Positions 1 through 64,000 of a stretch of 64,000 nucleotides of DNA are shown here, piece after piece; position 1 is the first letter of the stretch; every line of letters begins with the position of its first letter. This DNA is from Planctomycetota bacterium (GTDB lineage: Bacteria; Planctomycetota; UBA11346). The position numbers were made by a program, and so were the translations under genes. The notes beneath the pieces are model-generated. The model worked only from the letters and a program-made list of their open reading frames with translations. It did no database searches and was not told the origin of the DNA. The DNA lies in assembly GCA_038231435.1 (NCBI GenBank), contig JBBRLJ010000017.1, positions 32,001 through 96,000 of the forward strand, read 5' to 3'.

Positions 1-3
1 CTC

Positions 4-194
4 AGGCCGCAGTGGCGAAGCCCTCAGCACGCCCATACTCGGGGGCCCCATCGGCAGGCGATGGGGCGGCGCCGAGTGGCGGTCGGCGAAAAAATGGCGT
101 AGCCATCCGCCGACGATTCCGCCGGCCCCCGGCGGAATCGAGCCACGACAAAGCCGTGGGGTAGGCCCGCAGGGCCGTAGGGGCGGAGCCCCTG
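4..194. repeat. REP/BIME-like multi-hairpin intergenic repeat, family A (copy 1)
   Basis: Shares blocks gccccatcg-N5-cgatggggc, ggtcggcg..ggcgtagcc.atccgccgacg and gacaaagcc.gtggggtaggcccgc.agggccgtaggggcg.agcccctg with the copies at 34567-34952, 41850-42243 and 55066-55131. Confidence 0.85.
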
Positions 195-223
195 AATGTC
201 GGAAGCACGTGCTCCTTCCCAAC

Positions 224-251
224 TTGACACCTCGGGGGCCCTATCTATCCT
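224..251 (+). promoter_or_regulatory. Putative sigma70 promoter for the tRNA-tuf operon
   Basis: TTGACA (224-229), 16-nt spacer, TATCCT (246-251), about 30 nt upstream of the first tRNA. Confidence 0.6.
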
Positions 252-282
252 CCCCATCCCTTCTCGTCCGGGGGAGGGGTCT

Positions 283-358
283 GCCACCTTAGCTCAGTTG
301 GTAGAGCTACTGTTTTGTAAACAGTAGGTCGCCGGTTCGAGTCCGGCAGGTGGCTCCA
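283..358 (+). tRNA. tRNA-Thr (anticodon TGT)
   Basis: Acceptor GCCACCT/AGGTGGC, D arm GCTC/GAGC, anticodon arm ACTGT-TTTGTAA-ACAGT, TTCGA T-loop, encoded CCA. Confidence 0.97.
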
Positions 359-418
359 GCCACATTCCGGGGTCTTTCGACGCTCTTTGATATCATGGAT
401 GTTGTCGGTCGTGCACAC

Positions 419-503
419 GGGTGGATACCGAAGTGGTCAAACGGGGTAGACTGTAAATCTACTGGCTCTGCCTTCGAAGGTTCGAATCCTTCTCCACCCA
501 CCA
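419..503 (+). tRNA. tRNA-Tyr (anticodon GTA)
   Basis: Acceptor GGGTGGA/TCCACCC, anticodon arm GTAGA-CTGTAAA-TCTAC, long variable arm, GGTTCGAATCC, CCA. Confidence 0.97.
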
Positions 504-598
504 CACCCGTGGGCACCTGTCCCTACTCAGGGAGGCACGCCTTCCTGGCTGTTCGAGATCCCGTGCCCACCAAGGCATAGGAGCGAGAGCAGGCACAA

Positions 599-672
599 GC
601 GGGTGTAGCTCAATGGTAGAGCAGCAGCCTTCCAAGCTGAATACGAGGGTTCGATTCCCTTCACCCGCTCCA
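599..672 (+). tRNA. tRNA-Gly (anticodon TCC)
   Basis: Acceptor GCGGGTG/CACCCGC, anticodon arm CAGC-CTTCCAA-GCTG, GGTTCGATTCC, CCA. Confidence 0.97.
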
Positions 673-706
673 CCGCACACGCCCGTCCGACGACTCGGGG
701 CATCAT

Positions 707-782
<76 letters not shown>

Positions 783-854
783 CTCGACCCCCATCCAGCC
801 TTTCTTCTTCTTTTCACCGCCGGCCCTGCAGCCGGCCTCTCAGCGGAGCCTCCC

Positions 855-2057
<1,203 letters not shown>

Positions 2058-2071
2058 GCGCTCGGCTTGAC

Positions 2072-2105
2072 GCCGGTCCGGGGCAGCCGCCTCGGGCCGG
2101 CTTTT
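2072..2105 (+). terminator. Probable intrinsic terminator after tuf
   Basis: 13-bp stem gccggtccggggc/gcctcgggccggc (2 G-U pairs) followed by TTTT. Confidence 0.55.
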
Positions 2106-2169
2106 GCGTCTCAGTAGATGTCCGAAAGAAGCGGATCGAAGCATCCGAAGCAGAGAGAAAGGGTAGCAC

Positions 2170-2331
2170 ATGGCCAAAGACAAACGCGAGCACGTCATGC
2201 TGGTCTGCGTGGAGACCGGGGATGTGAACTATTACACCAGCCGGTCGAAGACCGCCCAGAAGCTGGAGCTCAAGAAGTACCATCCCAAGCTGCGCAAGCA
2301 CACGCTCCACAAGGAGAAGAAGCGCAAATGA
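2170..2331 (+). CDS. rpmG: 50S ribosomal protein L33 (53 aa, form without Zn ribbon)
   Basis: Translated by hand (not in ORF track): [53 protein letters not shown]; lies between tuf and tRNA-Trp/secE. Confidence 0.95.
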
Positions 2332-2337
2332 TTTTCG

Positions 2338-2383
2338 GTTGGGGGGCTACGGCCCCCCAACATCGGCCTCCGGCCTGCCCCCC
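2338..2383 (+). repeat. Short palindromic repeat, family B
   Basis: gttggggggc-tacg-gccccccaac-atc-ggcc-tcc-ggcc-tgcccccc; identical to 36944-36989 and nearly identical to 48374-48419 (reverse). Confidence 0.85.
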
Positions 2384-2429
2384 AGACAGCAGGGACACAG
2401 GGTGAGTCAGAGGGAAGCCTTTCACCCAT

Positions 2430-2505
2430 ACGGGGGTAGCTCAGCTGGTAGAGCAGTGGATTCCAAATCCACCGGTCGGGGGTTCAAATCCCTCCTCCCG
2501 TGCCA
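2430..2505 (+). tRNA. tRNA-Trp (anticodon CCA)
   Basis: Acceptor ACGGGGG/CTCCCGT, anticodon arm GTGGA-TTCCAAA-TCCAC, GGTTCAAATCC, CCA; directly before secE. Confidence 0.96.
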
Positions 2506-2524
2506 TCTCTGGTAGCGTCGATCC

Positions 2525-2941
2525 ATGTATAAATGGCCTCAAGGGCGGGTAATCCGCACCATCTGCCTGATTCTCGCATTGGTCATCGCGGCCGATCTGG
2601 GCTATACCGGCGCATGGGCGAAGTTCACCGCTCCGCTCGATCCCCAGCATGCTTCCGCCCACTATCGTCAGCTGATCCTCGCGGTGCTGTTCACGATCGC
2701 CTCGGTCGGCGCCTTGGTCTCTGGCCTGGTCGCGGCGGGATTCCACCACCGTTCGGTCGAGTTCCTGATCGAAGTCGAGCAAGAGATGGTGAAGGTCGAA
2801 TGGCCGGCGCCGAACACGCTCGTGCGCAGCACCATCGTGATCGCGATCGCGATCGCCATCCTCGCCGGGCTCATCTTCCTCGCCGACTTCGTCTTGTTGC
2901 ATGTGTTGAAATACCTTCTGTCCCTTGGAGCGAATTTCTAA
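2525..2941 (+). CDS. secE: Preprotein translocase subunit SecE (3-TM form)
   Basis: FLIEVEQEMVKVEWP..TLVRSTIVI motif, three hydrophobic segments, synteny with tRNA-Trp and nusG. Confidence 0.92.
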   Translation: MYKWPQGRVIRTICLILALVIAADLGYTGAWAKFTAPLDPQHASAHYRQLILAVLFTIASVGALVSGLVAAGFHHRSVEFLIEVEQEMVKVEWPAPNTLVRSTIVIAIAIAILAGLIFLADFVLLHVLKYLLSLGANF

Positions 2942-3483
2942 TGCGGTGGTACGTGCTGAAGGCCGTTTCCGGCCGTGAAAATTCTTGTCGGGACATGATC
3001 CAAACCCAATTGAAGGGGAAGAAGCTCGAGCCGCACGTCGGCCAGATGCTCATCCCCGCCGAGCGCGTGACCGAGGTCAAGCGCGGCAAGAAGGTATCGA
3101 CCGAGCGCAAGCTGTACCCCGGGTACATCTACGTCGAGATGGACCTCAACTTCGACGTGCTCGAGACCATCAACGCCGTCGACGGCGTGACCGGTTTCTT
3201 GGGTGCGGATCCGCGCAATCCGGATCCGTTGACCAAGGACGAAGCCGAGCGCATCGTGCGCATCGCCACCGCCCAGTCGCCCGACGAGCAGCGCAAGGAG
3301 CTGGTCCAGATCCCGTTCAAGGTCGACGATCGGGTCAAGGTCAAGGAAGGTACCTTCGCGGGCATGGAGGGCGTGGTCGCCGAGATCAACGCCACCAAGG
3401 GCGAGCTGCGCGTCATGATCACCGTCTTCGGTCGCCAGACCCCCGTCTGGCTCGAGGTCTGGCAGGTCGAAGCCGCCGTCTAG
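2941..3483 (+). CDS. nusG: Transcription termination/antitermination factor NusG
   Basis: MRWYVLKAVSGRE, KLYPGYIYVEM, GVTGFLG, KOW motif VKEGTFAGMEGVV, VFGRQTPV; ATG overlaps the secE stop (TAATG). Confidence 0.97.
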   Translation: MRWYVLKAVSGRENSCRDMIQTQLKGKKLEPHVGQMLIPAERVTEVKRGKKVSTERKLYPGYIYVEMDLNFDVLETINAVDGVTGFLGADPRNPDPLTKDEAERIVRIATAQSPDEQRKELVQIPFKVDDRVKVKEGTFAGMEGVVAEINATKGELRVMITVFGRQTPVWLEVWQVEAAV

Positions 3484-3739
3484 CTGCGGCCGTTCTCGTT
3501 CGCGATGCCGGCATGCCTCGCCTGACCGTGGATGATCCGGCTGGCGGCTTCGGCGCCTTGGCCTCGCAAACGATGACGGTCCTCGCGTGCGGGATGGCGT
3601 GTACAGAGGATGGATAGGGCTTTCCGCTAAATTCCCCTTTGATTTCGGAGTACGCACCTAGACTCCGCGACCCTAATTTCCGGTTCTGCATGGCTGCCGC
3701 CATGACGAATCGACATAAGCGACTGCACTAGAGCGAGTT

Positions 3740-4174
3740 ATGGCCAAGCAAAAAGAAATCGTAGGCACGATCAACCTGGTCATCCCCGGCGGCGGGGCGA
3801 CTCCGGCTCCTCCGGTCGGCCCGGCGCTCGGCGCCAAGGGCGTCAACATCGGCGCCTTCGTCAAGCAGTTCAACGACGCTACGGCGAACTTGAAGGGTGA
3901 GATCATCCCCGTGGTGATCACCGTCTTCAAGGACAAGACCTTCACCTTCATCATGAAGCAGCCACCGGTCAGCGCCCAGGTGCGCAAGGCCGCGGGCATC
4001 GAGAAGGGCGCCGGCAACGCTGGTCCCCTGACCTCGGTCGGCAAGATCACCAAGGCTCAGGTCAAGATGATCGCCGAGAAGAAGATTGCCGAGATGACCG
4101 CGGGCTCGCTCGAGGCCGCCATGAAGACCGTCGCCGGCACCGCTCGCTCGATGGGCGTCACGATCGAAGGCTGA
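3740..4174 (+). CDS. rplK: 50S ribosomal protein L11
   Basis: ATPAPPVGPALGAKGVNI..F...FN; GTARSMGVTI. Confidence 0.98.
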   Translation: MAKQKEIVGTINLVIPGGGATPAPPVGPALGAKGVNIGAFVKQFNDATANLKGEIIPVVITVFKDKTFTFIMKQPPVSAQVRKAAGIEKGAGNAGPLTSVGKITKAQVKMIAEKKIAEMTAGSLEAAMKTVAGTARSMGVTIEG

Positions 4175-4223
4175 TTCAGCACTTTCCGTTCTTTTCATTC
4201 GGACGTCAGAACATTTTGGACAC

Positions 4224-4262
4224 GTGGGAGACTGGCGGCGCAAGCCCGGTCGTTCGGACCAC
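4224..4262 (+). promoter_or_regulatory. Putative ribosomal protein L1 autoregulatory RNA site before rplA
   Basis: GTGGGAG-(GC stem-loop)-ACCAC directly before the rplA SD (AGGAG), matching the GUGGGAG...ACCAC L1-binding pattern of rplK-rplA spacers. Confidence 0.55.
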
Positions 4263-4272
4263 AGGAGCATCC

Positions 4273-4986
4273 ATGAGACATCGCAGCAAGCGGTACCGCC
4301 AGCTCGTCGAGGCGACCACCAAGGGTGGTGCCAATCTCCAGGAGCCGCAAGGCGTTCCGACCGCGGTCGGCCTGGTCAAGAAGATGGCCAAGGCCAAATT
4401 CACCGAGTCGATCGACCTCTCGGTCCACCTGAACCTAGACACCAAGAAGGCGGACCAGCAGTTCCGCGGCAGCTTCAGCCTCCCGCACGGGACCGGCAAG
4501 AGCATGCGCGTGATCGTGTTCTGCGATGACGGCGACAAGGTCCAGGCGGCTCTCGCCGGCGGCGCGGTCAAGGCCGGCGGCGAGGACGTGGTCACCGCGG
4601 TCAACGACGGCTTCATGGATTTCGACGTCGCCATCGCGACCCCGAAGATGATGCGCTTCGTCAGCAAGCTCGGCAAGGTCCTCGGACCCCGCGGCCTGAT
4701 GCCGTCGCCCAAGTCCGGCACCGTCACCGACGATGTCGCCACCGCCGTGAAGGAGTTCAAGGGCGGCAAGATCGAATACCGCTCGGACGCCGCCGGCAAC
4801 GTGCACGTCCGCGTCGGCAACTCGACCTTCGAGGAAGCCAAGCTCGCCGATAACATCAGCTCGGTCCTCACCCATGTCAGCGAGCACCGTCCGTCGTCCG
4901 TGAAGGGCGATTTCGTGAAGAACGTCGTCGTCTCGTCGACCATGGGCCCCGGCGTCCGCATCGCCTTCATCCAGAGCCAGGAGTAG
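4273..4986 (+). CDS. rplA: 50S ribosomal protein L1
   Basis: KFTESIDL, LPHGTGK, LGKVLGPRGLMPSPKSGTVT, SSTMGPG; start moved to ATG 4273 after AGGAG. Confidence 0.98.
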   Translation: MRHRSKRYRQLVEATTKGGANLQEPQGVPTAVGLVKKMAKAKFTESIDLSVHLNLDTKKADQQFRGSFSLPHGTGKSMRVIVFCDDGDKVQAALAGGAVKAGGEDVVTAVNDGFMDFDVAIATPKMMRFVSKLGKVLGPRGLMPSPKSGTVTDDVATAVKEFKGGKIEYRSDAAGNVHVRVGNSTFEEAKLADNISSVLTHVSEHRPSSVKGDFVKNVVVSSTMGPGVRIAFIQSQE

Positions 4987-4990
4987 TCCC

Positions 4991-5485
4991 ATGCCCAGTG
5001 CCATCAATCAGATGATGCTCGTCGAGGTGAAGGCCTTCATGGGCGACAGCGCCTCGATGATCCTGGTCGACGCCTCGCGCCTCAAGAGCAACGAGAACCT
5101 CAAGATGCGCAAGGATCTGCGCGGTATCGGCGCGAAGTTCAAGGTCGCGAAGGTCGCGATCCTGCAGCGCGCGGTGCCCGCTGGCGCCGCCAAGATGTGC
5201 GAGGGCACGCGCTCCTCGCTCGGCGTGGTGCTCGCCCCCGACATGGTCGCCGCCGCGAAGATCGTCGCCGATCTCGCCAAGGAGGACAAGGTCGCCGTGC
5301 GCGGCGGCCTGATGGATGGCGCTGCGCTCACCGCGGCGCAGATCACCCAGATCAGCCAGCTGCCGAGCAAGCAGCAGCTGCGCGGCATGCTCGTCAACAT
5401 CCTCGCCTCGCCGATGTCGCGGCTGGCGCGCGTGCTGGCTGCCATCGCCGAGAAGAAGCAGGCCGGCCCCGGCACCGCGGCCTGA
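4991..5485 (+). CDS. rplJ: 50S ribosomal protein L10
   Basis: Lies between rplA and rplL; RKDLR..AKFKVAK, RGGLMDG, QLPSKQQLRGMLVNILASPM. Confidence 0.9.
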   Translation: MPSAINQMMLVEVKAFMGDSASMILVDASRLKSNENLKMRKDLRGIGAKFKVAKVAILQRAVPAGAAKMCEGTRSSLGVVLAPDMVAAAKIVADLAKEDKVAVRGGLMDGAALTAAQITQISQLPSKQQLRGMLVNILASPMSRLARVLAAIAEKKQAGPGTAA

Positions 5486-5557
5486 TTCCGATTACCGACA
5501 CCCCCTGACACCCAACACCAACATTCACCGCGGCCATCGCCGCACCCGGAGTATCTC

Positions 5558-5935
5558 ATGAGCAAGTTCGATCAGTTCCTTTCGGACGTGGACGGCTGCA
5601 CCGTCATGGAGCTCGCCGAGCTCGTCAAGTCCCTCGAAACCAAGTGGGGCGTGAGCGCGGCCGCCGCGGCCGCTCCCGCTGGCGGCGGTGCCGCCCCCGC
5701 GGCCGCCGAGGAGGCTCCGACCTCCTTCAAGGTCACCCTCGTCGCCGGCGGACCGAACAAGATCCAGGTCATCAAGGTCATCCGCGAGATCTCCGGGCTC
5801 GGCCTCGCCGACGCCAAGGCGTTCGTCGAAGGTGCGCCCAAGATGGTCAAGGATGGCCTCGAGAAGCCGGCCGCCGAGGAGCTGGCCAAGAAGATCAAGG
5901 ACACCGGCGCCGACGTGAAGGTCGAGGGCGCGTAA
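5558..5935 (+). CDS. rplL: 50S ribosomal protein L7/L12
   Basis: TVMELAELVKSLETKWGVSAAA, KIQVIKVIREISGLGLADAKAFVEGAP. Confidence 0.98.
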   Translation: MSKFDQFLSDVDGCTVMELAELVKSLETKWGVSAAAAAAPAGGGAAPAAAEEAPTSFKVTLVAGGPNKIQVIKVIREISGLGLADAKAFVEGAPKMVKDGLEKPAAEELAKKIKDTGADVKVEGA

Positions 5936-6165
5936 AGGGGGGTCCGGGGCTCGTGCCCCTGCTCCTAAGCCCTTGCCAAGGGCCCCTTACCGGACACTCC
6001 TCGCGCAGGAGTCAACCGGTTGGGGGCCTTGTCTTCGCTATCCAGGTCGCTACCCTCTGATCCCCTTTTGGAGCGCCCCTCCCAGGCCTACCGGCCACGG
6101 ATGAGCGCCCCACGTTCCAGTCGATGCCGGCAAGCGCTGCCGGGGTCGGCCATGAAGAGGTATCC

Positions 6166-10002
<3,837 letters not shown>

Positions 10003-10113
10003 AGTCCACCGGGCCGACGGAGCTCACTGCTCCCCGGCCCGGCCCGGCCCTTCCCTCCCTCACTTTTTCTCAACGGCTGACACGGAAGCATCTTCCGAAG
10101 AAAGCGCCCACTC

Positions 10114-14272
<4,159 letters not shown>

Positions 14273-14286
<14 letters not shown>

Positions 14287-14653
14287 TCAGCTGATCCGCA
14301 AGGGCCGCCAGGCCGCGAAGAACAAGACCAAGAGCCCCCAGCTCGAGAAGAACCCGTTCAAGCGCGGCGTGTGCCTGCAGGTCAAGACCATGACCCCGAA
14401 GAAGCCGAATTCGGCGCTGCGCAAGATCGCACGCGTGCGGCTCTCGAACGGCAAGGAGATCACCGCGTACATCGGTGGCGAGAAGCACAACCTGCAGGAG
14501 CATTCGCTCGTGCTGGTGCGCGGCGGTCGCGTCCACGATCTGCCCGGCGTTCGCTACCACATCATCCGCGGCAAGCTCGACTGCCAGGGCGTCCAGGGAC
14601 GCATGCAGAGCCGCAGCTGCTACGGCGCCAAGCGTCCGAAGAAGAAGGCCTAA
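14273..14653 (+). CDS. rpsL: 30S ribosomal protein S12
   Basis: (V/M)[36 protein letters not shown] start with AGGAG upstream, overlapping rpoC by 14 nt. Confidence 0.98.
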
Positions 14654-14654
14654 A

Positions 14655-14696
14655 GTTGGGGGCTTCTGCCCCCGACATCGCGCTCCGCGCTGCCCC
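14655..14696 (+). repeat. Family B repeat variant
   Basis: gttgggggc-ttct-gcccccgac-atc-gcgc-tcc-gcgc-tgcccc: same layout as 2338-2383 with compensated stems. Confidence 0.7.
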
Positions 14697-14823
14697 GCAG
14701 GCAGCAAGGGATGCTGGGTTTAGACATCAGAGATTTTCCGTCATCTTCCACTTACCACATCCCAGCGGCACTGCCGCAGTACCTCCGGTCATCTGACCGG
14801 GACCAGGGAACGAAGGATAGAAC

Positions 14824-15462
<639 letters not shown>

Positions 15463-15487
15463 TCTGCCTCCATCCGTAAAGGATGCG

Positions 15488-15521
15488 AAAGACCCCGGCT
15501 TTTGGCCGGGGTTTTTTTATT
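15488..15521 (+). terminator. Intrinsic terminator after rpsG
   Basis: aaagaccccggc-ttttg-gccggggt followed by a T-run. Confidence 0.85.
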
Positions 15522-15582
15522 GGTTGGCCGCCTGGCGCGCCGAGGCATGAGAACCTGGAAGCTGAAGCGTTGAAGATGTTCC

Positions 15583-16278
15583 CTATCGCCACTCCGAACT
15601 CTTCCACCGCACCGCGTTCCTCCAATCACCATTCCCCGGCGTGGCCCTCTTCCCCAATCCATGGCCATCGCAGAAGAGGATGTTCACCCTTCCCCGATGC
15701 CGGGAATCATCGACGCCTGAATACACCGCGTGACCCCACTGGCCCATCCCGGTCTCCTTGGCGATCGCGTCGATGAAGAGCACGAGCTCTGATTGATCGC
15801 TCGCAGAGCCCAGGCAGTAATGCCGCGGCCGTCCATCGGCATCGAGATAGCTGTTCATCTTGAAACTCTTCGGCATGGCGTTGGTGAAGACCTCGGCTGG
15901 ATGGCCATGGAAGCCCGCGCATTGGAAGATGCCGGTGCGGGCGCCGGATCGCTCGGAGTCGATGTAGGGCGGTAGCCGGCAGAACCATGCCGGGCTGCGC
16001 TGCGGGTCGTCGACGCCGAAGTTGGCCTCGGCGGGTAGACACTCGTTCCATTCCTCGGCATAGGTAAGCGCGGCCATGCCTACCTGGCGCAGATTGCCCA
16101 TGCAGCAGGTGGCGATGGCGTAGCGCTGGATGGGAGCGAGCGCCGAGCCCAGGAGGGAGCCCAACAGGGCCAAGACCACCAAGACCACCAACAGCTCAAT
16201 GAGCGTAAACGCCGTCCGACCGGTGGGTCCGGGGTACGACGAGCTAGCACACGAGCAATAACGCATCGAATGATTCAT
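15583..16278 (-). CDS. Prepilin-type N-methylation domain protein with H-X9-DG motif (PVC-type)
   Basis: A|FTLIELLVVLVVLALL, CMGNLRQVGMA, C-terminal HRGRVNILFCDGH. Confidence 0.9.
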   Translation of the reverse strand: MNHSMRYCSCASSSYPGPTGRTAFTLIELLVVLVVLALLGSLLGSALAPIQRYAIATCCMGNLRQVGMAALTYAEEWNECLPAEANFGVDDPQRSPAWFCRLPPYIDSERSGARTGIFQCAGFHGHPAEVFTNAMPKSFKMNSYLDADGRPRHYCLGSASDQSELVLFIDAIAKETGMGQWGHAVYSGVDDSRHRGRVNILFCDGHGLGKRATPGNGDWRNAVRWKSSEWR

Positions 16279-16354
16279 TCGATGCGAGATGTAATGAACG
16301 ATTCAACCGTTACAAGTGAACCTTCATAGGTTCACTTAGACCCATGGGCAGGGA

Positions 16355-18829
16355 TCAGGACACCGCTCGTTCGAGACCGGAACTGGGTCCGCTGCTGGAC
16401 CTGGATCCCCGCCTTACCGAGTCTCCGGCCCGCCGTGGTGACGCGGATGGGGCCGTGGGGATCGTGAAGGTGAAGGTCGCTCCAGCGCCGGAGGTCGATT
16501 CCACCCAGATGCGTCCGCCGTGGCGGTCGACGATCTTGCGGCAGATGGCGAGCCCGATGCCCGTGCCGGGATACTCCTCGCGCGTGTGCAGGCGCTGGAA
16601 CACCTCGAAGATCCGCTGCGATTGCGCCGGATCGATGCCGATGCCGTTGTCGCGCACCGAGAACTGCCAGGCGTCTCCCACCCGGGCGGCGCCGACCTCG
16701 ACACGCGGCGTGACGCCGCCCCGGAACTTGAGCGCATTGCTGATCAGGTTCTGGAACAGCTGCATGAGCTGCATGCGGTCGAAGGCCACCCGCGGCAATG
16801 TCCCGCGGACGATGGCGGCTCCGGACTCGTCGATGCTGCGCTTGAGGTTCGCCAGCGCCTCGTCGAGCACGGAATCGGCATCGATCTCCTCGATCGAGTG
16901 GCCGGTGTCGCGTCCGGCTCGCGAGAACATCAGCAGATCCTTGATCAGCTCCTGCATGCGCTTGGCTCCACCGTAGACCTGCGCCATGTATTCCGCGGCC
17001 GTGCCCTCGAAGCGATCTGGGTAGCGGCGGCGCAGCAGGTCGACGTAGTTGGTGATCATGCGCAGGGGTTCCTGCAGATCGTGCGATGCCACGTAGGCGA
17101 ACTGCTCGAGCTCGGAATTCGAGCGGCTCAGCTCCGCCGCGTGCTCGGACAGCGCTGCCGAAGCCCGTTCCACCTCGGCGCGGGCGCGCTTCTCGGCTTC
17201 GACCAGGTCGCTGGTCTCGCGGAACAGGCGGGCGTGATCTATGGCCGAGCCCGATCGCCGAGCGACGTCCTCGGCGACCGACAGATCGGCCTGGTCGTAG
17301 CGCCGTGCGGTGGTGGACGGCCCGGCGGTGAGGAAGCTGAGCGCACCGAGCACGCGCCCGCGCGACAGCAGCGGAACCACGATCAGCGACCTCAGCCCCA
17401 GGCCGCGCAGGGTGGCAAGGTGGGCCTCGTCCCGAGCCGCGCTCACCAGCCTGGCGTCGGGAATCTCGCTCAAGAGCAGCGGCTCGCCAGAGGCGATGAC
17501 CGAGGCGGGCGGTTCGTCCGGCTTCTGTGGGAAGTGACGTTCGAGCTTGCGGGCAAGTTCGAGGCCGGCGGGGCCGATGGTGGCCACCGCAAGCCGCTCG
17601 AGCGATCCGTCCGGCCGGACCACGTCGACGGCGGACCAGTCGGCGAAGCCCGGGACGGCCAGCGACGCGACGTTGGCGAGGGTGCGTTCGTACTCCAGCG
17701 ACGTGCCGAGCACCGAGCTCGCGTCGGCGACGAAGCGCAGGCGCTCCTCGCCGCGCTTGAGTGCGTGCTCCGAGACGCGCAAGCCGGCGGCCGCATCCTC
17801 GGCGCGCTCGCGCGCCCTCGCCAGAAACCAGGAAGCGAGGAACAGCAAGGCGCTGGACATGATCCCGCCGAGCAGGACCAACGCCACCAGGCCACGGCTG
17901 GCCAGCATCTCTGGACGCGATTGGAAGTGGATGGCCCAGCGATGGCCGCAGATCTCGAATGCCTGGATCGACTCGTATGCCGGCGCAGCGGATGGTGCGT
18001 GATCGGTCGTGGCGGCGGATGATATGGAGGAGTCGTACATCAGCGCAGGCGCCGAGACGCGTTCGCCATCATAGATCTGGAAGTCGATCGGCGTGTCCAG
18101 GCCCTTGAGGATATTTGAGATGAGATCGCTGCTGCGGAACGGGGCGGTGACGAAACCGACGAGAGCTTTGCGGCGGTCATCGATGGTAGTCGGGATGTCG
18201 CCGCCGCGATACAGCGGCAGGAAGATGATGAATCCCGTCTGCTTGCCGGGGGTGGCATCCTGGATCAGGACGACCTTACCCGACGCCACGGGGGTGGCCC
18301 GGTCGCGAGCCGATTCCAGGGCGTCGCGCCGCACCGGCTCCGACGACAGGTCGAAGCCGATAGCGCGCGCATTGCCCCGATCCGTGGGTTCGACGTACGC
18401 CACGGGGAACCGTTCGTGCGATGCGCCTTCGGGGAAGATCACGAACGACGGCGACTCGCGGCGCAGACGTTCGACGAAGGACTGCTCATTCGCCGGCCCA
18501 AGCGCTGGCACGTAGCAGATCGCCTGCATGCCGGGATAACGCTGGCGCAGATCGAGCCGAGCTACGAAGGCCGCGAACTGCGCGCGCGTGGTAAGCGGAT
18601 CCGCTGAGAACAACCCGGCCGTCCCGCGCAGCAGCGCGACATAGGTGTCCACCTGGTGATCGAGGGTCGACTCGATCTGATCGACGGATTTGCGGAAGCG
18701 GATCGCATCGCGGGCGTGCAGTTCGCGCAGGGCGATGCTCGCGCCGAATGCGGTCAGCCCCAGCGATACCAGCAGGATCAGCAACGGGATCTGCTTCCAC
18801 CGGAGCGGATTGAGGCGTCGGCGTGGCAT
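16355..18829 (-). CDS. Membrane sensor histidine kinase (CHASE + GAF + HisKA + HATPase)
   Basis: Two TM segments flank a CHASE-like region (YVEP..GNARAIGFDL); GAF region; LEQFAYVASHDLQEPLR; NLISNALKF; DNGIGI; GTGIGL. Confidence 0.92.
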   Translation of the reverse strand: MPRRRLNPLRWKQIPLLILLVSLGLTAFGASIALRELHARDAIRFRKSVDQIESTLDHQVDTYVALLRGTAGLFSADPLTTRAQFAAFVARLDLRQRYPGMQAICYVPALGPANEQSFVERLRRESPSFVIFPEGASHERFPVAYVEPTDRGNARAIGFDLSSEPVRRDALESARDRATPVASGKVVLIQDATPGKQTGFIIFLPLYRGGDIPTTIDDRRKALVGFVTAPFRSSDLISNILKGLDTPIDFQIYDGERVSAPALMYDSSISSAATTDHAPSAAPAYESIQAFEICGHRWAIHFQSRPEMLASRGLVALVLLGGIMSSALLFLASWFLARARERAEDAAAGLRVSEHALKRGEERLRFVADASSVLGTSLEYERTLANVASLAVPGFADWSAVDVVRPDGSLERLAVATIGPAGLELARKLERHFPQKPDEPPASVIASGEPLLLSEIPDARLVSAARDEAHLATLRGLGLRSLIVVPLLSRGRVLGALSFLTAGPSTTARRYDQADLSVAEDVARRSGSAIDHARLFRETSDLVEAEKRARAEVERASAALSEHAAELSRSNSELEQFAYVASHDLQEPLRMITNYVDLLRRRYPDRFEGTAAEYMAQVYGGAKRMQELIKDLLMFSRAGRDTGHSIEEIDADSVLDEALANLKRSIDESGAAIVRGTLPRVAFDRMQLMQLFQNLISNALKFRGGVTPRVEVGAARVGDAWQFSVRDNGIGIDPAQSQRIFEVFQRLHTREEYPGTGIGLAICRKIVDRHGGRIWVESTSGAGATFTFTIPTAPSASPRRAGDSVRRGSRSSSGPSSGLERAVS

Positions 18830-18951
18830 CGACCCGCAACTCTCGTCGGGGAGGGGGCTTGCCCTAGCATGAAGCGTTCAGGGTTACTCGCAGAGCTCCC
18901 ACCTGGCAGCGCCATCCGCGAGGGGATGACGCATGGAGGCGCTGATGCTGG

Positions 18952-19509
18952 CTACTTGCCCTCGGCCGGCGGCTTGGACACCACCACCTGCGCTGTGCGC
19001 ACCAGCTGGTCCTTGAGCCGGAAGCCCTTGCGATGCACCTGGGTGATGTGGCCGCGGGGCAGATCCGCGCGCTCCTCCTCGGCGATCGCCTCGTGCAGCG
19101 CCGGGTCGAAGGCGCCCTCGGCGGGAATCGGCTCGATGCCGGCGTTGGCCAGGGCGGCGAGGAGGTTCTCGCGGATCATGCTCACGCCCTGCGCGAACTC
19201 GCTGAAGGACTCCGGCTTCGCGGCCGTCAAGGCGCGCTCCAGATTGTCGAGCTGATCGAGGATCGGCTTCACGAATCGTACCACCGCGCGCGTTCCAGCC
19301 TCGTCGGCCTCCTTGCGCAGGCGTTTGCGGACATTGTCGAATTCGGCCTGCCCACGGACGCAGCGCTCCTTCCATTCCCCGACCTCGCGGCGCAGGGCCT
19401 CGAATTCGTTGGCCGGCACGGTGACGGTCTCGCCCTCGGCGCGCGGGCCATCGGCTTCGGCGCCGGCGGAATCGTCCTCGCTGGCATCGTCGATCTGGTC
19501 GGTGGTCAT
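18952..19509 (-). CDS. grpE: Nucleotide exchange factor GrpE
   Basis: QAEFDNVRKR, LDNLERAL, FDPALHEAI, KGFRLKDQLVRTAQVVV. Confidence 0.95.
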   Translation of the reverse strand: MTTDQIDDASEDDSAGAEADGPRAEGETVTVPANEFEALRREVGEWKERCVRGQAEFDNVRKRLRKEADEAGTRAVVRFVKPILDQLDNLERALTAAKPESFSEFAQGVSMIRENLLAALANAGIEPIPAEGAFDPALHEAIAEEERADLPRGHITQVHRKGFRLKDQLVRTAQVVVSKPPAEGK

Positions 19510-19577
19510 GTGCGGCTCTCGTTCTCGTTCGGCGTACTGCGGTCCGCGGTCGGTGCGGAGGGCGGATGAAGGCGGGC

Positions 19578-20705
19578 CTATTTTTCGCTGAACATGCTCT
19601 TGATGCGCTCGAAGAAATTACGCTGTTCCCCGCTCGCTTCCTCGATCTCCCCGAGCTCCTTCAACAGCTCCTGCTGGCGGCCGTTGGTGCGCTTCGGTAC
19701 CTTGACCTCGACCACCACCAGCTGATCGCCGCGATGCGAGCCGCGGCCGGTGGGGATGCCCTGGCCGCGCATGCGCAGCACCTCGTTCGGCTGGGTCCCG
19801 GCGGCGATCTTGAGTTTCGCCGAGCCGTCGAGCGTGGGCACGTCGATCTCGGCGCCGAGCGCCGCCTGCGCGTAGCTGATCGGCACCTTGCACACCACGT
19901 CGTTCTCGTGGCGCTCGAAGAAGGCGTCGGCCTTGACGGTGACGTAAACGTAGAGATCGCCGCGGGCGCCGCTCTGGCGACCGGGCTCGCCTTCGCCCGC
20001 GACGCGCAGCCGCGAGCCGTCCTCGATGCCGGCGGGGATACGCACCTTGATGGTGACCTTCTTGGGCACGCCGCCGGCGCCGCGGCAAGTCGGGCACGGA
20101 TCGGCGATGGTCTTACCGGCGCCATGGCACTGCGGACAGGTGGTCTGCACCACGAAGAAACCCTGCCCCTGGCGGACGATGCCGGCGCCGCCGCAGAGGC
20201 GGCACGATACCGGCTTGGTTCCTGCCTTGGCGCCGCTGCCGGCGCAGGTCTCGCAATGCTCGTTGCGTTTCAGGTCGATGGTCTTGGTCGAGCCGAAAAC
20301 AGCCTCGCGGAAACCGATCTCGAGCCCGAGCTTGAGGCTCGCGCCCTGGTTGCGATCGCCGCGACCGCCCCCGTTGCCGCCGAAGAACTGGTCGAAGATC
20401 GAGCCGCCGCCGAAGACGTCGCCGAAGGCGGCGAAGATGTCCTCCATGGAATTGAAGCCCTGGCCGGCATGCCCCATGCCCTCGACGCCGGCATGGCCGT
20501 ACTGGTCGTAGCGGCCGCGCTTCTGCTCGTCGGAGAGGACCTCGTAGGCCTCGGCGGCTTCCTTGAACTTGGTCTCGGCGTCTTTGTTACCGGGATTGCG
20601 GTCCGGGTGGTGCTTCATCGCCAGCTTGCGATAGGCCTTCTTGATATCGTCCTCGCTGGCCCCTTTGGCCAATCCGAGCACTTCGTAATAGTCGCGTTTG
20701 GCCAT
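19578..20705 (-). CDS. dnaJ: Molecular chaperone DnaJ
   Basis: [14 protein letters not shown] motif, G/F-rich region, four CxxCxGxG repeats. Confidence 0.98.
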
Positions 20706-20790
20706 CGCAGAACCCATCGTAGTCAGAAAGACCCGGAATCAGCGGGAAAGCACATACCGGGCCATGCCAGAGCACAAACTAGAGACATAG

Positions 20791-21381
20791 CTACCGCTCG
20801 AGGATCTCCGCTGGAGCCGTTGCAGGGGGGGCCTCGGACCGGGGCGCGATGGCCTGACCGGTGGCGTGGGAGGGATCGGTCCTGGTCTCGTCCAAGGGAT
20901 TGTAGACATCCTGGGCCAAGAGCGCCGTCGACAGCGCCGTGAGCTGGGCGGAGGCTTTGCGGTAGCGCTCGCCGAGCTTCGCGCGCTGGTCGACGGGCAC
21001 GCCCAGGAGCTTCTTGCCGGCGTCCAGGTAGCGCTCGCCCGCCTTCATCGCATCGCCCTGGTCGAGCAGGGTCTTGGTTTCGAGCAGTAGGAGTTCGGCG
21101 TCGGCCAGGGCGGTGAGCGCATCGGCGGAGGCGGGAACCTTGTTGGCCTCTTCGTGATCGAGGTATTCCTGGGCGGCTTTCTCGGCCCGGCGCGCGGTGG
21201 CGGCGTCCAAGGGCATGGTCGGAGGGGCTCCGGCGGGGGCCACGGGTTGCGTACTCCTGGGCGCGGCCGGCGTCACCGACGGGCCACCCGAGGGCGCCGC
21301 GCCCTCGGCAGCTGACAGGGACGCTTCGGGGACCGATGCCGCCATGAGGGCGATGAGGGCGATGGCGGCGATCAGGCGCAT
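20791..21381 (-). CDS. Hypothetical exported protein
   Basis: Signal-peptide-like MRLIAAIALIALMAA, Pro/Ala linker, helical core; co-oriented between hisF and dnaJ. Confidence 0.65.
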   Translation of the reverse strand: MRLIAAIALIALMAASVPEASLSAAEGAAPSGGPSVTPAAPRSTQPVAPAGAPPTMPLDAATARRAEKAAQEYLDHEEANKVPASADALTALADAELLLLETKTLLDQGDAMKAGERYLDAGKKLLGVPVDQRAKLGERYRKASAQLTALSTALLAQDVYNPLDETRTDPSHATGQAIAPRSEAPPATAPAEILER

Positions 21382-21443
21382 GCCCACATCAAAGCCATCC
21401 CCTGGCCCAAGCAAGCCGGCTCCAGCTGACGGCCGCTCCACCG

Positions 21444-22214
21444 CTAACGTACCGCCACGCCTGCCGCGCGCATCTCGGCCTTGATCGCGCCGATCGTGTA
21501 GTCGCCATAGTGCACCATGCTCGCCACCAGCGCCGCGTCGGCGCCGCCGGTCGAGACCGCGTCGACGAGATGCCGCGGCAGCCCGCCTCCGCCCGAGGCG
21601 ATCACCGGGATGCGCACCGCGTCGGCCACCAGCCGGGTGAGCGTCAGCTCGTAGCCCTGGCGCACGCCGTCGGTGTCGATCGCGTTCAGGCAGATCTCGC
21701 CGGCGCCCAGGGACTCGGCCTCGCGCGCCCAGGCGATCGCGTCGCGGCCGGTGGGCGTGCGGCCGCCGTCGATCACCACCTCGTAGCCGCTGGGGACGGC
21801 CGAAGATGGCGCGACCTTCTTCGCGTCCATGCCCAGCACCACGCACTGCGCGCCGAAGGCGCGCGCGCCCGCGGTAATGAGCGCAGGATCGCGCACCGCC
21901 GGCGAATTGACGCTGACCTTCTCGGCTCCGGCGAGCAGCACCTCGCGCATCGCCTCGACCGAGCGGATGCCGCCGCCGACCGCGAAGGGGATGAAGATCG
22001 CCTCGGCCACGCGGCGCACCACGTCGATGAACACCCCGCGCTTCTCGGCTGAGGCGGTGATGTCGTAGAACACCAACTCGTCCGCGCCCTGTTCGTAGTA
22101 CCGCCGCGCGTAGTCGACCGGATCGCCGAGATCCTGGTTGCCTGTGAACTTCACGCCCTTGGTCACCTGCCCATTGCGGACATCGAGGCAGACGATGACG
22201 CGCTTGGTGAGCAT
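21444..22214 (-). CDS. hisF: Imidazole glycerol phosphate synthase cyclase subunit
   Basis: [56 protein letters not shown]. Confidence 0.97.
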
Positions 22215-22445
22215 GGAGACGACAGCTTGGCTCGGGCGCAGGGGGAGCAAGAAGCGGGGAGAATGGGGAAGGGGGAAGAGCGATGCTCGAAGGAAGAAGC
22301 TCGAAGCTGGAAGAGGAAGAGGGGGCGAAGGTCGCGCGCTACACCACGGCGGATGCCGATGATCGGGATCACCGCTCCACGTCGATCGTCCCCCTTCGCC
22401 ATTCTCCCTTCTCCATGCCAGGCGTACTCCGACACTGCGACACCC

Positions 22446-22832
22446 ATGGGCACCAAGAGCCACTCCCGCGCCCCGAAGGCCTTCCGCCATCGCACCCTGG
22501 TCGCCGCCGAGGCGGTGCTGCTGGTGGGCGTCGCCCAGCAGCTCTTGTCGCAGCAGGTCGCCAACGCGGCGGTCCCCAATGTCGCGAAGATCCTCTTCAC
22601 CATGATCGGTGTGCTCGGCGTGCTCGGCGGCATGGTGCTGCTCGCGCGCGCGTTCGCGATCAAAGGTGTCGCGCAGACCCACAACGTGATCAAGGCGCTG
22701 CCGATTCCCGCCGCCACCTGGCTGCTGCACCTCGCCGCCTTCGCCGGGCTGTTCCTGCTCTACGCCATCGTCTGGCAGCTGCCCGTCCAGGTACCGATCC
22801 TCGGCACCGTCGGCACCGCACCCTCGCACTGA
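22446..22832 (+). CDS. Hypothetical membrane protein (about 3 TM)
   Basis: Three hydrophobic segments and high-GC3 codon usage; start uncertain. Confidence 0.6.
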
Positions 22833-22868
22833 GGGCAGTCCGCTGATTCCTCGGCTGGGGATCCGGCG

Positions 22869-24335
22869 TCAGCGGCGGAGACGTACGAGGAAGCTGCGGT
22901 TGTCGCGCAGCACCTGCAAGGTGACTTCCTTACGCTTGGCGAGCGCCGCAGCATCGTCGAGCGTGCGCAGTTCGCGCAGCGTCCGCTCGTGCAGCAGGCG
23001 GTCACCGACCGCGAATTCCGCGACGCCCGCCGGACTGTCCGGCTCCACTCCGGTGACCACCAGGCCGGGGCCGTCGTCGGTGCCGACGCGCAGGCCGAAA
23101 CCCTTGAGCTCGACATCCTGCTCCTGCGAGCGTTGCTTGAGGATCTCATCGCGATCGACGGGCAGGATCTTCTCCTCGACTTCCTTGCCGGCGCGCCAGA
23201 TGCGCAGCGCCATCGGCTCGCCGATGCGGCAGCTGGCGACGCGCGCGCGGAAGTTCATCAGGCTCTGGATGCGCATGGTGTTCACCGCCAGGACGATGTC
23301 GTTCTTCTGCAGGCCGCCTTCGGACGCGGGGGACTTCGGCAGCACGCGGGTGATGCGCACCGTCTGCACCGCCGGCAGGCCGAGCTGCTGCGCCTGCTCG
23401 GCGGTGAGCAGATCCATGTCCACGCCGATGCCGGGCCAGCGCACGTGGCCGTTCGCGACGATGTCCTCGGCGACGTGGCGGGCGAGATTCGACGGGATGG
23501 CGAAGCCGATGCCGATGTTGACGTGGGTGCTGCTGAGGATGTTGGCGTTCACACCGATGATCTTGCCCTCGATCGAGACCAGCGGTCCGCCGCTGTTGCC
23601 GGGATTGATCGCGGCGTCGGTCTGGATGAAGGACTCGAGCCCGCGCATCGCCTCGTAGATGCCGGTCGAACGGTCGGTGGCCGAGACGATACCCGAGGTG
23701 GCGCTGTAGCCGACGCCCAGAGGATACCCGAGCGCGAGCACCCAATCGCCGACGTGCACCGCGTCCGAATTGCCCCAATCGATGGTGGGGAGATGCGGCA
23801 CGGGGATCTTGATCACCGCGAGATCCGTGCTCAGGTCGAAGCCAACGTATTCGGCCTCGACCTGGCGGTTGTCGTTCAGCTGCACCACCAGGCGGTCGTA
23901 ACCCACCGGCTGGTTGTTGCGCCCGCGCACGAACTCCTGCTCGTGGTTGGTCTGCAGCACGACGTGCGAATTGGTGAGGATGAAGCTGAACTTGTCGTCG
24001 GTGTGGAAGACGAAGCCCGAACCCTCGCCGACCTCGACCTCGCGGCTGGTGGTGTCGCCGGACCAGGAATAGGCGGCGGACATCTCTTCGCGCGTCTTGA
24101 TCGCGACCACGCTCGGCGCGACCACCTCATCGACCAGGTTGAAGGCCCGCGACAGCACCGCGATCTCCTTGCCCAGCGCCGCGAGCTCGTCCTTGGCCTT
24201 CGCCCGGGCGGATTCATCCAGCGCGTGCGCGTGCGGCGCGGCGAGCGCGCACGCCGCGATCAGCGCGACCCGAGCTGGCCACCACGTCGGCGATCGAGCG
24301 AGGATTCTGGAAGCGATTGGCATGGGATTCTCCAC
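22869..24335 (-). CDS. HtrA/DegP-family serine protease with PDZ domain(s)
   Basis: Signal peptide, GSGF, TNSHVV, TDLAVIK, IQTDAAINPGNSGGPL, C-terminal PDZ-like regions. Confidence 0.95.
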   Translation of the reverse strand: MENPMPIASRILARSPTWWPARVALIAACALAAPHAHALDESARAKAKDELAALGKEIAVLSRAFNLVDEVVAPSVVAIKTREEMSAAYSWSGDTTSREVEVGEGSGFVFHTDDKFSFILTNSHVVLQTNHEQEFVRGRNNQPVGYDRLVVQLNDNRQVEAEYVGFDLSTDLAVIKIPVPHLPTIDWGNSDAVHVGDWVLALGYPLGVGYSATSGIVSATDRSTGIYEAMRGLESFIQTDAAINPGNSGGPLVSIEGKIIGVNANILSSTHVNIGIGFAIPSNLARHVAEDIVANGHVRWPGIGVDMDLLTAEQAQQLGLPAVQTVRITRVLPKSPASEGGLQKNDIVLAVNTMRIQSLMNFRARVASCRIGEPMALRIWRAGKEVEEKILPVDRDEILKQRSQEQDVELKGFGLRVGTDDGPGLVVTGVEPDSPAGVAEFAVGDRLLHERTLRELRTLDDAAALAKRKEVTLQVLRDNRSFLVRLRR

Positions 24336-24488
24336 GTGTGACCACTACCCTGGACGGTCCGGGGCGATGGATCCTACATGGGAACAGCACAGGGGAATCG
24401 CGGCCGGGCGGAGGGCGTTGGATCCGGTGGGCCGGACGGACGGGGTTCTTTACGGCGGAGAGCTACCGCGGGAAGCTACCGCGGACCG

Positions 24489-25073
24489 CTATTGCGGAGG
24501 GCACCAGAAGGTCTGGTCATCGCGGTAGGCGCCGACCGGCTGGGCCGGGATGGTCTCGGTGCCCGAGCCGCGGAACGGGAAGGGCCCGCGTTCGCCGTCA
24601 CCGACTGGGATCAGGCCGATCGGCTCGCGCGCGCCGCGCTCGATCGGATCGCCAGGGACGCCGACCGGATAGTCCTTCTGTGGGGGATAAGCGGCGCCCG
24701 GGAAAGGGCCCTTGTCCAGGGCGCCGACCGCCACCACGTCTGCGGTTTCCGGATGCAGCCCCGGATCCTGGATGCCGAGCATCGTCTGGCCTTTGAACTT
24801 CTGCCCGGGCGTCTTGCAGTCCACGCGTTGGCGATGCAGCGTGTCGATCGCGGGCGGATTCGCCGGCAGCTCGTAGACTTCCTTGTCGCCCGACCAGGTC
24901 ATGCGCTCGTGCAGCGAGAAGGAGTCGTCCGCGGACACGGGGATGTAGCGCGTCTGGTAATACATGTCGCCGCAGCCGGTGACCGCGAGGAGCATCGCGG
25001 ACAGCACGACCACCAGCAGTGGACCTCGCCGCGGCGGGACCAGCAACCGGAGCGCCGACAGGGGCTTGCGCAT
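24489..25073 (-). CDS. Hypothetical lipoprotein
   Basis: Hydrophobic stretch ending in lipobox-like AVTG|C; Pro/Gly-rich mature part. Confidence 0.65.
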   Translation of the reverse strand: MRKPLSALRLLVPPRRGPLLVVVLSAMLLAVTGCGDMYYQTRYIPVSADDSFSLHERMTWSGDKEVYELPANPPAIDTLHRQRVDCKTPGQKFKGQTMLGIQDPGLHPETADVVAVGALDKGPFPGAAYPPQKDYPVGVPGDPIERGAREPIGLIPVGDGERGPFPFRGSGTETIPAQPVGAYRDDQTFWCPPQ

Positions 25074-25364
25074 GCGGGCATGACAGCCGTGGCAGGGCCC
25101 GGCTCAACCGGAAATCTGGCGTCGCGAGGGGGGTGAGTGGTGTACCAGGCGATCGCAGGTCCATCCACGGAGCCCATCCACGGAACCCATCCCCCTTCCC
25201 GGGCCGCGGTCGCCGGGCCGGGTGATGGCCGAGCGGTGGGCCGGCGTCCCCGCTTTGGGCGGACCTCGGAGCCTCGTCCCGCCATCGCGGCGATTGCGTC
25301 AGCAGGCAATGCCGTTCCGGGCCTGCCCCCTAGCCGCGGCGCATGCCTGACTAGAGTCTCGGCC

Positions 25365-26300
25365 ATGCCCGACGACGCGGTGTTGCGCACGGTGCACCTC
25401 ACCAAGGTGTACGCCGATTTCTGGGGCCGTCCGCGGGTGACGGCGCTCGACGACCTGTCGCTCGAGGTACGGCCCGGCGAGGTCTTCGGCCTGCTCGGTC
25501 CCAACGGTTCGGGCAAGACCACCACCATCAAGCTGCTGCTCGGCCTGATTCGTCCAAGCAAAGGCGACGCATTCGTCTTCGGTCGCGATCCGGGCGACCG
25601 CGCGGTCAAGGAGCGGGTCGGCTACCTGCCCGAGGAGACCTATCTCTACAAGTTCCTCGACGCCGAGGAGACGCTGCGCTTCTTCGGCCGCCTGTTCTCG
25701 CTGCCGAGCGCGGTGATCGCCAAGCGCTCCGCCGAGCTCATCGAGCTGGTCGGCCTGTCCGGCGCCCGAAAACGGCGGCTCGGCGAATATTCGAAGGGCA
25801 TGGCGCGGCGGCTCGGGTTGGCCCAGGCATTGATCAACGATCCCAGCTTGGTGGTGCTCGACGAGCCGACCTCCGGCCTCGACCCGATCGGCTCGGCCGA
25901 GGTCAAGGACCTGATCGTACGCCTGAAGAGTCAGGGCAAGACCGTGCTGCTGTGCAGCCATCTGCTGGCCGACGTCGAGGACGTCTGCGACCGCATCGCC
26001 ATCCTGCACCAGGGCGTGCTGCGCGAGTGCGGCCCGGTCGGCGAGCTGCTGCGTGCGGACCACCGCGTCACCGTCGAGCTCGATCGCCCGTCGCCGGAGC
26101 GCCTCGAGGCGGTGAAGAACGCGGCGGGCGACTCGCTGATCGGCGTCGCCCCGCCGCGCGAACGCCTCGAGGCGCATTTCCGCCGCATCATCGCCGGATC
26201 TCGCGCGGGCGCCGGTCAGGCGGCGGGTCAGACGGAGAAGCCCTCTGCGCCCTCCGCGCCATCGCAACCAGCGGCCGATGAGCGGAGCGCATCGCCGTGA
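25365..26300 (+). CDS. ABC transporter ATP-binding protein (ABC-2 type)
   Basis: Walker A GPNGSGKTT, signature YSKGM, Walker B VVLDEP, H-loop CSH. Confidence 0.95.
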   Translation: MPDDAVLRTVHLTKVYADFWGRPRVTALDDLSLEVRPGEVFGLLGPNGSGKTTTIKLLLGLIRPSKGDAFVFGRDPGDRAVKERVGYLPEETYLYKFLDAEETLRFFGRLFSLPSAVIAKRSAELIELVGLSGARKRRLGEYSKGMARRLGLAQALINDPSLVVLDEPTSGLDPIGSAEVKDLIVRLKSQGKTVLLCSHLLADVEDVCDRIAILHQGVLRECGPVGELLRADHRVTVELDRPSPERLEAVKNAAGDSLIGVAPPRERLEAHFRRIIAGSRAGAGQAAGQTEKPSAPSAPSQPAADERSASP

Positions 26301-27619
26301 ACGCCCTCATTGGCGGCCTGCGCGCCGCGGCCGCCCTCGCCGGCGTGACCGTGCGCGAGGCCGCGCGCCAGCACCTGTGGATCGTCTTCGCCGGGGTCGC
26401 CCTGGTGCTCTGCGTCGCCCTGGGAAACCTCTCGGCCGTCGACCCGTCGGCGCGGCTCAAGCTCGCGGTGGTGGTGGTCACCACTGGGCTCGGCTTCGCG
26501 GTGACGCTGCTGGCGATGCTGGTCGGGCCGAGCCAGCTGCGCCGCGATCTCGATGCTCGCGTCGGCATGATGCTGTTCTCGAAACCGCTGACCAGGCTCG
26601 CCTATCTCGGCGGTCGCTGGTTCGGGGTGATCGCCGGACTGGCGATGGGATCGCTGGCGTTGGCGGCCATCGGCTCGGCGCTGATCGCCTGGCGTGTCGC
26701 CGGCCTGCCCGAGATGCACCGCATCGAGCGCGCGAGCTCGTGGCAGGAGATCAGCAGCCTCGGCGAGGTGATCGCGGTCAAGGAGGGCCGCAAGCACGTG
26801 GTGCTCGGCGGCGCGCCGGGAAACGCCGTGCGCTTTCATCTCGAGCGGCTCCCGCACGCGGGACCCGAGGGCCTCGAGGTGCTGGTGCGCGTCGACCTGC
26901 GCAGCTTCGATCCGAACGAGGCAGTCGAGTATGCCGGCGCCGAGATCGTCGCCTCCGCTTCCGCGGCGTTCACCGCGCCGACGGTGCTCGCGCTCGATCC
27001 CGCGAGTCCCTACGGCCATGGCGGTGGAGATATGGTCGGCGACGGAGGCTCCGTGCAGCTGCGCTCGCGCGACGAATCGCACCAGGACCTGTCGCAGGAC
27101 TACTGCCGCCTGCGCCTGCCTGGCGCCTGCATCTCGCCGTCTGGCGATTCGTGGATCCAGGTGGTGCGCCTCGAGGGCCGCGCCGGATTCTCGATCGACC
27201 AGACCGGGACGGTGCTCGCCGCGGTACCCGGCGGCAATTTCCTGGTGAACCTCGTGCGCGGGTCATGCGTGCTGCTCGCCCAGGCCGGGCTGCTCACCGC
27301 GTTCGCCCTGCTCATCGCCTGCGTCAGCAACCTTGGCGTCACCCTGCTCGGCAGCATGACGCTGTTCTTCGCGGGCAACGCCCTCGACTCGCTGCGCGAC
27401 ACCCTGACCTACGATGACCCCAAGGCTCCGGTGCGCCGGATCATGGGACTGGCCCTGCATATCCTGCCCGATTTCGACCGTTTCGGCGTGGCGGCGCAGT
27501 TGGCCGCGGGCCAATCGATCGGCTGGGACATGGTGGCCGCCGCGTGGGTGTACTACGGAGCCTTCGCCGTGCTGTTCCTGATGATCGCATGGTTCACGCT
27601 CGCGCGGAGGGAGCTGTGA
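26297..27619 (+). CDS. ABC-2-type permease with a large extracytoplasmic insert
   Basis: Multiple TM segments, KPLTRLAYLGGRWFG motif, ends LARREL; overlaps the ATPase stop. Confidence 0.8.
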   Translation: MNALIGGLRAAAALAGVTVREAARQHLWIVFAGVALVLCVALGNLSAVDPSARLKLAVVVVTTGLGFAVTLLAMLVGPSQLRRDLDARVGMMLFSKPLTRLAYLGGRWFGVIAGLAMGSLALAAIGSALIAWRVAGLPEMHRIERASSWQEISSLGEVIAVKEGRKHVVLGGAPGNAVRFHLERLPHAGPEGLEVLVRVDLRSFDPNEAVEYAGAEIVASASAAFTAPTVLALDPASPYGHGGGDMVGDGGSVQLRSRDESHQDLSQDYCRLRLPGACISPSGDSWIQVVRLEGRAGFSIDQTGTVLAAVPGGNFLVNLVRGSCVLLAQAGLLTAFALLIACVSNLGVTLLGSMTLFFAGNALDSLRDTLTYDDPKAPVRRIMGLALHILPDFDRFGVAAQLAAGQSIGWDMVAAAWVYYGAFAVLFLMIAWFTLARREL

Positions 27620-27683
27620 ACGTCCGTAGCCCGTCCACTGTCCGCAAGGGCTCTCGAGGACGAAAGTTCCCGAGGCCGACGCG

Positions 27684-28754
27684 ATGAGATCCCGCACCTG
27701 CGTGATCGCGGGCGTCGCGTGCCTGGTGGCGGCGCAGCTGCTGGCCAGCTTCCCGCTGGCGCGGGCGCGCCAGTCGCTGGTGCCGAACCACGAGATCTAC
27801 GAGGCCCTCACCCCCGGCGAGTTCGCCGGCACGCTGATGCTGGGTGGTTTTCGCGGGCTCGCCTGCGACCTGCTGTGGATCCGCGCCGACAACGCCAAGG
27901 AGTTGGGCCACTACTACGAGAGCCTGGCGCTGTTCCAGGCGATCAGCCGCATCCAGCCGCGCTTCGAGCAGATCTGGACGTACATGTCATGGGACATGGC
28001 GTACAACATCGGCCACGAGGTCGAGGACGAAGATACCAAGTGGACGTGGATGCTCGCGGGCATCCAGACCAACGTGCGCGGCTGCCTGCGCAATCCCACC
28101 AGCGAACGCGTGCTGCGCCACCTCGCCTGGATGTTCAACCATCGCGGCGACCTCTTCAAGTCGCGCATCGAGGCGACGGCGTGGGAACCGCTGCTCGGTC
28201 CGGTGATTGACAATGTCAACCGCGAGCTGCCAGAGGCCAAGCGCGTGCCGCCGTTCCCGCGCGGGCCCGGCGCGAAGGGAGAGGGGCTGGGCAACTTCCG
28301 CATCTCCGCCGTGATCTATCGCGCAGCGGTTGCGCTCGCCGAGGCGCGCGGCATCGATCAGTCGCAATTCGTGCGGCGCATGGTGCCGCTCGCCATCGAG
28401 AGCGACGGCAATCTGGCGCGCAACGGCGGCCATCATCTGGCCGCGCTGCGGATCTGGATCGAGGCGCTCAAGGAATGGCAGCGGGTGCGTGCATACTACG
28501 ATGCCGTCACCGGCGATGATGAGGACAAGACGCGGCGTGAGTTCGGCATCGACAGCTACGAACGCAACGAAGGCCATCTGCGCCGCAAGACCGCCGAACT
28601 CGCCCGCCAGCTGGCTCCTGATCCCGCCGAGGGCGAGCGGTTCGCCTCGGCGGTGCTGGAGCGGCGATTCACCGAAGCCCTGGGCATGCTCGAACATCAG
28701 GGCTGGCTGGCCAGCGCGCGGCACGGGCACATCCACTGGCTCGACGAGCGATGA
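27684..28754 (+). CDS. Conserved hypothetical membrane-anchored helical (TPR-like) protein of the ABC operon
   Basis: N-terminal hydrophobic anchor; LGGFRGLACDLLWIRA, IQPRFEQIW, WDMAYNI. Confidence 0.75.
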   Translation: MRSRTCVIAGVACLVAAQLLASFPLARARQSLVPNHEIYEALTPGEFAGTLMLGGFRGLACDLLWIRADNAKELGHYYESLALFQAISRIQPRFEQIWTYMSWDMAYNIGHEVEDEDTKWTWMLAGIQTNVRGCLRNPTSERVLRHLAWMFNHRGDLFKSRIEATAWEPLLGPVIDNVNRELPEAKRVPPFPRGPGAKGEGLGNFRISAVIYRAAVALAEARGIDQSQFVRRMVPLAIESDGNLARNGGHHLAALRIWIEALKEWQRVRAYYDAVTGDDEDKTRREFGIDSYERNEGHLRRKTAELARQLAPDPAEGERFASAVLERRFTEALGMLEHQGWLASARHGHIHWLDER

Positions 28755-29677
28755 CGACGGGCAATTCCGCCGGCGCCTCCCAGGTCAACGGACAGGCCCT
28801 GGCGATCGGCAAATTCGACGCGCTGCATCTCGGTCACCGCGCGCTCGCCGAGCGTGCGACGACCTTCGGGCCCGCGCTGCTGCTCGGCTTCACCGGCATG
28901 GCCGAGGTGCTGGGCTGGCCGCCACGGCGCCCATTGATCGCCCCGTCCGACCGTCCGCGCGTGCTGGGGTTGTGGTCGCGCGAGCTGGGCGCGCCGATCA
29001 GCCATGCGGCGCTCGCCTTCCCCGAGATCCAGCCGCTATCGGCCGGGGAATTCCTCGATCTCGTGCGCGCGCGCTTCGCCGCCACGGCGGTGGTCGTCGG
29101 CGAGGATTTCCGCGGCGGTCGCGGGCGCTCCGCCGGCGTCGCGGAACTGCGCGAGCTCGCTGTGGTGCGCGGTCTGGCATTCGCAGCGGTGCCACCGGTC
29201 ATGCATCAGGGCGCGCCGATCTCGTCGAGCCGCGTGCGCGAGGCGCTCGCCGCCGGCGATGTCGCGTCGGCGCGGGTCCTCCTCGGCCGGCCCCATCGCC
29301 TGGTCGGCACCGTGGTGCGCGGCGACGGCCGTGGGCGCTCGATCGGCGTACCCACCGCCAATTGCGGCGAACGCGAGAACCAGGAACCCGCGACCGGCGT
29401 CTACGCCGCCATGGTCGGGGTCGGCGGTGGTGGCGAGCGCCATCCCGCGGCGGTCAACGTCGGGCGCGCGCCGACGGTGGGCCCCGATCGCCCGCTGACC
29501 GTCGAGGCGCACCTGATCGGCGCGCAGCGCGATTGCTACGGCGAGCGCATCGCGATCGACTTCATCGCCAGGCTGCGCGAGGAACGCCGTTTCCCCTCCC
29601 TGGACTCCTTGAAGACGCAGCTGGCCCTCGACATCGCCGCCGCCACGGTTGCCGTACGCTCATCAGCCGACGGTTAA
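28751..29677 (+). CDS. ribF: Bifunctional riboflavin kinase/FAD synthetase
   Basis: IGKFDALHLGH, ISSSRVR, GDGRGRSIGVPTAN, VEAHL, LREERRF. Confidence 0.93.
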   Translation: MTTGNSAGASQVNGQALAIGKFDALHLGHRALAERATTFGPALLLGFTGMAEVLGWPPRRPLIAPSDRPRVLGLWSRELGAPISHAALAFPEIQPLSAGEFLDLVRARFAATAVVVGEDFRGGRGRSAGVAELRELAVVRGLAFAAVPPVMHQGAPISSSRVREALAAGDVASARVLLGRPHRLVGTVVRGDGRGRSIGVPTANCGERENQEPATGVYAAMVGVGGGGERHPAAVNVGRAPTVGPDRPLTVEAHLIGAQRDCYGERIAIDFIARLREERRFPSLDSLKTQLALDIAAATVAVRSSADG

Positions 29678-29808
29678 CGCGCAGATACGTCACCGGATCG
29701 CCCATCACTGTTCACGCAGGGCACGAATCTCCAACGCTCCTCCCCATCGCTCGGGGCAGGCCGGTGTGAGGCTCCGGCCGATCCCGGTCAGTCCCGGTTG
29801 GTGATGCC

Positions 29809-29839
29809 AGGCCGATGTCAGGGGCCGAAGCCCCCCAAC
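29809..29839 (-). repeat. Family B repeat, partial variant
   Basis: Reverse complement reads gttggggggc-ttcg-gcccctgac-atcggcct. Confidence 0.65.
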
Positions 29840-29883
29840 CGAGAGCTTTGCTTGGCGCGCCGCATGGGGATGATGCTTCGCCG

Positions 29884-30957
29884 ATGAGCGAACACGCCGA
29901 TCTCGCCGCGTCCGTGCGCGAAGCGCTGCGCAGCGTGCAGGATCCCGATCTGCACAAGGATCTGGTCGCGCTCGACATGGTGCGCGACATCAGCGTGCGC
30001 GAGGGAGTGGCGCGCTTCCGGCTGGTGCTCACCACCGGCGCCTGCCCGGTGAAGCAGCAGCTCGAGGACCAGTGCCGCGCCGCGGCGCTGTCGGTGGCCG
30101 GAGTCGTGCGCGCCGAGATCGCGGTCTCGGCCGAGGTGCCGAAGGGCGCGACGATGAGCGACGTGCTTCCCGGCGTGCGTCATGTGATTGGCATCGGCTC
30201 GGGCAAGGGTGGCGTGGGCAAGAGCACGGTGACGGTGAACCTCGCCTGCGCCCTGGCCGCGGCGGGCGCGCGCGTCGGCCTGCTCGACGCCGACATCTAT
30301 GGCCCGTCGATCCCGATGATGATGGGCATCAACCAGCAGCCTTTTGTTATCAACAAGAAGCTGGTGCCGGTGGTCGGCCATGGCGTGCGCCTGATCTCGA
30401 TGGGCTTCCTGCTCGACGAGAAGCAGCCGGTGATCTGGCGCGGGCCGATGATCGTGGGCGCGCTCAAGCAGTTCATCACCGACGTCGACTGGGGCGAGCT
30501 CGACTACCTGCTGGTGGACCTGCCACCCGGCACCGGCGACATCCAGTTGACCCTGACCCAGACCGTCCCGCTCGCCGGCGCGGTGATCGTATCCACGCCC
30601 CAGGCGGTGGCGCTCATGGACGCGCGGCGCTCGGTGGCGATGTTCGCGAAGGTGAACGTGCCGATCTTCGGCATCGTCGAGAACATGAGCGAATTCGTCT
30701 GCCCGAGCTGCGGACACGTCGAATCGATCTTCGGCCGCGGTGGCGCTGAACGCGAGGCCGCGGCCCTGGCGGTGCCGTTCCTGGGCTCGGTGCCGCTCGA
30801 GCCCGGCGTTCGCGCCGCCGGCGACGACGGCACGCCGATCGTCATCAGCGCGCCGCACAGCCGCAGCGCGCTCGCCTTCCGCGCGGTCGCCGAGAAGGTC
30901 GCGCAGCGCGCGAGCATCGCGGCGCTGGAGCCGGCGAAGACCCAGCCCCTGGGATAG
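29884..30957 (+). CDS. mrp: Mrp/ApbC (NBP35-like) Fe-S cluster carrier ATPase
   Basis: N-terminal FeS_assembly_P-like domain, SGKGGVGKST, DADIYGPS, DLPPGTGD, ENMS..CPSC. Confidence 0.95.
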   Translation: MSEHADLAASVREALRSVQDPDLHKDLVALDMVRDISVREGVARFRLVLTTGACPVKQQLEDQCRAAALSVAGVVRAEIAVSAEVPKGATMSDVLPGVRHVIGIGSGKGGVGKSTVTVNLACALAAAGARVGLLDADIYGPSIPMMMGINQQPFVINKKLVPVVGHGVRLISMGFLLDEKQPVIWRGPMIVGALKQFITDVDWGELDYLLVDLPPGTGDIQLTLTQTVPLAGAVIVSTPQAVALMDARRSVAMFAKVNVPIFGIVENMSEFVCPSCGHVESIFGRGGAEREAAALAVPFLGSVPLEPGVRAAGDDGTPIVISAPHSRSALAFRAVAEKVAQRASIAALEPAKTQPLG

Positions 30958-31050
30958 ACGGAGAAGATGGAAGAGCGAAGAAGGAAGATGAGCATGCCCG
31001 CCAGGCTGCCTCGTCGAGCTTCCATCTTCTTCTTCTCCCGTCTCCGGCAG

Positions 31051-31899
31051 TCACTCCCTGACTGCGACCTTGCACCCCGGCAGCACCAGGTCGAAGACCG
31101 CCGCGATATCCTCCTGCGCAAGCCGCACGCAACCGTGGCTGCTGCGCTTCTCCAGCCACGCGTCCGGGTGCTCGGCGGTGTAGCCATGGATGCCGATGCC
31201 CCGGAACGAAGCGTCCGGGAGCGGGTCGAAACCCATCCAGAATCCGCCGAGCACGTTTCCCGGATCCTTCGGTGCGAACAGCTTGTGGGTATCCGGATCC
31301 CGCCATTCGGGATCGCGCACGCTGACGGCGATGGTGGTGACGCCGAGCGGCGTCTCCTGCCCTGATTTCCCGACCGAGACCGGGAACGCGGCGACCAGCG
31401 TGCGGCCATGCCACACCAGCAGGCGGAACCGCGTCCGGCTCACTACCAGGGCCATGGGCACCGCCGCCGCGTCGATCAACTTGAGCGGCCGGCCGGGCAC
31501 GAGCTCGGGCCGACGATTCAGCCGCGCGATCATGCCCGCGCCGAGGCGATGCCGACGCGCGATCCCGGAGGCGGTCTCCTTCGCGGCGACCACGTGCAGT
31601 CCGACCCCGAGCCCTTCCATGCCTGGCACCAGTTCCGGCGACAGGAACACGCGGCGGCAATAGGGCGTGAGCCGATCGGCGAGCTTCGCCGCCCGCTCCG
31701 GCGTCGCCGCGATCACCACCTCGCTGCCCGCCACGATCAAGGGCACCACCCCAGCGGGATCGCGATCGGCGCGCGCGAACAGCGCCTCGAGCTCGGCTCC
31801 CGCCGCGTCCGCGCCCTCGACGAGGGAACCCGCGCCGACTCCAACGCCGATGAGGGAGCAGCCGATGAGCATAGCGATGATGACCGACGTCGCGCGCAC
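31051..31899 (-). CDS. L,D-transpeptidase (YkuD family) with LysM-like domain
   Basis: Signal peptide, HVVAAKETASGIARRH (LysM-like), catalytic GIGIHG...SSHGCVR. Confidence 0.9.
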   Translation of the reverse strand: MRATSVIIAMLIGCSLIGVGVGAGSLVEGADAAGAELEALFARADRDPAGVVPLIVAGSEVVIAATPERAAKLADRLTPYCRRVFLSPELVPGMEGLGVGLHVVAAKETASGIARRHRLGAGMIARLNRRPELVPGRPLKLIDAAAVPMALVVSRTRFRLLVWHGRTLVAAFPVSVGKSGQETPLGVTTIAVSVRDPEWRDPDTHKLFAPKDPGNVLGGFWMGFDPLPDASFRGIGIHGYTAEHPDAWLEKRSSHGCVRLAQEDIAAVFDLVLPGCKVAVRE

Positions 31900-31950
31900 G
31901 CGGCCATCCTAACGATGGATCACCTGCCCGGAAGCCGCTGGCCGCGCCAG

Positions 31951-32499
31951 CTAGTAGCGGTTGAGGCCGACCGGGTGCGCGAGCGGAGGTCGCGAACGGT
32001 GGCCCTGCTGATCGCGCTGCGGATCCACCAGTACCGCACGGCCATCGCGCAGGATCACGTACGAGGGATGCGCTGGATCCTGGCCGGCGACGCGGATCAC
32101 CTCGGTGTCCACGCCTTCCGCCAACGGCCCGTTCGGCGGCATCGCCGCAAGCTTGGCGGCGAGCGTGGAGTCGCCGTGCGAGGCCGTCGACCACGCGGCG
32201 CCCACCAGCAGCAGCAGGGTCGCGGCGATAGCGGCCGCCCAGGCGCGCGGCAGCCGATAGCGCAGGATACGGGGCCCGTGATCGGGAATGCCATGCTCGA
32301 GCGCCAGGGACACCAGGTCGTGGCGGGCGAGGCTCTCTTGGCAATCGCCGCAGCGCGAGAGATGCGCGAACAGCGCCGGGTCGCCCTCGGCGTCGAGCGT
32401 GCCGTCGGCGACCAGCGCCAGCAGCGCCTCGGCCTCGTCGCAGGCGAGCTCGCGGTCATCTGGTCCGCCACCAGGAAGAGTTGCCAGGGGATCGCTCAC
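31951..32499 (-). CDS. Zinc-binding (ZAS/zf-HC2) transmembrane anti-sigma factor
   Basis: HLSRCGDC (Hx3Cx2C) followed by a TM helix; overlaps the ECF sigma stop. Confidence 0.85.
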   Translation of the reverse strand: MSDPLATLPGGGPDDRELACDEAEALLALVADGTLDAEGDPALFAHLSRCGDCQESLARHDLVSLALEHGIPDHGPRILRYRLPRAWAAAIAATLLLLVGAAWSTASHGDSTLAAKLAAMPPNGPLAEGVDTEVIRVAGQDPAHPSYVILRDGRAVLVDPQRDQQGHRSRPPLAHPVGLNRY

Positions 32500-33074
32500 A
32501 GCTCGCCCTCGGCGATGTCATCGAGCCGGGTCTTGAGGGTGGCACGTCCGCGGCACAGGCGCACCTCGACAGCCTGCCTGCTGATGCCGAGGCGCTCGGC
32601 GATGGCGATGTGGTCGAGCCCTTCCTCAACGCGTAGGCGGATGACCTCGCGCTGGCTGTAAGGCAGCTCGGCGAGCGCCCGACGCACAGCCGCCAGGCGC
32701 TCGTCGCTGACGACCTGATCTCCGGGGCCGCGGCCGAGGTCGCCGACCGCGGGGTGCTCGCCGAGGGCATCGCTCGAATGCTGCCGGCGGCGATCCTCGC
32801 GGCGCAGATGGTCGAGGCAGGCGTTGCGTGCGAGCTGGAACAGCCAGCCGCGGATCGCCGCGACATCGCGCACGCTGTCGACTCGGCGCAGCACCTTGAG
32901 GCTGACTTCCTGGTAGAGGTCGTCGACGGTGGCCGCGTCGCGGACGTAACGCTGGATGACGCGGCGGAGGGTGCCCTCCTCACGGGTCAGCAGGTAGAGG
33001 GCCTGCGTCGCCTCAGGCACGGCGGACGGCACGGCGGACACGGCCAAGGGCAGGGATGCGGCGGCCATCGCCAT
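32496..33074 (-). CDS. ECF RNA polymerase sigma factor
   Basis: DDLYQEVSLK, GWLFQLARNACLDHLRR (region 2); LPYSQREVIRL..IAERLGISRQAVEVRLCRGR (region 4); start uncertain. Confidence 0.92.
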   Translation of the reverse strand: MAMAAASLPLAVSAVPSAVPEATQALYLLTREEGTLRRVIQRYVRDAATVDDLYQEVSLKVLRRVDSVRDVAAIRGWLFQLARNACLDHLRREDRRRQHSSDALGEHPAVGDLGRGPGDQVVSDERLAAVRRALAELPYSQREVIRLRVEEGLDHIAIAERLGISRQAVEVRLCRGRATLKTRLDDIAEGEL

Positions 33075-33282
33075 GATAGACGATGGCGGGGCCGATGAGC
33101 TTACATCGCTCCTGACAGTGTGGATGGCACCGTGGATGGCACCGGCTCCGGCCGCTTCGGTACGATCGCCATCCGAGCCCATGGCATGAGCTTACGCCAA
33201 GTGGGCGGAATTCCAGGCGGCGTGAGTACGCGGCAGAGGAAGGCGATACGCGCGGGGGCCCAGAGGAGGCCTCCGGAGGCAG

Positions 33283-34509
33283 TCATTCGATGACGGTGGT
33301 TACCGGCGTCACGTCGCTGATGCAGGCCTTGGTGCGCAGCAGGCCCGCGACCTTGGCGCGCAGGGCTTCGCGTCGCAGACGGCGCAGGCCCGCCTCGAGT
33401 TCGCCGGTGACCTCCTCGAAACTGCGCACGCGCGCATCCTCGCGCTCGAGCACGTAGACCAGGCAGGCCGCCTGGTTGGACACGAACACGTCCGACATCG
33501 CGCCCTTCGCCAGCGCGAACACGTGGCTGTCGAAGTCCTCGGTGAAGTACTTCGGCTCGACCCATCCCAGTTCGCCGCCATCGGCGGCGTTGGGGCCCTG
33601 GGTCAGGCGTTTGGCGGCGGCACGGAAGGCTTCCTCGAGCTTGTCCGGGGCGAGCCCATCGAGGCCGTCGCGCACCGTCCGCAGGGCCTTCTCGGTCTGC
33701 TCAAGGTCGCGGATAGCCGCCGACTGGGTGCCGATCTCGAGGGCGACGCGCACACACTCGCGGCTCTTGGGATCGAGGTCGGGGCGGGTATCGGCGGCGG
33801 CGATCTCGGCGACGCACTCGTCGAGCAGGCGATCCTGCTCGGGCCTGGTAACCTCCTCCTTGAGGTAGGCCTCGAGGCGCGAGGTCGCGGCCTGCGCGAT
33901 CGTCGCGTCCGGTGCGTCCTGCGCGCGCTTGAACAGCTCGGTCTTGGCGCGGCGCAGATCCTTCTCGAGCCCCGGATCACTGGGGCGGAAGATGATCTGC
34001 AGGACGCGCGCCCGCGCGGGGCGGTGGAAATCCTGCTGGCGTTGCTGGTAGGCGCTCCACAGCGACGCCGGCGTGGCCTCGGGCGTGCGAATATCGTAAT
34101 AATAGTTCAGCAGGGTCTCGATCGACTCCTGGCGTTCGAGGATGCGGCGCGCGGCGGCCTGGGCGGCTAGCGAGATGTCGGTGTTGGTCTCCTTCGCGCG
34201 CGTGAGCACCTCGAGCACGATGCGGTCGTGGTCGGGGAGGAACTTCAGCTCCTTGGCCTTCTGCACCATGAGCGCGTCGTTGGTGAGCTGCTCGAGCGAC
34301 TCCTGCATGAACGGGATCATCTCGGTCTTCGAGAGCGGCGTGACCTTGCCGCGCCGCTTGAAGTCCTCGATGCGCTCGCCGGTGCGCAGCCACACCTGTG
34401 ATGCGGTGATGACCTCGCCGTTGACGTAGCGCAGCGCCATGTCGCTCGGCACCGCCGCCCAGACGGCGGATACCGTCGAGAGCAGCAGGATGACCAGGAA
34501 CACGCGCAT
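33283..34509 (-). CDS. SurA/PpiC (parvulin)-type periplasmic peptidyl-prolyl isomerase
   Basis: Signal peptide, VNGEVIT N-domain, ARVLQIIF, DGGELGWV, FDSHVFAL. Confidence 0.8.
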   Translation of the reverse strand: MRVFLVILLLSTVSAVWAAVPSDMALRYVNGEVITASQVWLRTGERIEDFKRRGKVTPLSKTEMIPFMQESLEQLTNDALMVQKAKELKFLPDHDRIVLEVLTRAKETNTDISLAAQAAARRILERQESIETLLNYYYDIRTPEATPASLWSAYQQRQQDFHRPARARVLQIIFRPSDPGLEKDLRRAKTELFKRAQDAPDATIAQAATSRLEAYLKEEVTRPEQDRLLDECVAEIAAADTRPDLDPKSRECVRVALEIGTQSAAIRDLEQTEKALRTVRDGLDGLAPDKLEEAFRAAAKRLTQGPNAADGGELGWVEPKYFTEDFDSHVFALAKGAMSDVFVSNQAACLVYVLEREDARVRSFEEVTGELEAGLRRLRREALRAKVAGLLRTKACISDVTPVTTVIE

Positions 34510-34566
34510 GGGTCGGGAGTGTACTCGGACGTCTGGATCGGCAATGCTTCAGGGGTCTGCCCCTAT

Positions 34567-34952
34567 GGCCCGCCAGGGCCGTAGGGGCGAAGCCCCTGAC
34601 ATACACAAGCGGGGGCCCCATCGCCCTGCGATGGGGCGGGCGCCGAGCAGTGGTCGGCGGATACAATGGGCGTAGCCCATCCGCCGACGAATTGGCCGGC
34701 GTCTCCGCCGGCCAATTCGAACTGCGACAAAGCCCGTGGGGTAGGCCCGCCAGGGCCGTAGGGGCGAATCCCCTGACATACACAAGCGGGGGCCCCATCG
34801 CCCTGCGATGGGGCGGGCGCCGAGCAGTGGTCGGCGGATACAATGGGCGTAGCCCATCCGCCGACGATTTGGCCGGCGTCTCCGCCGGCCAAATCGAACT
34901 GCGACAAAGCCCGTGGGGTAGGCCCGCCAGGGCCGTAGGGGCGAAGCCCCTG
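34567..34952. repeat. Family A repeat as a tandem array: two 177-bp units plus a partial third
   Basis: Units start at 34567, 34744 and 34921; the two full units differ at only 3 positions that I could see. Confidence 0.92.
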
Positions 34953-34954
34953 TG

Positions 34955-35584
34955 TTAATTCAAGTAGATCTCGACGCGCCGATTGCGGCCCTTGTCCTCG
35001 CCGGCGGCGGCGCGGGGATCGAGTTGGCCGCGGAACGAGCCGTTGAGGCGATCCGACGAGACGCCGGCCTTCTCGAGGGCGCGCACCACCGCAGCGGCGC
35101 GGGCTCCGGAGAGACCCCAGTTGTCGGTGTACTTCTCCTTGGTCGAAGCCTTGGCCACCGGCGTGTCGTCGGTGAAGCCCTTGACCACGACCTTCTTGCC
35201 GGCGTTGTCGCCTTCGTTGAGGCGCGCGGCGAGGCGTTCGATGGCCTTCTGGCCGTCCTCATTGAGGTCGGCCGAACCCTTGGCGAAGGCGAAGTCGTCG
35301 GGCAGCGCCACGCCGCCGGACGAGGTGGTTTCGAAGCCCTCGATCGGTCCACCGGAGATGGTGGTGCCAAGGGTCGCGCCCTGGTTCTCGTTGGCCATGG
35401 CAAGGCGGTTCTCGAGCTGAGCGTTGCGCTGGCGGGCCGCATCGAGCTCCTGCATCAGGCGCTGGTTCTCGCTGCGGTACTCGTCTTCGGCCACATTGGA
35501 GCCGCTACCGCCGCCACGCATGCGGCAACCGCTCAGGGCGATCGCGGCGACGAGGGGGACGAGCAGCACGAGGCGGAGGTTCAT
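34955..35584 (-). CDS. OmpA/MotB-like peptidoglycan-binding lipoprotein
   Basis: Lipobox ALSG|C, coiled coil, FAKGSADL, GFTDDTP, NWGLSGARAAAV, RNRRVEI. Confidence 0.9.
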   Translation of the reverse strand: MNLRLVLLVPLVAAIALSGCRMRGGGSGSNVAEDEYRSENQRLMQELDAARQRNAQLENRLAMANENQGATLGTTISGGPIEGFETTSSGGVALPDDFAFAKGSADLNEDGQKAIERLAARLNEGDNAGKKVVVKGFTDDTPVAKASTKEKYTDNWGLSGARAAAVVRALEKAGVSSDRLNGSFRGQLDPRAAAGEDKGRNRRVEIYLN

Positions 35585-35776
35585 GTGGTCTCCCGGAAGG
35601 GGGTTGTCGCTACGCGCAGGCACGTGCGATGAAGCGGGAACGCTAGTCTGTGAGCGGCAAAGGGCAAGGGTCGCGAGTGGCGGGATCCGTGGAGGGAAGT
35701 CCGACTGCGCCGCCAACGGAAGCGGGCGCCCCATAAAGGGCGCCCGCGGTCTGATCCGAGCCGTACGGCCTTCCGA

Positions 35777-36790
35777 TCATTTCGGCAGGTCGACGCCCTC
35801 TTCCTTGATGTCGTTGTTGACCGTGCGTTCGACGATCGGGAAGCCTTCGCCGGCAGCATTGAAGGCCGTGCGGCCATCGTCGGAGACGCGCACCATGATG
35901 AAGCTCTTCTGGCGCTCGTTCTCGGCGAGCTTCTTGTTGCGGTACTTGTCGATGCGCCATTCAGCCTGGGTATCGACGCCGGCGATGTCGCGGAACTCGC
36001 TGTCCTGGTGGAGATCCTTGAACTTCTTCGCGTTCGGTTCGACCGAGAAGCCGGCGAGGCCGCCGGCCATGGTCGTCCACATGTTGTCCTGGACGCCGCG
36101 GCGGGTCTCGGTCTTGCCCCAGGTGCTCTTGTGCGTGTCGTCGTTGGTCGGCCACATCGACATGAAGTAGTACGGGATGATCAGGAAGGCACCGATCACC
36201 AGGATCAGGGCCATCAGGACGATCCACACCGGATGGACCTTCTGGATCTCGACGCGGGCGCGGTTCGAGCGCACGCTGCGCCGGCTGTCGCCCTTGGCGT
36301 TGGACGAGGATTGGTCATCGCCCGACGAGGTGTGGAAGTCCACCGGCGCGGTGGTCGCGCCGACATTGGTCTCGTCGACCGCGGTCATGACCGCGGTGTT
36401 GGAATCGGTGAAGCTCAGCCCCGACTTGTCGCCCTGCTTCTCCTCGAAGGACAGGTCGCGGGTGTTGGTGTCGTCGAAGTTCACCACTTCCAGCTCGTCG
36501 CCGAAGGTGATCGATTCACCGCTGTTGGTGTCCTTGCCCTTGGATTGGACGATGGTCTCGGAGGTGTCGTCGACCACCTTGCCGAGATCGATCGAGAGGT
36601 TGTCGCTATCGCCGGTGAGGACGATGGTGCCGTCCTCTTCCTTCAGCTTGTCGACGTCTTCCTTGTTCAGCATCAGCTTGCCGCCCACGCGCTGGGCGCG
36701 GATGGTGCCGGCATTGACGTGGTTCTGCAGCGCGTCGTCGTCGCAACCGAGGGTCTGCTTGGCTTCCTTGGCGTCGATCATGTCGGCCAT
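35777..36790 (-). CDS. Excisionase-like HTH + acidic linker + TM protein
   Basis: N-terminal IDAKEAKQTLGC...GTIRAQRVGGKLMLNKEDVD (HTH_17-like), D/E/S/T-rich linker, TM WIVLMALILVIGAFLIIPYYF. Confidence 0.8.
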   Translation of the reverse strand: MADMIDAKEAKQTLGCDDDALQNHVNAGTIRAQRVGGKLMLNKEDVDKLKEEDGTIVLTGDSDNLSIDLGKVVDDTSETIVQSKGKDTNSGESITFGDELEVVNFDDTNTRDLSFEEKQGDKSGLSFTDSNTAVMTAVDETNVGATTAPVDFHTSSGDDQSSSNAKGDSRRSVRSNRARVEIQKVHPVWIVLMALILVIGAFLIIPYYFMSMWPTNDDTHKSTWGKTETRRGVQDNMWTTMAGGLAGFSVEPNAKKFKDLHQDSEFRDIAGVDTQAEWRIDKYRNKKLAENERQKSFIMVRVSDDGRTAFNAAGEGFPIVERTVNNDIKEEGVDLPK

Positions 36791-36943
36791 AGCTGTGCTC
36801 CGCTCCGGGGGTTATCCGGATCAAGGGTCGGAAAAGGAATGACTCCGTCGGGACTGGGTCCCAGGGGCGCAAGGTTAGATCAGCCGGAGGATTGCATCAA
36901 GGAGGCAGGAAGGGGGGAGGGCGGGGAGGCTCACACGCTTTCA

Positions 36944-36989
36944 GTTGGGGGGCTACGGCCCCCCAACATCGGCCTCCGGCCTGCCCCCC
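36944..36989 (+). repeat. Family B repeat
   Basis: Identical to 2338-2383; contains the stop codon of the - strand DUF455-like gene. Confidence 0.85.
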
Positions 36990-37915
36990 GGAAGCCGGGG
37001 AGAAGGGTAGGTGGGCAGCGGAACGGCCCCGGGGCGGGGCGTTTCGGCTGGGGAATCGTGGGTATTCGAGGCCTCCGGCTTGTCACGGCTAGCCTTGCGG
37101 CTCTCCCGCTGCGGCGCCCCGGGCATCGGGGTTTCGAGCACGGCCAGCTCGGCTGCCGTGAAGCCGGCTTGGATCCGGCCGGGGCGGTCGAGGGGGAAGG
37201 GGGAGGGCAGCTGGTCGGGGAAGTGGCGGCGGACGGTGGTGGCGAAGTGGACCTCGGGATCGAGGCCCTGGCTGGCGCACCACCAGGTGTGCCAGCGCGA
37301 GCCGATGGCGACGTGGCGGATCTCGTCGTGGTAGATGCGCGCGATGATGGCGCCGGCCGTGGCGTCGATGGCGGTGAGCCGGGGGACGAGGCCGGCCGAG
37401 ACGTCGAGGCCGCGGGCCTCGAGATAGCGCGGCACCACCACCAGCTGCTCGCCCAGGTCGAGCGCGGCGAGCGCGGCGTCCCACAGGCGGTGGTGGATCG
37501 GATGGGTTCCCGGCGGGCAGGCGTTGGCGACCAGCCAGGATTCCACCAGCGCGGCATGCTCCGCCTCCTCGCGGGCGATCTGGAGGAAGTCCTCATGCAG
37601 CGCGACGGGCGCTCCGCTCGCGCGCAGGCACAGCAGCACGGCGAGATCCACCGCGCTCAGCTCGATGTGGTGGATGGCATGCAGGAACCGCGCGCGCGCG
37701 GCGAGATCCTTGAGCGGCCGGCGCCGGCGCGGCGGATCGGCGACCTCGCGGAAGCACGCGGCGCGACCGGGTCGCGCCGGCAACGCTGGCGCTGCCCAGG
37801 TCGTGCCGTCGGCGGGTGCTGGCAACGTCGCGAGCAAGGCGGCCTTGGTCTGCCCAGTCGGCGCCGCGATCACGGCGAGCAGTAGTCGTCCATGATCGGC
37901 GTGCGAGGGATCCAC
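36953..37915 (-). CDS. Ferritin-like di-iron protein (DUF455-like)
   Basis: LHAIHHIELSAVDL, EEAEH, LEARGLDV, DEIRHVAIGSRW; start uncertain. Confidence 0.85.
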   Translation of the reverse strand: MDPSHADHGRLLLAVIAAPTGQTKAALLATLPAPADGTTWAAPALPARPGRAACFREVADPPRRRRPLKDLAARARFLHAIHHIELSAVDLAVLLCLRASGAPVALHEDFLQIAREEAEHAALVESWLVANACPPGTHPIHHRLWDAALAALDLGEQLVVVPRYLEARGLDVSAGLVPRLTAIDATAGAIIARIYHDEIRHVAIGSRWHTWWCASQGLDPEVHFATTVRRHFPDQLPSPFPLDRPGRIQAGFTAAELAVLETPMPGAPQRESRKASRDKPEASNTHDSPAETPRPGAVPLPTYPSPRLPGGRPEADVGGP

Positions 37916-38027
37916 TCGCGCATCTCAGCGACGGATGGCGGGCAGGGAAGCGGCCAAGCGGCATGCGAGCGAGACGTCGAGCGGGTGGCCCACGAGGCCG
38001 AGCGCGGGGTTGCCGGTGTCCGCCGTG

Positions 38028-38663
38028 CTACCGTGCCTCGACCCCGCGTCGCAGCAGTTCCTCGCGTACCAGGAAGCGCACGCGGTTGATGTCGACGTGG
38101 CTGCCGGGACAGGCGGTCTCCTTCCCTGGCACGTCGCGATGGCCGATGATGCGCGTCGAGGACAGCGTCGGCACGTGCTCGACCAAGAGCGCGCACAGTT
38201 CGATCAGGCGCGCCTGCACGTACGGATCCAATTGGTCGTCATCGTAGTTGCCGATGACGCAGATGCCGATGCCATCCTGATTGTAGGGCGATTGGCTGGG
38301 CCCCGAGCCGGCATGGGCGCCGTGATACTGCTGCTTCCAGCGCCAAGTGGCGTCGACGCGTCCGCGCGGCATGGGACGGCCGTTGCCGATAACGAAGTGG
38401 TATCCGATGCCGTCCCAGCCGCGGTCCTTGACGTGGGCAGCGTCGATGGTCGAGGTGTCGCCGGAGCGGTAGGCGCTGTGGTGGATCACGATCCAGCGCC
38501 AGGAATGCATCGGCGTCTCGATCGGCGGCGCGATCGATCGCCATTCGACGCGCTCGTCGCCGGCTGGCGTGTGCAGCAACCAGAAGATCAGGCAGGTGAA
38601 GCCCAGGGATGCGAGCAGCGCGAGGACGCGCGCGCCCCGATCCGGTGACGCGCCCGGCGTCAT
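38028..38663 (-). CDS. N-acetylmuramoyl-L-alanine amidase (Amidase_2/PGRP-like)
   Basis: N-terminal TM; IVIHHS, GWDGIGYHFVIGNG, GAHAG, GIGICVIGNY, GHRDV..TACPG. Confidence 0.92.
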   Translation of the reverse strand: MTPGASPDRGARVLALLASLGFTCLIFWLLHTPAGDERVEWRSIAPPIETPMHSWRWIVIHHSAYRSGDTSTIDAAHVKDRGWDGIGYHFVIGNGRPMPRGRVDATWRWKQQYHGAHAGSGPSQSPYNQDGIGICVIGNYDDDQLDPYVQARLIELCALLVEHVPTLSSTRIIGHRDVPGKETACPGSHVDINRVRFLVREELLRRGVEAR

Positions 38664-38761
38664 CGTGCCTGGATCTGCTGGAGTAGCCGCCGAACCATTC
38701 GCCGCAGCATCCGCTGAGGCATCTGAAGAAGTCCGTCGACGGTCATGTTCAGGTCGTCGCG

Positions 38762-39220
38762 CTACTGGTCGAGGAACACCGCGGCCTCGGCGATCGGCAG
38801 CAGGTTGCCGTCGGCGAGGCGGCGGTTGCGCAGGGCCAGGCGCCAATACGGGCGCAGGCGCGCGTTCATGGTACGCGCGTGCGCCTCGAGACGCTTCCAG
38901 GTCGCGCCCAGATCGCGCACCGGTCCCGCGTGCGGGAGCGACAGCGCGTGCAGCTGGCGATAATCCTCAACCGACATCGCGCCCATCGATCGGCCCATGC
39001 CGGTGATCGGCGTGCCGACCTGGCATTCCCACATGGACGGAAGCTGGTCGCTCGGGGGCATGTTGAAGAAGATGGCGGCTGCACCGTAGGGCTCCACCTC
39101 CTGGCCTTCGAGCAAGCGCATGACCTCGGCCACCTGATCGAACGGATCGGCAGGATAGCCGGGGCACGAGAGCCCGGCGAAGCGCAGGTTGCCTTCGCGT
39201 GCGAGTTTCGGTTCGGCCAT
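38762..39220 (-). CDS. Hypothetical protein, possibly GyrI-like effector-binding domain
   Basis: 152 aa; ALSLPHAGPVRDLGATWKRL resembles the GyrI-like H-x-G-P-Y helix motif. Confidence 0.55.
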   Translation of the reverse strand: MAEPKLAREGNLRFAGLSCPGYPADPFDQVAEVMRLLEGQEVEPYGAAAIFFNMPPSDQLPSMWECQVGTPITGMGRSMGAMSVEDYRQLHALSLPHAGPVRDLGATWKRLEAHARTMNARLRPYWRLALRNRRLADGNLLPIAEAAVFLDQ

Positions 39221-39617
39221 GGGTCCTCGCTGGTGCCCCCCATTACTGCCACGCCATCGACCAGGCAAGCAGTGGCGGACTCGCCGGGCCAGCGGCTGGG
39301 CGGGTGCCGGTAGGCCTTGCTTTGAGGTTAGTCGGACAACAATGCGGTCAAATATACACGAATTCACGCGCACGTATGCTACGGCGCGAGCATTGGGCGA
39401 CGAATCGAGCATCCCGAGCAGCGTCGAAGGTAGGAAGTCGAAAACGGAAGTCGAAAGCAGCGAGTTGAAAGCAGAGAGTCGAATGGATCTGAATATCGAA
39501 GTGCGCATCGCCGACGACGTACGCTCCGCGAACGACCGATCCGTCGTGCGGTCCTGCTCAGTGCCCATGTCAATGATCAGTTCAATAATCAACCAACAGA
39601 ACCAGTGAGGTGACCCA

Positions 39618-40130
39618 GTGGCCCAAGGTACCGTCGTGCGTTTCGATCGTCGTCGCGGCTATGGTTTCGTCGCTCCCGACGATGGCGGCGAGGATGTGTT
39701 CGTTCACCAGAACAACATCAGCATGGAGGGCTTCCGCTTCCTGCAGGTCGGCGAGCGCGTCACCTACGAACTCGAGGTAGGCGAGAAGGGCATGAAGGCG
39801 GTCTCGGTCGCCTTGGTCGAGCCGCGCGCCGCGCGCCCGCCGCACGAGGCCGGCCAGGACGGCGACGGCGCGGGACCAGACGGAGGCTTCGAGCATCGCG
39901 ACGCCATGGACGATGGCGAGTTCCGCGAACGCCGCGCCGCCGCGCCGCGCGTCGCGCGCGCTCCCAAACCGCAACGTGGCAGCGACGACGTCGCCTCCGC
40001 GGTGGACAAGCTGCGCCGCAAGCAGGAGCGACTGATCAATCTGCTGGTCGAGAAGGGCATCCTCTCGCCCGGCGACATCGACGGTGTCGACGGCGCCGCC
40101 GCGAAGGCCTTGGAGAGCGCCGAAGGCTGA
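39618..40130 (+). CDS. Cold-shock domain protein with C-terminal extension
   Basis: GTVVRFDRRRGYGFV (RNP1), DVFVH (RNP2), GFRFLQVGERV; GAGG SD before the GTG start. Confidence 0.93.
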   Translation: MAQGTVVRFDRRRGYGFVAPDDGGEDVFVHQNNISMEGFRFLQVGERVTYELEVGEKGMKAVSVALVEPRAARPPHEAGQDGDGAGPDGGFEHRDAMDDGEFRERRAAAPRVARAPKPQRGSDDVASAVDKLRRKQERLINLLVEKGILSPGDIDGVDGAAAKALESAEG

Positions 40131-40161
40131 GGAAGGCTCTCGCGGATGGAGGATTCGAGAC

Positions 40162-40196
40162 GAGCCCAGGGGAAGTCCCCCGGGCTCTTTTGTTTT
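40162..40196 (+). terminator. Intrinsic terminator after the csp gene
   Basis: gagcccagggga-ag-tcccccgggctc followed by TTTTGTTTT. Confidence 0.75.
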
Positions 40197-40404
40197 CGTC
40201 TCCATGGGAGGGAGACGCTGGAAGTCCGAAGTCGGAAGCTGGAAGGGCAGCGTGATGATCTGGCCGTCTCGTCGTCACTTCGCTCTTCGCTCTTCTCACT
40301 TCCCACTTCCCATGCTCACCATCCCAAGCCATACACCCGACGCATAGCCTCTCCCGCATCCTGGCCCCTTCCTTGACCAGGCCGCGCGGCCATCCTCCAA
40401 GGCC

Positions 40405-41853
40405 ATGGCCAGCCCAGACTTGACCCAGGTGGTGATCCTCGGCGCTTCGGGCGACCTGACCGCGCGCAAGCTGGTCCCGGCGCTGTACGCGGCGCACTGC
40501 GAGCACCTCTTCCCGGGCCGGTTGCAGCTGGTCGGCGTGGCGCGCCGTCCGTGGAATGACGAGTCGTTCCGGCAAGTCCTGACCGACAGCGCCCCGAAGT
40601 CGAAGACCTGCAGCTTCGACAGCTGGGAAGCGTTCCTCAAGCTCACCAGCTACGTCCAGACCCATCTCGAGACCGCGGCAGATTACGCGGCGCTCGGCGA
40701 GCGGCTCGAACAACTCGCGGGCGGTCCCGCCAACCGCGTGTTCTATCTGGCGGTCAAACCCGAGCTGTTCCTGCCCGCGGTCGAGAACCTGCGCGCCGCC
40801 GGACTGCTGTCGCAGAAGGATGGCCGCAAGTCGCGGGTGGTGGTCGAGAAGCCGTTCGGCACCGACCTGGCCAGCGCCAAGTTGCTGAATACCCGCCTGC
40901 TCGAACTGCTCGGCGAGGACCAGCTCTACCGCATCGATCACTATCTCGGCAAGGAGACGGTGCAGAACTTGCTGGTTTTTCGCTTCCGCAACGCCTTCTT
41001 CGAGCCGCTGTGGAACCAGAAGTACGTCGAGAATGTGCAGATCACCGTGGCCGAGAACATCGGCATGGAGGGCGGGCGCGGCGGTTACTACGACACCTCG
41101 GGCGCCATCCGCGACATCCTGCAGAACCACCTGCTGCAGCTCTTGTCACTGGTCGCCATGGAAGCGCCGTCGAATCTCACCCCCAAGGCCATCCGCGACG
41201 AGAAGGTCAAGGTTCTGCAGTGCCTGCGCCCGCCCAGCGAGGATCCCGATCCGCTGCGCACCATCGTGCGCGGCCAATACGAGGGCTTCCGCCAGGAGCC
41301 GGGTGTCGCCCCGGAATCGCAGACTGAGACGTTCATCGCCGCGCGCGCCTACATCGACAACTGGCGGTGGGGCGGCGTACCATTCCTGCTGCGCACCGGC
41401 AAGTGCCTTCCCGATCGCTTCACCTCGATCACCGTGCAGTTCCGCATGCCGCCGACGACGCTGTTCGGCTCGTACCAGGAGTGCCATCTGCGGCCGAACC
41501 GCATCACCCTGCGCATCCAGCCGAACGACGGCATCTCGATGGACTTCGACGTCAAGGAGCCCGGCCATGGCCTGCAGATCCGCCCGGCGAAATTGAACTT
41601 CGACTACCAGGACTACTTCCACAAGCCGAGCCCCGAAGCCTACCAGCGCCTGCTCCAGGACGTGGTGACCGGTGACCAATCGCTGTTCATCCGCTCGGAC
41701 GAGGTCGAGGAATCGTGGCGCTGGACCGACAGCCTGCGCGAAGCGATGAAGGCCACGCCGCTGCATACGTATGCGAAGAACACCTGGGGGCCGGCGGCGA
41801 CCAGCGACATGTTCGGCGAGTGCGAGGGCCGCTGGGCTGTTGGCTCGTCGTAG
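40405..41853 (+). CDS. zwf: Glucose-6-phosphate 1-dehydrogenase
   Basis: GASGDL, EKPFG.DL, RIDHYLGKE, QNHLLQ, PFLLRTGK. Confidence 0.98.
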   Translation: MASPDLTQVVILGASGDLTARKLVPALYAAHCEHLFPGRLQLVGVARRPWNDESFRQVLTDSAPKSKTCSFDSWEAFLKLTSYVQTHLETAADYAALGERLEQLAGGPANRVFYLAVKPELFLPAVENLRAAGLLSQKDGRKSRVVVEKPFGTDLASAKLLNTRLLELLGEDQLYRIDHYLGKETVQNLLVFRFRNAFFEPLWNQKYVENVQITVAENIGMEGGRGGYYDTSGAIRDILQNHLLQLLSLVAMEAPSNLTPKAIRDEKVKVLQCLRPPSEDPDPLRTIVRGQYEGFRQEPGVAPESQTETFIAARAYIDNWRWGGVPFLLRTGKCLPDRFTSITVQFRMPPTTLFGSYQECHLRPNRITLRIQPNDGISMDFDVKEPGHGLQIRPAKLNFDYQDYFHKPSPEAYQRLLQDVVTGDQSLFIRSDEVEESWRWTDSLREAMKATPLHTYAKNTWGPAATSDMFGECEGRWAVGSS

Positions 41854-42243
41854 GGGCGCTGCCCCTAACGGCGCTGCGCGCCTACCCCACGGGCTTTGTC
41901 GGGGTTCGAAGTCGCCGGATGGCTTCGCCATTGTATCCGCCGACCACCCCTCGGCGCCCGGTCGCTGCGCGACGGTTTTGATAGGGGCTCCGCCCCTACG
42001 GCCTTCGGCCTACCCGGTGGCAGTACTAGAATCGTTTTTTTTTCTCAGCTCCGTGGGGAAGGCCCGACAGAGCCGCAGGGGCGAAGCCCCTGTCAATCCG
42101 GAGCGACAGCGACCGGGCGCCGAGCAGCGGTCGGTGGATACAATGGGCGTAGCCCATCCGCCGATTTTTTCGCCGTTACGGCGAAAAAAAGTTGCGACAA
42201 AGGCCGTGGGGTAGGCCGAAGGCCGTAGGGGCGGAGCCCCTGA
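41850..42243. repeat. Family A repeat cluster (reverse copies plus a forward copy) between convergent genes
   Basis: Reverse blocks cctaccccacgggctttgtcg, ttgtatccgccgacc and aggggctccgcccctacggcc; forward copy at about 42070-42243. Confidence 0.88.
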
Positions 42244-42244
42244 C

Positions 42245-43393
42245 TCAATGCGCGGCTGGGGCCGTGGGTTGTTTTGTATCGGGCTCGGACGGGGCGGCGT
42301 CTTGGGCGGCGGGTTCGTCGACTGGCGCGGCGGCGGGGGCGGAGTTCTTCGCGAGGGTGGCGCCGCGGGTGTTGACGTCGAGGGCGACGAGGGTCGCTGG
42401 TAGCACCACGACCGCTTCGTCACCGGGGGAGAACCACAGCTTGGCTTGGACGGTGATGGTGCCGCGCGACGCGCCCTTGGGGACGAGCAGCTGAGCGTAC
42501 CAGTCGGTCTTGCCGGGGATCTGCTTCTGGCTCGCCTTGATGCTCCAATAGGCGTTGAGGTACGGGACGTCGGCGACCAGCGCGGCGAGCATCTGGTCGC
42601 CGAGGAAATAATATTCCTCGACGCCGTCGGGCATCGGGTTCGGGCCGTGGCGGAGTCCGTTGTAGCCGAGATCCTTGATCGGCTTGATCGCCCAGTCGCT
42701 GCTGGTGCGGGCGTACGACGACTTGGGCTGGCGCGGCGCCACCATGCCGGGGGACGCGGGCTGCGCGCTCGCGACGGTGTCGCCGAGCGTGACGGTGACG
42801 TCGATGCGCGTGAGCGGCTTGTCGAAGCCGGCGTTGGCGCGGTACTCGATGGGGATCTTCAGCAGGTACACCTCGTGGGTGTCGGCGTAGATGTGCGAGA
42901 TCCTGGGTTCAGCGGCCGCGCCGCGCGCCGCGCGGCCGTTCATCTCGACGCGTCCGGGATGCAGCGTGGCGGGCAGCACCAGCTCGCCGGCGTCGACCGC
43001 ATGCCACGAGCTCGCGGTAGCCGGAGCGCCATGCGTGGCGGTCTTGTGCGCTGCGGCTTTCGGCGCTGACGGCTGCGGTGTCTTCGCCGGCGACGAGCCG
43101 TCGGCCGCGTTCGCGATATCGGCCGAGGACACCGACCAGAAGCCCTCGGGGATATCGTCGAGCTCGATCACCACTGGCACCGAGAACGTCTGCGCGTCGG
43201 CGCTGGGCTCTTCCACCGAGATGGTGGTGACGGGCGATTTCACGACCAGTGGCGGCGCCTGGGTGGCGCCCTGGTGCTCGGGCTGATCGACGATCTGGCG
43301 ATCCTGGCGGTGGCCGCAGCCGACTCCGCCGCACGCGAGCGCGGTCATGGCGGCGACCATCAGGAACGGGCTGACGCGACGGTGCTGGGTCAT
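42245..43393 (-). CDS. Hypothetical lipoprotein
   Basis: Signal peptide with Cys (ALACGGVGC), high-GC3 codon usage, GGAGG-like context not evident; no family recognised. Confidence 0.7.
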   Translation of the reverse strand: MTQHRRVSPFLMVAAMTALACGGVGCGHRQDRQIVDQPEHQGATQAPPLVVKSPVTTISVEEPSADAQTFSVPVVIELDDIPEGFWSVSSADIANAADGSSPAKTPQPSAPKAAAHKTATHGAPATASSWHAVDAGELVLPATLHPGRVEMNGRAARGAAAEPRISHIYADTHEVYLLKIPIEYRANAGFDKPLTRIDVTVTLGDTVASAQPASPGMVAPRQPKSSYARTSSDWAIKPIKDLGYNGLRHGPNPMPDGVEEYYFLGDQMLAALVADVPYLNAYWSIKASQKQIPGKTDWYAQLLVPKGASRGTITVQAKLWFSPGDEAVVVLPATLVALDVNTRGATLAKNSAPAAAPVDEPAAQDAAPSEPDTKQPTAPAAH

Positions 43394-43651
43394 GGGCTAT
43401 CCTGAGGAGGGAGGCCTGCGCGCCGCGCGCATGCGCGGCGAAGTCGGTCATAAGCCCCCGCCGCGCAGCGCTCCAGGGAAAAAACAGCGGCTCGCGGCGG
43501 GTGAGGCAGGGGGTCCGGGTGGGGAGATGGAGATGGAGAAGCTGGAAGGGGGAAGTTTGAAGACGGAAGCATCGTACTGGCCAAAGCGTCACGCACGAGG
43601 GTCCGCCGTCGGCTTCCCTCATTCCTCTCACCTCTCCCCTGATCTCCTTCC

Positions 43652-44926
43652 TTAGGGCTTCTTCTTCTCCCGGTACAGCTCCCGATGCGTCTCGCGCAGC
43701 AGCGCCTTGACGTCGATGCCAGGGGGCGCCTTGCTGGCGTCGACCAGGTCGATGGCGGCGTCGGTCGCGAAGGCGCCTGGGAACCAGTGGCCCTTCTGCT
43801 CGAGCATGTTGTAGCGGTAGACGCCGAAATCCTTCATGTCGTAGCACTTCCACATGCGGCGGAAGCGCAGCACCTCGGGGATGTTGATGCCCGAGGGGTC
43901 GCCCAGCATCTCGTGCCCGTCCCACGCGCTCGCCGGGTCCACCGATACGCGCGCGTCCAGGGCCTTCTCGATGGCCAGATCCCGCGCGGCGAGCGGGATC
44001 GACACCGGGAATACGCCTTTCATCTCGTTGATGTGCCCCGGCTCGGTCATGCCGAAGCTCAGGGTCTGCACCTGGGGTGAGCGCAGGCACCAGCGCGCGT
44101 TCCATTGGATCGGCGTCAGCGGCGCGGTCATGCTCGTGAGCAGTGGCGAAGGATTGAACAGCTGGCCGCCCTTGTCGTTGGGCGAGATGATGAAGACGCC
44201 GATGTCCTTGGCGTGCGCGTACGCGACCGCGCCGGCATTCCGCTGGAAGAAGTAGTAGTAGTGCAGGTTCACGAACGAAAAGAGTCCGGTGGCGAGCGCC
44301 TCGACGATCACCTCGAGCGGCCCGTGGGTGCTGAAGCCGACGTCGCCGATGATGCCTTCGTCGCGCATCTTCAGCAGTTCCTCGACCGCGCCGCCCTTGG
44401 CGGTGATGGTGTTCAGGATCTCGCGCGTATTGATGCCGTGCCAGCCGTAGAGATCGATGTGGTCGGTGCGCAGGCCCTTGAGCTGCTCCTCGACCGACTT
44501 CCGCGCATCGACGGCCGTCATCGGCCCACCTTTGGTCATCAGGTTGTAGCTGTTCCGCGGCACGCGCAGCTCGCTCTCGAGCACCTGGCCGTAGCAGTAC
44601 TCGCTCTTGCCGTAACCATGCGCGGTTTCGATGTGGTTGACGCCGGCATCGAGCGCGAGCCGCGTGATGTCGCGGCATTGCTCGATCATGGTACCGGGCG
44701 GCTGCTCGCGGGCGCCGCCCCAGCTGTCCTTGTAGCGCATGCCGCCGAGCGTGATCGTCGACAGCCACTTCCCGGTGCGGCCGAAGCGGCGGTACTGCAT
44801 CGGCTCGCGCTGGTTGCGGATCACCGGTGCGGCAGAGGCGCCTGGCCGCGACGCCGATGGAGATGCGGCTGGAGCGCCCCCTGGAGATCCGCCCGCTGAT
44901 CCGGCTGCTGATGGTGACGTGCTCAT
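43652..44926 (-). CDS. Aldo/keto reductase family protein
   Basis: MQYRRFGRTG, GVNHIETAHGYG.SE, DHIDL..HGIN, VGFSTHG, SPNDKGG; true start may be the internal MQYRR. Confidence 0.92.
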   Translation of the reverse strand: MSTSPSAAGSAGGSPGGAPAASPSASRPGASAAPVIRNQREPMQYRRFGRTGKWLSTITLGGMRYKDSWGGAREQPPGTMIEQCRDITRLALDAGVNHIETAHGYGKSEYCYGQVLESELRVPRNSYNLMTKGGPMTAVDARKSVEEQLKGLRTDHIDLYGWHGINTREILNTITAKGGAVEELLKMRDEGIIGDVGFSTHGPLEVIVEALATGLFSFVNLHYYYFFQRNAGAVAYAHAKDIGVFIISPNDKGGQLFNPSPLLTSMTAPLTPIQWNARWCLRSPQVQTLSFGMTEPGHINEMKGVFPVSIPLAARDLAIEKALDARVSVDPASAWDGHEMLGDPSGINIPEVLRFRRMWKCYDMKDFGVYRYNMLEQKGHWFPGAFATDAAIDLVDASKAPPGIDVKALLRETHRELYREKKKP

Positions 44927-46308
44927 GGCTGGTCCTCGCTGGATGCTGGTGGCGCGGGTTCGTTCAAGGCTTGAGGCTTCGCGTTGGTGACTCTCGCCGC
45001 GAGCCAGCCGTCGCCGACGCGCGCTTCGATCGCCGTTCCGGGCGGCGCCTGGGCGATGCGCCGCACCAGCGTGCCGTCGGTGGTGCGCACCACGCTGTAG
45101 CCGCGGGCGATCACCGCCAGCGGCGACAGCGCGTCGAGATGCGCCGCGGCGCTGGCGAGACGCTTGCGCCCGGTTTCGAGGGCGCGCTCCATGCCCTGGG
45201 CGAGCGCGCGCTCATGCTTGCGCCAGCGCTCGGCGTGCAGCGCGAGCACGCGCAGCGGCTTGGCCACGCGCAGGCGCAGGCGCAGGGCGTCGAGATCCTG
45301 CGCGCGCGTCGCCTGGACGTGGTCGATGGCCTCGCCGAGCCGCGCCGACAACTCGTCGAGGCGCTGGCGGCGCATCGCCACCTGGTGCCGTGGGCCGACC
45401 AGCGCGCGGTGGATGACCAACGCCTCGAGCCGCTGCCTGAGTCCGCCCATGACCACGTCGATGGACTGGTCGAGCTGCTTGCGCATGCCGGCGATGCCGT
45501 CGCGCAGGTCGCGCTCGACCGGAACCACCATCTCGCCCGCCGCGGTGGGGGTCTTGGCACGCACATCGGCAGCGAAATCCGCGAGCGTGGTGTCGGTCTC
45601 GTGGCCCACGGCGCTGACGATCGGCGTCGCGCACGCGGCGATCGCGCGCACCACCGCCTCCTCGTTGAACGCCCACAGATCCTCGATGCTGCCGCCGCCG
45701 CGCCCGACCACGATCACCTCGACATCGGGATGCGCGTCGAGCGCGCGCAGCGCGCGCACCACCGAACCCGCGGCCGCCAGACCCTGCACCAGGCATGGGG
45801 CGTGCACGATGTGCATGCCGGGGAAGCGCGCGCGGATCGAATGGACCATGTCCGCGAGCGCGGCGCTGCCGGCCGCGGTCGCCAGTCCCACCGCGCGCGG
45901 GAGCATGGGCAGCGGCAGCTTGCGCTCCTCGTCGAACAGGCCCTCGGCGGCGAGTGCCGCCTTCAGGCGCTCGAAGCGAGCGGCGAGGTCGCCCGCGCCG
46001 ACCGGGGTCACCCGCGATGCCAGCAGCTGGTACTGCCCGCGCGGTCCGTACACCGACAGGTTGCCGCGCACCAGCACCTGCTCGCCCTCGCGCGGCATCG
46101 GGCCGTTGCGCACCACCTGCGACCGCCACATCACCAGCGAGATGATCGCCTCGCCGTCCTTCAGCGTCGCGTAGAAATGCCCGCTCGGGTAGACCTTTGC
46201 CTGCGAGAGCTCGCCCTGCACCGACAGCGGGCCGAAGCCCTCGAGCGAGGTCGCGATGCGCTGGGTCAGCGCGCCGACCGTCCATGGCTGTTCGAGCGGC
46301 TTGGCCAC
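44923..46308 (-). CDS. xseA: Exodeoxyribonuclease VII large subunit
   Basis: VQGELS..SGHFY.TLKD, RGGGSIEDLWAFNEE, SAVGHETD, LSPLAVIARGYS. Confidence 0.96.
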   Translation of the reverse strand: MAKPLEQPWTVGALTQRIATSLEGFGPLSVQGELSQAKVYPSGHFYATLKDGEAIISLVMWRSQVVRNGPMPREGEQVLVRGNLSVYGPRGQYQLLASRVTPVGAGDLAARFERLKAALAAEGLFDEERKLPLPMLPRAVGLATAAGSAALADMVHSIRARFPGMHIVHAPCLVQGLAAAGSVVRALRALDAHPDVEVIVVGRGGGSIEDLWAFNEEAVVRAIAACATPIVSAVGHETDTTLADFAADVRAKTPTAAGEMVVPVERDLRDGIAGMRKQLDQSIDVVMGGLRQRLEALVIHRALVGPRHQVAMRRQRLDELSARLGEAIDHVQATRAQDLDALRLRLRVAKPLRVLALHAERWRKHERALAQGMERALETGRKRLASAAAHLDALSPLAVIARGYSVVRTTDGTLVRRIAQAPPGTAIEARVGDGWLAARVTNAKPQALNEPAPPASSEDQP

Positions 46309-46482
46309 CCGCGCAGCCTATGCGGCGCGGATCCTCGGCCAGGGATGAGCTTCTCGGGGGTTCTTGGCGCTCGTAAGCGCTCGTCTCTGAATGTCCCCAC
46401 CGAAACGTCCATCTCGGCACCACCCGATGTCCATGGCCTGTTCCCACGGCTGATAGGATCGCCGAAAACCCTGGAGAACGCC

Positions 46483-47280
46483 ATGATCGAACCGCTCTTC
46501 GTTTCCGCCGCTCCCACCGCCCCCGCCGCTTCCAACGCCCCCGTCGCTCCGGCGGCGGGAGTCGAAGGTGCGCTCGATGCGCTCGAACGGGATGGATTCC
46601 TGCTGATTCCCGCCGCGTTGTCGCGCGAGGAGACCACGCTGGTGCGGACACGGCTCGACCATGCGCGCGCGCAAGGTTGGGAAGAGGGTTTGAACTCGGT
46701 GGGCAACATGTGGTTCGATACGCTGCTCGATCGCGAGCCCGAGACTTTCGCGCGGTTGGTCGGGCATGCGGCGGTGAAGCCCCTGCTCGATGGCCTCTAT
46801 GGTCGCCAGTGCCAGCTGCGCAGCCTGCGCGGCCACATCAATCCAGGACCGTACGTGCAGGAATGGCATCTCGATTTCTACGGCTATTGGCAGGAGCGGC
46901 GCGCGCTCGCGGGGCGGCGGATGGCGACCGCGCCGGTGGGCGTCAACACCACCTTCTACCTGCAGGACAACCTGCCGGGCAGCGGCCGCCTCACCTTCCT
47001 GCCGGGCACGCATCTGCGCGAGCCCCCGCACCTGTACCCGCACGATTTTGCGGCCTTCCAGGTATGGGCCGAACGGCAGCCGCGGGTCGAGCTGCATCCG
47101 CGCGCGGGCGACTGCGTGCTCTTCCTGAGCCACATGGTGCACCGCGGCGCCAAGGACGACGATGCGATGGAGCGCTCGAACATCGTCTGTCATTACCAGG
47201 CGTGCGCGATGCACGAGGCGGTTTGGCACGTGACCAGTCCGCGTGGTTTCGCCGGAACGTTTCCATTCGCCCGCGATTGA
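46483..47280 (+). CDS. Phytanoyl-CoA dioxygenase (PhyH)-family Fe(II)/2OG oxygenase
   Basis: ERDGFLLIP, QEWHLD (HxD), LPGTH, AGDCVLF...HRG; GGAG SD upstream. Confidence 0.88.
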   Translation: MIEPLFVSAAPTAPAASNAPVAPAAGVEGALDALERDGFLLIPAALSREETTLVRTRLDHARAQGWEEGLNSVGNMWFDTLLDREPETFARLVGHAAVKPLLDGLYGRQCQLRSLRGHINPGPYVQEWHLDFYGYWQERRALAGRRMATAPVGVNTTFYLQDNLPGSGRLTFLPGTHLREPPHLYPHDFAAFQVWAERQPRVELHPRAGDCVLFLSHMVHRGAKDDDAMERSNIVCHYQACAMHEAVWHVTSPRGFAGTFPFARD

Positions 47281-47351
47281 TGAGGGTCGCGCGCCCATCG
47301 CGCGCGCCCCGATCCTGCTTGGCAGGGGGATCAGCGGCAGAGCATGACGGC

Positions 47352-48317
47352 ATGCCGGCGCGCCTTTCGCACATTCACATCCCTGTCGAACGCATCGAGC
47401 TTCCGCCCGAGCCGCTCTCGCCGTGGCTGCGGCTCGCCCATCGTACCCGCGTCGGCCCCGAGGGGGATGGCCGTGGCGTGCTGCGCTCGAGCGACGACTT
47501 CATGCTCATGCTCCAGCTCGAGGGCACGGCGTACATCTGGTGGCATGGGCTCGGCGGCAGCGTGGCGTTGCCGAGCGGATCGGTCGCGTTCGTGCCCAAG
47601 GACCGGCTCCACGCCTGGGGGGTCTGCCCTGGCCTGCACATCGCCGTGCATTTCGATCTGCACGCGGATCCCTCGATCGAGCCCCTAGCGATGCTCCATC
47701 ATCGCGACGAGCGCGTCGGACCGAAGCCGCTGGCGGCGATGCCGGTGTTCGAGCTCACGGCGTCGGGGCGGCCAGACCGCCTGCTCATCCCGCTGGTGAC
47801 GCCCCTGCGCCGGCCGGGCGCGTGGCTCGAGCGCATCGAACCGCTGGTCGCGATGTATGGCTCGCGCAGCCATCGCGGCATCGATGCGCGCCTGCGCGCG
47901 GCCGAGATCCTCTCGTGGGCGGTGCGTTCGCTCGACGTTGGTGCGCGCGGTGCGACCAGTGCCGCGGTGGATCCCGATCCGCGCATCCTCCGCCTGCTCG
48001 CCGAGCTCGATGCCGAGCCCGCGCGTCCATGGTCGGTATCCACGCTGGCGCGTCGCGTCGGCATGGGCGAGACCGCCTTCCGCCACGCCTTCGCCCGCGT
48101 CGCCGGCGCCAATCCCAAGGCGCATCTGGAGGCGGTGCGGATGGAGCGCGCCGCGCATCTGCTCTTGGATACGGACAGCCCGATCGCGGCGATCGCGCGC
48201 GCGGTCGGCTACGACGACCCGTACCATTTCAGCCGCGTGTTCAAGCGCGTGAACGGCCGTTCGCCGAGCGCGCTGCGGGGAAGGAGGGGAGAGGAAAGCC
48301 TAGAGCCTAGAGCCTAA
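47352..48317 (+). CDS. AraC-family transcriptional regulator
   Basis: Cupin-like N-terminus; WSVSTLARRVGM..F...F; VGYDDPYHFSRVFKRVNGRSPS. Confidence 0.92.
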   Translation: MPARLSHIHIPVERIELPPEPLSPWLRLAHRTRVGPEGDGRGVLRSSDDFMLMLQLEGTAYIWWHGLGGSVALPSGSVAFVPKDRLHAWGVCPGLHIAVHFDLHADPSIEPLAMLHHRDERVGPKPLAAMPVFELTASGRPDRLLIPLVTPLRRPGAWLERIEPLVAMYGSRSHRGIDARLRAAEILSWAVRSLDVGARGATSAAVDPDPRILRLLAELDAEPARPWSVSTLARRVGMGETAFRHAFARVAGANPKAHLEAVRMERAAHLLLDTDSPIAAIARAVGYDDPYHFSRVFKRVNGRSPSALRGRRGEESLEPRA

Positions 48318-49322
48318 AGCTGAGAGCTGAGAACTCTGAGCGGCCTCGCCATCAGCCCTGCCCGTTTCTTCCCGGGGGGCAGGCCGGAGGCCGATGTTGG
48401 GGGGCCGCAGCCCCCCAACCGACAGCTCTTTCAATTCTGCGCGCCGATCCGAGGGGATCCTCGCGGCGAGCGCGGGCCAGTGGCCGCGGGGTGTGCGCAC
48501 AGGGCCGGTGAACTCGAGACCGTCCGCGACCTCGCGGATGGCTGGTCCGAAGGCGGCGTCGAGTCCCAGCGCGGCGCGATCGCGCGCCATCTGCGCGACC
48601 TGCGCGCGCTTGGCCTCGCCCCAGGCGGGCTTGCCCCACGGCGCGTAGCCGCATTCGTCGAAGGCCTGCTGAGCGATGTAGTGGATATAGAAGGTTCGGC
48701 GCATGCGGTTCGACGGATTCTCCATCGAGCCGTGCGGCGTCGACAGGCAGTGGAAGAGCACATCGCCCGGCTTCATGCGCACCGGCACCGCGCCACAGCG
48801 GGCGAACAGCTCCTCCTGCGACTTGTCCTCCAGCTTCACGTGGCCGACCAGATGGTGGCCGGGGATCGCCCACACGCAGCCGTTCCCTTCGTCGGATTCG
48901 TCGAGGTAGATGTCGGTGGTGAAGTTGGGGACAGCGCCGCTGGAGAGACGGGCGGGATCGCCGTAGGGTGGATCCTGGTGCCACGTCACCGGCCGGCCGC
49001 CCGGGATCTTCACCACCAACGAATCGTTCCACGGGAAGAACGCCTGGCCGACGCACTGGCCGATGTTCTCGAGCAGTTCGGGATTCACCGCCACGGCGCG
49101 GAAGATCGCATGGCGGTTCCACAGGTCCTCGGATCGCCAATAGACCTCGCCGCCGTCCTCGAGCTGGTGGTAGAGGTGCTTGTTGCCGTCCTTGGCCACT
49201 CCCTGGGCGACCACCGCGGCCGACTCCTCGCGCAGCTGGGCGAGCTCGCGCCCACGGACCACGCCGGGCATGACCAGGAAGCCCTGGGAGTGGAAGGAAT
49301 CGATCTGCTGCTGGCTGAGCAT
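48300..49322 (-). CDS. PhyH-family Fe(II)/2OG oxygenase
   Basis: FHSQGFLV, WHQD, GNGCVWAIPGHH, KPGDVLFH...HGS; 3' end runs through a family B repeat. Confidence 0.9.
   Translation of the reverse strand: MLSQQQIDSFHSQGFLVMPGVVRGRELAQLREESAAVVAQGVAKDGNKHLYHQLEDGGEVYWRSEDLWNRHAIFRAVAVNPELLENIGQCVGQAFFPWNDSLVVKIPGGRPVTWHQDPPYGDPARLSSGAVPNFTTDIYLDESDEGNGCVWAIPGHHLVGHVKLEDKSQEELFARCGAVPVRMKPGDVLFHCLSTPHGSMENPSNRMRRTFYIHYIAQQAFDECGYAPWGKPAWGEAKRAQVAQMARDRAALGLDAAFGPAIREVADGLEFTGPVRTPRGHWPALAARIPSDRRAELKELSVGGLRPPNIGLRPAPREETGRADGEAAQSSQLSALGSRL
48374..48419 (-). repeat. Family B repeat inside a CDS 3' end
   Basis: Reverse complement of 2338-2383 with one loop change (tgcg vs tacg). Confidence 0.85.
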
Positions 49323-49422
49323 GGCTGCGGTCTCCGTATGGATGACATTAGCGTGATAACGGGAAGAACCTCTCGCAAGAATGCTAAAAACTCTTGTATC
49401 CTAAGATATCATCTGGTCGAAT

Positions 49423-50319
49423 GTGCCCGTGGCCAGTCGCCCCATCCGTCCCGTCGAGCCCAGCTATGGCTTCACCGGCGATCGCGCGCTGCTGCAGGCC
49501 GCCTCGCCGCGCGAACACGCCCATTGCGACATCGAGCTCAATCTGCTCGCGACCGGCCGGATGCGCTATTTCTTCGCCGGCAAGCTCATCGATCTGCCGC
49601 CCGGCCGCTGGGTCGCGTTCTGGGCGGCGATGCCGCACCAGGTGATCGCCGTCGACGGGCCGGGCGAACTGTTGTGGGTGACGGTGCCGGTCTCGATGTT
49701 CATGGCCTGGGAGTTGGGCGAGGGTTTCGGCCAGCGCCTGCTGCACGGTGAGTTCCTGGCCGAGCCGCGCGCGCGCGCCGGCATCGTCGAGCAGGGGCGC
49801 GAGTGGATCGACGATCTCAAGCACGGCGCGTCGGAGGCTCGACGCATCGTCGCGCTCGAGTCGGAGGCGCTCGTGCGGCGCATGGCGCTCGACATCGTCA
49901 CGGGAACCCAAGGCACTTCCGCGCTCGTGCCTGACGAGAAGCCGCTCGCTCCCGCGCGCGCCCATCGCGCCATGGCGAAGATCGAGGAACTCAGCGCATG
50001 GCTCGCCGCCCACTATCGGGACGAGGTCGACGTCGCCGACTGCGCCGCCGCCGTGGGACTGCATCCAAACTACGCCATGAACCTCTTCCGGCGCACGTGC
50101 GGCATGACGCTGTGGCAGTATCTGACGCGCTTGCGCCTGTCGCACGCGCAGCGCCTGCTGCTCACCAGCGATCGCGGGGTGCTCGACATCGCCATGGACG
50201 CGGGTTTCGGATCGCAGGCACGGTTCTATGTGGTGTTCAAGCAGGCCTACGGCCTGACTCCGGCCGCGTTCCGGCGGCGCGGAGGAGAGATGCCGCCGCC
50301 GGCGGCGCCGCCGAGCTAA
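49423..50319 (+). CDS. AraC-family transcriptional regulator (MelR-like)
   Basis: H.H.DIELN, FWAAMPHQ, GLHPNYAMNLF, IAMDAGFGSQARFY. Confidence 0.92.
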   Translation: MPVASRPIRPVEPSYGFTGDRALLQAASPREHAHCDIELNLLATGRMRYFFAGKLIDLPPGRWVAFWAAMPHQVIAVDGPGELLWVTVPVSMFMAWELGEGFGQRLLHGEFLAEPRARAGIVEQGREWIDDLKHGASEARRIVALESEALVRRMALDIVTGTQGTSALVPDEKPLAPARAHRAMAKIEELSAWLAAHYRDEVDVADCAAAVGLHPNYAMNLFRRTCGMTLWQYLTRLRLSHAQRLLLTSDRGVLDIAMDAGFGSQARFYVVFKQAYGLTPAAFRRRGGEMPPPAAPPS

Positions 50320-50452
50320 GCACCACGTCGCCAGCGCCGCTGCTCGCATGGCCACGCAGCGCGCCCACGTGCGACAGAGCGGGCGCGCGCCGCGCGCACG
50401 CGCGATTGACAGCTACGACCCCCGGTTACGGTGGCCCCCTTCGGAGGTGTCC

Positions 50453-51265
50453 TTGGTCGCTACACGGGCTCACAGTGCGCAGGTGGCCGTCCTCATCCCG
50501 GCCCGTCGCGCTTCCACCCGGCTGCCAGAGAAGCTGCTGCTCGCCGAGACCGGCAAGGCGCTGCTGACCCACACCTGCGAGCGCGCGGCGAAGGCCTACG
50601 GTTCGCAGGCGGTGACGGTGTGCGTCGACGACCCCGCATTGATCATCGCCGCCGAGAGCGCTGGCGTGCGCGCCAAGCTCACCCGTGCCGATCACCAGTC
50701 CGGCACCGATCGCATCGCCGAGATCGCCGCCGCACTCGAGGCTGGCGTGATCGTGAACGTCCAGGGCGACGAGCCCGAGATCGATCCGATCCACATCCGC
50801 AAGGTCGCGAACCTGCTCGAGCGCCACGCCTGGGCCGGCATCGCCACCCTGTGCACCCTCGGCACCGAGGCCGACCAGGCGAACCCGAACGCGGTCAAAG
50901 TGCTCCTTGGACACGATGATCGTGCGGTATATTTCACCAGATCAGGAGCGCCGTGGGACCGCGATCGCGGTGCGCCGGCCGCGGTCTGCCACCGCCATCT
51001 GGGGATCTATGCCTATCGTCGCGAAATCCTGCTCGGCTATGGCAAGCTGCCGGCGAGCCGCCTCGAGGCGCTCGAGAAGCTCGAGCAGCTGCGCGCGCTC
51101 GAGGCCGGCATCGGCATCGCCTGCTCGGTCGTCGAGCATTCCGCGCCCGGCATCGACACGCGCGCCGATTACGACGCCTTCATGGCGCGCCATCTGGCCG
51201 CCGCCGGAGCCGCCGCGGCTGGCAAGAAGCCGGCTTCCGGCTCCAAGTCTGGCACGAAAAAGTAA
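50453..51265 (+). CDS. kdsB: 3-deoxy-manno-octulosonate cytidylyltransferase (CMP-Kdo synthetase)
   Basis: LIPAR.ASTRLP.K.L, SGTDR, NVQGDEP, HLGIYAY, EKLEQLRALE; TTG start after GGAGG chosen. Confidence 0.93.
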   Translation: MVATRAHSAQVAVLIPARRASTRLPEKLLLAETGKALLTHTCERAAKAYGSQAVTVCVDDPALIIAAESAGVRAKLTRADHQSGTDRIAEIAAALEAGVIVNVQGDEPEIDPIHIRKVANLLERHAWAGIATLCTLGTEADQANPNAVKVLLGHDDRAVYFTRSGAPWDRDRGAPAAVCHRHLGIYAYRREILLGYGKLPASRLEALEKLEQLRALEAGIGIACSVVEHSAPGIDTRADYDAFMARHLAAAGAAAAGKKPASGSKSGTKK

Positions 51266-51334
51266 CGTGCGCGCGGATGGCCTCGCATCGCGTGCCCCGA
51301 AACCCGCGCCCGGCTCCTTCCCTCGGATGAACCC

Positions 51335-53029
51335 ATGACGACCAAACGCGACGGTCCCACGCGTCACATCTTCATCACCGGCGGCGTCGCCAGCTCGCTC
51401 GGCAAGGGCATCGCATCCGCCTCGATCGGGCGTCTGCTGATCAACATGGGCTTCCGGGTGCGCGTGCAGAAGCTCGATCCGTACCTGAACGTCGATCCTG
51501 GCACGATGAATCCCTTCCAGCACGGCGAGGTCTACGTCACCGACGATGGCGCCGAGACCGATCTCGACCTCGGCCACTACGAGCGCTTCCTCAACCAGCC
51601 GTGCTCCAAGCATTCGACGGTCACCGCGGGCTCGATCTACCAGACGGTCATCCAGAAGGAGCGCGCCGGCAAATACAACGGCGGCACCGTGCAGGTGATC
51701 CCGCACGTCACCGACCAGATCAAGGAGGCGATCCGCGCCCTGGTCGCTCCGGATGTGGATGTCATCATCAGCGAGATCGGCGGCACCGTCGGCGACATCG
51801 AGGGCCTGCCGTTCATGGAGGCGGTGCGCCAGTACGCTCACGAGGCCGGGCGCGCCCACACCTGTTTCGTGCACCTCGCCTACATCCCGTACATCCGCGC
51901 CGCCGGAGAGATCAAGACCAAGCCGGCCCAGCACTCGGTGCAGAAGCTGCGCGAGATCGGCATCATTCCCGACTTCATGATGTGCCGCAGCGAGCGTGGC
52001 CTGTCGAAGGAGGTGCGCGAGAAGCTCTCCCTGTTCTGCAACGTCGATGCTCCGAACGTCATCGACCTCGCCGACGTGCCGACCTCGGTCTACGAGGTTC
52101 CGCAGGTGCTGGTGAAGCAGGATGTGCACAACCTCATCTGCCGCCGTCTCGGCCTGCCTCTGCGCGAATGCGACATGAAGGCGTGGGATCTGATGGTGAA
52201 CCATATCCGCAAGCCGAAGGACACCGTCACCATCGCGCTGGTCGGCAAGTACATCAACCATCAGGACGCCTACAAATCGGTCACCGAATCGATCGATCAC
52301 GCGGCCTTCGCGCATCTGCTCAAGGCCAACATCGTGCGCATCGAGTCGGACACGCTCGAGAAGGAAGGCGATTGGCAGGAGATCCTCAAGGGTGTCGACG
52401 GCATCGTCGTGCCCGGTGGTTTCGGCAAGCGCGGTTTCGAGGGCAAGCTGCGCGCGATCCGCTTCGCGCGCGAGGCCAAGCTGCCGTACCTCGGCCTGTG
52501 CCTGGGCATGCAGGCGGCCTCGATCGAGTTCGCCCGCGACGTGCTCGGCCTCACCGACGCCAACTCCACCGAGATGAACGAGAAGACCAGGGATCCGGTC
52601 ATCGTCCTGATGGACAGCCAGAAGGAGGTGGTGCAGATCGGCGGCACCATGCGCCTGGGCAACTACCCGTGCACCCTGACCAAGAAGACCTCGCGCACCG
52701 CTCGCTGCTACAAGGACGCCGAGGTGGTGCAGGAGCGCCACCGCCATCGCTACGAGTTCAACAACGCCTACCGCGCGCAGTTCGAGCAGGCGGGCATGCT
52801 CTTCACCGGCCTGTACATCCCCGACGCGGCGCATCCGGACAAGTCCCTGGTCGAGATCATCGAGCTGAAGGACCACCCGTTCTTCATCGCCACCCAGGCC
52901 CACCCCGAGTTCAAGTCGAGCCCGGTCGAACCTCATCCGCTGTTCCGCGGCTTCCTCGGCGCCGCCTACAAGCACAAGACCAAGGGCCAGGACGATGGCG
53001 GTGCGCAGGCGATAGCCGCTGAGGGGTGA
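51335..53029 (+). CDS. pyrG: CTP synthase
   Basis: GGVASSLGKG, DPYLNVDPGTM, GLCLGMQ, RHRHRYE, QAHPEFKS. Confidence 0.99.
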   Translation: MTTKRDGPTRHIFITGGVASSLGKGIASASIGRLLINMGFRVRVQKLDPYLNVDPGTMNPFQHGEVYVTDDGAETDLDLGHYERFLNQPCSKHSTVTAGSIYQTVIQKERAGKYNGGTVQVIPHVTDQIKEAIRALVAPDVDVIISEIGGTVGDIEGLPFMEAVRQYAHEAGRAHTCFVHLAYIPYIRAAGEIKTKPAQHSVQKLREIGIIPDFMMCRSERGLSKEVREKLSLFCNVDAPNVIDLADVPTSVYEVPQVLVKQDVHNLICRRLGLPLRECDMKAWDLMVNHIRKPKDTVTIALVGKYINHQDAYKSVTESIDHAAFAHLLKANIVRIESDTLEKEGDWQEILKGVDGIVVPGGFGKRGFEGKLRAIRFAREAKLPYLGLCLGMQAASIEFARDVLGLTDANSTEMNEKTRDPVIVLMDSQKEVVQIGGTMRLGNYPCTLTKKTSRTARCYKDAEVVQERHRHRYEFNNAYRAQFEQAGMLFTGLYIPDAAHPDKSLVEIIELKDHPFFIATQAHPEFKSSPVEPHPLFRGFLGAAYKHKTKGQDDGGAQAIAAEG

Positions 53030-53258
53030 CGGCTCGTGGAAGAATGAGGGAAGCGGGAAGATAGAAGCGGGAAGACTGAAGATGGAAGGGTGAAGAGAAG
53101 CGCGCAGCCGAGCATCGCGCAGCGCTGGATCATCATCGCCGCGGTCGTCACGCTTGCGCTCGCTGTTCAGCTTCGCCGTCCACTCCGTCTCTCGTTCTCT
53201 TCAATCTTCAATGTTCTGACGTCCAACTTCCGACCTCTCCCTTTCCCAAGGCCCCGTC

Positions 53259-53948
53259 ATGCCCTCCCTCCCCGATCCTCCCCTGATCTCCCCCGGCCAG
53301 CTCGGCACCCGCGTCATCCAGGATGAATCGCGGGCCAGCTTCGACCGCCGCAACAAGCTGCTGTTGATGGAGGGCATCAGGCCCGACGCGGTATTCATCG
53401 GCGATTCACTGACCAACGATTGGCCGGTGTCCGAATGCTTCGGAGATCTCTTCCGCACCGTGGTCAACCGCGGTATCGGTGGAGACACCGCCAGTTACGT
53501 GCACCTGCGCCTCGATGCCGATGCGCTGCAGCTGAAGCCGCAGCGTGTGTTCTTCATGATCGGCACCAACGACATGGCCGCGCGCTTCGGCTACGACACC
53601 GACGCGGTGATCCTCCGCGATCTCGAGGCGAACTACCGCAAATCATTCGCGATGATGAAGGATCGCGGCGCGCGGATCTTCATCGGCACGGTGCCGCCAA
53701 CCAGCCAGTCGGCGCTGCGTGACGTGATGTTCGCCCGCAAGAAGGTGCTGATCCCGGCGGCGAACCGCATCCTATCGGCGTTGGCGCGTGACTACGGTTT
53801 CGTGCTGATCGATTACTTCGCGGCGGTGGCGGATGCGGATGGAGTGCTGATCCAGGAGTACACCACCGACGGCTGCCACTTCACGGCGCAAGGGTATTGG
53901 CGGTTGAACCGGGCGGTGAGAGCGGCGATGGAGAGGGCGGAAGGGTAA
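53259..53948 (+). CDS. SGNH/GDSL hydrolase
   Basis: FIGDSLT, NRGIGGD, IGTND, DGCH blocks. Confidence 0.92.
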   Translation: MPSLPDPPLISPGQLGTRVIQDESRASFDRRNKLLLMEGIRPDAVFIGDSLTNDWPVSECFGDLFRTVVNRGIGGDTASYVHLRLDADALQLKPQRVFFMIGTNDMAARFGYDTDAVILRDLEANYRKSFAMMKDRGARIFIGTVPPTSQSALRDVMFARKKVLIPAANRILSALARDYGFVLIDYFAAVADADGVLIQEYTTDGCHFTAQGYWRLNRAVRAAMERAEG

Positions 53949-54112
53949 AGGGTAGAAGGGGTGGAAGATGGAAGTCGGAAGAGGGAAAAGAGGGAAGAGA
54001 AGGGAGCGGAGCGCGGGAAAAGAGGGGAATCGGGGCGGGGAGGGTGGGACGCGGGGTTCTGGCTGGGGGTATTCCCTTTGACCGCGGGGGGTGGGGCGGA
54101 AACATCGCGGGC

Positions 54113-54934
54113 ATGAAGAACGTCATCCGCGTTGCGTTGGCTCTCATCATGGCGTGCACGCCGGCGGTGGTGCGCGCCGCAGATAACGCGGAGAAAACGG
54201 CGCCGCCTTTCGCGTTTCCCGAGCAATACCAGGTCGATCAGGTCGTGACCTCGCCGCAGGGCACCATGACCATGAACGTCGCGCGCGATGGCGATCAGGT
54301 GCGGTCCGATATGGATGCCCAGGGCCACAAGGTGTCGATGATCGCGCGGCCCGACCTCAAGCTCACCTACATCCTGATGCACGAACAGAAGATGATGGTG
54401 CAGCAGCCGTACAATGACGCCGCCTTCGCGAATCCGGCGCGCGACAAGAGCGCCACCTGGAAGAAGACCGGCAACGAGAAGCTCAAGGACGTCGACTGCG
54501 ACACCTATGACCTCACCACCTCGACGGGCGAGGTCTGGAAGGTGTGGGCGAATCCGAAGGACCAGACGCTGGTGAAGCTCGTGAACGACGCGAAGAAGAC
54601 CACCATGGAGTTCGATCACTGGAAGTTGACCAAGCCGGATAGCGCGCTGTTCGAGCCGCCGAAGGACTACGCCAACGCCATGACCGCCGGCGGTCCTCCG
54701 CGCGGCCCCGGTGCGCCGGGTGGCCCCGGTGCGCCGGGTGGTCCCGGCGGTCCCGGCGGTCCCGGTCGCCCCGGTCCTCCGGGACCTGGTGGTCCCGGAG
54801 GCCCCGGCGCCCAGAACGGCCCGCCTCCCGGGACCGGCGGCCCCGCCGGTCCCGGCAACGCGCCGCCCCCGCGCCCCCCAGGCCCCGGCCAGGCTCCGCC
54901 CCCCGGCGCCCCCCCGGCCCCGCCCGCGCGCTGA
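54113..54934 (+). CDS. Exported protein (DUF4412-like beta-rich domain) with Gly/Pro-rich tail
   Basis: Signal peptide ..VVRA|AD, KKTGNEKLKDVDCDTY, PDSALFEPPKDY, then GxP repeats. Confidence 0.8.
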   Translation: MKNVIRVALALIMACTPAVVRAADNAEKTAPPFAFPEQYQVDQVVTSPQGTMTMNVARDGDQVRSDMDAQGHKVSMIARPDLKLTYILMHEQKMMVQQPYNDAAFANPARDKSATWKKTGNEKLKDVDCDTYDLTTSTGEVWKVWANPKDQTLVKLVNDAKKTTMEFDHWKLTKPDSALFEPPKDYANAMTAGGPPRGPGAPGGPGAPGGPGGPGGPGRPGPPGPGGPGGPGAQNGPPPGTGGPAGPGNAPPPRPPGPGQAPPPGAPPAPPAR

Positions 54935-55065
54935 GATCCGCCGCCGTCGGCCGTCCGCTCCTTCGCTGCCGGCCCTGAAGCTGGCGAACGTCGCTCGCTC
55001 CTTCGCATCCTGCGCTGAACGGCCGAAGGCCGCGCCAACCCGCGCCAGCATCCGGGCTCTGCAAT

Positions 55066-55131
55066 GGGGCGGAGCCCCTGCGCAAAAAAGCCCGTGGGGT
55101 AGGCCCGCAGGGCCGTAGGGGCGGAGCCCCT
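55066..55131 (+). repeat. Family A repeat, short form
   Basis: ggggcggagcccctg..aaagcccgtggggtaggcccgcagggccgtaggggcggagcccct between convergent genes. Confidence 0.85.
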
Positions 55132-55135
55132 TTGA

Positions 55136-56575
55136 TTACTTAGACGGAATGATGCGGAAGACTTGCGCGCCCCACGGACCGAGCTGCACCTCGATCGCCT
55201 TCTCGGCGAGGGTCTCGGCGCGCACCTGGTAGGGCGCGCCGCCGGCGAGGTAGTCCTGGAATTGGCAATCGCGGTCGGCGAGCGGGCCGATCTCGATCGC
55301 GCCGGTGGTGGGCTGCCAGCTGGCGTTCACCACCATCAGCAGCCAATGGTGCGCGGGCAACGTCCACAGGCATGCCACCAGGCTGCGACTGCGTTCGCCG
55401 CGCGGCTCGAGCAACATCCAGGTGCCGTCGTGCCGCGCCGGTTCGCTCAAGAGCTTGAGCAGCTCGCGGTACGCATTGCGATGCGCCTCGGAACCTTCCT
55501 CGGGGGGCCGGCGCGAGGAATGCAGCGACGCATGCAGGCGGCGGCCGTCCTCCTGGCCGTGATGGCAGAGCAGCATGCCCGGGACCATGCCGGTGATGAA
55601 CAAGGCGCCGCGGTGGTGGTCGGGAAACGGGAAGCGCGCAGCCGCGCGCTGCTCGTCGTCGTTCTCGAGGAAGCGCACGCAATGCGACTGGTAGTCGGCG
55701 CTGGCGCGAAGATGGGCGCGGATCGACTCGGCATCGTCCGAGAGCAGACGGTCGTAGAGGATCTTGTCGTAGGTGAAATCGAAGCCGACCTGTTGGAGCT
55801 CGTACTCGCGGTTCCAGTACACCTCGGCCATGAAGATGGTGCCGGGGTGCTCGGCGCGGACGCGGTCGAGGCAGCGCCGCCAGAACGGCTGCATCGCCCG
55901 GTTCCAGGTGCTCTGGAAGACGTCGGGCAGGAGCAGCATCGCCTCGTCGCAGCGCAGGCCGTCGCAGCGCGCGGCGATCGACGACGCCGTGCGAATCATC
56001 TCCTCTTGGCAATCGGGATTGCCGTAGTCGAGCTGCAGGGTGTTGCGCCACGGAGCGAAGAACGGATCGCGCCCGTGCGCGAAGACCTTGCCGTGGAGCT
56101 TCACGTAGGCGTCTGGCTGCTGGCGCAGCAGATACTCGTTGCCGAGGATGAAGAATTCGGGGTGCGTGGCCGCCCACGGATGGTCGAGCCCGACATGGTT
56201 GGGAATGAAATCGAGCATCAGCGACAAGCCGCTCGCCTGCGCGCGCTCGCGCAGCCGCGCCAAGGTCTCGTCGCCGCCGAGCTCCCCGGGGACCTCGTAG
56301 CCAGCGTGCGCGAGCGGCGAGCCGCAGATGTCGGCGTCACTGAACTCGGGCAGCACCGAGGCCAGGTATTGGCGCAGCGGATCGTCGCCGAGCGACAGCT
56401 GGCGGCTCAACGGCCCAGTGCGCCACACCCCGAGCAGGTACAGCCAGGTGAAACCGTTCTCGACCAGGTGGTCCAGGAACTCGTACGACAGGTCATCGAG
56501 CGTCGCCGGTCGCCCCAGCTCGCGCGACCGGTCGGTGCGCCACGTGCGCACATTGAGCTCGTACAACTGGTGCAT
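55136..56575 (-). CDS. Alpha-amylase family (GH13) glycoside hydrolase
   Basis: LDFIPNH (region I), DGLRCD (II), FMAEVYW (III), FLENDDE (IV). Confidence 0.9.
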   Translation of the reverse strand: MHQLYELNVRTWRTDRSRELGRPATLDDLSYEFLDHLVENGFTWLYLLGVWRTGPLSRQLSLGDDPLRQYLASVLPEFSDADICGSPLAHAGYEVPGELGGDETLARLRERAQASGLSLMLDFIPNHVGLDHPWAATHPEFFILGNEYLLRQQPDAYVKLHGKVFAHGRDPFFAPWRNTLQLDYGNPDCQEEMIRTASSIAARCDGLRCDEAMLLLPDVFQSTWNRAMQPFWRRCLDRVRAEHPGTIFMAEVYWNREYELQQVGFDFTYDKILYDRLLSDDAESIRAHLRASADYQSHCVRFLENDDEQRAAARFPFPDHHRGALFITGMVPGMLLCHHGQEDGRRLHASLHSSRRPPEEGSEAHRNAYRELLKLLSEPARHDGTWMLLEPRGERSRSLVACLWTLPAHHWLLMVVNASWQPTTGAIEIGPLADRDCQFQDYLAGGAPYQVRAETLAEKAIEVQLGPWGAQVFRIIPSK

Positions 56576-56985
56576 GGGCGCGTGGAGTGTAGTTCACTGC
56601 CGGGACCCGCAACACTTGTCGCCGCAGGTTGAACGATCACGCGAGCGACACCTCGCATCCACCCAGACCCAGGGCCGCCGATCGGCCGCGCCGGCAGACC
56701 GAAGTCTGCGCCACGCAGGCCAAGCGCGCAGCGCGCAGCAGCCCGTGAGATCACGTCGCGCGGTATGGCCACGAATCACTGCTGACAAGTTTCCCGCGAT
56801 GGGGGGCAGCGCCGGAGGCGCGTTGACGGGGGGCGAGCGCTTCGCGAGCCGAAGGCCCTTCGGGGCATTCGCTGGCGTCGTCCTCGATCCCCTAGTGTGC
56901 ACACAGGGCTGCCGATCGGCCGCCACGGCCGATCGAGCTCATGCGCCCCGCGTGGGCGGAGCGCGCAGCGCGAGCAGCCCGACGG

Positions 56986-58257
56986 CTACAGCTTGATTTC
57001 CGGCTTCCTCACCGCCACGCCGTAGGCGCCGAGGGCGGTGGCCAGCTCCTGAACCACGCTCTGGCCGCTACCGGGCGCGCGGTAGAGGTCGAGGTCGGTG
57101 TACTGGGCGAGGTCGCCGATGCGCGAGACGCCGAGGTCCTCGAGCACCTTGGCGGTGCGGTTGGCGAGCTCGAGCTTCTCGACCGATTCGCCGAGGATCT
57201 TCTGGTCGGCCTTCGAGATCGAGCGCTCGTCGCCCTCGCGGAACATGCCCAGGCGCAGGTTGCGCGCCGCGAGCATCTCTTTCACTTCCTTCAGCGAGGT
57301 CTCGCCGAAGTTCTTGTACGAGAGCATCTCCTGCTCGGTGATGCGCAGCAGGTCGCCGAGGGTGAAGATGTTCATCTTCGCCAGGCAGTTGCGCGAGCGC
57401 ACCGACAGTTCGAAGTCGTTGACCGAGGTGCGCATGATCTTCTCCATGCGCTCACGCTCGCGCTCCTCGCGCTCGTCGTAGTACATGGAGCGCGAGGCCT
57501 TGGCGTCGCGCAGCAGGGTGAGCGCGCGGCGGTCGCGCGGGTTGTAGGCCAGCACTTGGCGGAAACAGTCGAGCGCCGCGTTGGATTCCCCGCGCTCCTC
57601 GTAGAGGATGCCCAGGTTGGTGACGGCCGGCAGGTAGGCGGGAGAGGCGTCGGCGCACACCAGGTAGTGCTCGGCGGCGAGATCGTCGTCGCCGATGCGG
57701 TCGAGCAGGACGCCGATCTTGAAGGCGGCTTCGACGTGCTGCGCGTCGGCTTCGAGCGCGGCCTCGAAGGCCTTGATGGAGGCCTCGATCTGCGAGCGGG
57801 CCTCGAGGATGCGGCCATTGAGGAAGTCGCGCTCGGCGCCCTCGGCGACGCTGGCGAGGGCCTTCTCGGCGGCTTCATCGTCGCCGCCATCGAGCAGCGC
57901 GCGCACCAGTTCGCCCTTGGCCTCGGTCATGGTCTTGGCCGCGATCTGGAAGGCGGTCTTGGCGTCGCCGTACTCGCCGAGCTCGGCGTTGATCATGCCG
58001 AGCAGGGCCTGGCCGTAGGCGTCTTTCGGATCGATCATCTCCTCGGCGTCCGAGAACTTGCCGAGCGCGAACGCCAGCGCGGCGGTGCGCAGCTTGTCCT
58101 TGACCCCGGGGATGCCGTCGGCCAGCAGCGCGGCGAGCTTGGTGCGCTCCTCGGCATCCTGGGTCGCGACGCGGCGCAGGACCCGCACCTGGGCGAGGGT
58201 CGGGCGCTCGGGCGCGGTGAGGATCTGGGCGCTGCGGGGAAGGGTGGCGGTGGGCAT
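56986..58257 (-). CDS. TPR protein with two RNA polymerase alpha-CTD-like domains
   Basis: TPR-like helices, then FELSVRSRNCL..MNIFTLGDLL..TEQEMLSYKNFGETSL.EV, then a second degenerate copy LELANRTAKVL..IGDL. Confidence 0.88.
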   Translation of the reverse strand: MPTATLPRSAQILTAPERPTLAQVRVLRRVATQDAEERTKLAALLADGIPGVKDKLRTAALAFALGKFSDAEEMIDPKDAYGQALLGMINAELGEYGDAKTAFQIAAKTMTEAKGELVRALLDGGDDEAAEKALASVAEGAERDFLNGRILEARSQIEASIKAFEAALEADAQHVEAAFKIGVLLDRIGDDDLAAEHYLVCADASPAYLPAVTNLGILYEERGESNAALDCFRQVLAYNPRDRRALTLLRDAKASRSMYYDEREERERERMEKIMRTSVNDFELSVRSRNCLAKMNIFTLGDLLRITEQEMLSYKNFGETSLKEVKEMLAARNLRLGMFREGDERSISKADQKILGESVEKLELANRTAKVLEDLGVSRIGDLAQYTDLDLYRAPGSGQSVVQELATALGAYGVAVRKPEIKL

Positions 58258-58492
58258 GGCTGACCTCGATCTGGGTGCTCCCGCGCGCCCTGGACCCATG
58301 GCCAGGGCCATGGAAGGGGTGCGGGAGATTGGTGCTGGCGGAGAAAAGGGCTCACACGATAGCGGTGAGGGAGGCGGGGCAAGGGGGGGATGGACGGAGG
58401 ACCGTCGTCTGGGGAGGGAAGGACCGCCGTCCGTCTGTCGTCATCCGGCGATAACGGCAAGCCGACAGACCACGGTCGCCATCCGGGACGCC

Positions 58493-59707
58493 TCAGGCGG
58501 CGCGCACCGCCACCGCCAGCTTCGCCAGCAGCTCATCGATCTCAGCCGCGGTGATGATCAAGGGCGGCGCCAGGCGCAGGGTGTTCCCTCCCGACGGTCC
58601 GACGACCAGGCCTTCGGCGAGGCAGGCCTTCACCAGGGCGCCGGGATCTTGGGCGAGCTGAACTCCCAGCAGCAGGCCCTTCCCGCGCACCTCGGTGCCG
58701 GCGCCGAAGATCGCGCGCAGGCCGTTGGCGAGCTGCTCGCCGCGCTGAGCGATTCTCTCGATGAAACCAGGGGCGAGCACCACATCGAGCACCGCGAGCG
58801 CCGCCGCGCAGGCGAGCGGATTGCCGCCGAAGGTGGTGCCGTGCATGCCGGGTTTCAGCAGGTCGGCGGCCTTCGGCGCATACAACACCGCGCCGATCGG
58901 CACGCCGCCGCCCAGGCCCTTGGCCAGGGTCATGATGTCCGGGACCACGCCGGTCTCGTGCTGGTACGCGAAGGCCCTGCCGGTGCGGCCGACTCCGGTC
59001 TGGATCTCGTCGACCACCAGCAGCGCCTGATGCTGGTCGCACAGGCGCCTGAGCTCGGCGAGGAACCCGGCCGGAGCCGGGCGCACGCCGCCCTCGCCCT
59101 GGATCGGCTCGACGAATACCGCGGCGACGTCAGGGCCCATGGCCCTGGCCAGCGCGGAGGCGTCGCCGAAGGGCAGGAAATCGGCCGCGGGCAATGGTTC
59201 GAAGGGCTCGCGATAGGCGGGATTCGCCGTGATCGACAGAGCACCGAGAGTGCGCCCGTGGAAGCCGTTCTGGAAGGCGACCATGCGCTTCTTGCGGCCA
59301 CCGTGGGCCTGGTTGCCCCACAGCCGAGCCACCTTGTAGGCGGCTTCGTTGGCCTCGGTTCCCGAATTGCAGAACAACATCCTGCCCGGGAAGGCGGCGC
59401 CGACGATGCGCGCCGCCAGGGCCTCTTGCTGGGGGATGCCGTAGTGGTTCGAGACATGCGCGAGGGTGGCCGCCTGGCGCGAGATCGCCTCGACCAGCCG
59501 AGGGTGGCCATGGCCGAGCGAGCTGACCGCGACTCCGGCGAAGGCGTCGAGGTGGCGGCGCCCCAGGTCGTCGATCAGGTGGCAGCCCTCGCCGCGCACG
59601 AAGCGCACATCCTGGCGCTTGTAGTTCTGCACCAGGAAGGAGGGGTCGGCCTGGCCCGATGCGGGACCGGCTCCGGAGGCCGGCGATGGGTGTGCGAGCT
59701 TGCTCAC
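58493..59707 (-). CDS. argD: Acetylornithine aminotransferase (class III PLP enzyme)
   Basis: [52 protein letters not shown]. Confidence 0.92.
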
Positions 59708-59918
59708 GGCGAGCCTCCTGGGGAGTCGTATCGTTGCTCGCCATCGTGAGATGCAAGGCGGCGACTGGGGGATTCCGCGAGCATGATGTATGCCGATATG
59801 GCAATTGCAGCAGGAGGGGGCGGGCTACACTCCGCGCCATGCCACGGAAGGCCATACGACGAGGACCCGCCCGCGCGTCCGTCCGTGCTCATGCATCGCC
59901 ACTGCTGCGTGGTCGTGC

Positions 59919-60482
59919 ATGAGCGGCAGCGATCCTGCCGCCACCCCCGCCACCCCCGCCGCCTTCCGCCATTGGGGCCGGTGGTTTTGGCCCGTGGCTC
60001 TGAGCGTGTTGGTGCTCGATCAGCTGACCAAGTGGTGGCTGTTCGCTCTGCCCGGCAATACCCGGCTGCCGACGTGGATCCTGCCTGCCCAGAACTCGGG
60101 GGTGGCCTGGAGCATCGGCCACCAGTGGCCCTGGGCGGTGACGCTGGTCACGGCGCTGCTGCTGCCCGCGCTGGCCTGGGTGTGGTGGCGATGGTTCCGT
60201 CCGCTCGGCGCCTGGGAGAACCTCGCCTTCGGCGGCATCCTCGGCGGTGCGCTCGGCAACGGCTTCGATCGCGCGTGCGCGCGCCTCGACCTGTTCCATC
60301 TGCGCGGCGTCCGTGATTTCATCAACATCGATCTGGGTTTCTGGCCAGCCCACCCGTGGCCGACGTTCAACATCGCCGATGCCGGCATCACCGGCGGATT
60401 CCTCGTCCTGGTGGCGCTGACATTCCGCAAGCCGAAAGCCGCGACCGCCCATGCCGGCATCGTGGCCGTGTCCGACCGCTAG
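59919..60482 (+). CDS. lspA: Lipoprotein signal peptidase (SPase II)
   Basis: LDQLTK, NSGVAWS, GGALGNGFDR, VRDFI, WPTFNIAD. Confidence 0.95.
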   Translation: MSGSDPAATPATPAAFRHWGRWFWPVALSVLVLDQLTKWWLFALPGNTRLPTWILPAQNSGVAWSIGHQWPWAVTLVTALLLPALAWVWWRWFRPLGAWENLAFGGILGGALGNGFDRACARLDLFHLRGVRDFINIDLGFWPAHPWPTFNIADAGITGGFLVLVALTFRKPKAATAHAGIVAVSDR

Positions 60483-60515
60483 CTTTTTTCTTCAGGTTTC
60501 TCTAGGAGCAGTTTC

Positions 60516-63500
60516 ATGCGTTTCAATCCGATCGCCCGCGAATTGGTCTGCAAAGTGGTCTACTACGGCCCCGGACTCGCCGGCAAGACCACCAACATGC
60601 AGGTGGTGCACGATCGCGTGCCGCCGCAGCAGGTCACCGAGCTGGTCAGCGTCGACACCCATTCCGAGCGCACGCTGCACTTCGACTGGCTCGCGCTCGA
60701 TGTCGGCCAGGTCCAGGGCGTCAACGTGCGCTTCGAGATCTTCACCGTGCCCGGGCAGAATTATTACGCCGCGACCCGCCGGCAGGTCCTGCAAGGCGCC
60801 GACGGCGTGGTGTTCATCGCCGACAGCCGCCGCGAGGCGCTCGACGAGAACATCGATTCGATGAACGAGATGCTGAACAACCTCAGGCACCACGGCCTGC
60901 CCGAGGACCTGCCGGTGGTGATGCAGTACAACAAGCAGGACCTGCCGAGCGCGCTGCGCCGCGAGCAGCTCGAGCCGCTGATGAACGTGCGCGCCTGGCC
61001 GAGCTTCGCCGCCACCGCCACCGCCGGCGACGGAGTGATGGAGACCGCGCACGCGATCTCGTCGCTGGTCGCCGAGCGCGCCACGCGCCTGGGCTCGCCG
61101 GTGCCCAGCGACGTCGCCCAGCAGAGCCAGCAGCCGGTTCCCGGCCAGAGCTGGCTGATCTCGTGCTACCGCTGCCAGACCATCCTCGAGGTCCCCAACG
61201 CCAACATCGGCTCGGTCTACACCTGCGGTGTATGCGGTTCGACGCTCGAGGTCACCGACACCGAGCGCGGCCTGACCCGGGCGCCCTCGGCGAGCCAGGA
61301 TGACAGCGGCGGCTACGCCCTGCAGAGCGCGTCGCAGTCGCCCGATGCGGGCACCAGCGCGCTCTCGGGCTCGCGCACCCAGCCGATCGAGCGCCAGGTG
61401 GCGCTCGCCGACGGCCCGGGTTTCGACCTCGAGGGCTACGACGTGGTCGCGACGCTCGACGAATCCGTTCAGGGCCGCCGCGTCCGCGTGCGCGAACGCG
61501 CCACCGGGCGCACGCTGCGCGCCTTCACCGTCTCGCCGCAGTTGATGCGCCAGCCCGGTTACCGCGACAACCTCGAGCCGTACGTGCGCATGGCCGGCCC
61601 GATCAAGCATCCCAACGCGCTGCCGCTCGCGAACCTGAGGCCGACCCACGACAGCGCCGTGCTCTTGAGCATCGATCCGCCGGATCATGAGCCGCTCGCG
61701 CACGTGCTCGCGCGCCGCCGCGCGCTCGCGCCGCCGCACGCCATGGGCCTGTTGCGCCAGCTCGCGCTCGCGCTCGAGGAAGCCGCGCGGCATGGCGTCG
61801 TCCACGGCTGGCTGCGCCCCGACGTGGTGCTGGTCAGTCCCGACGGCAATGCGCTGCTCGACGAGCTGTGCCTGCCGAAGAACCACCGCTTCCTGGTGCG
61901 CGAGCTCTCCGGAGCCAGCGCCGCCACCGAATACTACCTGGCGCCCGAGCATCTCGGCGACGACTCGCGCAGCGACCTGCGCTCGGACATCTTCGCGCTC
62001 GGCGCGCTGCTGTTCCGCATGATCACTGGCGAGGGTCTGGTCACCGGCTACAGCGCGCACGAGGCGCTGCACAAGGTGGTGGCCAACGGTCCGCGGCCGC
62101 TGCGTTCGACCCAGGCCGGCGTCAGCCGCGACCTGGACCTGTTCTATCAGCGGCTGGTGGCCGCCGAGCGCAAGGACCGCTTCCAGAACTACCGCGAGGT
62201 CATCGACGCGCTCGACAAGTTCGGCGGCGGCGCCAAGCGGCAGACGCTGCGCCTGACCGGCACCGTGGCCAATACCGGCACCGGTCGCGCGGGCCGCTCC
62301 ACCGCCAACGCGCACATCGCTCGCCGCGCCACCGGCGGCTCGGGCAACTATGCCGGACGCCCGCGCTCGGGCGGCGGCACCGGCCCAGCCACCGGCTCCA
62401 TCCGCAAGAAGGACGACAGCGGCGTGGTGATGGCGGTGGTGGTGGTGTGCGTGCTGCTCGCGGTCGCGCTGATCGCGGTGATGGTGATGAACCAGTCGCA
62501 CTCGTCGGGCTACACCGGGCAGAGCCAGGCCGAGAGCCCGAAATCCAAGTTCGATCCGCCAACCGTCACGCGTCCGATCTCGAGCCCGCCGGCGGGATTC
62601 ACCGGCGGCACCACGACCGGCGCCACGGCCGGAACGTCCGGTACGCCGCGCGCGGCAGTCACCACCGCGACCGGCGGGGCAACTGGCGGAGGGACTGGAG
62701 GCGAGGCGCCCGCGCCGCTCACCGCGGCCCAGCGCAGCGACCTGCTGCACCAGATCGCCGACATGCGCACCGAGGAGCGCTACCAGGCCGCGATCGGTCT
62801 GGCGGCGAAGTTCGATTCGGCCGAGGACCGCGACGCGCTGCCCAAGGCGATCCTCGCCCAACGCGACCTGCGCAAGAAGGACATCGAAGCCGCGGTGGTG
62901 AACAGCGTGGATCTCGAGCTGATCAAGAAGCTCGTGCAGCCCGCCCAGTCGACCTGGGGCCTGCCCGGCGACGCGGATTGGGCGAACAAGCTGGTGACCA
63001 CCGCCGCGGCGCGCATCGCCGCGGCCACGCCGGAAGTCGGCCCCATCGGCGAAGTGCCGAAGCCCGTCCCGGTCGAGGTCTCGCCGATCACCGGTCGCCC
63101 GCTCGCGGTGCAGCCGGCAGTCGTTCCGCCGGTGACTCCGCCCGTCGCCACGCCGAACGCCACGCCGGCTTCGACCCAGCCGGCCTCGCCAGCAACGACT
63201 CTGAGCGATCCGGCTGCCCAGTCGCTGATCCTGGTCGACCAGGCGCTGCTCGCCTACGCACCGATCGCGGCGCAGCAGGCGATCACCCCGCTCGACGCCC
63301 AGTCGGGCGAGGCGCGCGCGCTCAAGCACGAGATCGACTGGTGGAACCGCCGCATGCCGCTGCTGAATCGCGCGGCGCAATCCGGCAAGGTGAAGATGCG
63401 CATGCCGCATCCGACCACCGGCGAGATGTGGGACGTGCTCGGCGGCGACGCCACCAATGTCGATGTCTCGAATCCGGGCGGCAGCAAGTCGACCCTGCCG

Positions 63501-64000
63501 TGGACGCAGTTCGCTCCCAAGGACATCGCCAAAGTCTTCCAGGAAGCGGCCAACCTGCCTGACGTCACCGGCGAGGAGAACGCCACCGCGGCGATCATGC
63601 TGATGCTCGCGGGCGACCAGACCCAGGCCAGCCTGCAGATCCGCAAAGCCAAGCCGACCATCGACGCCGATCTCGGCGCCGACCTCGACACGCTGATGGG
63701 CCTGCACCGCCGCCGCGACCTGGTGGACGTGCTGGCCAAGGGCAGCGACGCGCTGAAATCGGGCAATGCCAAGGGCATCGCCGACGCGCTCGCCGAGCTG
63801 CGCAAGGCCGACAAGCCGACGCAGGCCGCGCTGGCGTCGCAGATCGCCAAGCTCGATGAAGCGCAGCAGAAGCTCGCCGTGGCCAAACCGGCGACGCCCG
63901 CGGGCACTCCGGCGGTGACGCAGGGCAAGGACAAGGTGACCTTCGACGGCCTCGATGACCTCACCGCGTTCCCGGACACCGAGGGCAAGTGGCAGGTCAA
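60516..64000 (+). CDS. Partial multidomain protein: MglA-like small GTPase + Zn ribbon + Ser/Thr pseudokinase + TM + extracytoplasmic region (runs past window end)
   Basis: Translated by hand with no stop to 64000; AGGAG SD at 60504. Motifs: CKVVYYGPGLAGKTTN, ERTLHFD, FTVPGQ, GADGVVFIADS, YNKQDLP; CYRC-x16-CGVC; KHPN, VVHGWLRPD, YLAPE, SDIFALG; TM at 62424-62489. Confidence 0.93.
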   Translation, partial: MRFNPIARELVCKVVYYGPGLAGKTTNMQVVHDRVPPQQVTELVSVDTHSERTLHFDWLALDVGQVQGVNVRFEIFTVPGQNYYAATRRQVLQGADGVVFIADSRREALDENIDSMNEMLNNLRHHGLPEDLPVVMQYNKQDLPSALRREQLEPLMNVRAWPSFAATATAGDGVMETAHAISSLVAERATRLGSPVPSDVAQQSQQPVPGQSWLISCYRCQTILEVPNANIGSVYTCGVCGSTLEVTDTERGLTRAPSASQDDSGGYALQSASQSPDAGTSALSGSRTQPIERQVALADGPGFDLEGYDVVATLDESVQGRRVRVRERATGRTLRAFTVSPQLMRQPGYRDNLEPYVRMAGPIKHPNALPLANLRPTHDSAVLLSIDPPDHEPLAHVLARRRALAPPHAMGLLRQLALALEEAARHGVVHGWLRPDVVLVSPDGNALLDELCLPKNHRFLVRELSGASAATEYYLAPEHLGDDSRSDLRSDIFALGALLFRMITGEGLVTGYSAHEALHKVVANGPRPLRSTQAGVSRDLDLFYQRLVAAERKDRFQNYREVIDALDKFGGGAKRQTLRLTGTVANTGTGRAGRSTANAHIARRATGGSGNYAGRPRSGGGTGPATGSIRKKDDSGVVMAVVVVCVLLAVALIAVMVMNQSHSSGYTGQSQAESPKSKFDPPTVTRPISSPPAGFTGGTTTGATAGTSGTPRAAVTTATGGATGGGTGGEAPAPLTAAQRSDLLHQIADMRTEERYQAAIGLAAKFDSAEDRDALPKAILAQRDLRKKDIEAAVVNSVDLELIKKLVQPAQSTWGLPGDADWANKLVTTAAARIAAATPEVGPIGEVPKPVPVEVSPITGRPLAVQPAVVPPVTPPVATPNATPASTQPASPATTLSDPAAQSLILVDQALLAYAPIAAQQAITPLDAQSGEARALKHEIDWWNRRMPLLNRAAQSGKVKMRMPHPTTGEMWDVLGGDATNVDVSNPGGSKSTLPWTQFAPKDIAKVFQEAANLPDVTGEENATAAIMLMLAGDQTQASLQIRKAKPTIDADLGADLDTLMGLHRRRDLVDVLAKGSDALKSGNAKGIADALAELRKADKPTQAALASQIAKLDEAQQKLAVAKPATPAGTPAVTQGKDKVTFDGLDDLTAFPDTEGKWQV

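Follow-up and report, generated by a model that had tools for sequence, protein, structure and literature searches.

The stretch of DNA analysed here (the window, 64,000 nucleotides) ends within a long gene. On the forward strand, an open frame runs from ATG 60516 through the window end at 64000, with 1161 codons inside the window, as the initial annotation had noted (at least 1161 codons from that ATG). Extending the contig, as that annotation had proposed, completes the frame: the stop lies 835 bases past the window, at L004 6835 (window-equivalent 64835), and the full product is 1439 aa long. This protein comprises, in order, an MglA-type GTPase, a zinc ribbon, a Hanks-fold pseudokinase, one transmembrane (TM) helix and an ectodomain of 781 aa (Table 1). 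Its start Met (M1) is invariant in 56/56 aligned relatives. Immediately upstream on the same strand is lspA, whose end lies 33 nt 5' of the ATG; this gene and its spacing had been called initially, and the Peptidase_A8 match confirms the call. Of 17 relatives' loci, 16 have lspA immediately 5' of the homologue, and a PIN-PhoH gene flanks the fused gene on the other side, with both flanks conserved in relatives. The conserved neighbours (lspA, PIN-PhoH and an aminotransferase) offer no functional hint. All positions first assigned to the GTPase motifs, ribbon cysteines, kinase fold, linker, TM helix and lspA spacing hold, and the domain reading itself is upheld by sequence and fold matches.

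Table 1. Features of the fused gene and its upstream neighbour (window positions; residues refer to the 1439-aa product)
Feature	Positions	Strand	Basis
lspA (signal peptidase II)	59790..60482	+	Pfam Peptidase_A8, E 3.4e-24
Fused-protein ORF (P0002, 1439 aa)	60516..64000, continuing beyond window	+	full-contig frame
MglA-type small GTPase domain, aa 1-195	60516..61100	+	phmmer vs PDB, AF2 fold match
Zinc ribbon, aa 211-256 (C217, C220, C237, C240)	61146..61283	+	Cys pattern, model
Disordered Ser/Gln/Ala/Gly-rich linker, aa 257-300	61284..61415	+	pLDDT < 50 at aa 260-301
Hanks-fold pseudokinase, aa 301-575	61416..62240	+	Pfam, PknE alignment, AF2 fold
Juxtamembrane linker, aa 576-635, Gly/Thr/Ala/Arg-rich	62241..62420	+	composition, pLDDT < 50 at aa 578-628
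Single TM helix, aa 636-658	62421..62489	+	sole Kyte-Doolittle window above 1.6
Low-complexity Thr/Gly/Ala/Ser/Pro stalk, aa 659-738	62490..62729	+	composition
Ectodomain helical domains H1, linker, H2, aa 739-1135	62730..63920	+	AF2 model
Two C-terminal ConA-like lectin/glucanase-fold sandwiches, aa 1136-1294 and 1295-1439	start 63921..64000; most at L004 5921-6832	+	structure matches

A frame of this length calls for caution, as G+C-rich DNA here yields long spurious frames (a 1071-aa antisense frame lies in the same stretch), and a misassembly or frameshift could join separate genes. The same domain order is found in 105 other, independent protein clusters (E <= 1.4e-100, 37-84% identity), and this recurrence excludes a chance frame. 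Contigs of three runs tile 60400-64000 and bridge the domain junctions with 0 indels, and all domains fold confidently in AF2 models. The initial annotation had raised both a frameshift or misassembly at a junction and the existence of close relatives that encode GTPase and kinase separately. No frameshift was seen, and none of the family hits has split GTPase and kinase genes; the short hits are contig-end fragments that keep the same order. Given the recurrence, the indel-free bridging contigs and the confident folds, we reject the artefact reading, to which we assign next to no probability.

The named relatives of the fused protein are all Planctomycetota MAGs, in line with the planctomycete-like origin first supposed. 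All 23 genomes sampled from the organism's own GTDB family have strong matches, against 0 of ~377 other Planctomycetota genomes. Because all 23 family genomes carry it, and because the lspA and PIN-PhoH flanks are conserved, the gene is, as judged from sequence, a core gene of this uncultured planctomycete family. Zinc ribbon-kinase-TM proteins with different N-termini occur in other Planctomycetota families. Across 86 full-length members, conservation is even across the three cytoplasmic domains (median identity 64-67%) and falls to 28-33% in the ectodomain. This pattern of sequence conservation is typical of a constant signalling core with a fast-evolving outer face. We hold the architecture and its conservation, taken by themselves, with high confidence.

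Comparison with PDB sequences (phmmer) places the N-terminal domain next to the solved MglA proteins of Myxococcus xanthus and Thermus thermophilus (E 4e-50 over aa 4-189, ~50% identity), bearing out the initial view that residues ~1-190 are close to Myxococcus MglA; the next-best match is Arf, at E 1e-9. The AF2 model superimposes on 6h17 with Z 30.3 and rmsd 1.5 Å over 189 residues, including the long switch I and β0. Each motif previously read from the sequence could be located and aligned to solved MglA. The P-loop GPGLAGKTT (aa 18-26) fits GxxxxGK[ST], with K24 kept in 101/101 non-gap rows of the family alignment. R52, within ERTL, aligns with Arg53 of MglA, the intrinsic Arg finger, and is kept in 101/102 rows. 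TVPGQ (aa 77-81) aligns with TVPGQ of the M. xanthus and T. thermophilus proteins (T77 in 98/102 rows, Q81 in 96/102), and the NKxD motif reads NKQD (aa 139-142; N139 and K140 in 102/103 rows). 78TxxGQ82, the intrinsic Arg53 and Gln82 are given as MglA hallmarks in the 2011 structural paper (PMC3199381). The domain is thus a member of the MglA family, and GTP binding and hydrolysis are predicted from the conserved residues. A divergent branch of the family lacks the Arg finger and the catalytic Gln, with TLSGR instead of TVPGQ, and two of its members have Arg in place of the P-loop Lys. Not every member, then, requires GTP hydrolysis.

MglA as known from structures (5ymx, 6h17, 3t12) aligns with the N-terminal 195 aa and has TxxGQ, the Arg finger, Gln and NKxD in common with it. 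However, that MglA stands alone at ~195 aa and its gene usually lies next to mglB, whereas here the domain makes up the N-terminal seventh of a membrane protein of 1439 aa. In a tree, a 100/99 branch splits the fused GTPase clade from all stand-alone MglAs. Unlike a usual mglA, the fused gene has no linked mglB (a roadblock gene within four genes). The initial annotation had reported no mglB upstream, which is correct: a whole-genome search for Roadblock/LC7 (PF03259) found no roadblock gene near the fused gene, though it gave three matches, all on contig C33 and beside a second, canonical mglA. Because orphan MglAs are known, the missing linkage does not bar membership of the MglA family. One such orphan paralogue is SofG of M. 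xanthus, described in PMC4316618, which likewise occurs alongside a canonical MglA/MglB pair, has extensions past the G domain and retains the Arg finger. SofG differs in being a soluble protein of 239 aa that lacks a kinase, zinc ribbon, TM helix and ectodomain. MglB gives SofG no stimulation according to the same paper, and a trans-acting roadblock GAP for the fused protein is therefore not assured.

The zinc-ribbon cysteines span 61164-61235, exactly where the CxxC-x16-CxxC pattern had been reported. This pattern is present in 101/107 family rows, the four Cys are invariant in 56/56 rows, and the ribbon has conserved flanks (SWLI...LEVxDxxRGLTRAP). AF2 predicts four strands at pLDDT 84-92. 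Pfam Zn_ribbon_LysW matches below its cut-off (E 0.0019), and comparison with PDB sequences gives at best generic ribbons (LysW, TMEM55; E 0.02), with no GltJ-specific similarity in that comparison. The linker that follows has a median identity of 25%. Altogether, the gap between GTPase and kinase is 105 aa, of which 46 fold as the ribbon and the remainder is mostly predicted to be disordered. The AF2 pTM is 0.51, and the cytoplasmic domains have no confident mutual arrangement. GltJ of M. xanthus, as described in PMC11135422, is also a membrane protein, and its cytosolic zinc ribbon and flexible linker communicate with MglA-GTP and MglB; the ribbon brings in MglB, with a fourfold gain in GAP efficiency. 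In that system the linker leads on to a GYF domain and MglA is a chain of its own, whereas here MglA is in cis and the pseudokinase stands in place of GYF, a domain for which the fused protein has no Pfam match at E <= 1.

The initial annotation had placed a Hanks-type kinase fold at ~61437-62220, and the fold is indeed found at aa ~300-575. Pfam Pkinase matches at E 6e-9 (36 bits against a cut-off of 31.7), and the AF2 model of the domain is bilobal and aligns with PknA (4x3f) at Z 28.4 over 258 residues. The best matches are PknE, PknB and PknA; in the PknE alignment (E 1.5e-17), HGW stands opposite HRD and DEL opposite DFG. These substitutions are themselves conserved. H430, G431 and W432 of HGW, and R434, are each kept in 106/107 rows, and the β3 Lys (VAIK) is replaced by R335 in 105/105 rows. 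The catalytic-loop Asn is absent (V, A, C, I, S or T occupies position 437), the DFG position reads DE[LF] with D449 kept in 106/107 rows, all that remains of the Gly-rich loop is LDESVQGRR, which has a single Gly, and R322 and R324 are kept in 102-104/107 rows. Based on this loss of motifs (HGW, Arg for Lys, no Asn), the kinase fold is predicted to be catalytically dead.

Kinase fold, single TM helix and extracytoplasmic ligand-binding domain also make up the receptor Hanks kinases and pseudokinases (PknB/PknE, MviN of Mycobacterium tuberculosis, ActPs3), none of which has a GTPase. MviN further resembles the fused protein in that its pseudokinase is coupled to an outer domain, one that binds carbohydrate (PMC12599244). 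HGW, Arg for the β3 Lys and DE[LF] correspond to no motif that the text of this 2025 review gives for its seven families of bacterial pseudokinases, GLW, ActPs, DLHK, CP1 and DYD among them; the proteobacterial GLW family, for example, has GLW for HRD and Leu or Trp for Lys, unlike HGW and Arg here. The main text of a pseudokinase atlas preprint mentions neither GTPases nor Planctomycetes. A Ras-like G domain and a kinase fold in one chain recall the ROCO proteins (LRRK2, bacterial Roc-COR). Here, by contrast, the G domain is of MglA type, COR and LRRs are absent, the kinase is predicted to be dead and the protein is of a membrane-receptor type. Pfam Roc scores 18.7 bits on the GTPase domain, below the 27-bit cut-off and far weaker than the MglA match, and COR has no Pfam match at E <= 1, the 105-aa gap leaving no room for it. 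The initial exclusion of ROC-COR thus stands. Finally, the actinobacterial conservon CvnA-D (PMC4316618) similarly combines an MglA-family GTPase with a roadblock protein and a membrane protein resembling a sensor kinase, but as four separate proteins, with a sensor of histidine-kinase type, in Actinobacteria. The literature searched held no description of the present architecture and we found no matching characterised family, in agreement with the initial annotation, which knew of no described protein built this way.

The juxtamembrane linker, which comes after a conserved FGGGAKRQTLRLT motif, is 25% G and 12% R. Both this Gly/Arg linker and the TM helix had been recognized initially. Exactly one TM-type hydrophobic segment is present in 100/107 family rows, and RKK on its N-terminal side points to an N-in, C-out topology. 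The initial estimate of >500 aa outside the cytoplasm was right as to the presence of an ectodomain but too low as to its size, which the full contig shows to be 781 aa. Its stalk has a median identity of 12.5%. Beyond the stalk come two helical domains: H1 (aa 739-840) and, after a Pro/Ala-rich linker (aa 841-895), H2 (aa 896-1135), which includes a small β subdomain and contains the best-conserved ectodomain motif, HPTTxExWDV. Pfam gives no match on the ectodomain at E <= 10, and the AF2 model has a mean pLDDT of 90.5. Structural comparison (VIA-align) of aa 1136-1294 gives Z 16.9 for ERGIC-53 (4ygb; rmsd 2.6, 156 residues), Z 16.9 for the sialidase BT_1020 (5mqr) and Z 15-16 for CBM40, CBM66 and GH16; the top Foldseek match is 4jqt (E 8e-10). 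The GH16 motif ExDxxE is absent from the 1439-aa sequence. On these models the C-terminal sandwiches have a ConA-like lectin fold, and the fold itself does not show glycan binding.

How might such a protein work? We picture a single-pass membrane protein, N-in and C-out by predicted topology. Its cytoplasmic half would consist of a putatively competent MglA-type GTPase, joined via the ribbon and disordered linkers to a presumably dead kinase near the membrane, and its periplasmic half of the stalk, helical domains H1 and H2 and the paired lectin-like β sandwiches. It may have arisen by N-terminal addition of an MglA domain to a planctomycete zinc ribbon-kinase-TM-ectodomain scaffold, with the kinase losing catalysis. 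The ectodomain would bind an envelope glycan or other periplasmic ligand, and the pseudokinase may serve as a conformational or dimerisation scaffold. In its GTP form, the membrane-fixed MglA domain would bring cytoplasmic effectors to the ligand site, and hydrolysis, aided by MglB-type (roadblock) GAPs whose genes lie at another site of the genome, would release them. By analogy with GltJ of Myxococcus, the zinc ribbon may recruit these GAPs. The initial proposal of a receptor that relays outside signals to the switch, or of a polarity or division landmark, is drawn from the architecture alone; a signal running the other way, or a protein that only scaffolds, would agree with the data just as well. 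Weighing against the whole picture, the locus has no linked roadblock, effector or motility gene. Taken whole, this explanation, in which a receptor-pseudokinase scaffold carries a GTPase switch anchored in the membrane, is tentative, and we put its chances at a little under even.

Signalling could instead run inside-out, the nucleotide state of MglA controlling the periplasmic ectodomain, and with it adhesion or envelope attachment, as MglA and GltJ control focal adhesions in Myxococcus. GltJ, in the account of PMC11135422, is another membrane protein with a cytosolic zinc ribbon, flexible linker and periplasmic domain, and is switched by MglA-GTP; the ten T2SSE-type ATPases encoded here indicate that surface machines are plentiful in this genome. 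We nonetheless think this direction improbable, since the GYF domain is absent, the ribbon has no specific similarity to that of GltJ and no Glt/Agl genes lie nearby; one TM helix transmits poorly whichever way the signal runs. The MglA domain might, on the other hand, not cycle at all, being permanently nucleotide-bound or a nucleotide-independent structural or dimerisation module within a static envelope scaffold. This would fit the absence of linked GAP/GEF genes and the divergent branch, with its lost Arg finger and Gln and its two P-loop Arg members. Yet the main clade, including this gene, keeps the binding and hydrolysis residues in 96-101/102 rows, which is hard to explain unless hydrolysis is used, and we judge a static module unlikely.

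A similarly low probability attaches to the kinase-like domain being an atypical enzyme, either a non-canonical phosphotransferase or a SelO/SidJ-like AMPylase or glutamylase, regulated in cis by the GTPase in ROCO-like fashion. What favours this is the near-invariance of H430, G431, W432, R434, D449, R335 and R322/R324 in the former active site, a constancy that exceeds the apparent need of a scaffold; bacterial pseudokinases with new activities are also described in PMC12599244. Against it, the catalytic Asp, catalytic-loop Asn, β3 Lys and Gly-rich loop are all gone, and the Pkinase score is 36 bits compared to 130-185 bits in the planctomycete zinc ribbon-kinase relatives.

MglA is the model bacterial Ras-like polarity switch. 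To our knowledge, it is in all studied cases free and cytosolic, positioned by diffusible GAPs and effectors. Tethering the switch covalently at the membrane, in one chain with a pseudokinase and a lectin-like outer domain, would be another means of positioning a GTPase in space. Apart from the ROCO proteins, a G domain that shares a chain with a kinase fold would also be rare in bacteria. By joining the switch, the ribbon and the pseudokinase inside the cell to a lectin-like domain outside it, this conserved, undescribed protein suggests that the envelope is directly connected to a GTPase switch. How planctomycetes establish polarity and divide independently of FtsZ is, as far as we know, poorly understood; FtsZ_C has no match in this 88%-complete genome. 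As a core gene in such a phylum, the fused gene is therefore a concrete, testable candidate. The boldest version, in which it would be the first prokaryotic 'receptor-GTPase', a lineage-defining core protein with MglA hard-wired through pseudokinase and one TM helix to a periplasmic glycan-binding domain, acting as an envelope-anchored landmark for polarity, growth or division, is a long shot. The length of the protein also bears on earlier counts: 1439 aa exceeds the 150-240 aa single-domain criterion of the 2015 reference survey of prokaryotic small GTPases, which left out sequences > 240 aa (PMC4316618), and surveys restricted to proteins < 240 aa missed fused MglA forms.

The open frame that begins at ATG 60516 runs to the end of the window, as had been claimed (1161 codons), and on the full contig it reaches a stop at position 6835 of L004, a longer stretch of that contig (C17), giving a fused protein of 1439 aa (P0002). 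C17 is part of the source genome, G000 (5.2 Mb, 88% complete). The coordinates proposed in the initial annotation for the P-loop, ERTL, TVPGQ, NKQD, ribbon, kinase, linker and TM segment all proved correct on checking, and the end of lspA indeed lies 33 nt upstream of the ATG. An overlapping antisense frame of 1071 aa was dismissed as what G+C-rich sequence commonly produces.

Features of the fused protein P0002 and of four ribbon-kinase relatives. Residue counts come from an alignment of 107 rows of the fused family; median identities refer to comparison with the 86 members that reach 1200 aa or more
Feature	Position	Description, conservation or identity
G domain		median identity 66%
P-loop	aa 18-26	K24 in 101/101 non-gap rows
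ERTL	includes R52	R52 in 101/102 rows
TVPGQ	aa 77-81	Q81 in 96/102 rows
NKQD	aa 139-142	N139, K140 in 102/103 rows; D142 in 101/103 rows
Zinc ribbon	cysteines 217, 220, 237, 240	median identity 64%
Kinase-like stretch (pseudokinase)	aa ~300-575	median identity 67%
Linker before TM segment		rich in Gly/Thr/Ala/Arg
Linkers		median identity 12-25%
Hydrophobic segment	aa 636-658	sole Kyte-Doolittle window >1.6
Ectodomain domains		median identity 28-33%
Helical domain (ectodomain model)	aa 739-840	
Disordered linker (ectodomain model)	between the aa 739-840 and aa 896-1135 domains	Pro/Ala-rich
Second helical domain and small beta subdomain (ectodomain model)	aa 896-1135	
Two beta sandwiches (ectodomain model)	aa 1136-1294, 1295-1439	
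Relative at locus L144	3703-7362	large protein, ribbon directly before kinase
Relative at locus L145	2554-6075	large protein, ribbon directly before kinase
Relative at locus L146	3736-7476	large protein, ribbon directly before kinase
Relative at locus L147	3991-7770	large protein, ribbon directly before kinase

A chain of this kind could be an artefact of a frameshift or misassembly at a domain junction, or could be encoded as separate genes in close relatives. Contigs of three DNA runs (all from one study, one possibly of the source sample) tile 60400-64000, and no indels were found in them. A single contig bridges the G-domain/ribbon/kinase junctions (X2 record 11, 60964-61670), and another bridges the kinase/TM/ectodomain junctions (X1 record 7, 62060-64000). 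Two apparent joints in the reads were rejected as deletions: their sides are only 20-21 letters long, in single metagenome contigs, and we take them to be other organisms or repeats. As for the relatives, a search with aa 1-640 returned 105 further clusters (P0003-P0107; E <= 1.4e-100, 37-84% identity), followed by one Arf-only protein and then by generic kinases at E >= 3e-22. These clusters are 790-1575 aa long, and precomputed annotation shows Arf and Pkinase domains in most. At source they are called 'protein kinase [Planctomycetota bacterium]' or, where they come from JGI, 'mutual gliding-motility protein MglA'. When a search was confined to proteins shorter than 791 aa, it returned 12 matches, most of them on short contigs, and none is a split gene; they are truncated copies with the same domain order, or fragments with the kinase-like and/or TM part only. 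Exactly one hydrophobic segment is present in 100/107 long rows.

We also searched with aa 205-600 against 401 genomes drawn across the phylum, which are relatives rather than independent samples. Within the window's own GTDB family, all 23 sampled genomes gave strong matches (E 1e-37 to 1e-174, 42-78% identity), mostly in open frames of 960-1560 aa. Outside it, the best match has an E value of 1.8e-29 and the matches (22-33% identity) are ordinary kinases; hence the 233/401 genomes with a match at E <= 1e-20 were rejected as a count of the fused family.

The first 205 aa match the solved MglA proteins of M. xanthus and T. thermophilus at E 4e-50 (aa 4-189), with Arf next at E 1e-9; Pfam, which has no MglA model, gives Arf at 3e-8. 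The modelled G domain superposes on MglA 6h17 with a Z score of 30.3 and an rmsd of 1.5 A over 189 residues. The catalytic residues of MglA are intact and strongly constrained. Phe57 and Phe59 of MglA are described as MglB-contact residues in the 2011 structure paper (PMC3199381); their equivalents in the fused family are F56 (95/102 rows) and position 58, which is hydrophobic (L, F, W or M). By every criterion of sequence and modelled fold, the protein is a member of the MglA family, and it is neither 'single-domain, 150-240 aa' nor 'mglB-coupled'.

Between the G domain and the pseudokinase lies a conserved ribbon, modelled at aa 211-256 as a four-stranded zinc ribbon (pLDDT 84-92). Its sequence similarity is generic (Zn_ribbon_LysW at E 0.0019, under the cut-off; best PDB match at E 0.02), and its pattern occurs in 101/107 family rows, the six rows without it being the Arf-only protein and fragments truncated at the N-terminus. 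Farther along the chain, aa 298-573 superpose, as modelled, on PknA 4x3f with a Z score of 28.4, and by sequence this domain matches PknE at 1.5e-17. The PknE alignment places HGWLRPDV opposite HRDVKPEN and DEL opposite DFG. H430, G431, W432 and R434 are each present in 106/107 rows, R335 occupies the beta3-Lys position in 105/105 rows, and where the catalytic Asn would stand, the family rows have V, A, C, I, S or T. D449 (106/107 rows) is followed by E and then L/F, and APE is retained. On the customary sequence criteria the domain counts as a pseudokinase, and its constraint is strong. Its kinase fold is fixed, non-catalytic and constrained equally with the G domain; the conserved pocket residues could serve ligand binding or some other catalysis. 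Membership of a defence system was rejected, as the NCBIfam models MAD6, PknB_PASTA and PglW score far under their cut-offs (for example, 77 vs 460 bits), which points to generic kinase-fold matches.

Directly after the pseudokinase, at aa 569-581 (window 62220-62258), is a nearly invariant motif, FGGGAKRQTLRLT, in which F569, G570-572, A573, R575 and T581 are each kept at a level of at least 90%. As pure speculation, its Thr with Leu at +3 might be likened to FHA-binding phosphothreonine sites, by analogy with the tail of the MviN pseudokinase. An AlphaFold2 model of aa 1-628, with 56 sequences as input, has a mean pLDDT of 82.7 and a pTM of 0.51, a value at which the mutual arrangement of the cytoplasmic domains is not predicted. 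Disorder is predicted for aa 201-210, 260-301 and 578-628. One membrane helix follows, and given the RKK on its N-terminal side and the need of the GTPase for cytoplasmic GTP, we infer an N-in, C-out topology.

The outer part is variable and lectin-like. Its AlphaFold2 model (aa 739-1439) has a mean pLDDT of 90.5, and the first of its two beta sandwiches finds structural matches in L-type lectins, sialidase lectin domains, CBM66 and GH16 glucanases, with ERGIC-53 4ygb (Z 16.9, rmsd 2.6 A, 156 residues) and BT_1020 5mqr (Z 16.9) ranking highest. The best Foldseek match for the ectodomain is a tandem jelly-roll protein, 4jqt (E 8e-10). Chains of botulinum and tetanus neurotoxins also rank high in Foldseek, yet at TM 0.15-0.18 and 8-12% identity; we rejected kinship with these toxins and attribute their rank to the lectin-like jelly roll common to binding domains. 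Pfam at E <= 10 gave no match to the ectodomain other than DUF3729 (E 4.8), judged meaningless, and a protein-atlas search with aa 895-1135 yielded 'hypothetical protein' clusters only (0.90-0.91), with no lead. Searched alone against 1.84 billion representative proteins, the ectodomain gave just 60 matches at E <= 0.001. In 28 of these, proteins of at least 1000 aa, the match sits C-terminally, and the short ones are mostly fragments by appearance, although P0163, P0169 and perhaps P0141 among them may be relatives that are free and membrane-anchored. This makes the ectodomain all but exclusive to the fused family.

The history of the fusion was approached with an unrooted G-domain tree of 68 sequences (IQ-TREE, LG+C20). 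The sample comprised 26/107 fused members, 14/28 loci of the GTDB family's canonical paralogue and 28 stand-alone MglAs of other taxa, picked from ~70 loci (L031 was left out for a stop codon). All fused G domains, including three rows with long branches, lie on one side of a branch of length 0.64 (support 100/99), and the canonical paralogue clusters with the MglAs of other Planctomycetota (99/95). As placed by the tree, which is silent on age, the fused G domains form a distinct, fast-evolving subgroup. Other Planctomycetota families have proteins that can be aligned to the ribbon plus kinase stretch (22-25% identity). Their CxxC-x16-CxxC ribbon is similar and ends in LEVV, and their kinase domain scores 130-145 bits; the GTPase is replaced by a helical N-terminal domain or, at locus L147, by nothing. 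L144-L146 have HGD or HHD for HRD, NLG, GFG or MGL for DFG, and a helical-repeat N-terminus of ~160 aa. L147 has the ribbon, then an apparently active kinase (185 bits; VALK, HRD, DLG), then a TM segment. The scaffold that gained MglA may have been of this type, and we infer from such comparisons that an MglA domain joined a ribbon-kinase-TM scaffold whose kinase would have lost catalysis afterwards. A divergent fused branch (P0130, P0145, P0147, P0151, P0165) retains the ribbon, TM segment and ectodomain and has lost the Arg finger. Its members carry TLSGR for TVPGQ (TISGQ in P0147), so that the catalytic Gln is mostly lost, and HGF, HGY, HGH or HAL for HGW; two have Arg in place of the P-loop Lys. 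The G domain of this branch is probably non-hydrolysing.

The genome has a second MglA, 48% identical, outside the window on contig C33 (C33:35270-36853; L010 5270-6853 on our stretch of that contig). In this protein of 527 aa, itself unusual for a canonical-type MglA, the G domain is followed by ~170 disordered residues, a single TM helix and a tail rich in Pro and Ala; since it has a TM helix like the fused protein, both MglAs of the lineage may be membrane-anchored. Its gene has as neighbours three roadblock-domain matches and a gene for a DUF4388-TPR-PQQ protein, and no zinc ribbons were found in the C33 roadblock proteins. This canonical-type paralogue occurs in 31/31 genomes of the GTDB family (51-100% identity, open frames of ~400-545 aa), with two or more matches in 28/31. 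FtsZ_C (PF12327) had no match in G000, at 88% completeness, and was found in 13/14 control genomes. G000 also encodes ten T2SSE-type secretion/pilus ATPases.

These features are consistent with a working scheme in which the fused protein would be a membrane-fixed MglA switch. The ectodomain would bind an envelope component, and the pseudokinase would act as a conformational or dimerising scaffold, like those of receptor kinases. The GTP-bound G domain could then recruit cytoplasmic partners at the ectodomain-bound spot, the signal passing in either direction, and the roadblock GAPs encoded on C33 would switch it off. The zinc ribbon might recruit the GAP, by analogy with M. xanthus GltJ, whose cytosolic zinc ribbon is reported to bind MglB and raise GAP efficiency fourfold, MglA-GTP binding the linker adjacent to the ribbon (PMC11135422). 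The two ribbons have domain class alone in common.

Does this architecture belong to a described class? ROCO proteins combine a COR domain with a Roc-type G domain; the fused protein lacks the former and has a G domain of another type, and thus is not a ROCO protein. Nor, judging from its motifs, is it an active Hanks kinase, and these motifs correspond to none of the seven pseudokinase families of bacteria that a 2025 review describes (PMC12599244). The full-text literature searched, with most subscription journals out of scope, held no description of MglA fused to a kinase-like domain. A survey of prokaryotic small GTPases left out sequences >240 aa, and its main text has no word beginning 'Planctomyc' (PMC4316618). 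The main texts of a paper on kinase expansion in Planctomycetota and of the bSTK atlas preprint make no mention of GTPase or MglA. Public databases already list the sequences by generic names; the novelty lies in recognising the architecture and its conservation.

The position of the gene is also conserved. Of 17 loci compared in relatives, 16 have lspA immediately upstream, 15 have a PIN-PhoH gene immediately downstream, and 10 have a class-III aminotransferase gene further upstream; past the PIN-PhoH gene, no conservation was seen across these loci. In one genome, the fused gene also occurs as a second copy that lacks these neighbours. A T2SSE-type ATPase is encoded 5 kb downstream of the fused gene (L004 12175-13440) and is not syntenic in relatives. 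Near the contig end, ~10 kb past the window, is a tyrosine recombinase (Phage_integrase and SAM-like N domain; L004 16560-17639, minus strand), and since synteny with relatives is lacking between it and the PIN-PhoH gene, this stretch is possibly variable or mobile. Within the window, 56986-58311 (minus strand) encodes a 441-aa protein with TPR repeats and two RNA_pol_A_CTD matches (E 1.6e-29). To our knowledge, the C-terminal domain of the RNA polymerase alpha subunit is normally confined to RpoA, and its combination with TPR is odd.
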